Virus genome (UHGV): UHGV-0185920
Strand: one strand, 5' to 3'
DNA: 10,525 bases
Source: a virus
Shown here: piece by piece, positions 1-10,525 of the stretch
Position numbering within the stretch: position 1 is the stretch's first letter
Layout of the letters: every line of letters starts with the position of its first letter
Program-made: the position numbers and the translations under genes
Notes under the pieces: model-generated
What the model saw: the letters and a program-made list of their open reading frames with translations, nothing else
What the model was told of the DNA's origin: nothing
The model's database searches: none

Positions 1-34
1 AAACACACCATATATTGAACGACAAGTAAATCAC

Positions 35-73
35 ATGTCACTCCTAGAATGCGATATCTTTAAGGAGTGACAT
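35..73. terminator. Perfect 11-bp inverted repeat (ATGTCACTCCT / AGGAGTGACAT) with 17-nt loop; possible terminator downstream of the tailspike gene
   Basis: Stem arms at 35..45 and 63..73 read directly from the sequence; lies about 80 bp past the tailspike stop codon; moderately T-rich flanks on both strands. Function inferred. Confidence 0.3.
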
Positions 74-155
74 TTATCTATAACAAATTACTAAAACACC
101 CAAAAAACATAGACTTCAATTGGTAATATTGAGACTTAAGGTGTCAGTAAAATAG

Positions 156-2888
156 TTAATTTGCAAGCTTATTTTCCAGTTCTTCAATCCTCTTTATAAT
201 ATTTTTCTGACGTATACCTAATGCAGCAATCATTAGATACTGTAATTCATCATTTCTGAATGCATAGCGTTCTCCTGCTTCATGCGTAATAGTTATAGCC
301 TCACGAACAAGGTTACCTTCATCATCATAAACAGCTGGATCTGTATCTGTATATGCATCCCATCTGTCATAGCAGATCGCTCCGTATTTAAATGGATCAA
401 GTCCATTCTCTCTGAATATTTCCATTGCCCGTTGCACCGTAAGTCCGGCATGAAGTCTGGCATCAGCTCCCTTATTTTTTACACTATCAAGCCATTGATA
501 AAAACCAATTTCATCAACAAGAGCTAACCCAACCGCCTGCTCTTTATCGGAAAGAGTTCTGACTTCCGTTTTCTCTGTTGCATCAGATGTATTTATAGTT
601 GCAGTCCCTGCGTAGACCTGAGAAAAGCGGTTAACGGACCTTCCAAGTGATACCTGGTTATCAGTTGTTGGCCTTAATGTCGTCGTCGCCCATGTCGATG
701 TAGTATCTTTAGTCGCAGAAAATACTGTTACATTCCCCTGCTTAAGTCTGACGACACCTCCATCTGTAGAGGCAAGTATCAACTCACCAGCCGCAGATGG
801 ACAATCAGCAGCATGGATATCAATATAAGCACCACCCGCAGTATTCCCATCTTTAGAACGGAACTGCATACCTCGAAAGTTTGAGTCGAATACTGCTTTC
901 GTACTTACCCATGAATTATTGTCATGTCCGTAATCTGTATCAAACAGGTTAAGGTTATTTCCATAATTCAACTCGAGGGATTTGGTATACTCTCCAATGG
1001 CTTCGTCAAATATCGCAATAGTAAATGAACCGTGCTCACGGTTAAAGGCGATATCAGTTCCAGCATAATATTGATGCGCGGTTCCGGTATACGGATCGGA
1101 TTCTGCACCATGCACTGGATGGTTGCCAAGAATATCAGACAGGTTTGCTATTCCAAACAGATGCTTATTTCTGCGAGTATAATCACCTGATTTATATGTT
1201 GCGCCTGAATCCCATTCACCACTTGTCGCTGCAAGCGATGTTTTTAACCAATAAGACCTGTTTGTCGGAAGATTTCCCTTGTTATCACCAGTAACAATAC
1301 TTACCCAATTTTTACCACGATGGCTTACAACATCCCCTGCGCTTTTCCATACATCCATAGCACCACAGACAAGTTCATCACCTCTTATTGCCAGCCCTTC
1401 AGGCTCAAAGCTAACCGGAACTCCGATTTTAGAGTCAGAACCATTTAACTGAGTCTCTGTATAAAGTGATGCGGCAAGTGATACAGGAAATGAACGTATT
1501 AGCGTACCACCCATATCATAAATCTGTACTGTCCTTACGCATCTTGCAGGAACGCCACCCCAAATTGTGTAAATATATCTGCTATCTGATGTAATACCCT
1601 GAAGTGTTGCACCATACTGACCTTTACCACGGACAAGTGGAACAGGACCATTAATCGGTCTAACTTTCATTGGGTTAGAAGAAGATTCCACTTCTTTGCG
1701 ATCATATACGTATAAAAAGCGGCCAGTCCCAGCGTTTGATGTCGCAATTAATATGACATATCGCCCATCATTAGATACACAAATACTTGCCCGCTGCGCA
1801 AGGTTAATCAGATTATTATCACCCGGCTCACCAAATACTCGGTAATGAGTTATATCTTCAGCAGATGTTGATGCCCCTTTCCATTTTGTCTTTGAATACC
1901 CCTTCCCTCCTAGAGAGGAACCAGTCTCAGCAATTGTTGTTGTAAACAGATATAGTTCACCGTTCTCTATTGTGGCAGAAAGATCTGAACCGTGACCAAG
2001 AGGCAATGGCTCTGTAAATGTCACAACATAAAGAGTTGAACCATCGCTTGTATAGTGCCACTCACTGATCCTTGTGAGGGTGTCCGTTCCCCAGTTAGAA
2101 CCTCCAACCTGTTGAGTGATAAAAACCTTCTCAATACCTTCATGCCTTACACAAGCTATTCCCTGCAATGCATTTTGTGCATTCGCATATATAGTTGGCG
2201 CATTGATATCATCACCAAAATTCAGGGTCGCAAGTTTTCTTTGTCCAATGGAGAAACTTTGCATCGGCGGATTAACAGAAATGCGAACACCATTACTGAT
2301 TAGAACACCATCACCGGAGAAGCGTGAAATATCTATTTTCGATGCATCAACTATAAACTCACCAGAAGGCACATGAACCAAACCACTATTTCCTGCGCTA
2401 GATGCGGCGTCAAGAAAAGCCTGTGTTGAATCTCTATTCCCAGAGTCATCCGCCCCCCACCCGCGAACGTCTTTATCATCCCGCCATCGTGCAATCTGTA
2501 ATTCAGGGTATTTTTTAGCACCATCAGGATCTTCTAATTGCTGCCGTAACTGATCCGGGTCATACTTCAGCACATTCGGAAAATAGAACTGCTGCGTACC
2601 ATAAGCATCGTACACAGCCATAGAGTGTCCTTTCACAGTAACGAATTTGGCAATCTGTCCGTTATATACAGGATATCCAGCAGCATTGATAACGATTGGT
2701 TGCGAAACAGGAACGTGAGAACCATCTTCATTCTCTACATAAACCTGAATCTGGTTTTCAGGATTTACAGGGTCAGTGTCAATTTTACCGATATAAATTT
2801 TTCCATTAGCTACGGCTTTAAAAGAACGAGCCATAGTGAAGAGTTGAGAAGGCATCCCAATTACAACATTTGGAGTTATATCAGGCAT
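156..2888 (-). CDS. Tailspike protein: P22 gp9-like N-terminal head-binding domain, central receptor-binding/depolymerase domain of unknown specificity, C-terminal peptidase-S74-type intramolecular chaperone domain
   Basis: Minus-strand ORF 156..3041 in the track. From MPDITPNVV through [26 protein letters not shown] to LKYDPDQ the protein matches the P22 tailspike N-terminal domain as I recall it. Start chosen at ATG 2888 (AGGA 8 nt upstream); alternative ATG at 2897; the track Met at 3041 adds 48 residues with no homology. C-terminal SDATEK (Ser and Lys at i and i+5), HAGLTVQ and [10 protein letters not shown] resemble autocleaving tail-fibre chaperone domains. Confidence 0.9.
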
Positions 2889-3235
2889 ATTAGTCATCCT
2901 GTTTGAAAATTTAGATATTGAAGAAAACGGAATGACTGCAGACAAAGATGCAATTGTTTTGAAAAATAATCTTCTATTCACTTTAAAACTATGCAACATG
3001 AACAAAACAATTATTTTACAACAAGCAAGAATCTTGATCAACAGACATATGCTTTATGCGTTTAATGCGTCACTTAAAAATAACAAGTACTACTTTTATT
3101 CCTATCGTCCATGATTTTCATTTTCAAATATTATTAAATAACAATTCCTATTTATAATATCTGTCATTTAATTTGCTCCAGATACAAGGAATCGCTGCAG
3201 CGTGGCCGCAGTGATGCATTATTAATCAAATAAAG

Positions 3236-3250
3236 AGACCACAGTGGTCT
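3236..3250. promoter_or_regulatory. Perfect 15-bp palindrome AGACCACAGTGGTCT; candidate Mnt operator, abutting a candidate mnt promoter (TTGAGG 3253..3258, 17-bp spacer, TAAGAT 3276..3281)
   Basis: Palindrome read directly; it sits 64 bp upstream of the mnt start and its CCAC-N-GTGG core resembles the P22 mnt operator as I recall it. Promoter hexamers are weak matches picked by eye. Confidence 0.45.
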
Positions 3251-3313
3251 TATTGAGGATGCAACCAGCAGATAATAAGATGCCGCTCCACTCACAAAAG
3301 CGAGGCATCAAGA

Positions 3314-3565
3314 ATGGGAAGAGATGACCCGCAATTTAATCTGCGGCTACTTTACGAATTAAAGGAAAAACTAAAACAGCGAGCCAAATCCAATGGCCGC
3401 TCTCTTAATTCAGAATTAGTTCAGATAGTGACTGATGCTGTATCAAAGCCATCCAAAATTTCAGACTATCGAGACGATGCAGAACGCATCGCTGATGAGC
3501 AGTCCGAACTTGTTAGGAAGATGGTGTTTGATACGCTGAAGGATTTGTACAAAAAACCCACCTGA
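3314..3565 (+). CDS. mnt: Mnt repressor (P22 immI maintenance repressor, ribbon-helix-helix family)
   Basis: 83-aa ORF; GRDDPQFNLRL, NGRSLNSELVQIV and DAERIADEQSELVRKMVFDTLKDLYKK closely match P22 Mnt as I recall it, including the C-terminal tetramerisation region; GAGG 8 nt upstream of the ATG. Confidence 0.9.
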   Translation: MGRDDPQFNLRLLYELKEKLKQRAKSNGRSLNSELVQIVTDAVSKPSKISDYRDDAERIADEQSELVRKMVFDTLKDLYKKPT

Positions 3566-3583
3566 AGGTGGGTCCTATTTATT
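3551..3583. terminator. Bidirectional rho-independent terminator between convergent mnt and the lipoprotein gene
   Basis: 7-bp perfect stem ACCCACC (3556..3562) / GGTGGGT (3567..3573) with TGAA loop; A-run on the left (a U-run for the minus-strand transcript) and T-rich tract on the right. The mnt stop codon TGA at 3563..3565 lies in the loop. Confidence 0.6.
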
Positions 3584-4001
3584 AGTCTTGCTTTGTTGAT
3601 GGTATAAGAGATGCGTTTGCCTCTTTTGGCTTCAAGGTATACATCCCACCATTAAAAGGATCTACAGCAAGCCAACCAATTAACCCACCAAACACAAGGT
3701 TTCCACCAATATACCAGCCATTAGCATTGGCTTTGATTGGCAGGGTAACTGGTTCGTACCCATCCTTTTCCATAGTGATCTGGTAGCTCTTTTTGCCAAA
3801 ATAACTACCATCTGACTTGGCAAGAGTTACTCCTTGTGGGGTCTTACCTTGCGCAACAATCACGCCTGATTCGTCTTTTACCTTAAAGCTCGCACCGGAA
3901 GGATTGCTGTTCACTTGCACAAGCTGCGTTTCGTCACCAACAATAGTTGCGCACCCAGATAACAATATAGCGCCAGCAACGACGCCAATAATCCTCTTCA
4001 T
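3582..4001 (-). CDS. Putative lipoprotein with C-terminal glycine-rich (glycine-zipper-like) segment; function unknown
   Basis: ORF 3582..4013 in the track. Signal peptide with lipobox (MKRIIGVVAGAILLSGC) and glycine-rich GGNLVFGGLIGWLAVDPFNGG near the C-terminus. Start placed at ATG 4001 (MKR) rather than 4013; the 4001 versus 4013 choice is uncertain because neither has a strong RBS. Confidence 0.7.
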   Translation of the reverse strand: MKRIIGVVAGAILLSGCATIVGDETQLVQVNSNPSGASFKVKDESGVIVAQGKTPQGVTLAKSDGSYFGKKSYQITMEKDGYEPVTLPIKANANGWYIGGNLVFGGLIGWLAVDPFNGGMYTLKPKEANASLIPSTKQD

Positions 4002-4118
4002 ATCAATTTCCATATTTAAAAAACCGGAAACATCCTAATGACAAACCATTCAAATGTGAAGTAGGCAAAAGATGTTTACTTTTTTCATGGTATCCTGCTC
4101 AAAACTAAGGAGGTTGGC

Positions 4119-4508
4119 GTGAAGCAATTTCTTACTGCTATGTTCTTATTCATATCTTTTGGGGCTACAGCAGAGTGCTGGGTCGTTGGAGATATGCGCG
4201 GAATAAGCTATTCAGAACGAAATAATTTCCATCCGGAAGAAGATGGTTTTAGTGGAACATTCATCATTAAGACAAACGGTGAAGATGCCAGCATCACATA
4301 TTCTGGGACAGATGCGGGCGGCATGGCTTACAAAGCATTGTCTAAAAACTCCATCATAGGAATCGGCGCGAATGGCGAAACTCAACGCGTTATCGACTCA
4401 TGGGTAATACATCCTACTGGAACAGTTTTAATGTCAAAAACCATTTCCGGTTATAGAAATATGGATTCAACCAAAGCTTTTGTTGGAAAAGTAAAAAGAA
4501 AATGTTAG
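4119..4508 (+). CDS. Secreted (signal-peptide) protein of unknown function
   Basis: 129-aa ORF starting at GTG 4119 with a strong RBS (AAGGAGG 4107..4113, 5-nt spacer); N-terminal hydrophobic signal-like sequence MKQFLTAMFLFISFGATA followed by a soluble domain; I recognise no family. Confidence 0.7.
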   Translation: MKQFLTAMFLFISFGATAECWVVGDMRGISYSERNNFHPEEDGFSGTFIIKTNGEDASITYSGTDAGGMAYKALSKNSIIGIGANGETQRVIDSWVIHPTGTVLMSKTISGYRNMDSTKAFVGKVKRKC

Positions 4509-4599
4509 CGATTGAATCCAATTTCCCATACGTTACTGCTGTGTTGCCTCAGTAGCAAACAGCGGTCTGATGGCATTCGCAGCGTTATTTATCGCTCTT

Positions 4600-5646
4600 T
4601 CATAGGCTGGTGTTCAGAACGTTTACCGGAGTGGTATCAGCAAGAGAGGTGTTTACGTTAGCGTAAGCCTTCTCTTCTTTTGTCAGTGACGCGTCATCCA
4701 GTGCAATCGGTTTCGGCGTGATTTCGATGTGAGTACCATCGATCACACGGGTGATTGAGAAAGTCGCATCATCAGTTAGCACGTTCTTCGCCATCTGAGA
4801 CAGGAATTTCACACCAGTGAAACTGATTTTGTCGCCGCGCTTAAATCCGGTGGTGGAGGATACGGTCACCGTTGCAACACGGTTGTCGACGTTCTCTTTG
4901 TTACCATCGGTATCAAGGGTGTATGCCTGCGGCTTAAACTTCTGCGCACCAGAAACAGTTACACCAGTAGCGGTTGACTTGGTAACTGCCGGAAGTTTCG
5001 GTGAGCGAAGAATTTCATCAAAGCCAGCAATCTGACGCTGAATAGTACCGTTGCGATACGCTTCTTCAGGAACGCGACCGAAGATGTCACCATCTACCAG
5101 GTTGCGGCCTGCTTTGCGGTAATCGTCAGGGTTCAGGAAGTAACTGATGCCCATGTCGCGGTTGAGTTCGCGGGAGAACATCAGGCGCTCTGCATCAGAC
5201 ACAAAATCCCAGCCAGACAGGCCAGTAGATGGACCAATTGCGCGGGTATCGTGAACAACAAGTGAGCCCATTTCAGTTGCCTGTTTGGCAATTGCTGACT
5301 CAATGTTATTCGCCAGTTTTTTAGCGGATGCCTGGATGCGGCGACGGTAAGAACGCTCATCACGCAGGTCATCTGCACGAAGCTCGAAGAAATCGTTATC
5401 CGGATCGCCCATGTTGCATTTCACGGAGAGTTCCAGAATCCCAGTTGCGTTGCCAGTTAAATCCCAGCCAGTCTGGGTTGGCGCTTCCTGCTCAACAGGC
5501 ATCCACACGGTGTTGCTTGAACGCCGCATGGATTCTGCCGGAGGGGTGTATTTTGTCACTTTGGACGCCATTGGCGTCAGATTCTGGACGGTTTCGATGA
5601 TTTCATCCAGAGCATACGTGACCAGTTGACCTTCATTTAATGCCAT
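4600..5646 (-). CDS. Coat (major capsid) protein, P22 gp5-like, C-terminally truncated (348 aa versus about 430 aa for P22 coat as I recall)
   Basis: [83 protein letters not shown] and [10 protein letters not shown] match P22 coat; homology stops within a few codons of the stop at 4600. AAGGA RBS 8 nt upstream; the start overlaps the scaffold stop (TAATG). Could equally be annotated as a pseudogene. Confidence 0.85.
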
Positions 5647-6557
5647 TATCGAATTCCTTTATTCAGTTGCGCCTTGAGCTTGCGGTACGTCTCTACATCC
5701 CTTTTGTTTGCTGCCGCTTCCATCTGCTTTTCAATCGCAGAGATATTTGCAGCAACAGCGTGTCCCTGAATTGGTTCATCAGGTAACGGGGCTTCTGAAA
5801 CAGGCTTGGCTCGAGGCTTGAGAGTTAAACGTTCTGACAGTCGAGTGAGTTCAATCAGCGCGGATTGCCCGTCCATCGCCAGCAACTGGCGTGTTTTTTC
5901 AGGATTAGCACCAAGGTGATACATGAGAGCAGCGGATTTCTCCGGGAAGAGGCGCATGATGTCGGCACCGACTGCTGGCGGCACCAGTTGCATGAATGCA
6001 TCCTCTTTCTCCTGATAGTCAGGGATATTGAGCTTTTCCGCTGCGTCGTAGTGCTTACGGGCTGCCTCGACGTATTGCGCTGATTGCTGGGTGAACTCCT
6101 GAGTTTTGCGACCCTGCTCGGCGACAGCCTGGCTTCGTGCGTCCATAGCCTTGATCTGCCATTCACTGTTTGCCTGCTGGAAGGCAGCCAGTGCGCGGCT
6201 CTGGTCATAGTCGTACTTAGCCAGTGCATCTTCGGAAAGATAATCGTTAGGGTCTGGTTGTTTTGGTAACTCAGGGTTCACCCGCAGGTGCTCCGGCAAC
6301 TCTCCACGCTTAACCGCTTCCATCTGCTGCTCAAGCTCACGCTGGCGTTTGCGTTCGATGCGGCGACGGGCAAATTCAGCATTAGTTGCCGGGTCTTGTT
6401 TTGGTTTCTCATCGTCTTTCAGGACAATCTCGAAGCCTTCTTCCTGACCTGCGTTGTCGTTGGCATTATCGACAACTAAGCCATCAGCAGATGCCGCTGC
6501 ATGATTGCCGGGCAGGGTTAATTCTTCAGAAGCCTGAATGTCGGTGGTTTGGTCCAT
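5646..6557 (-). CDS. Scaffolding protein (P22 gp8-like), apparently full length (303 aa)
   Basis: [62 protein letters not shown] and the C-terminal coat-binding region ([16 protein letters not shown]) match P22 gp8 as I recall it; it sits immediately upstream of coat with a TAATG overlap. Confidence 0.9.
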
Positions 6558-6570
6558 GATTAACTCTCTC

Positions 6571-7311
6571 TTATTGAGGTGTCTCGGCTACTCCGCCGGA
6601 GGGGATTTGAACTTGACGCATAAGATTCGCGAAATCCATGCGTTGTGAATGAGTCTGGTCTGCATCTTTAAGAAGCAGCTCAGCGTTAGCACGAGCATCT
6701 TTGCTGCGCTGTTGCTGGAATTGACCTACTAGCTTGAGGTACTCACGCAGTTCTGCCTGCTTGTCGAGGTCCATATTGTTGAAGATTTCTGCAATCTTCG
6801 CGGCGTTGAGTTGGTTTTGGGCTTCAACCTTGGCGGCTTCAACCTGAATCTGCGCCTGTTGGTTCTCTGCCTTGAGCAATTCAGCCTGACCTTGCAGAAG
6901 GATACCCTGCGCCTGAATTTGCTCTGCTGATGGCTGCTGCGGCTGCTGTTGAGCCTGCTGTACCATCTCCATCTCTTCAGGTGTTTCTGGTTTCTTCAGC
7001 CCCATCATCACCAGTTGCTTGTTCGCGTAACGCCCGGTAAGGTGAAACGCGACTTCAGCAGCACCAGTAAATGACTTACCAAGCTGGTTACCAGCCATAA
7101 AACATCGCTCTGGATAGTCATGCCCGGCGTCGATGAACTCACGCTGTTTGCTGTATGGCGTAAATTCATATACCGGAGAAACAGGAGAAGAGTTCTCGGT
7201 AAATATCTCGCTTGAGTCATCAATGCGATATCGGGCGCGTCCTGACGCTTCAACGATTTTATGGTGGATGGAACAGAGTGAAGAAGCCAGAAAATCGCTA
7301 ACCAGCAACAC
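6571..7311 (-). pseudogene. In-frame fusion remnant: large terminase N-proximal fragment (Walker A region, about 7027..7170) joined to portal protein C-terminal fragment (about 6571..7026)
   Basis: The upstream part contains [48 protein letters not shown], a large-terminase ATPase Walker A region. The downstream part is a Q/E/A-rich helical tail ([25 protein letters not shown] ... ETPQ) ending 13 nt before the scaffold start, where the portal C-terminus lies in P22. The first 47 track residues show no homology. Confidence 0.7.
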
Positions 7312-7630
7312 TCAAGAGCTTTCAACGGCTCTTTCATGGTTATCTGAATTCATCATAAAGAACGCCAACCACAAATTCGTTCAGGTTTGGGGGAATGGAG
7401 CATCATTTGACTGCGTTATTCTCCGCAACAGTTATTCGCTGACAGGGCAGCCAGTTCCGTGGCAGTGGTGGAATGACCGCGACGTAAGAACAATCGTCGA
7501 ACTTGGGAAGGTAATAGGATTCGACCCTAAGCGAGATATGCCATTCAAAGGAACTCGCCACAACGCGCTTGATGATGCCATTCACCAAGCCAAATACGTT
7601 TCAGCGATCTGGAAAAAGTTAGCTAAATAA
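7133..7630 (+). pseudogene. DnaQ-like (DEDD) 3'-5' exonuclease, N-terminally truncated (Exo II and Exo III motifs present, Exo I region missing)
   Basis: WGNGASFDCVIL (Exo II-like) and HNALDDAIHQAKY (Exo III-like), plus WWNDRDVRT, match the small phage exonuclease family; no DxE-containing N-terminal segment is found in any frame upstream; the 5' end overlaps the terminase fragment on the opposite strand. Confidence 0.65.
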
Positions 7631-7646
7631 TCAACAGGAGAAAACC

Positions 7647-7943
7647 ATGCCAGCGCCTCTGTATGGTGCGGATGACCCGCGCCGCTGTTCCGGCAATTCC
7701 GTATCGGAGGTGCTGGATAAATTCAGAAAAAACTACGATCGGATAATGTCGCTACCGCAGGAAACGAAAGAGGAAAAGGAATTTCGCCACTGTATATGGC
7801 TTGCAGAGAAAGAAGAACGAGAGCGAATTTACCAGACATCAATCCGACCATTCCGCAAAGCCACATATACCCACTTCCCTGAATATATCGACCCGCGCCT
7901 GCGTAATTACCGCTCACGCTATGGCGCTATCAGTAATGACTGA
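7647..7943 (+). CDS. Hypothetical early-region protein (98 aa)
   Basis: ATG with AGGAG RBS (7636..7640); co-directional and tightly packed with neighbouring genes; no family recognised. Confidence 0.6.
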
Positions 7944-7953
7944 GGAATTTACC

Positions 7954-8118
7954 ATGAGAGGACTTGCATACAATCCCGGCATTCTTCCGGCAGAAATGAT
8001 TATTCGCCAACGCGTAAAGCCAATGCCATCGAGAGAGGAATTGCTTAAGAGAAATTCTTTTCCATCAGTAAATCAAAACAAATATCTGAATGCGATGTGG
8101 CGGAGTGGGAAGAAATGA
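7954..8118 (+). CDS. Hypothetical small protein (54 aa)
   Basis: ATG 7954 with GAGG 8 nt upstream; its stop overlaps the next start (ATGA at 8115..8118). The track reports a longer 105-aa version from 7801 that overlaps the preceding gene; the short form is preferred. Confidence 0.45.

Positions 8119-10525: not shown

What the first reader, a model, noticed from the sequence alone, without database searches (positions are those of the whole stretch)
156..2888. Apparently intact modular tailspike retained in a prophage that has lost its tail hub and ejection genes
The 910-aa tailspike ORF is uninterrupted and keeps both the P22-type head-binding N-terminus and a C-terminal autoproteolytic chaperone-like domain (SDATEK Ser/Lys dyad spacing), whereas coat, portal and terminase are truncated and the gp4/gp10/gp26 tail-hub genes are absent from the window. 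This N-terminal adaptor plus C-terminal chaperone architecture is the one reported for endosialidase-type tailspikes of P22-like prophages, but I cannot determine the central domain's specificity by eye. Retention of an intact tailspike in a decaying prophage suggests selection, for example as a secreted polysaccharide depolymerase or as a part supplied to a related helper phage.
Basis: partly seen in the sequence, partly recalled or inferred. Interest (0 to 1): 0.5.

Follow-up and report, generated by a model that had tools for sequence, protein, structure and literature searches.

The report
Intact tailspike in young prophage remnant
An uninterrupted phage tailspike gene sits in a recently gutted P22-like prophage of E. 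coli. It is intact because the decay is too recent to have damaged it, not because it shows any sign of being kept by selection; its receptor-binding core is a little-studied beta-propeller type.

Summary
Window 156-2888 (-) encodes a 910-aa tailspike with a P22/Sf6 head-binding domain (aa 1-113) and a C-terminal intramolecular-chaperone domain (Ser768/Lys773, SDATEK). It lies in a roughly 11-kb remnant of a P22-like prophage between thrS and espL1 in E. coli TUM10008.

Compared with an intact relative (MS 16-3), the remnant has three clean deletions (7.4, 3.0 and 15.9 kb). It also lacks arc/ant and has IS1 in the integrase gene.

The central domain is not an endosialidase or a beta-helix. It is a five-bladed beta-propeller followed by a 'tower', homologous to Bacillus phage GA-1 gp12 and similar in fold to S. 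aureus phi11 Gp45.

The selection inference is not supported:
- Every retained gene not cut by a junction is intact, including the scaffold gene, which is useless alone.
- The tailspike has 0 nucleotide differences across at least five independently deleted remnants, and 1 from a copy that still has its full tail and ejection gene set.
- Random placement of the three deletions misses the gene 68% of the time.
- The late promoter, antiterminator and lysis genes are gone.
- Other lineages carry IS-disrupted copies.

This is an ordinary, recent prophage remnant. The propeller-type tailspike is of modest interest.

The parts
156..2888 (-). Tailspike CDS, 910 aa, uninterrupted (WP_098704038.1)
   Evidence: 99.8% aa identity to the tailspike of the intact MS 16-3 prophage
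2550..2888 (-). P22/Sf6-type head-binding (virion adaptor) domain, aa 1-113
   Evidence: Pfam PF09008 E 1.8e-65; Sf6 gp14 7sg7 aa 1-118 E 9e-64
2250..2549 (-). Linker plus small alpha/beta subdomain, about aa 114-213
   Evidence: AF2 model: helices and short strands before the first blade; the first ~21 residues have pLDDT below 50. Boundaries approximate.
1143..2249 (-). Five-bladed beta-propeller 'platform', about aa 214-582. Residues invariant across the family and GA-1 gp12: H299, K329, K333, D345, D374, Q430, D435, E495, E497, W514
1248..1340 (-). Small CBM5/12-like insertion, aa 517-547, absent from GA-1 gp12
   Evidence: Pfam CBM_5_12 E 1.1e-3, below cut-off; gap in the GA-1 row of alignment A2
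702..1142 (-). All-beta 'tower'-like region, about aa 583-729
   Evidence: AF2 strands at model residues 494-609, lower confidence; aligned with GA-1 gp12. Boundaries approximate.
585..701 (-). Stalk preceding the cleavage site, aa 730-768, ending in Ser768 (codon 585-587)
   Evidence: Pfam End_tail_spike, profile positions 123-160, 22.5 bits against a 25-bit cut-off; aligned with the stalks of 7y5s, 4uw8 and 3gw6
156..584 (-). C-terminal intramolecular chaperone domain, aa 769-910 plus stop. Lys773 is codon 570-572. Predicted to be released after cleavage following Ser768
   Evidence: Pfam Peptidase_S74; 3gw6, 3gud, 4uw8 and 7y5s alignments; SDATEK translation
2889..3313 (.). AT-rich region upstream of the tailspike. 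arc and ant are absent here. A 15-bp palindrome, AGACCACTGTGGTCT, at 3236-3250 aligns with the Mnt-operator position of the intact relative
   Evidence: P22-type Pant hexamers not conserved; promoter-like sites not enriched over shuffles
3314..3565 (+). mnt (Arc/Mnt-family repressor), intact, a divergent allele
   Evidence: Pfam Arc plus Repressor_Mnt; 75% aa identity to MS 16-3 Mnt
3582..4001 (-). PEGA-like lipoprotein, a moron-type gene at the position I recall sieA occupying in P22; intact
   Evidence: 100% identity to MS 16-3; sieA position from own knowledge
4140..4508 (+). Small protein with a signal-peptide-like N-terminus, intact
4612..4615 (.). Deletion junction 1. 7.4 kb lost: coat C-terminus, gp4, gp10, gp26, gp14, gp7, gp20, gp16. 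4-bp overlap of the flanking alignments
   Evidence: blastn map against L006, gene table
4606..5646 (-). Coat gene fragment, aa 1-347 of 431
5646..6557 (-). Scaffolding gene, complete (303 aa). Serves as an internal neutral control
   Evidence: Pfam E 3e-178; 99.7% identity, no stops
6571..7172 (-). Chimeric ORF: terminase-large aa 34-86 fused to portal aa 570-721. Junction 2 at 7028-7029 (3.0 kb lost); junction 3 at 7170-7172 (15.9 kb lost: ssb, erf, immC, replication, nin, antiterminator, lysis, small terminase)
7172..10093 (+). Early-left genes (exonuclease fragment, abc2, DUF2737, DUF551, small ORFs, xis-like), all without stops
10051..10448 (-). Integrase C-terminal fragment, cut by IS1, which starts at about 10449

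Best explanation
The window is the right-hand two-thirds of a very recently degraded P22-like prophage inserted between thrS and espL1.

How the remnant arose. Three internal deletions with 2-4 bp junction overlaps, plus an IS1 insertion in int, removed every function needed to make or release particles. Every gene not hit by a junction is unchanged. The tailspike is intact for three reasons:
- Essentially no mutational time has passed since the deletions.
- It lies at the prophage end next to the thrS-infC-rpmI-rplT operon (essential genes, from general knowledge), which shields it from one side.
- It lies between genes that are typical lysogenic-conversion or moron genes.

What the protein is (shown). 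It is a modular receptor-binding tailspike. A P22/Sf6 adaptor would dock on the gp4/gp10 tail hub. Next comes a five-bladed beta-propeller platform and tower homologous to GA-1 gp12 and similar in fold to phi11 Gp45. It ends in a stalk and a chaperone domain.

What is inferred. The chaperone domain should drive trimerisation and then cleave itself off after Ser768 using Lys773. The propeller binds, and perhaps cleaves or modifies, a surface polysaccharide of the original host, probably the polymer that the co-inherited acyltransferase modifies. In this remnant the gene is probably silent or poorly expressed. Its only realistic biological role is as a recombination donor of a host-range module to incoming P22-like phages.
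For: Identity and locus.

Deletion map against the complete 39.5-kb MS 16-3 prophage: five collinear blocks at 94.9-100% identity; gaps of 7,444, 2,962 and 15,908 bp; arc and ant missing.

All retained genes and fragments have no stops or frameshifts and are 97-100% identical, apart from the mnt allele at 75%.

Age: L008 and L015 are 100% identical to all 10,525 nt. The tailspike has 0 nt differences in eight loci covering at least five different deletion architectures, and 1 nt difference from L013, which still has coat through gp16. There are 0 differences from EC24, whose deletions are independent, and 5 (3 synonymous, 2 non-synonymous) from intact MS 16-3.

Random-placement model: P(all three deletions miss the tailspike) = 0.68.

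Disrupted copies elsewhere.

Domains.

Fold.

Linkage: the acyltransferase is present in exactly the same 5 of 5,426 complete genomes as the tailspike body.
Against: The identical protein survives in at least five independently deleted remnants. Taken alone, that could suggest retention. However, the look-up finds only intact identical proteins, so lost copies are invisible.

Expression was not measured. A weak promoter-like site lies 125 nt upstream (3041-3013).

Whether the propeller is enzymatic is unresolved. The characterised structural relative phi11 Gp45 is described only as a binder (PMC4901313). Yet polar residues are invariant all the way to GA-1 gp12, which fits catalysis.

The AF2 model is of moderate confidence (pLDDT 74.7), and the tower and stalk are poorly modelled.
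Confidence: 0.8

Rival explanations
1. Host-level selection keeps the tailspike itself. It would act as a polysaccharide depolymerase or surface-remodelling enzyme for the cell, or as a part supplied in trans to a helper P22-like phage.
For: An identical 910-aa protein is found in 260 collection blocks and in at least five deletion architectures. From my own knowledge, free P22 tailspikes can complete spike-less heads in vitro.
Against: There are 0 nt differences among the remnants, so nothing shows purifying selection. The scaffold and other now-useless genes are equally intact. The late promoter, antiterminator, holin and endolysin are deleted, and the P22-type Pant hexamers are not conserved upstream. 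No cleavable signal peptide is evident at the N-terminus, which is a virion adaptor (sequence). TUM10008 has only one head-binding-domain locus, so there is no resident P22-like partner (H21). IS-disrupted copies exist. The look-up is biased towards intact copies.
Confidence: 0.07
2. Selection acts on the flanking conversion or moron genes (hexapeptide acyltransferase on one side; Mnt, the PEGA lipoprotein and the signal-peptide protein on the other). The tailspike hitch-hikes because a deletion removing only it would need both endpoints inside about 3.3 kb.
For: Mnt, the PEGA lipoprotein and the acyltransferase are present in all nine contexts L007-L015. The closest deletion endpoint, in L012, stops just before the PEGA gene. 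The acyltransferase and tailspike co-occur in 5 of 5 genomes.
Against: The same ascertainment bias and lack of elapsed time apply. The 1.1-kb mnt-PEGA segment would rarely be hit by chance anyway. No function has been shown for any of these genes.
Confidence: 0.2
3. The remnant matters mainly as a gene bank. Incoming P22-like phages can pick up this receptor-binding module by homologous recombination through the conserved head-binding segment and the conserved upstream genes, and so switch host range.
For: The tailspike of strain E4 differs from the others almost only in codons 3-104, which marks a recombination boundary at the adaptor/body joint. The same propeller body is joined to T7-type, P22-type and other N-termini in relatives. 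The head-binding segment matches 1,122 genomes at 84-90% nucleotide identity.
Against: No recombinant derived from this remnant was observed. This is a consequence for phages, not an explanation of why the gene is intact.
Confidence: 0.3
4. The prophage is actually functional, or the deletions are assembly artefacts.
For: None found.
Against: This is a complete-genome assembly. The same junctions recur at 100% identity in independent assemblies L008 and L015. No tail-hub, ejection, lysis or replication genes lie within 12 kb on either side.
Confidence: 0.01

Closest known systems
Bacillus phage GA-1 gp12 (neck appendage protein precursor; chaperone domain solved as PDB 3gud)
   Same: Homologous across the propeller, the tower and the chaperone domain. 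tblastn gives 26.8% identity over 94% of the central query, E 3e-42. BFVD gives E 2.9e-39, TMq 0.60. The chaperone domain matches at E 9e-17. The invariant polar residues are shared.
   Different: The N-terminal virion adaptor differs (phi29-like collar attachment against P22 head-binding). GA-1 lacks the CBM5/12-like insert at aa ~520-580. Its host is Gram-positive. The ligand and activity of the GA-1 propeller were not found in the papers searched.
Staphylococcus aureus phage phi11 receptor-binding protein Gp45 (PDB 5efv)
   Different: Only 12% identity. Gp45 has a coiled-coil stem instead of a head-binding domain, and no Peptidase_S74 chaperone is described for it. It belongs to a siphovirus baseplate. 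It is described as binding GlcNAc on wall teichoic acid, with no enzymatic activity reported.
CUS-3 / K1F-type endosialidase tailspikes
   Same: CUS-3 is a P22-like E. coli prophage whose spike also combines a P22 head-binding N-terminus with a C-terminal Ser/Lys chaperone (P0031-P0043, H103, 3gw6).
P22 gp9 / Sf6 gp14 tailspikes
   Same: Same N-terminal adaptor, E 1e-45 to 9e-64. Same genomic position, after the ejection genes and immI and next to the conversion gene at the prophage end.
   Different: Those bodies are right-handed beta-helix endorhamnosidases without a cleavable chaperone (own knowledge). Here the body is a propeller plus tower with a Peptidase_S74 domain.
Cryptic or defective lambdoid prophages of E. 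coli (for example Rac, DLP12, Qin, e14)
   Same: A deletion- and IS-riddled remnant that keeps scattered intact genes.
   Different: This one is far younger. Its blocks are 99.6-100% identical to intact relatives, and it is clonal at 100% over 10.5 kb with other isolates. The comparison with the K-12 cryptic prophages rests on my own knowledge.

Membership tests
P22-type tailspike adaptor (Pfam PF09008 Head_binding) | N-terminal domain of about 110 aa matching the family profile end to end | tested here: met
   aa 1-113 against profile 1-113/113, 218.7 bits against a cut-off of 24; Sf6 and P22 structures
P22-type tailspike adaptor (Pfam PF09008 Head_binding) | Encoded in a P22-like genome at the gene-9 position | tested here: met
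   Same position in the intact MS 16-3 and E4 prophages
Intramolecular chaperone auto-processing domain (Peptidase_S74) | Domain-level sequence match | tested here: met
   PF13884 31.7 bits against a cut-off of 22; PDB 7y5s, 4uw8, 3gw6 and 3gud at E 1e-35 to 1e-16
Intramolecular chaperone auto-processing domain (Peptidase_S74) | Catalytic Ser, with Lys five residues downstream, at the domain start | tested here: met
   S768-D-A-T-E-K773 aligns with A911...K916 of 3gw6 (endoNF S911A mutant, own knowledge) and with the S-D-x-x-x-K of 3gud, 4uw8 and 7y5s
Intramolecular chaperone auto-processing domain (Peptidase_S74) | Actual autocleavage and release of the ~142-aa fragment after trimerisation | not testable with these tools
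   Needs mass spectrometry or SDS-PAGE of expressed protein with S768A and K773A controls
Endosialidase (GH58) tailspike | Six-bladed sialidase propeller with a lectin insertion (Pfam PF12217, PF12218, PF12195) | tested here: not met
Right-handed beta-helix depolymerase tailspike (Pectate_lyase_3 type) | Parallel beta-helix body | tested here: not met
GA-1 gp12 / phi11 Gp45-like propeller receptor-binding proteins | Five-bladed propeller platform followed by an all-beta tower in a phage receptor-binding protein | tested here: met
GA-1 gp12 / phi11 Gp45-like propeller receptor-binding proteins | Carbohydrate ligand bound in the propeller's central cavity | not testable with these tools
The ligand is unknown. 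phi11's site is itself only modelled (PMC4901313).
Five-bladed propeller glycoside hydrolases (GH43/32/62/68/130 clans) | Family catalytic acidic residues in the central funnel, and sequence membership | tested here: inconclusive
Defective (cryptic) prophage | Loss of genes essential for particle formation, lysis, replication and excision | tested here: met
   26.3 kb deleted relative to the intact relative, and IS1 in int
Domesticated prophage gene under host selection | Conservation beyond the neutral expectation (dN/dS below 1 after decay; intact while neighbours rot) | tested here: inconclusive
   0 substitutions since decay, so no power. The neighbours are equally intact. Disrupted copies exist.
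Domesticated prophage gene under host selection | Independent expression signals | tested here: inconclusive
   Late promoter and antiterminator deleted. Pant hexamers not conserved. One weak promoter-like site, with no enrichment over shuffles.

The most novel reading that the evidence does not exclude
The propeller body defines an unrecognised class of polysaccharide-cleaving (possibly phosphodiester- or glycoside-cleaving) tailspike shared between Gram-positive phi29-like phages (GA-1 gp12) and E. coli P22-like phages. In addition, the end module (PEGA lipoprotein, Mnt, tailspike, acyltransferase) is kept by host-level selection in several independently decayed remnants because the spike and the acyltransferase act together on the cell's own surface polymer.
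Probability: 0.06. Interest if true: 0.6.

Novelty: new member of a known kind. Interest (0 to 1): 0.18.

Why it matters
The practical lesson is methodological. An intact gene in a gutted prophage is not evidence of selection unless the remnant is old enough for neutral decay to show. Here the scaffold gene and the zero nucleotide differences give a clean internal control.

The residual biological interest lies in the tailspike body. It belongs to a small family, about 165 clusters at 50% identity among 1.84 billion representative proteins. That family links E. coli P22-like spikes to the GA-1 neck appendage and the phi11 receptor-binding protein. Its ligand and possible enzymatic activity are unknown. 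Beta-propeller spikes are acknowledged as poorly understood in phages (PMC12491483). Characterising this one would add a host-range module and, given its one-to-one linkage with the tailspike, a matching lysogenic-conversion acyltransferase.

Tried and rejected
- The PDB sequence search matched only the two terminal domains.
- dN/dS between the five complete-genome copies has too few changes to mean anything: 0-24 differences, and most of E4's lie in a recombined adaptor segment.
- The look-up of encoding contigs showed many differently deleted remnants with the identical protein. I first read this as possible retention, then rejected it because the look-up only finds intact identical proteins and the genes have 0 nt differences.
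- The acyltransferase could not serve as an unbiased anchor in the large collection because it lies outside the window. In complete genomes it marks the same five strains.
- P0004, a 390-aa N-terminal fragment with 28 member sequences, looked like a truncation. It is an insertion whose end I recognise as IS2, sitting at a contig end.
- The promoter scan found fewer sites than shuffled controls. Alignment to the P22-type Pant/Oarc/Omnt region of MS 16-3 showed that only the operator-like palindrome is conserved.
- A tRNA scan for an attachment site found none.
- Papers on EP335 gp13 and on E. coli HS phages were relevant only to the chaperone domain, not to the propeller body.
- I did not determine the O or K serotypes of the carrier strains.
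- I could not inspect the model coordinates to see whether the invariant acidic residues line the propeller funnel.
Full report
1. WHAT IS THERE

The window is 100% identical to E. coli TUM10008 chromosome NZ_CP135658.1, 492237-502761. The ORF at 156-2888 on the minus strand encodes 910 aa without interruption. RefSeq annotates it as WP_098704038.1, 'phage tailspike protein'.

Pfam finds Head_binding at aa 1-113 (E 1.8e-65) and Peptidase_S74 at aa 768-829 (E 1.9e-7, above the curated cut-off). It finds nothing significant between them.

The N-terminus aligns over its whole length with the Sf6 gp14 and P22 gp9 structures. The last ~190 aa match the solved chaperone-bearing ends of Klebsiella phage Kp7 fibre 7y5s, T5 pb1 4uw8, endosialidase 3gw6 and GA-1 3gud. 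SDATEK is aa 768-773, window 570-587. It aligns with A911...K916 of 3gw6. From my own knowledge, 3gw6 is the S911A mutant of endoNF, so Ser768 and Lys773 sit at the catalytic positions. Related proteins cleave after the conserved Ser, before Asp (PMC8217332). By inference the mature spike would be 768 aa and the released fragment 142 aa.

2. CONTEXT: A TRUE REMNANT, MAPPED BASE BY BASE

The element lies between thrS and espL1. Strain MS 16-3 carries a complete 39.5-kb P22-like prophage at the same site with a 99.8% identical tailspike.

Aligning the window to it gives five collinear blocks:
- 1-3214: tailspike and its upstream region, 99.6%.
- 3314-4615: mnt, a PEGA-like lipoprotein and a small secreted-looking protein, 94.9%.
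- 4612-7029: coat aa 1-347, scaffold, portal aa 570-721, 99.9%.
- 7028-7172: terminase aa 34-86, 100%.
- 7170-10448: early-left genes and the int C-terminus, 99.6%.

The gaps are three deletions:
- 7,444 bp: coat C-terminus, gp4, gp10, gp26, gp14, gp7, gp20, gp16.
- 2,962 bp: most of the terminase and portal genes.
- 15,908 bp: ssb, erf, immC, replication, nin, antiterminator, lysis, small terminase.

Each has a 2-4 bp overlap at the junction. In addition arc and ant are absent, and IS1 splits int. Nothing resembling tail-hub genes lies within 12 kb on either side.

3. THE CENTRAL DOMAIN

Fourteen relatives were aligned and aa 117-766 were modelled (pLDDT 74.7, pTM 0.71). The model shows 20 strands in four-strand antiparallel groups, followed by a second all-beta region.

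Foldseek against viral models puts Bacillus phage GA-1 gp12 first (E 2.9e-39, TMq 0.60, 26% identity). tblastn shows the same homology over 94% of the central query (E 3e-42). It also finds E. coli phages Gally, vB_EcoP-683R2 and PGN829.1 at 34-36% identity.

PHROGs places the body in phrog_1171, 'tail spike protein' (E 2e-140).

The family is small: 165 clusters at 50% identity out of 1.84 billion representatives.

Residues invariant from E. coli to GA-1 include H299, K329, K333, D345, D374, Q430, D435, E495, E497 and W514. That pattern is compatible with a catalytic or metal site. I could not check their geometry.

So the body is neither an endosialidase nor a beta-helix. Whether it only binds, or also cleaves, is open.

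4. IS RETENTION EVIDENCE OF SELECTION?

Several independent checks say no.

(a) Internal control. All ten other complete genes in the remnant are free of stops and frameshifts and 97-100% identical to the intact relative, apart from the divergent mnt allele. This includes the scaffolding gene, which has no use without coat and portal. Every truncation coincides with a deletion junction or IS1.

(b) Age. Independent assemblies L008 and L015 are 100% identical to all 10,525 nt of the window. The tailspike gene has 0 nucleotide differences in eight loci and 1 difference from L013, which still carries coat through gp16. dN/dS has no power: 0 differences from EC24, and 3 synonymous plus 2 non-synonymous from MS 16-3.

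(c) Position. With deletions of the observed sizes placed uniformly in the prophage, all three miss the tailspike with probability 0.68. The gene is also shielded on one side by the thrS-infC-rpmI-rplT operon, which is essential by general knowledge.

(d) Counter-examples. In GMF065 an ISEc31-associated deletion removed the head-binding end. In the L016 lineage an insertion whose end I recognise as IS2 interrupts codon ~386.

(e) Apparent support is biased. The identical protein occurs in at least five different deletion architectures: the window type, L012/L014, L010/L011, L007 and L009. But the look-up retrieves only intact identical proteins.

(f) Mechanism. The late promoter, antiterminator, holin and endolysin are deleted. 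The P22-type Pant hexamers seen in MS 16-3 are not conserved upstream of the spike; only an Mnt-operator-like palindrome remains. Promoter-like matches are not enriched. TUM10008 has no second head-binding-domain locus, so no resident partner phage (H21).

5. BEST EXPLANATION AND RIVALS

The locus is a young, clonally spreading remnant of a P22-like prophage. Its tailspike is intact by default.

Two less prosaic readings cannot be fully excluded:
- Hitch-hiking between selected conversion or moron genes. The hexapeptide acyltransferase just outside the window co-occurs with the spike in exactly the same 5 of 5,426 complete genomes.
- A role as a recombination donor for incoming phages. E4's copy differs almost only in codons 3-104, which marks the adaptor/body joint as a recombination boundary.

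6. COMPARISON AND NOVELTY

The architecture, a P22 adaptor plus a Ser/Lys chaperone, is known from CUS-3-type endosialidase spikes. The body is known as a fold from phi11 Gp45 and by homology from GA-1 gp12. Beta-propeller spikes are recognised but poorly characterised in phages (PMC12491483).

This particular combination is an uncharacterised member of known kinds. The evolutionary claim attached to it is not supported. Interest is low.

Noticed in passing
window 3236-3250 (and 3215-3313): The immI region lacks arc and ant. A perfect 15-bp palindrome, AGACCACTGTGGTCT, sits where the intact relative has the P22-type Mnt operator GGTCCACGGTGGACC. The Mnt protein here is only 75% identical to that relative's, which suggests a co-varying repressor/operator specificity pair. 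The P22 Pant -35 and -10 hexamers are not conserved.
   Followed up: partly
L001 11290-12000 (immediately left of window position 1): An intact hexapeptide-repeat acyltransferase lies between the tailspike and thrS. It is found in exactly the same 5 of 5,426 complete E. coli genomes as this tailspike body. It is likely the lysogenic-conversion partner that modifies the spike's receptor.
   Followed up: partly
window 3582-4001 (-) and 4140-4508 (+): A PEGA-like lipoprotein (lipobox LLSGC) and a small protein with a signal-peptide-like N-terminus lie between gene 16 and mnt, where I recall P22 carrying sieA. The lipoprotein is kept in all nine contexts examined. They are possible superinfection-exclusion morons.
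   Followed up: no
window 6571-7172 (-): In-frame chimeric ORF made by a deletion: terminase-large aa 34-86 fused to portal aa 570-721. RefSeq annotates it as a 'terminase large subunit domain-containing protein'.
   Followed up: yes
L005 (GMF065) 20001-23658; L016 9150-9184: Two other lineages carry disrupted copies of the same tailspike. One is an ISEc31-associated deletion that removes the head-binding end. The other is an insertion after codon ~386 whose end, TAGACTGGCCCCCTGAATCTCCAGACA, I recognise as IS2.
   Followed up: yes
L004 (E4) tailspike codons 3-104: 19 of 24 differences from the window's tailspike cluster in the head-binding domain and nearly all are synonymous. This marks a recombination mosaic with its boundary at the adaptor/body joint.
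   Followed up: partly
L007, L009-L012, L014 against L006: At least five independent deletion series of the same prophage occur at the same chromosomal site, some sharing junctions (9573|35182 in L012 and L014; 35187|36743 in L010 and L011). This could serve as a natural time series of prophage decay.
   Followed up: partly
window 1248-1340 (-), aa 517-547: A small CBM5/12-like W/Y-rich insertion in the propeller region is present in the enterobacterial relatives but absent from GA-1 gp12. It may be an added carbohydrate-binding element.
   Followed up: no
window 8097-9020 (+): The longest ORF here (307 aa) merges Ead/Ea22-like and DUF551 segments. RefSeq instead calls a YfdS fragment plus a 190-aa DUF551 protein. 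This region varies between the remnants.
   Followed up: no

Follow-up and report, generated by a model that had tools for sequence, protein, structure and literature searches.

A stand-alone mnt cassette of distinct specificity beside the tailspike gene of a defective P22-like prophage in Escherichia coli TUM10008

In phage P22 the immunity I (immI) region is located between the injection/moron genes and the tailspike gene (gene 9), and mnt is oriented divergently from the tailspike. Transcripts from the P22 antirepressor promoter Pant continue toward gene 9, and in lysogens P22 Mnt protects the prophage repressor by silencing the antirepressor of superinfecting P22. A shorter arrangement, in which mnt is found beside the tailspike gene without arc or ant, has been described as the ant moron of phages ST64T, ST104 and L (Villafane et al. 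2008, PMC2629481; Zaworski et al. 2021, PMC8022706). Among relatives of the locus analyzed here, the nearest one with experimental data is phage Gally, which resides as prophage 1 in AIEC strain LF82 (Misson et al. 2023, PMC9928086).

The sequence analyzed, termed the window, is a stretch of 10,525 nt (UHGV-0185920) that corresponds to positions 492237–502761 of the E. coli TUM10008 chromosome and represents a defective prophage. The TUM10008 prophage is approximately 12 kb in length and lacks gene 23/Q, the lysis genes, c2 and most morphogenetic genes. The late promoter is gone from this remnant together with gene 23/Q and the lysis genes, as the first-pass annotation had assumed. The features of the region are as follows.

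156–2888, minus strand: tailspike gene, 910 aa (RefSeq CDS WP_098704038.1; Pfam; AGGA Shine-Dalgarno)
2889–3154, minus strand: AT-rich leader, or spacer (pairwise BLAST, tblastn/blastn locus survey, JEP4 annotation, 11-sequence alignment, E. coli genome count)
3013–3041, minus strand: candidate sigma-70 promoter toward the tailspike (consensus scan, weight matrix, 11 variants)
3155–3206, minus strand: recombination scar consisting of the old P22-type gene-9 leader, its RBS (CTGGAGCAAATTAA) and four codons (alignment with P22, Gally and MS 16-3)
3207–3466, plus strand: type-B cassette with operator, mnt promoter and DNA-binding half of mnt (BLAST against MS 16-3, annotation, codon-level comparison)
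3236–3250, no strand: candidate type-B Mnt operator AGACCACAGTGGTCT, with its core GACCACnGTGGTC at 3237–3249 (position, homology, covariation)
3253–3281, plus strand: Pmnt, TTGAGG (3253–3258)-17-TAAGAT (3276–3281) (positional homology to annotated P22 Pmnt, weight-matrix scan)
3314–3565, plus strand: mnt, 83 aa (Pfam, identity to P22 Mnt, dN/dS)
3550–3576, no strand: predicted bidirectional intrinsic terminator over the mnt stop codon (fold, annotated ε34 homologue)
3582–4001, minus strand: lipoprotein-like moron, homologue of ε34 gp15 and Gally GALLYPH_14 (annotation, Gally RNA, weak PEGA domain match)

The locus is a stand-alone mnt-only immunity I cassette of P22-like phages, and it belongs to a specificity class distinct from that of P22, here called type B. 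It shares with P22 immI a homologue of Mnt, a palindromic candidate operator with a CCAC-n-GTGG centre 10 bp from the −35 hexamer of Pmnt, the genome position, the divergent orientation of mnt, and the gene-9 leader sequence. Unlike P22, the window has no arc, ant, sar, Arc operator or Pant.

The mnt gene had been called intact, and the 83 aa open reading frame displays both expected Pfam domains: Arc (PF03869) at residues 3–51 (E-value = 5.1e-20, 71.5 bits, cutoff 20.4) and Repressor_Mnt (PF11423) at residues 53–80 (E-value = 2.3e-17). These two domains, an N-terminal ribbon-helix-helix and a C-terminal Mnt tetramerisation helix, place the protein in the Mnt repressor family of the Arc/MetJ ribbon-helix-helix superfamily. 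The identity with P22 Mnt is 72% over the full length and residues 53–83 are almost the same, however the recognition strand is PQFNLR, as in Arc, where P22 Mnt has PHFNFR. The ST160/SE1-type Salmonella Mnt alleles are 88–89% identical to the window protein, whereas Mnt of phage L is just 68% identical and has a different C-terminal half. As a family, mnt is under strong purifying selection, with a median dN/dS of 0.09 between E. coli-type and Salmonella-type alleles. Comparison of the window copy with Gally gives 0.44, a value that comes from three non-synonymous and two synonymous changes. Three substitutions (P13L, which sits at the start of helix A, G51D and K67R) are specific to the window and are found in none of 67 other type-B copies; because of these the window's Mnt may be impaired. 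Two other copies that carry the AT-rich spacer (L056 and L057) have premature stop codons in mnt.

The absence of arc and ant, reported in the first-pass annotation, holds. A tblastn search with P22 Arc and Ant matched solely the ribbon-helix-helix domain of mnt itself; there was no match to Ant at E ≤ 1e-3 in the window and no suitable arc open reading frame of at least 20 aa in the interval between mnt and the tailspike. A 23-codon minus-strand frame that had been singled out there does exist (3148–3219), but it is spurious and spans the old gene-9 leader. The arc-ant junction that encodes sar is missing from the window, and no Rfam match to sar was found between 2700 and 4700 at E ≤ 1, where the only matches of any family were two at chance level. 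Thus none of arc, ant, Pant and sar, which together characterize a complete P22-type immI region, is present, and both the gene content and the operator/Pmnt type are those of the mnt-only ant moron of ST64T, ST104 and L. The tailspike start (2888) and the mnt ATG (3314) are separated by an interval of 425 bp, all of which is taken up by leader, scar and control region. The comparable interval in Salmonella mnt-only phages is 135–146 bp. The greater length in the window is due to addition of the AT-rich leader and the scar of an older tailspike start.

The arc/ant-less state is the standard one for this Mnt lineage. Both genes are absent in 64 of 64 IMG/VR loci whose Mnt is at least 88% identical, the mnt-only layout is found in the viable phages Gally, L, ST64T, ST160 and SE1, and the cassette is present in 113 of 5,426 complete E. 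coli genomes. Intact members of the lineage keep the late operon, and the earlier description of the locus as a rewired circuit finds little support. The identical operator (AGACCACCGTGGTCT) is also found in complete immI regions, at loci L090, L143 and L154, which encode a PQFNLR Mnt as well as arc and ant and have a Pant with TTGACA. These resemble Erwinia phage Midgardsormr38 and not coliphages, and no complete type-B region was detected in the 5,426 E. coli genomes at megablast sensitivity or in the 64 type-B loci. With regard to hosts of the arc/ant-bearing type-B regions, a protein-based scan of genome contigs gave no match and a DNA pattern scan gave eight chance matches in unrelated MAGs. 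Phage ε34 was considered as a complete type-B region and rejected; it carries the P22-type operator and Mnt. The operator and Mnt of phage N7 are of yet another type.

The flanks of the cassette indicate how it may have arisen. The window shares with ε34 and MS 16-3 the gp15-like lipoprotein gene, the terminator and the 3′ half of mnt, and with MS 16-3 also the tailspike gene and AT-rich leader (99.7% identity), however both have a P22-type operator, arc and ant where the window has the 260 bp type-B cassette. Comparison with MS 16-3 shows a clean swap: the 260 bp of the window are replaced there by 1,437 bp that comprise the P22-type operator, arc, ant and the 5′ half of mnt, and the flanks are 99.3–99.7% identical. 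The state of the window was probably reached by homologous cassette exchange rather than by local decay, in which one crossover would lie in the leader of gene 9 and the second near codon 51 of mnt. The scar retains the first four codons of the P22-type tailspike, ATG ACA GAT ATT (ATG at 3167–3165), visible as a 21 aa open reading frame, MTDIINR.... Gally is 97.5% identical to the window in the control region and mnt, and has the same downstream lipoprotein moron and terminator. It differs in being a complete inducible phage with a late operon, and in having another tailspike body.

The perfect 15 bp palindrome noticed at 3236–3250, AGACCACAGTGGTCT, was confirmed and occurs once in the window. 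It had been placed directly upstream of the tailspike; it is upstream, but 348 bp separate it from the start of that gene. A palindrome of this kind is by itself unremarkable in 10.5 kb, where two palindromes with 7 bp arms are observed against 0.72 expected from shuffles; the expectation for the 425 bp interval is 0.03. Its significance is due to homology and to its location at the position of the P22 mnt operator. Exactly 10 bp separate the palindrome centre (3243) from the −35 hexamer of Pmnt downstream of it, and the spacing in P22 is identical. It has the same base as the P22 17-mer at 10 of 16 non-central positions, and the P22 operator differs from it at ±5 and ±7 (GACCAC in the window, GGTCCAC in P22). 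The 10 bp spacing is also found in the JEP4 type (TACCGAAACGGTA) and in the arc/ant-bearing type-B loci. Phage L displays the same operator type and Pmnt layout, AGACCACGGTGGTCT-TA-TTGTGG-17-TATGAT, which compares with AGACCACAGTGGTCT-TA-TTGAGG-17-TAAGAT in the window. Among 35 distinct type-B control regions most keep the 13 bp core GACCACnGTGGTC, and five singleton copies show one or two point changes in it. The operator keeps a fixed distance to Pmnt, whereas between it and the tailspike start there are about 60 to 355 bp, depending on the region.

The recognition strand of Mnt covaries with the palindrome: PHFNFR is found with GGTCCACnGTGGACC, PQFNLR with AGACCACnGTGGTCT and AQFHLR with TACCGAAACGGTA. 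PQFNLR-type Mnt proteins that are just 50%–68% identical overall come with the same palindrome as the window. Nothing usable was found in the literature on the operator contacts of Mnt residue 6, therefore no residue-to-base assignment is made. Position, conservation over the 35 regions and covariation of the recognition strand support the palindrome as the probable cognate operator of Mnt, and the likeness to the P22 mnt operator suggested earlier is upheld on these grounds. The type-B palindrome is present in one copy in the complete genomes of Gally and of L, and neither contains a second operator, as a hidden Mnt target, at up to two mismatches. The palindrome was also considered as an intrinsic terminator of leftward transcripts and this was rejected; it would form a weak hairpin of just −6.4 kcal/mol (z = −1.45), and Salmonella alleles do not keep the T-run.

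Alignment with P22 immI shows the operator and Pmnt at homologous positions, but the Pant hexamers are gone. The annotated P22 Pmnt, TTGAGA-17-TATCAT, is positionally homologous to TTGAGG-17-TAAGAT, which is the best plus-strand site in the window (weight-matrix score 11.7) and is at the same offset in all 35 distinct type-B regions with scores of 10.5–11.7. The sigma-70 weight matrix recovers both P22 promoters, Pant (16.7) and Pmnt (14.3), although a consensus scan of this kind is blind to activator-dependent or alternative-sigma promoters. Where P22 has the Pant hexamers, the homologous sequence is GCGGCA-17-TGCATC, which lacks the key A2 and T6 of the −10. By the same matrix, no strong Pant with the operator at its start site overlaps Pmnt on the opposite strand in the window or in the 35 type-B regions. 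Near the operator, no leftward site in the window scores above 5.9, and the best leftward sites of the 35 regions have a median score of 5.9 and reach 9.3 at most, compared with 16.7 for P22-type regions. A score of 5.9 is at background; there are 374 sites of at least 5 in the 21 kb that the two strands of the window make up. The Mnt-controlled leftward promoter proposed at the operator in the first-pass annotation is not borne out by these values.

The tailspike has a P22-type head-binding domain, a divergent receptor-binding body and a C-terminal S74 chaperone domain; residues 1–113 match Pfam Head_binding (E-value = 2e-65) and residues 768–829 match Peptidase_S74. The start at 2888 is that of RefSeq and is supported by the match of profile positions 1–113 of Head_binding to residues 1–113. 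An AGGA Shine-Dalgarno sequence is located 8 nt before ATG CCT. The AT-rich leader travels with this tailspike allele. It is not found in Gally, L or ST64T, is present in JEP4 and, downstream of ant, in MS 16-3, and occurs in 44 of 5,426 E. coli genomes; no annotated feature lies within it in any genome. The leader contains TTGATC (3041–3036), a 17 bp spacer and TAAAAT (3018–3013), with a weight-matrix score of 13.9; the predicted start near 3006 would put about 118 nt of leader ahead of the gene. In 11 variants neither hexamer changes, whereas 6 of the 17 spacer bases vary and the spacer length is constant. On the other hand 6.8% of dinucleotide shuffles of the AT-rich segment score as high, and the chance of 12 invariant columns at background variability is about 0.12. 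The comparison is suggestive of TTGATC-17-TAAAAT as a candidate tailspike promoter. A structured 5′ leader was rejected because the 3006–2870 segment folds no better than shuffles (z = −0.62), and a stem that would sequester the Shine-Dalgarno (2892–2904 with 2925–2937) appears in the MFE structure but is unsupported.

On the other side of mnt, the minus strand of the terminator has a 10 bp stem (−14.2 kcal/mol) followed by U6, and its homologue in ε34 is annotated as Rho-independent. As predicted from its fold, this terminator would shield mnt and the tailspike against leftward transcription, except under antitermination. The Gally data (PMC9928086) show the behavior of a closely related locus in an intact phage. 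The GALLYPH_14 moron is highly expressed in Gally lysogens. Gally mnt RNA ranges from background to a log2 value of 9.0, is at background in LB stationary phase and is induced 40-fold in macrophages; its detection in lysogens is taken as Pmnt activity. Tailspike RNA exceeds that of the upstream late genes by as much as about 12-fold and rises with mnt RNA, and the ratio of tailspike to GALLYPH_14 RNA shifts from about 2%–5% to about 31% between conditions. Thus some late-independent transcription of the tailspike exists in the module, and a local tailspike promoter is therefore conceivable. Since Gally has no AT-rich leader and its tailspike RNA still rises, a start in or near its 146 bp mnt-tailspike interval is possible, although no consensus promoter is visible there. 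Co-induction of mnt and tailspike RNA in macrophages is independent of the lytic program. A Δmnt strain of LF82 Gally (MAC2774) showed no survival phenotype in the one assay done.

The Mnt-B gene, the 13–15 bp palindrome and the sigma-70-type Pmnt form one conserved unit. The best explanation of the whole is an mnt-only cassette with an autoregulatory operator, in which the tailspike is not driven from the operator region, and we assign this reading a probability of about 0.55. Bound to the palindrome, tetramers of Mnt-B would determine how strongly their own gene is transcribed. Complete genomes of relatives contain no other site of this kind, thus the cassette would have no other cis target. 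In intact relatives the tailspike would be read mainly by antiterminated transcription of the late operon. In the TUM10008 remnant there is no late promoter and a strong terminator is present upstream of mnt, so any tailspike expression would most likely start at TTGATC-17-TAAAAT (3041–3013). About 200 bp separate this site from the single operator, which probably puts it outside steric control by Mnt.

Two other readings give the operator a role in tailspike transcription. A leftward promoter derived from Pant, at or near the operator and repressed by Mnt, may have become the main driver of the tailspike. The location of the operator between mnt and the tailspike as the sole copy in the phage genome would fit this, as would the extension of P22 Pant transcripts toward gene 9, the parallel rise of tailspike and mnt RNAs in the Gally lysogen independent of the late operon, and a weak leftward −10-like hexamer (TATTAT or TATGAT, 3277–3272) kept in E. 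coli and Salmonella alleles. However the hexamers homologous to Pant are degenerate and the leftward score is at background, while arc/ant-bearing loci with the same operator do keep TTGACA. The operator is also at a fixed spacing to Pmnt and not to the tailspike, and co-induction of the two RNAs is unlike the prediction of simple repression. This promoter is unlikely. Alternatively, operator-bound Mnt-B together with convergent transcription from Pmnt may act as a roadblock that limits leftward read-through, from the late operon or the moron, into the tailspike. Every upstream transcript that enters the tailspike has the operator and an antisense mnt transcript in its path, the shifting tailspike/GALLYPH_14 ratio in Gally fits regulated read-through, and a possible effect of Mnt and Arc on late transcripts that read through into the tailspike was suggested by Villafane et al. 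(PMC2629481). Yet a strong terminator is already present upstream of mnt, the window has no late promoter to attenuate, and a ribbon-helix-helix tetramer is not known to halt an elongating antiterminated polymerase. Attenuation of this kind is the least probable of the readings considered.

The remaining alternatives concern what Mnt-B does, if anything. Orphan Mnt-B may act in trans and silence the antirepressor promoter of incoming phages with the same operator, which would protect the resident prophage repressor and leave the cis operator for autoregulation only. Strong purifying selection on a gene with no cis target beyond its own promoter is consistent with such a guard, as are the complete immI regions with an identical operator and the established role of P22 Mnt in lysogens. 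Against this, the complete type-B regions are of the Midgardsormr38 type and absent from the E. coli genomes and type-B loci searched, Gally mnt RNA falls to background in LB stationary phase, and deletion of mnt was without phenotype in the assay done; we consider protection in trans rather improbable. The cassette could also be an inert leftover in this remnant, with Mnt impaired and nothing dependent on it. The prophage is defective, the three substitutions are found in no other copy, dN/dS against Gally is raised, and other spacer-bearing copies have premature stops. But the open reading frame, promoter hexamers and operator are all intact, the family is clearly constrained, and relaxed selection cannot be read from just five differences, so that inertness is doubtful. 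Autoregulation without control of the tailspike is the reading retained.

The finding is an ordinary one in that mnt without arc and ant next to the tailspike has already been reported. What is added is that the orphan Mnt proteins are a specificity class of their own with a matching operator, that mnt is under strong purifying selection, that the autoregulatory geometry has been kept while the antirepressor promoter has been lost, and that arc/ant-bearing and arc/ant-less versions have been swapped as cassettes between identical flanks. These results narrow the question of what the orphan Mnt does. As a speculation with a small chance of being correct, the type-B mnt-operator unit and the tailspike may be an environment-responsive divergent pair that is used by the host from prophages, including defective ones, with Mnt-B tuning the tailspike expressed from the prophage, an enzyme that cleaves O-antigen, or guarding against invaders that carry an antirepressor. 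If true, this would account for the retention of an intact tailspike, mnt and the morons in broken prophages such as the present one.

The mnt–tailspike locus is, by homology, an example of the known mnt-only immunity-I cassette, in its E. coli type-B form, joined to a tailspike allele with its own AT-rich leader, in a defective prophage. The window is identical across its 10,525 bases to positions 492237–502761 of the E. coli TUM10008 chromosome. RefSeq annotation and the open reading frame list show an approximately 12-kb P22-like prophage remnant adjoining thrS, with the following features:

156–2888, minus strand: tailspike gene, intact
3314–3565, plus strand: mnt, annotated as an "Arc family" gene
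4600–5646, minus strand: coat gene without its 3′ end, cut at residue 348 of about 430
6571–7311, minus strand: fusion open reading frame, large terminase (N-terminal part) and portal protein (C-terminal part)
in the remnant: two small genes (morons)
in the remnant: scaffold gene
in the remnant: a few early-left genes
just past the window edge: integrase gene, split by IS1

Gene 23/Q, the lysis cassette, c2 and the late promoter are absent from the remnant. The first-pass annotation was correct that the late promoter is gone, yet this is a trait of a broken prophage. Deletion scars are present at 4600–7311. The truncated coat gene abuts the moron region at the point where similarity with the MS 16-3 prophage stops (about 4615), and the fusion open reading frame overlaps a 3′-5′ exonuclease gene on the opposite strand (7133–7630, plus).

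The mnt gene is intact, as had been proposed. Its 83 aa product displays 72% identity to P22 Mnt over the full length and matches both the Arc ribbon-helix-helix (RHH) domain and the Mnt C-terminal domain (Pfam). Pairing E. coli-type with Salmonella-type alleles (84 pairs with dS > 0.15) gives a median dN/dS of 0.09, which indicates that mnt is under purifying selection. Compared with the usual E. coli type-B protein, the window protein carries P13L, G51D and K67R, which are absent from all 67 other type-B copies. Residue 13 is a helix N-cap position (helix A) and is Pro, Ser or Thr in every other Mnt/Arc relative seen; thus the three unique substitutions may impair the window's own Mnt. Two other copies (L056 and L057), likewise beside the AT-rich leader, show a premature stop at mnt codon 53.

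The absence of arc and ant also stands. In tblastn searches of the window, P22 Arc and Ant match solely the RHH domain of mnt itself, and Rfam shows no sar RNA. The 23-codon open reading frame noted earlier (3148–3219, minus) is a spurious frame. A scan of IMG/VR with the window Mnt gave 80 loci. In the 64 loci with Mnt at least 88% identical, i.e. the group labeled type B, every Mnt starts MGRDDPQFNLRLP, and arc and ant are missing throughout. In the remaining 16 loci Mnt is more distant and displays the P22-type N-terminus MARDDPHFNFRMP, and arc and ant are present. The type-B control region with the mnt 5′ half is found in 113 of 5,426 complete E. coli genomes, and the mnt-only layout is found in the viable phages Gally, vB_EcoP-720R6, L, ST64T, ST104, ST160 and SE1. 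This gene content is already in the literature (Villafane et al. PMC2629481; Zaworski et al. PMC8022706). The arc/ant-less state is thus a trait of the lineage and was not lost locally, and the proposal of a rewired circuit finds no support in these sequences.

A pattern scan of IMG/VR gave three contigs (L090, L143 and L154) with AGACCACCGTGGTCT between a PQFNLR-type mnt and arc-ant. These have a complete immI (mnt, arc, ant) that retains the TTGACA −35 hexamer of Pant; among phages they are closest to Erwinia phage Midgardsormr38 (79.7% identity across arc-ant). Since complete type-B immI regions exist, the orphan cassette is best seen as a type-B immI after loss of Pant, arc and ant. The orphan repressor could possibly be a guard against ant-bearing invaders, however this is unsupported for E. 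coli, where no complete immI with a type-B operator was seen in 5,426 genomes at megablast sensitivity.

The 425-bp interval between mnt and the tailspike gene can be fully assigned by comparison with P22 (annotated record BK000583), Gally, L, MS 16-3 and EC24:

3313–3207: control region with Pmnt and the palindrome, by homology to P22
3253–3258 and 3276–3281, plus strand: Pmnt, TTGAGG-17-TAAGAT, homologue of the annotated P22 Pmnt TTGAGA-17-TATCAT
3206–3155: P22-type gene-9 leader and ribosome-binding site, then ATG ACA GAT ATT (ATG at 3167–3165)
3154–2889: AT-rich leader that accompanies this tailspike allele
3041–3013, tailspike strand: candidate promoter TTGATC-17-TAAAAT in the AT-rich leader, weight-matrix score 13.9

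The palindrome AGACCACAGTGGTCT (3236–3250) had been described as directly upstream of the tailspike. It is present and occurs once in the window, but is 348 bp away from the tailspike start. Palindromes with 7-bp arms are not rare per se (2 observed in the window, 0.72 expected); the other perfect 15-bp palindrome, GACGCCATTGGCGTC at 5564–5578 within the coat gene remnant, fits chance. The center of the palindrome (3243) is 10 bp upstream of the Pmnt −35 hexamer, the same spacing as the P22 operator center, and alignment with P22 immI places both palindrome and Pmnt at homologous positions. A simple, approximate sigma-70 weight matrix (built from published consensus frequencies) ranks the annotated P22 Pant (16.7) and Pmnt (14.3) first, each on its own strand. 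The top plus-strand site in the window is the Pmnt homologue (11.7), and it is at the identical offset in all 35 distinct type-B control regions (10.5–11.7). Most of these regions keep the operator core GACCACnGTGGTC, in which the central base is free to vary; five single copies have one or two point changes in the core. The flank is fixed on the Pmnt side and variable on the tailspike side. The complete Gally and L genomes each have one operator copy and no second one within two mismatches. In addition, the palindrome covaries with the Mnt recognition strand: PHFNFR pairs with GGTCCACnGTGGACC, PQFNLR with AGACCACnGTGGTCT (even among proteins only 50–68% identical) and AQFHLR, of phage JEP4, with TACCGAAACGGTA, all with the 10-bp spacing to the −35 hexamer. 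Conservation, single copy and covariation make a good, if indirect, case for the palindrome as the cognate operator of Mnt, as first proposed, and suggest that the selected feature is the operator–Pmnt relation, i.e. autoregulation.

The window and the MS 16-3 prophage are 99.7% identical at 1–3206 and 99.3% identical at 3467–4615, whereas MS 16-3 has 1,437 bp (P22-type operator, arc, ant and P22-type mnt 5′ half) in place of window positions 3207–3466 (260 bp). One crossover is in the gene-9 leader and the other near codon 51 of mnt, the border of the DNA-binding domain and the shared tetramerization helix. Operator and repressor DNA-binding half therefore travel together, with or without arc/ant.

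JEP4 (L089, 3930–4006) displays a third Mnt specificity type without arc/ant. Its protein starts MMYSKYDEAQFHLRL, its palindrome is 10 bp upstream of TTGTTG-17-TACGAT, and it carries the AT-rich tailspike leader of the window; upstream, in the late direction, are KilA, Rha and a C2-like repressor gene, an unusual make-up for this moron region. In P22 (5040–5190), AAAATTCACCGTAGCCA(C/T)GCT is found twice between the ant terminator and gene 9, around a hairpin-containing insert; MS 16-3 and N7 have one copy. The P22 repeat looks like an insertion or duplication footprint in the gene-9 leader.

An Mnt-controlled leftward promoter had been suggested as the main driver of the tailspike, but sequence support for it is lacking. 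The best tailspike-facing site within 150 bp of mnt is at background in the 35 distinct type-B regions (median 5.9, maximum 9.3), and the Pant hexamers are lost, the homologous positions reading GCGGCA and TGCATC. A good intrinsic terminator over the mnt stop codon (10-bp stem, −14.2 kcal/mol, then U6) faces leftward transcription, and without Q/gp23 antitermination little such transcription should pass it.

ATG ACA GAT ATT, the first four codons of the P22-type tailspike, is now a scar. The AT-rich leader beyond it is absent from Gally and L. The viable phage JEP4 has it, as do MS 16-3, where it follows ant, and 9 of the 64 type-B IMG/VR loci; of 5,426 E. coli genomes, 44 carry it, with no feature annotated there. 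Among 11 leader variants (90–100% identical) both hexamers of the candidate promoter are invariant, while 6 of the 17 spacer bases vary at constant length. A real promoter would be expected to vary in this way, however the statistical backing is weak: when this AT-rich DNA is shuffled by dinucleotides, 6.8% of the shuffles reach its score, and 12 invariant columns have a chance probability of about 0.12. The candidate is about 200 bp from the only operator and would be beyond occlusion by Mnt.

The tailspike frame is open 5′ of its start (2889–2981, minus), reading (G/A)TG AAT AGA AGA TTA TTT TTC AAA... in frame with MPDIT. This 31-residue extension displays a twin-arginine-like motif (RRxFxK) with a hydrophobic stretch after it; it opens with GTG in the window and with ATG in most leader variants. 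Several differences among variants are synonymous (AGA to AGG, ATA to ATT, AAA to AAG), and the 110 nt are free of indels. The extension lacks a preceding Shine-Dalgarno sequence and a Pfam match, and the codons are as expected of AT-rich DNA; the extension may thus be due to chance. The inverted repeat AGTCATTCCGTTT / AAACAGGATGACT (2892–2937, minus-strand RNA), found in the minimum free energy fold, would pair the tailspike Shine-Dalgarno region, and the whole leader folds no better than shuffles (z −0.62).

Expression data are available for Gally, prophage 1 of the AIEC strain E. coli LF82 (Misson et al. PMC9928086), which shares 97.5% identity with the window over the control region and mnt. 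GALLYPH_14 is the moron upstream of mnt on the strand of the tailspike gene.

RNA levels in Gally, log2(fpkm+5), mean of two replicates (S1 table of PMC9928086)
Gene: LB overnight; medium 1 h; medium 6 h; macrophage 1 h; macrophage 6 h
mnt: 3.7; 5.7; 7.0; 9.0; 8.4
tailspike: 3.9; 4.9; 5.65; 6.7; 7.8
GALLYPH_14: 5.5; 10.0; 10.4; 11.0; 9.45

The mnt values indicate that Pmnt is active in the lysogen. The terL, portal and injection gene RNAs fell, and the injection gene that closes the late-gene block, right before the two morons, is at 3.6–4.15 in all conditions (PMC9928086). A Δmnt strain matched the wild type in macrophage survival (PMC9928086). Tailspike RNA can therefore exceed late-gene RNA about 12-fold with no contribution from the late operon. 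Constant leak-through at the terminator fails as its source, since the tailspike/GALLYPH_14 fpkm ratio shifts from about 2–5% to about 31% across conditions. As Gally does not have the AT-rich leader, there must be some tailspike-directed start or regulated read-through in or near the 146-bp interval, where no consensus promoter is visible. These data are the sole line favoring part of the earlier idea and do not bear on control by Mnt; mnt and tailspike RNAs climb in parallel, contrary to simple repression. GALLYPH_14 (homologue of the lipoprotein-like gene at 3582–4001 of the window) and its divergent neighbor show strong expression (log2 about 10–11) in lysogens, both growing and intracellular. 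Both are just under the authors' LB-stationary cutoff, and Gally was thus scored as without morons (PMC9928086).

The observation that led to this analysis is confirmed and its interpretation partly supported, the list of parts and the naming of the operator being correct. Most likely, mnt would be autoregulated by way of a single operator near −46 of Pmnt, and transcription of the tailspike would not depend on this operator.

Follow-up and report, generated by a model that had tools for sequence, protein, structure and literature searches.

What became of the genes that should follow the coat gene in a P22-like prophage whose coat gene stops early? The stretch of DNA analyzed here, UHGV virus genome UHGV-0185920 (10,525 nucleotides, hereafter the window), carries a coat protein gene of the P22 type that ends early, and the genes that would follow it in the P22 order are missing. 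A first-pass annotation, made from the letters alone, had ascribed this to a single deletion or replacement at 4590-4615 that took the 3′ end of the coat gene and about 7 kb of tail-hub and ejection genes. Comparison with intact relatives leads to a firmer reading: the junction, here called J1, is very probably a deletion scar in an integrated P22-like prophage, produced by illegitimate joining at a short homology. Deletional decay of prophages is a general phenomenon that has been reviewed in the literature, and J1 is an ordinary, textbook case of it. What is new is limited to where J1 lies, to the base, the 4 bp of microhomology on which it falls, what the deletion actually took, and the recurrence of the scar in many other assemblies.

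Host Context and an Intact Relative

The window belongs to a bacterial chromosome. With positions 3000-7400 as query, it is 100% identical to the chromosome of E. coli TUM10008 (NZ_CP135658.1). Of the 5,426 complete E. coli genomes searched, no other covers 80% or more of these positions; a query spanning coat, scaffold, and portal matches TUM10008 in one place only. There, the element lies between thrS and an acyltransferase gene on one side and an IS1-split integrase gene next to espL1 on the other. No publication was found under the strain name TUM10008 in the literature. In E. coli MS 16-3, the same chromosomal site holds a prophage that is still intact (about 39 kb); it lies beside an identical flanking acyltransferase protein and provides the reference for what follows.

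On the integrase side, TUM10008 and MS 16-3 share only 97.3-97.9% identity in the flanking chromosome between espL1 and yniB, compared with 99.3-99.9% for the prophages. The flanks being less alike than the prophages, the strains seem more distant from one another than their prophages are, which suggests either that the two prophages were acquired separately or that local recombination took place.

The Junction Between the Coat Gene and Gene 16

Two blastn blocks against the MS 16-3 prophage meet at J1 and overlap there by four bases, GTTC (Table 1). In a base-level alignment this tetranucleotide is found at both breakpoint sites of the reference and once in the window, i.e., an identical short sequence stood at each parental breakpoint and one copy was kept. 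Immediately outside GTTC the parental sequences part; every base is accounted for, with zero filler, and the two flanks are collinear with one contiguous reference with nothing inserted between them. Relative to the intact prophage, 7,448 bp are gone, corresponding to 2190128-2197575 of the MS 16-3 sequence NZ_CP146667.1. The same two boundaries, 4615 and 4612, were recovered with the prophage of strain A26 (98.7 and 98.6% identity). The boundary on the gene 16 side was also reproduced with phage Emek, and that on the coat side with eight phage records. An IS footprint, filler DNA, and a longer imperfect repeat were all sought at J1, and just the four identical bases were present. Alignment to intact relatives, as the first-pass annotation had proposed, thus places the breakpoint inside its interval of 4590-4615, and of the two kinds of footprint that it had named, microhomology was found and an IS trace was not.

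Table 1. Features of the window discussed in the text, with blastn blocks against the intact prophage of E. coli MS 16-3.
Feature	Position	Strand	Description
Collinear block vs. MS 16-3	1-3206		blastn, 99.7%
Tailspike gene, intact	156-3041	-	P22 head-binding domain and endosialidase-chaperone (Peptidase_S74) C-terminal domain
mnt	3314..3565	+	Arc and Repressor_Mnt domains
Collinear block vs. MS 16-3	3467-4615		blastn, 99.3%; reference 40721-39573
Lipoprotein gene, intact	3582..4013	-	Lipobox LSGC, phrog_6823, weak PEGA-domain match, WP_000821222.1
Exported-protein gene, intact	4119..4508	+	129 aa; Sf6 gene-38-like, phrog_2651, signal peptide; convergent with gene 16
Gene 16 (DNA transfer/ejection protein) 3′ remnant	4533..4615	-	Last 26 codons, native stop at 4533-4535; 83 bp
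Coat gene (gene 5), pseudogene	4600..5646	-	ORF, Pfam, and tblastn; 348 aa, C-terminus PVNVLNTSL then stop
J1, deletion junction	4612..4615	.	4-bp microhomology GTTC; alignments overlap exactly here
Collinear block vs. MS 16-3	4612-7029		blastn, 99.9%; reference 32128-29711
Scaffolding gene (gene 8), intact	5646..6557	-	303 aa, 99.7% identical to intact relative
J2, deletion junction	7028..7029	.	2-bp overlap TA; about 2.96 kb lost
Collinear block vs. MS 16-3	7028-7172		blastn, 100%
3′-5′ exonuclease gene, chimeric	7133-7630	+	First ~29 codons (88 bp) lost at J3
J3, deletion junction	7170..7172	.	3-bp overlap; about 15.9 kb lost
Collinear block vs. MS 16-3	7170-10448		blastn, 99.7%
IS1A in prophage integrase	~10449-10525		9-bp target duplication; TUM10008 locus 19450-20216

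The lost segment comprises coat codons 346-431, an ORF of 82 aa, the genes for gp4, gp10, a gp26-like needle, gp14, gp7, and gp20, and most of gene 16, encoding a gp16-like DNA transfer protein, of which only the last 26 codons were spared. In tblastn searches, residues 554-579 of MS 16-3 gp16 match the window at 4613-4536 with 100% identity, and residues 584-609 of P22 gp16 match the same remnant at 73%; the match with Emek is likewise to a protein annotated as a DNA transfer protein. Past this remnant come the native 24-bp spacer and then the native neighboring gene. The DNA immediately downstream of the coat stop, which had been taken to be unrelated, is therefore native throughout: the last 83 bp of gene 16, its spacer, and its neighbor. 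With queries from both P22 and MS 16-3, gp4, gp10, gp26, gp14, gp7, and gp20 had no match anywhere in the window (tblastn, E <= 1e-3), in agreement with the earlier failure to find these genes elsewhere. The loss of about 7 kb and of genes 4, 10, 26, 14, 7, 20, and 16 was thus correctly foreseen; the further loss of sieA, which had been listed with them, was not borne out, as described below.

The Truncated Coat Gene

The coat gene is the longest ORF overlapping the J1 region. It comprises 345 coat-derived codons followed by three out-of-frame codons (TSL) and a stop (TGA at 4602-4600), all four supplied by the gene 16 remnant. Where the MS 16-3 protein reads NVLN-VATTTANVFW..., the window reads NVLN-TSL-stop. 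Residues 1-346 match the family profile PF11651 (P22_CoatProtein) at positions 1-344 of 423 (E = 2e-132; 442 bits, with a cut-off of 24), and residues 1-344 of P22 gp5 (430 aa) align with 72% identity, confirming that homology to gp5 runs to within a few codons of the stop at 4600. With the intact protein of MS 16-3 (431 aa), identity is 99.1% across residues 1-347. The 348 aa of the window compare with 430-431 aa in intact relatives, and about 85 residues (85-86) are missing from the C-terminus, close to the 80 or so that had been estimated from P22. A coat protein that naturally ends at this position was sought among the matches, and every solved or profiled relative continues past it.

Structural data place the breakpoint within the fold. 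The solved P22 coat chains (430 aa) align with the window protein over residues 1-345, and the missing 85 residues correspond in this alignment to 346-430 of the full-length solved coat. The I-domain construct 2m5s aligns to residues 224-345, and the coat match stops where the construct ends. In P22, the missing residues presumably pass back from the I-domain to the A- and P-domains, in the HK97-like core fold. The ORF thus lacks the C-terminal strands that follow the I-domain in the full-length fold of about 423-431 residues. Because it covers only part of the fold it is a pseudogene, in agreement with the PGAP/RefSeq annotation of TUM10008 (pseudogene, "incomplete; missing C-terminus"), and its product would be non-functional. 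No sigma-70-like site was found upstream of scaffold and coat on the minus strand, which was scanned from 5560 to 7700, and the fragment is most likely silent, i.e., untranscribed.

Two Further Deletions and the Map of the Remnant

J1 is one of three such junctions in the window (Table 1). J2 joins portal residues 570-721 in frame to an internal fragment of terminase (residues 34-82), giving an ORF of 175 aa to which PGAP assigns the name "terminase large subunit domain-containing protein." J3 spans from the 5′ end of the terminase gene to the 5′ end of a 3′-5′ exonuclease gene, and removed terS, the lysis genes, Q, nin, and the replication, immunity, and recombination genes, together with the region that holds the late promoter in P22. 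With its original start gone, the exonuclease gene begins at an ATG that lies in the antisense terminase fragment, and it encodes 165 aa vs. 182 aa in the intact prophage; PGAP treats the chimera as an ordinary intact protein, and its exact sequence is found in 182 blocks of the assembly collection.

Together, J1, J2, and J3 account for about 26 kb missing from the roughly 39-kb reference. What remains follows the synteny of the P22-like late operon and immI region: terminase, portal, scaffold, coat, then gene 16, the moron slot, mnt, and a tailspike gene with the P22 head-binding domain, all in correct order and orientation. The remnant is collinear with the prophages of MS 16-3 and A26, and partly with phage Emek, which is classified as a Lederbergvirus. 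It falls short of a complete, inducible genome, and judging from its gene content this grounded remnant of roughly 10 kb should be unable to replicate, assemble, or lyse. An Rfam scan of the whole window returned zero matches.

From Gene 16 to the Tailspike

The genes beyond the junction are those of the parent prophage. In this lineage, gene 16 natively adjoins the gene for the 129-aa exported protein, which aligns collinearly (99.3%) with the intact prophage, and the lipoprotein has the same accession, WP_000821222.1, in the intact MS 16-3 prophage. The order that had been reported after the coat stop, a pair of exported-protein genes and then mnt, was found as described. Between gene 16 and mnt, MS 16-3, A26, and Emek all carry an Sf6-gene-38-like exported protein, and MS 16-3 carries the lipoprotein as well; no sieA homologue was detected by tblastn across the window. 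sieA was therefore no part of the loss, as these relatives carry exported-protein genes in its place, and those genes are intact in the window. The lipoprotein and the 129-aa exported protein fill the slot of sieA in P22, and are candidate morons expressed in the lysogen.

Next to them, positions 3207-3466 lack arc and ant, and the 5′ half of mnt, encoding the DNA-binding part, differs from that of MS 16-3; the flanks on both sides are more than 99% identical to MS 16-3. The absence of arc and ant was considered as a fourth strain-specific deletion and rejected, since 55 complete E. coli genomes, and EC24, a further E. coli genome, have the ant-less layout of tailspike and mnt without a break. 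From these comparisons, a mosaic variant of immI appears to be the best explanation of 3207-3466. At the other end of the tailspike gene, just left of the window (TUM10008 locus 8291-9001), lies the acyltransferase gene, in the position taken by the gtr/oac serotype-conversion genes in P22 and Sf6.

Distribution of the Scar

The assembly collection lists the exact 348-aa coat product in 206 blocks, and the protein is recorded on 118 contigs that come from NCBI, ENA, JGI, and Logan. Strings of 50 nt over J1, J2, and J3 are identical in six independently produced assemblies, which match the window at 99.99-100% over about 10.4 kb; one of them is a metagenome contig of 163 kb. All three junctions were present on every contig examined. 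Intermediates with only one or two of them were not found, either with junction queries in complete genomes or by lookups of the proteins spanning J1 and J3. A partial match in SCAID URN1-2021 was considered as an intermediate and rejected, as it carries a different rearrangement. Overall, the scar has most likely been inherited clonally, by descent in one lineage.

Persistence of the Remnant and Other Accounts of J1

Another remnant of the same prophage type occupies the same thrS-side site in EC24 (NZ_CP182191.1, 7249-20826 in locus coordinates). Its tailspike protein is identical, and window positions 1-4121 are collinear with it at 98.9%, the collinearity ending at the exported-protein gene. 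EC24 retains gene 16 and part of gene 20, and has lost coat, scaffold, and portal. Judged by these differences in content, it represents an independent decay path. The block common to EC24 and the window runs from the acyltransferase through tailspike and mnt to the lipoprotein.

This shared block bears on whether the remnant has been kept by selection. In one version of that idea, the coat fragment would act as a dominant-negative capsid decoy; in another, it would be a passenger of a selected block made up of the acyltransferase, tailspike, mnt, lipoprotein, and exported protein. That EC24 decayed independently, lost different genes, and kept the same acyltransferase-tailspike-mnt-lipoprotein block speaks for selection, as does a coat fragment that ends exactly with the I-domain construct and could therefore partly fold. 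However, the near-identity of the copies reflects recent shared descent and is uninformative on selection; the late promoter and the Q region are gone, and the scan upstream revealed nothing resembling a promoter; coat and scaffold are absent from EC24, so both fall outside the shared retained set; and the 85 residues missing from the coat belong to what we take, from the P22 structure, to be the core fold. Selection on these grounds is highly unlikely to explain the remnant. At 0.1-0.7%, divergence from the intact prophage leaves too few substitutions for dN/dS on the retained genes. The block shared with EC24 is the sole hint of selection on a part of the remnant, and the coat fragment is not involved in it. 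Such a block might guard against related phages or modify the O-antigen, and, more speculatively still, the coat fragment (N-arm through I-domain) and the scaffold could form a decoy that poisons the assembly of superinfecting P22-like phages; we regard both proposals as very unlikely.

For the origin of J1 itself, the first-pass annotation had left deletion and replacement side by side. In a mosaic replacement, the coat 3′ end and the block from gene 4 to gene 16 would have been swapped for unrelated DNA from another phage. P22-like genomes are highly mosaic, and the immI region of this very remnant, which differs from MS 16-3 at 3207-3466, is best explained by such an exchange. At J1, however, the flanks match one contiguous prophage (99.3 and 99.9%) with a 4-bp overlap and not one foreign base, and the DNA past the junction is the native gene 16 end and its native neighbor. 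Replacement is thus extremely improbable, and the deletion half of the earlier claim stands, for the coat 3′ end as well as for the tail-hub and ejection block.

A deletion adjacent to an IS element or another transposon is a second possible origin of J1. IS1 promotes adjacent deletions, and a copy sits in the integrase gene of the same remnant, about 5.8 kb from J1. Against this, J1, J2, and J3 show no IS end, inverted repeat, or target duplication; no IS sequence is present at 4590-4640, and the sole IS1 begins near 10449. In addition, the gene calls of at least one assembly with J1-J3 show an integrase region free of IS1, from which it follows that IS1 was inserted after the deletions. The probability left to an IS-mediated deletion is minimal. 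Finally, an artefact of sequencing or assembly, such as a contig collapsed or misjoined in a single genome, is next to inconceivable even though TUM10008 alone spans J1 among the 5,426 complete genomes, as the identical 50-nt J1 string recurs in the six independent NCBI and ENA assemblies, the 163-kb metagenome contig included, and the exact 348-aa product recurs on 118 contigs from several sources.

A Proposed Course of Decay

The preferred account of J1 accordingly remains a deletion in situ, suffered by a P22-like prophage (Lederbergvirus type) that had integrated beside thrS in E. coli. The deletions are placed in the integrated prophage because a phage without a coat would not be viable, and because the remnant has the attachment site of its intact relative. 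Illegitimate, homology-independent joining at GTTC would have fused coat codon 345, out of frame, to the terminal 26 codons of gene 16, taking with it the tail-hub and needle genes 4, 10, and 26, gene 14, and the ejection-protein genes 7, 20, and 16. Similar short-overlap deletions at J2 and J3 took portal, most of terminase, lysis, Q, replication, and immunity. The identical sequence of the remnant in many isolates points to its vertical transmission.

We infer that J1 formed by one event and not by nested deletions; one step and nested steps leave indistinguishable scars at J1, because the last event erases earlier junctions. As to the pathway, if ends were joined bluntly and at random, the probability of finding 4 bp or more of overlap would be 0.016, and that of finding 4, 2, and 3 bp or more at J1, J2, and J3 jointly would be about 1e-4. 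The overlaps thus exceed those of random joining and, together with the absence of filler, resemble short-homology illegitimate deletion in bacteria. The 4-bp microhomology at J1 is compatible with such a mechanism and is not proof of it. Replication slippage or RecA-independent short-homology joining is the pathway proposed from the scar; the span of 7.4 kb at J1 is long for simple replication slippage.

Relation to Known Prophages and Significance

The comparison with P22 shows both the ancestry and the damage. The remnant follows the gene order of the P22 late operon and immI (8-5-4-10-26-14-7-20-16-sieA-mnt), and its coat is 72% identical to gp5, its scaffold 85% to gp8, and its Mnt 72% to P22 Mnt. 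Unlike P22, this lineage lacks sieA, arc, and ant, and has the 129-aa exported protein and the lipoprotein after gene 16; the window in addition lacks a counterpart of gp5 345-430 and genes 4-20. Defective lambdoid prophages such as DLP12, Rac, Qin, and e14 offer the closest parallel in fate: they too lost essential genes for structure, lysis, and replication by internal deletions and IS insertion, and they too are non-inducible remnants inherited by a host lineage. Unlike those cryptic prophages of K-12, the remnant described here had a P22-like podovirus as its parent and lies at the thrS-side site, and its parent structure survives intact at 99.3-99.9% identity, so that the breakpoints can be read to the base.

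The main value of these results is for annotation: what the TUM10008 lineage carries here is a P22-like remnant, structurally dead and non-inducible, with breakpoints known to the base. The strings over J1, J2, and J3 are unique among the 5,426 complete E. coli genomes and may serve as a PCR or k-mer marker of the lineage. The locus could also feed a survey of the prophage genes that survive decay. Side by side, the window and EC24 show how, in nature, prophages of one type at one attachment site can decay along separate paths.

Follow-up and report, generated by a model that had tools for sequence, protein, structure and literature searches.

The open reading frame (ORF) at 7311..6571 on the minus strand of the DNA analysed here, a stretch of 10,525 nucleotides referred to below as the window, is a chimera in which a short internal piece of a large terminase (TerL) gene is joined in frame to the 3′ end of a portal gene. 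The junction between the two (J2) is very probably the scar left by a deletion within a defective P22-like (Lederbergvirus-type) prophage carried by an E. coli clone. Taken alone, such a scar is an ordinary, routine by-product of prophage decay. What is added here is the exact anatomy of the junctions, the order of the events, and the coincidence of two ends with the ends of unrelated remnants; these two recurrent, nucleotide-precise breakpoints in P22-like remnants hint at site-specific breakage. The features of the locus are collected in Table 1.

Table 1. Features of the fusion locus and its neighbours, in window coordinates.
Feature	Position	Strand	Description	Evidence
Chimeric ORF	6571..7311	-	46 + 48 + 152 residues: antisense exonuclease, TerL, portal	
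Antisense exonuclease part	7173..7311	-	ORF codons 1-46, open by chance	exonuclease/abc2 match covers 7700..7170
TerL island	7028..7172	-	145 nt, TerL codons 34-82 with Walker A AGNQLGKS	JEP4 identity, BLASTP, Terminase_6N
Portal 3′ end	6571..7029	-	portal codons 570-721 and stop: last ~30 crown residues and the whole C-terminal barrel	BLASTP, 3LJ5 alignment
J2 crossover	7028..7029	-	dinucleotide TA, common to TerL codon 82 (TAT) and portal codon 570 (TAC)	three-way alignment
J1 crossover	7170..7172	-	TAT; exonuclease gene without its first 88 nt joined to TerL nt 101	alignment to intact genes
3′-5′ exonuclease gene	7133..7630	+	5′-truncated; annotated ORF takes its first 13 codons from antisense TerL	
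Scaffolding gene	5646..6557	-	intact; start 13 nt downstream of the fusion ORF stop	
Coat gene	4600..5646	-	truncated at ~codon 345, joined by J3 to the last 83 nt of the gp16 gene	

The ORF is present in the window and encodes 246 amino acids. An earlier reading made from the sequence alone had described it as an in-frame fusion of an N-proximal TerL fragment to the portal C-terminus, and its halves do match TerL and portal separately, with 99-100% nucleotide identity to genes of the same intact phages in which the matched parts lie 2,964 bp apart. In the terminase part, window positions 7172..7028 correspond to nt 567-711 of phages JEP4 (100% nucleotide identity) and Louie (99.3%), within the annotated TerL of each, and BLASTP equates ORF residues 47-95 with Louie TerL residues 34-82. 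The octapeptide AGNQLGKS at ORF residues 72-79 fits the Walker A pattern and is identical to Louie TerL residues 59-67. A Pfam match to Terminase_6N (ORF residues 70-116) opens at this motif and spans profile positions 1-46 of 215, and the same profile search gave no Terminase_6C match on the ORF. The likeness to a P22-type TerL (T4-like ATPase N-domain, Terminase_6N) therefore consists of the Walker A motif with its flanking residues 34-82, identical to those of JEP4 and Louie; the difference is that 48 of 499 residues are kept, while the rest of the ATPase fold, including Walker B and the catalytic Glu, and the nuclease domain have been lost. The sequence-only reading had taken the ORF as terminase-like up to and through the Walker A region. 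This holds for residues 47-95, and not for codons 1-46, which are antisense exonuclease sequence brought in by J1; it is because of the J1 deletion that TerL codons 1-33 are absent from the ORF.

The tail of the ORF had been attributed to the portal C-terminus, and its last 152 residues indeed represent the end of the crown and the barrel. ORF residues 95-246 match Louie portal residues 570-721 at 151 of 152 positions (BLASTP), residues 94-230 match a PHROG portal profile, and residues 91-246 align with residues 567-725 of the P22 portal structure 3LJ5 (E 3e-55); the C-terminal part also aligns with chain 9PDP, a 109-residue portal fragment. In nucleotide sequence, window 7029..6400 shows 99.8% identity to the end of the portal gene and the beginning of the scaffold gene in phage APC_JM3.2. 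The crown of the P22 portal spans residues 525-600 and its barrel residues 600-725 (PMC5290284). Compared with P22 gp1 (PDB 3LJ5), the fusion thus shares the crown end and the 200-angstrom helical barrel (ORF residues 95-246 aligned to 571-725) and differs in being without the wing, stem, stalk (clip) and most of the crown (residues 1-569), that is, without the core from which the dodecameric ring is built. In keeping with the deletion of portal codons 1-569, the Pfam profile search of the ORF gave no PF16510 match. Since residues 1-569 are missing, the fusion protein cannot form a portal ring. The stop codon lies 13 nt before the scaffold ATG, the spacing that had been pointed out from the sequence and that is found likewise in Louie (4132 vs 4146).

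The joint itself was located in a three-way alignment of the window with nt 669-749 (TerL) and nt 3633-3713 (portal) of Louie. With a slash marking the end of the shared sequence, the TerL parent reads ...ACCGGGCGTTA/TCCAGG, the portal parent ...GCGAGAGTA/CGCGAAC, and the window ...ACCGGGCGTTACGCGAAC. The dinucleotide TA at window 7029-7028 is present in both parents, which places the switch very near codon 95 (around 7027), where the sequence-only reading had expected it. As TerL starts at Louie nt 467 and the portal gene at nt 1967, TA represents positions 1-2 of TerL codon 82 and of portal codon 570. Relative to Louie, nt 712-3675 have been lost, i.e. 2,964 bp or 988 codons, in agreement with the roughly 3 kb estimated before; because 988 whole codons were lost and the phase of the two Tyr codons agrees, the reading frame continues across the fusion. 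The colinear flanks (Louie nt 711 and 3674), the 2-nt overlap and the lack of any insertion or mobile element at the joint are those of a microhomology-mediated illegitimate deletion, with which the overlaps at J1 (TAT) and J3 (GAAC, at 4615-4612) are also consistent. On the basis of these alignments, the interpretation of the ORF as a chimera produced by deletion is supported, with refinements at its N-terminus and at its breakpoint.

The window is identical to part of the chromosome of E. coli TUM10008 (NZ_CP135658.1), in which the phage-derived block sits between espL1/yniD and thrS. Along the minus strand, an integrase gene split by IS1 is followed by small early-left genes, abc2 and the 3′-5′ exonuclease gene (all of these on the opposite strand), then by the fusion ORF, the scaffold gene, the truncated coat gene, two small non-virion genes, an Arc/Mnt-type gene and the tailspike gene. 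The homology to exonuclease and abc2 spans window 7700 to 7170 and reaches 99.2% identity to phage mEp235. This gene order is that of a P22-like prophage that has lost most of its genes, and three deletions (J1, J2 and J3) can be recognised. The block is without repressor, replication, lysis, TerS and gp4-gp20 genes, as expected of a defective prophage, and the window holds no complete TerL, portal or coat gene. It does not have the make-up of a phage satellite (PICI or P4-like): there are no replication genes, no TerS or pac region, the integrase is disrupted, and the element is not found in the IMG/VR viral contigs.

Rac, DLP12, e14 and Qin of E. coli K-12 are examples of cryptic prophages. 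The block resembles the cryptic or defective lambdoid prophages (“grounded prophages”, PMC6379469) in its host-gene flanks, its internal deletions and its loss of replication, lysis, packaging and most virion genes, as well as in the retention of fragments and a few intact genes, the IS-interrupted integrase and the clonal inheritance. It differs from them in that every junction is readable to the nucleotide against near-identical intact phages, that an intermediate form (J2 and J3 without J1) persists, and that two of its ends coincide with ends in unrelated remnants.

The J2 scar occurs in 1 of 5,426 complete E. coli genomes (TUM10008). Within the assembly collection, 240 blocks index the exact 175-aa product annotated within the ORF, and 109 contigs were seen to carry it. 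A comparison of 13 contig loci with the window gave 0-1 differences in 10 kb, and wherever flanks are present the chromosomal site is the same. At the level of sequence, the form of the remnant that carries J1 is shown to be clonal. In the IMG/VR viral contigs, the JGI metagenome contigs and the GTDB species representatives, a 25-mer across J2 had no match.

On five metagenome contigs, J2 is present without J1 and the native TerL start is retained. Three 233-aa fusions (P0017, P0020 and P0021) begin with the native TerL N-terminus (MELDAILD...) and have the same joint, with TerS immediately upstream on their contigs. One contig (L023) shows the order DUF2560-TerS-fusion-scaffold-coat (348 aa)-...-Arc, with the native GTG start of TerL and with both J2 and J3, and differs from the window by 1 mismatch in 4,381 nt. 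A second contig (L026) carries the same element, diverged from L023 by ~0.3%, and the truncated coat gene (J3) lies downstream in both. Two more short contigs have J2 in a ~1% diverged background with a different TerS allele, a pattern seen in two independent samples. These contigs are metagenomic, and the 145-nt repeat in co-resident intact phages could in principle give rise to chimeric assembly paths; against this, the same allele pairs recur in independent samples. Contigs with J2, a native TerL start and no J1 indicate that J2 and J3 are older than J1, and one scar-bearing locus without IS1 in its integrase indicates that the IS1 insertion came later than the scar. We conclude from these comparisons that J2 and J3 arose first, followed by J1 and then by IS1. 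The locus also represents a rare ordered series (intact phage, J2 with J3, J1, IS1), by which steps of domestication can be dated in one E. coli clone.

The breakpoint of J2 is not randomly placed: its portal-side end is reused in other prophage remnants, and five further types of junction, from different prophages, break at exactly the same nucleotide (GCGAGAG^TACGCG, Louie 3673^3674). A 144-aa ORF (MGLKK..., P0004) is present in other P22-like remnants, and in four of these types the portal homology starts at the J2 nucleotide with other left neighbours. In T2, the left partner is the late-operon leader upstream of a holin gene (...AAACACAG); in T3, it is codon 8 of a cro gene (...TTGCCGAT); in T4, a DUF551 gene (...TGTTTTGG); and in T5, the sequence just upstream of a ral gene (...CATACGGA). 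The T2-T5 remnants have different immunity-I regions and further deletions of their own, and at least T3 is flanked by different host DNA. In the five left partners, TerL and those of T2-T5, the native sequence after the break reads TATCC, TAGCC, TACGCC, TATCC and TAGTCC, in all cases beginning with TA. Shared ancestry of the right flanks of the truncated types was considered and is unsupported, each flank being closer to some intact phage than to the other types. Three other short portal ORFs (P0002, P0006 and P0026) do not reflect deletions: they belong to otherwise intact portals interrupted by a frameshift or nonsense codon, or lie at contig ends.

The five types that keep the right side were all found through one exact ORF, P0004, so that this sampling favours breaks a few tens of nucleotides upstream of its start; the unbiased evidence is that of the complete-genome scans at the portal and TerL sites alone, with small numbers. 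When 300 nt centred on the portal site were searched in complete E. coli genomes, 221 records matched, 219 of them over the full length. Both partial matches break at 3673^3674: TUM10008 keeps the right side and AST19 the left side, where it reads ...GCGAGAG/CAGCAG and is joined to a truncated tail-fibre gene. Junction types T2-T5 were absent from the complete E. coli genomes. A first scan of the portal site in IMG/VR yielded at least 119 loci, with, among the matches listed, intact portal genes throughout, and no truncated portals of other species were seen among 15 loci of GTDB representatives. Nothing significant in the way of a hairpin or palindrome was detected at the portal site (DNA fold z-score -1.3, weak inverted repeats only), nor does the window contain a second or inverted copy of it.

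A similar situation was encountered in TerL. The TerL-side end of J1, CTGC^TATATG (Louie 566^567), recurs in two more genomes. In strain E66, Q reads ...CACAAGG/TATATGAATTT (Q joined at TerL 567), where native Q continues TATCGG; in isolate 48, TerL is kept up to ...CTGCTAT (TerL nt 569) and is joined to gp16. At this site the overlap TAT is seen for both J1 and E66. As a control, fourteen other breakpoints in the same remnants were compared, and all of these were different. The two hotspots, with the bond marked, are GATGCGAGAG^TACGCGAACAAGC and CACACCTGC^TATATGAATTTACG. They have the motif TAYRYGAAY in common, which occurs 5 times in Louie against ~4 expected; having been noticed after the fact and being unenriched in Louie, it is only a lead.

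One end that is fixed to the nucleotide, partners that vary and yet share a terminal TA, and the retention of either side together suggest breakage at a fixed bond followed by microhomology joining. In such a process, the DNA would be broken or nicked at two fixed sites, in the portal and TerL genes, and the fixed end would then be joined to, or primed at, any microhomology of 2-5 nt elsewhere in the prophage. It may tentatively be proposed that P22-like prophages of E. coli are put out of action again and again at two defined positions, C^TATATGAAT in the terminase gene and G^TACGCGAAC in the portal gene, where the DNA is nicked or cut site-specifically and then healed at TA-containing microhomology to give nested deletions. 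The agent would be an HNH endonuclease of the homing type from competing phages, or else a function of the host; we regard this proposal as possible, short of an even chance. If true, J2 would be among the products of a hitherto unrecognised route by which prophages are inactivated in a sequence-targeted manner. If the recurrence holds, a sequence-specific break, and not random deletion, would in part direct how prophages of the P22-like family decay, and the responsible nuclease would be directly testable, with the two sites as ready substrates.

As to the agent, the fixed ends could be cleavage or nicking sites of a phage homing endonuclease of the HNH type, an unrepaired cut in a resident or co-infecting genome having been healed by microhomology joining with deletion of the DNA between cut and partner. 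This is possible, but less likely than not. Five HNH endonuclease genes are annotated in phage Louie, of which one lies between the scaffold and coat genes, 1.4 kb downstream of the portal site, and HNH_3 genes are present on L027, L029 and L178; moreover, the breaks are two-sided and nucleotide-precise, and both hotspots have TAYRYGAAY. However, genomes with and without the HNH gene are identical in sequence at the site, the recurrent ends and the HNH genes of relatives are circumstantial, and the motif carries the post hoc weakness mentioned above. Furthermore, double-strand ends are normally resected in E. coli, so that precise retention of both ends requires a nick or end protection. A precedent is SegB in T6, a homing endonuclease that cuts many degenerate sites and drives rearrangements with microhomology at the repeat ends (PMC13096335). 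Breakage at defined sites, junctions with short homology and a lineage rich in free-standing endonuclease genes are common to both cases, whereas here large deletions are fixed in prophages instead of amplifications in a lytic phage, and no endonuclease has been linked to the sites. Topoisomerase-mediated exchange would be a source of the same pattern. To our knowledge, no resemblance to a restriction, Chi, att, dif or invertase site fits the hotspots.

Insertion sequences offer another, unlikely, explanation, according to which an IS once sat at each hotspot and was later lost through excision-deletion, either transposase-dependent or of the IEE type, that also took the flanking DNA on one side. 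The IS-excision enhancer of EHEC generates such deletions. The pattern expected from it is the one seen here (one end fixed and the other variable, deletions in either direction, short microhomology, no element left), and IS1 has been active in this lineage, as the interrupted integrase testifies. On the other hand, none of the 221 complete-genome records has the portal region split by an insertion at 3673^3674, no non-native sequence abuts either side of the site among the matches listed for IMG/VR viral contigs (two further neighbour scans also gave nothing), and the same nucleotide would have to have been hit in at least 6 different prophages.

That the coincidence of breakpoints merely reflects sampling and an ordinary preference for microhomology, J2 being a random illegitimate deletion at no special site, is considered quite improbable. 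The retrieval of T2-T5 through the single ORF P0004 does limit where their junctions can lie, and the unbiased scans are small, with 2 partial matches at the portal site and 3 cases known at the TerL site. Against this, five left partners meet one and the same nucleotide and all natively have TA there, for which the chance is ~(1/16)^5; the sole case in which the left side is kept (AST19) ends at the complementary position; the TerL site behaves alike; and the fourteen control breakpoints are all unique.

Whatever produced the ends, the fusion ORF itself is probably a non-functional by-product, a pseudogene fragment that has been mis-annotated. This reading rests on a Walker A motif left without the remaining ATPase and nuclease, on a barrel without portal core, and on the lack of any sigma-70-like promoter or terminator-like site in 6400-7800 of the window, from which J1 also took away the natural TerL start and the late-operon context, promoter included. 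The in-frame state of J2 is likewise probably due to chance, as the other same-strand gene-to-gene junction, J3, which joins coat and gp16, is out of frame (1 of 2, as chance predicts). A functional product appears very improbable; an instance would be a portal barrel on its own, or one still attached to the Walker A stub, that blocks assembly or DNA ejection of superinfecting P22-like phages and has been kept for that reason. The ORF is intact in every assembly compared, the precursor form retains the native TerL start coupled to TerS in the late operon, and portal C-terminal ORFs persist in several other remnants. Yet a clone with so little variation (0-1 differences in 10 kb) is too young and uniform for an unchanged ORF to say anything about selection, the window has lost the natural start and has no promoter-like site upstream, and the other remnants retain the barrel owing to the search route, everything else differing among them. 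In addition, the isolated P22 barrel is monomeric and largely unfolded in solution (PMC5290284).

An assembly artefact at the junction, or a natural single protein, has a negligible probability: the same junction is found in a complete genome as well as in many assemblies of isolates and metagenomes that are independent of one another (NCBI, ENA, Logan), an overlap of 2 nt is unable to cause a mis-join in a de Bruijn graph, each half maps to a different gene, and full-length matches to the ORF, which were sought, are only to the same scar in other assemblies.

The locus also carries a warning for annotation. PGAP annotates just 7098..6571, from an ATG at 7098, as a normal CDS of 175 aa (WP_241380463.1), and this one product bears two names, “portal protein” in GenBank and “terminase large subunit domain-containing protein” in RefSeq. 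The neighbouring 5′-truncated exonuclease (165 aa) is listed as an ordinary CDS as well. A truncated TerL beside abc2 and exonuclease in strain SCAID URN1 proved to be an unrelated rearrangement in a duplicated, frameshift-rich prophage region.

Among complete E. coli genomes, each of the three deletion junctions of the remnant, namely J1 (exonuclease–TerL), J2 (TerL–portal) and J3 (coat–gp16), was present only in strain TUM10008. [quoted passage not shown] At J3, the fusion is out of frame with respect to the gp16 reading frame.

The TerL-side end of J1 was found to recur, with other partners, in two further complete genomes: strain E66 (NZ_CM173951), with the arrangement Q|TerL567..832|gp4, and isolate 48 (NZ_CM194529), with the arrangement TerS-TerL..569|gp16. 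The TAT overlap was demonstrated for J1 and for E66.

Coordinates of junctions, breakpoints and related genes in the window and in the compared loci (L-numbers)
Feature	Location	Strand	Description
J1, second deletion junction	window 7170-7172		TAT overlap; exonuclease gene to TerL nt 101
J3	window 4600-4616		coat cut at about codon 345, GAAC overlap, then the 3′-terminal 83 nt of gp16 (DNA-ejection gene)
5′-truncated exonuclease gene	window 7133-7630	+	annotated 165-aa "3′-5′ exonuclease", WP_098704034.1
TerL-side breakpoint	Louie (L186) nt 566^567; L184 6001; L185 2168; window 7172		
358-nt portal island (Louie 3316-3673)	L179 8793-9150		E. coli AST19, NZ_AP043612.1, thrW locus
Portal nonsense change	L033, around 2850-2880		Shigella flexneri, GCA_900485495.1
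IS1A within prophage integrase	window 10449-10525; L003 8190-8887		
Truncated TerL region	L004 11900-13650		E. coli SCAID URN1-2021, NZ_CP082824.1
Louie HNH gene region(s)	L186 5058-5585, 22694-23161, 28241-29041, 32852-33629		

On the portal side of J2, an isolated portal island was identified in AST19, flanked by an ead/Ea22-like fragment and a 5′-truncated tail-fibre ("head spike fiber") gene. On the right, the island ends at the position exactly complementary to the portal breakpoint of J2. Four codons downstream of this position, a CAA>TAA nonsense change was observed in the otherwise intact portal gene of a S. flexneri contig found in six samples, splitting the gene into ORFs of 573 and 145 aa.

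The databases differ in the naming of the J2 fusion product (window 6571-7098): for the identical 175-aa sequence, GenBank gives "portal protein" and RefSeq gives "terminase large subunit domain-containing protein". The 246-aa form has a database entry entitled "MAG TPA: Portal protein [Caudoviricetes sp.]".

Regarding the order of events, the same remnant was found without IS1 in one draft assembly (L006), and the IS1 insertion therefore postdates the deletions. Two scaffolded metagenome versions of the remnant (L025 and L031, ENA "METAG-scaffold" records) contain N runs and show apparent additional small deletions, e.g., from window 7286 to 7126; these probably arose during scaffolding and do not reflect continued decay.

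In SCAID URN1-2021, only about 288 nt of TerL precede its truncation point, beyond which abc2, exonuclease and ssb genes lie in inverted orientation and bear frameshifts, all within a large duplicated prophage segment. This arrangement, which is unrelated to J2, may reflect either a genuine inversion or duplication or a problem of the assembly.

Finally, the intact P22-like phage Louie (PQ850616.1) carries five annotated HNH endonuclease genes in a single 38-kb genome, one of them placed between the scaffold and coat genes.

Follow-up and report, generated by a model that had tools for sequence, protein, structure and literature searches.

The chromosome of Escherichia coli harbors several cryptic lambdoid prophages, such as Rac, DLP12, Qin, and e14, and prophages of this kind decay by deletion and by IS insertion. 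Short-homology illegitimate recombination, or alternative end joining, is a familiar source of deletions in this host, as known from lacI deletions, lambda bio transducing phages, and RecBCD/LigA-dependent end joining. Examples of cryptic prophages are found in the literature (PMC6832061, PMC10448788). We examined a 10,525-nucleotide stretch of DNA (hereafter, the window) that belongs to a cryptic prophage of P22-like phage origin and focused on one of its deletion junctions, J3. The junction is a product of ordinary prophage decay, an event of an already known kind, and it documents one step of that decay to the nucleotide (15.9 kb and 36 genes). Like the cryptic lambdoid prophages, the remnant has lost its immunity, replication, lysis, and packaging genes by internal deletions, carries an IS-disrupted integrase gene, is inherited vertically, and has kept a few possibly useful genes (those for tailspike, acyltransferase, an Arc/Mnt regulator, a lipoprotein, and abc2). 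It differs from them in its origin, a P22-like podovirus instead of a lambda-like siphovirus, and in being very young. Because the remnant is 99.3–100% identical to an intact sister prophage in the matching segments, every breakpoint could be mapped to the nucleotide.

The window is 100% identical to positions 492,237–502,761 of the chromosome of E. coli TUM10008 (NZ_CP135658.1), where the remnant forms a block of 12.7 kb, including IS1, flanked by thrS and espL1/yniD. In the RefSeq order, the first part of the block holds genes for an acyltransferase, the tailspike, an Arc-family regulator, a lipoprotein, and a hypothetical protein; the middle part holds a coat pseudogene, the scaffold gene, and a “terminase large subunit domain” protein; and the last part holds a “3′-5′ exonuclease,” abc2, a few small early-left genes, and an integrase gene split by IS1A. 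The surviving early-left block spans 7170–10448 (99.67% identity to the prophage of E. coli MS 16-3). Its first gene after the exonuclease stump, the anti-RecBCD gene abc2 (7647–7943, plus strand), is intact (Pfam PF11043, E 4e-62). At the other end of the block lies the 3′ fragment of the integrase gene (10051–10448, minus strand), and homology to the intact prophage ends at 10448, at IS1A. A functional temperate prophage has an intact integrase gene; in the remnant, IS1A interrupts this gene, and the element is therefore unable to excise.

The descent of the remnant is clear from its virion genes. The coat (PF11651), scaffold (PF09306), portal, and tailspike genes (the last by its head-binding domain, PF09008) are of P22 type and stand in P22 order, as judged from precomputed Pfam hits on identical loci together with the RefSeq annotation, and the window is nearly identical to the P22-like phages IME10, APC_JM3.2, JEP4, and Bas106. 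Gene order is the same, and the sequence near-identical, in the P22-like phages at large (Lederbergvirus and relatives, including JEP4, CurroJimenez_Bas106, IME10, and Sf6). The likeness to these phages and to the MS 16-3 prophage covers tailspike, mnt, coat, scaffold, portal, terminase, exonuclease, abc2, and integrase. In contrast, the remnant is 12.7 kb long rather than about 39.5 kb, retains 48 codons of the large terminase subunit (TerL), and lacks the small terminase gene, pac, the body of the portal gene, the head-completion and ejection genes, and the early regulatory region. Where a P22-type phage has a small terminase gene with pac followed by the large terminase gene, only TerL codons 35–82 remain. 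The assignment to the P22-like family thus rests on descent and not on present function: the remnant has lost the capacity for induction, replication, lysis, packaging, and excision.

We mapped the losses against E. coli MS 16-3, which carries an apparently complete P22-like prophage of ∼39.5 kb at the same site, in the same orientation, and with the same integrase module. The flanks shared by MS 16-3 and TUM10008 are thrS and the acyltransferase gene on one side and integrase, espL, and yniD on the other. A comparison with an intact prophage at the same site had been proposed in the initial annotation of the window. Window segments 1–3206 (99.7% identity), 3467–4615 (99.3%), 4612–7029 (99.9%), 7028–7172 (100%), and 7170–10448 (99.7%) align with the MS 16-3 prophage, with gaps exactly at three junctions. 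At J1 (4612–4615, overlap GTTC, 4 nt), a deletion of 7,448 bp joined the 3′ end of a gp16-like DNA-transfer gene to the coat gene, which lacks its C-terminal end at this point and is annotated as a pseudogene. At J2 (7028–7029, overlap TA, 2 nt), 2,964 bp are missing. At J3 (7170–7172, overlap ATA, 3 nt), the deletion amounts to 15,911 bp, an interval of about 16.6 kb in the frame of phage Bas106. The initial annotation had proposed one deletion of roughly 20 kb; a single collinear deletion does suffice, but it is shorter than estimated.

On the MS 16-3 map, J3 removed 36 complete genes, together with the first 88 nt of the exonuclease gene and the first 100 nt of TerL. Among the losses are ssb, a Rad52/Erf-like gene, kil, ral, the LexA-family repressor gene, cro, and cII; genes for a replication protein and a DnaB-like helicase, ninB through ninH, RusA, and Q; and the genes for holin, lysozyme, and Rz, rha, and the small terminase gene including pac (consensus AAGATTTATCTG at nt 269–280 of the small terminase gene in an intact relative). 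The two genes that now meet were expected to belong to separate operons, leftward early and late, with the regulatory core between them, and this is the arrangement seen in MS 16-3. No repressor, cro, replication, Q, lysis, or small terminase genes are annotated in RefSeq from thrS to espL1. The absence of a repressor/cro switch and of replication and lysis functions, as originally claimed, therefore holds across the whole block, and such genes do not lie next to the window in a noncanonical order either. The claim needs one amendment, namely that an Arc/Mnt-family regulator from the second immunity region is still present.

We then resolved the join itself by base-by-base alignments with Bas106 and the intact MS 16-3 prophage. 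The initial annotation had put the join between about 7170 and 7185; both halves are present there, far beyond chance, and they overlap in the 3 nt at 7170–7172 with zero inserted bases. Antisense TerL nt 101 meets nt 89 of the exonuclease gene. Both genes are cut in the middle of a domain (by Pfam) and lack their 5′ ends, as had been noticed from the letters alone, with TerL missing codons 1–34 and the exonuclease missing residues 1–30. The two stumps diverge from the join, again as described, but they lie head to head with their 5′ stumps abutting, rather than “back to back.” No IS element was found at the join (between 7028 and 7311, the two phage sequences abut directly), and no direct or inverted repeats were found around it. 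A search of the flanks for IS elements or recombination-site remnants, suggested at the outset, likewise found none; the mobile element nearest to J3 is IS1A in the integrase gene, 3.3 kb away.

The terminase side of the join (7028–7172, minus strand) was identified by homology as codons 35–82 of 499 (gene nt 101–245). It matches the MS 16-3 prophage (26748–26604 of the locus record) at 100% identity and nt 567–711 of P22-like phages such as JEP4 and CurroJimenez_Bas106 at 99.3–100%. Since TerL lies at nt 467–1966 in those phages, the fragment corresponds to codons 35–82 and its first residues are YEFTPYSKQ, which agrees with the start originally read on this strand. The Pfam Terminase_6N match to the fragment is weak. 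In addition to the 5′ end lost at J3, the fragment lacks the 3′ 1.25 kb of the gene, lost at J2. It is a mere 48 codons long because the second deletion, at 7028/7029, fused it in frame to the C terminus of the portal protein. The portal fragment (6571–7029, minus strand) is supported by the list of open reading frames, RefSeq, and the MS 16-3 alignment, and the terminase stump reads into the last ∼150 portal codons. RefSeq annotates the 175-aa product from the ATG at 7098 as a terminase-domain protein; most of it is the portal C terminus.

On the other side of the join, the plus strand from 7170 matches, at 98–99% identity, an exonuclease/abc2 region found in many phages and prophages. It carries a 5′-truncated gene (7173–7630) for residues 31–182 of a 3′-5′ exonuclease, Rv2179c-like and homologous to T4 DexA. 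The reading frame is longer than the gene fragment. A fortuitous ATG and 13 codons of antisense terminase DNA (7133–7172, plus strand) are in frame with the stump, giving a chimeric ORF at 7133–7630 that encodes 165 aa (WP_098704034.1; ORF list and RefSeq). Residues 14–165 of this protein are identical, at 152 of 152 positions, to residues 31–182 of the MS 16-3 exonuclease. The entry of the plus strand into an exonuclease was thus called correctly at first sight, whereas its start needs revision: the first 13 codons of the ORF (7133–7171) are antisense terminase, and the conserved part begins at TGETGEEF, three residues before GEEFSV. The truncations and fusions on the two sides of J3 explain two misleading RefSeq calls, “3′-5′ exonuclease” and “terminase domain protein.”

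To judge what the exonuclease has lost, we compared it with its intact counterpart and with the closest solved structure. The intact protein has 182 aa and an N terminus, MNHLMVDLETMG, with D7-x-E9; by alignment, an intact N terminus with this D-x-E motif is absent from the window. Pfam PF16473 covers profile positions 1–177 in the intact protein and 27–177 in the window copy (E 1.2e-56). The structure closest to the intact protein is that of T4 DexA (PDB 8KEL, E 1e-13), and IID7FE9T of DexA aligns with MVD7LE9T of the intact prophage protein; this D-x-E is the Exo I motif, on the first β-strand. The intact exonuclease belongs to the Rv2179c-like/DexA branch of the DEDDh (DnaQ-like) exonucleases. 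The window protein starts at family residue 31 and has no Exo I motif; Exo II (GASFD, residues 106–110) and Exo III (HNALDD, residues 160–165 in the intact numbering) are kept, as is the remainder of the fold. The truncation takes away the first β-strand and two of the four carboxylates that bind metal, and on this basis the stump is almost certainly inactive. The initial annotation had called it catalytically dead; the missing Exo I motif was confirmed by both Pfam and the DexA alignment, but the loss of catalysis follows from the motif and is better worded as a prediction.

The key catalytic residues of DexA have been listed as D7, E12, D119, H186, and D191, corresponding to D12, E14, D103, H162, and D167 of the DNA polymerase III ε-subunit (PMC12153337). 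The “E12” in this list is probably a misprint for E9, because our alignment with 8KEL puts the second acidic residue at E9. EcD (GenBank HAK9828821.1), a bacterial DexA homolog specific for 5hmC-DNA, is reported to degrade 5hmC-modified T4 DNA and to protect E. coli (PMC12153337). The intact prophage protein aligns with DexA, including the D-x-E, FD, and H-x4-D motifs, and covers the whole PF16473 domain. In contrast, 13 unrelated residues stand in place of the first 30 in the window copy; judged from its sequence, it has lost the motif that any EcD-like activity would need.

Neither stump is likely to be expressed. No σ70-like promoter or terminator-like site was found in 6500–7700, and no plus-strand promoter-like site was found farther upstream, back to 3000; two terminator-like hairpins lie in that interval. 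Because PL and the late promoter have been deleted and there is no promoter-like site nearby, transcription of the stumps, and of the early-left genes that survive, is unlikely. Both the exonuclease stump and the terminase–portal fusion are predicted to be inactive and probably not expressed.

How did the scar arise? J3 shows collinear flanks, an overlap of a few nucleotides, and no inserted or mobile-element DNA. An IS-mediated adjacent deletion has an IS end at the junction, and none is present at J3. By our calculation, the chance of overlaps of ≥4, ≥2, and ≥3 nt, as at J1, J2, and J3, is about 0.016, 0.16, and 0.05 at random joins. Given these values, the overlaps without filler, and the absence of IS elements and repeats, short-homology illegitimate recombination is the best-supported mechanism. 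Very probably, J3 is the scar of a ∼15.9-kb deletion that formed inside an integrated P22-like prophage by this type of recombination. The features shared with described cases are the deletion sizes (3–16 kb), the 2- to 4-nt overlaps, and the lack of filler or of a mobile element at the breakpoints, and the intact sister prophage makes J3 a clean natural case of a short-homology deletion.

From the scar we infer the following course of events. The ancestor would have been a prophage nearly identical to that of MS 16-3, residing at the same thrS/espL locus. Short-homology (illegitimate, RecA-independent) recombination would have joined TerL nt 101 to exonuclease nt 89 via ATA, possibly by replication slippage or by microhomology-mediated end joining, and PL/PR, the repressor–cro switch, cII, the replication and nin genes, Q, the lysis cassette, pac, and the small terminase gene would have been lost in that step. 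Further decay would comprise the short-homology deletions J1 and J2 and the IS1 insertion in the integrase gene, the outcome being a cryptic remnant passed on vertically. Loss of Q and the lysis genes may have been favored, as it removes the risk of killing by the prophage.

A series of nested deletions would give the same net result at J3 as a single step. In the nested case, J3 would be the product of two or more deletions, for example, a loss of Q, lysis, and small terminase genes ending at phage coordinate T567 (the terminase-side endpoint of J3) that was later extended to the exonuclease gene. Smaller deletions with the same right endpoint are indeed known in other strains, and the remnant decayed in several steps, with at least three separate deletions plus an IS1 insertion. 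However, the second deletion would have had to stop exactly at the first junction, the junction holds no sequence from any intermediate partner, and no intermediate with just one or two of J1, J2, and J3 occurs among 5,426 complete E. coli genomes. We therefore regard nested deletions as an unlikely origin of J3 and retain the single deletion as our reading. Because no intermediate was found in these genomes, the order and number of the decay steps of the remnant as a whole are not recoverable.

TUM10008 is the only one of the 5,426 complete E. coli genomes to carry J1, J2, or J3, and such rarity could point to an assembly artifact or to the natural noncanonical gene order of a mosaic phage instead of a deletion. 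The wider assembly collection speaks against both. The 10.5-kb window recurs at full length and with 99.99–100% identity in at least four other assemblies (four loci were read, three from NCBI and one from an ENA metagenome), all independent; three of the four contigs end near IS1. The exact chimeric 165-aa protein is found on 73 contigs and the 175-aa fusion protein on 109. From the near-identical loci and these contig counts, it follows that the remnant is real, recent, and fixed in a clonal lineage. Moreover, both genes are cut off within a domain, the locus lacks every function that a phage life cycle needs, and none of 50,697 phage records spans J3. As far as sequence data go, an artifact or a mosaic phage is refuted, and we assign it a negligible probability. 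An exact scan for J3 in one genome per species gave no match. One similar-looking match, in E. coli SCAID URN1-2021, proved to be another structure, in which abc2 abuts a 5′ terminase fragment; this join is part of an early/lysis block that is present in duplicate, and the assembly is rich in frameshifts.

The terminase-side endpoint of J3 is shared with other deletions. In E. coli E66, which carries a different and heavily degraded P22-like prophage, the TerL fragment ends at the same nucleotide, T567, where it is joined to a truncated Q gene (overlap TAT). In the IMG/VR contig UViG_2579778654_000005, the 3′ part of a NinI-like phosphatase gene is joined to T567 (overlap TA), and the remaining TerL and the portal gene are intact. 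With the exonuclease gene at J3 (TAT, the reverse complement of ATA), three deletions with three different partner genes thus end at T567. A second shared endpoint lies 134 nt upstream of T567, at nt 433 of the small terminase gene, in two further strains: the partner is a helicase gene in KD602 (overlap AAGCG) and Q in 2017.18.04CC (overlap AA). All five deletions run leftward from a fixed right end, and all five removed the lysis cassette and pac.

We estimated the background of such breaks in several collections. Among complete E. coli genomes, a 400-nt probe centered on the T567 site matched 265 records and its left half 263; hence, among the matches listed, the right side occurs without the adjoining 200 nt on the left in just two records, TUM10008 and E66. 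At least 119 IMG/VR loci retain an uninterrupted T567 site, and none of these is broken internally over the 566 nt upstream of it. Three control positions yielded no junctions, only a SNP. Scans of metagenome and genome collections with 17-nt patterns returned, among the matches listed, chance matches only, apart from UViG_2579778654_000005. The recurrent events form a small sample of three plus two, and it was post hoc that the first coincidence came to attention.

A recurrent endpoint with varied partners is not standard for random slippage, which does not predict a shared terminase endpoint, and it hints at a site-specific break or pause. In a more specific form, the J3 deletion would have started at one fixed point, TerL nt 100/101 (T567), from a double-strand break or from a replication end that had stalled there: the terminase-side end would be kept, the other end would be resected leftward to a variable extent, and the two would be joined via 2–3 nt of microhomology. 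Candidate sources of the break are a host nuclease and the phage packaging machinery, the latter acting on an unexcised prophage, and cells that lost Q and the lysis genes would outlive prophage induction. The identical endpoint nucleotide in three deletions, the second shared endpoint with its different partners, the low background (265 vs. 263 records, the unbroken IMG/VR loci, and the clean control positions), and the uniform loss of lysis cassette and pac all argue for such a break, and after SOS induction P22 is known to package DNA in situ from prophages that have not excised (PMC8575938). However, downstream of the pac consensus the recurrent endpoints are about 150 and 290 nt away (J3 at about 290), outside the 120-bp region around pac within which the initiation cuts of P22 terminase fall (PMC10996546); neither site has significant DNA secondary structure; and the sample is small and post hoc, with counts drawn from the matches listed. 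We consider a fixed break at T567 a tentative explanation of how the J3 deletion began, with the odds against it. The broader proposal, that T567 and small terminase nt 433 are both preferred DNA-end positions, produced by break or arrest downstream of pac and repaired by microhomology to variable upstream sites, is slightly more doubtful still. It is conceivable that a break linked to packaging is then repaired by end joining.

The recurrent breakpoints are the sole element of possible wider import, and we treat them as a modest lead. If they are real, a specific DNA-breakage event would bias how P22-like prophages turn cryptic. Survivors without lysis genes and pac would then arise repeatedly, and the path to cryptic P22-like remnants would recurrently begin with a defined molecular event, possibly one linked to in situ packaging of unexcised prophages or to a host nuclease.

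Several specific causes of the recurrent endpoints were considered and set aside. A terminase (pac) initiation cut does not account for the J3 end, as the breakpoints fall outside the published 120-bp region (PMC10996546). A hairpin or cruciform at the endpoints was rejected as well: the sequences fold no better than shuffled ones (z-scores of −0.06 to −1.8). An imperfect 12-bp stem begins 3 nt past T567. Inspection by eye revealed no convincing Chi-like sites beside the endpoints, and no IS takes part in them. Finally, IS3-mediated deletion was discarded as the cause of the hot spot; in E. coli EPSSH018, the IS3-family element is in the rha region and the terminase gene is intact. In that strain, the IS3-family element does sit at a prophage deletion.

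We found that the terminase breakpoint of J3, the join between the terminase large subunit and exonuclease stumps, recurs in other deletions. Nucleotide 101 of the terminase large subunit gene (T567) is the exact endpoint common to three deletions with different left partners. The left partner is the exonuclease gene in TUM10008 (window 7170-7172, overlap TAT), Q in E. coli E66 (L011 6081-6083, overlap TAT), and a NinI-like phosphatase gene in the IMG/VR contig UViG_2579778654_000005 (L015 2193-2194, overlap TA). Among complete E. coli genomes, truncation in the T567 region occurred only in TUM10008 and E66. A second right-hand endpoint, common to two strains, lies 134 nt upstream of T567 at nucleotide 433 of the small terminase gene (L006 26470 in the intact sister prophage of E. 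coli MS 16-3). Here, the left partner is a truncated helicase gene in E. coli KD602 (L393 5001-5005) and a truncated Q gene in E. coli 2017.18.04CC (L394 5001-5002); both strains retain an intact large terminase gene.

Besides J3, the same remnant carries two more short-homology deletions. J1 (window 4612-4615; 7,448 bp) extends from the C-terminal end of the coat gene to a gp16-like gene, and J2 (window 7028-7029; 2,964 bp) extends from terminase codon 83 to the portal C-terminus, producing an in-frame fusion. In addition, ∼260 nt between the tailspike and Arc/Mnt-family genes (window 3207-3466) were unmatched in the MS 16-3 prophage, which instead has arc and ant (∼1.4 kb) at this place; either the remnant has undergone a fourth deletion here, or its second immunity region is of a different allelic form. 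The entire 10.5-kb window was present at 99.99-100% identity in three further NCBI assemblies and one European Nucleotide Archive (ENA) metagenome assembly (L007-L010), and the chimeric ORFs of 165 and 175 aa were found on 73 and 109 contigs, respectively. Taken together, these sequence matches indicate that the carriers of the remnant belong to a recent clonal lineage.

Rearrangements were also seen in other E. coli genomes. In E. coli SCAID URN1-2021 (L002 11914-13125), abc2 adjoins a fragment from the 5′ end of the terminase large subunit gene. The two lie within an apparent tandem duplication of a block of early, replication, and lysis genes; the duplicated unit roughly matches the complement of the DNA deleted at J3. 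This duplication may be an artefact, because the assembly is rich in frameshifts. In another P22-like prophage, that of E. coli EPSSH018 (L143 12887-14697), the early region is gone from rha to near xis, and an IS3-family element sits at the junction, an IS-associated route toward the same type of decay as in the window remnant.

T4 DexA (8KEL) is a homologue of the prophage exonuclease (E 1e-13; window 7133-7630; L006 10235-10783), and EcD, a bacterial DexA homologue, was reported to provide 5hmC-specific defence against T4 (PMC12153337). On the basis of this homology and report, intact exonuclease copies might serve a defence function in P22-like as well as lambdoid prophages.

At the other end of the remnant, a small AlpA-like DNA-binding gene (9863-10093) precedes the integrase, which is transcribed toward the early-left genes, the reverse of the P22/lambda arrangement. 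IS1A interrupts the integrase (window 10448 onward; L001 17552-19536), and contigs from other assemblies end at this split gene. Calls in the DUF551 region (window 8097-9020) vary between assemblies, giving either a single gene of 301-307 aa or two calls, one a YfdS-like fragment and the other a shortened DUF551 gene; the underlying DNA is identical, and the variation, therefore, reflects gene calling only.
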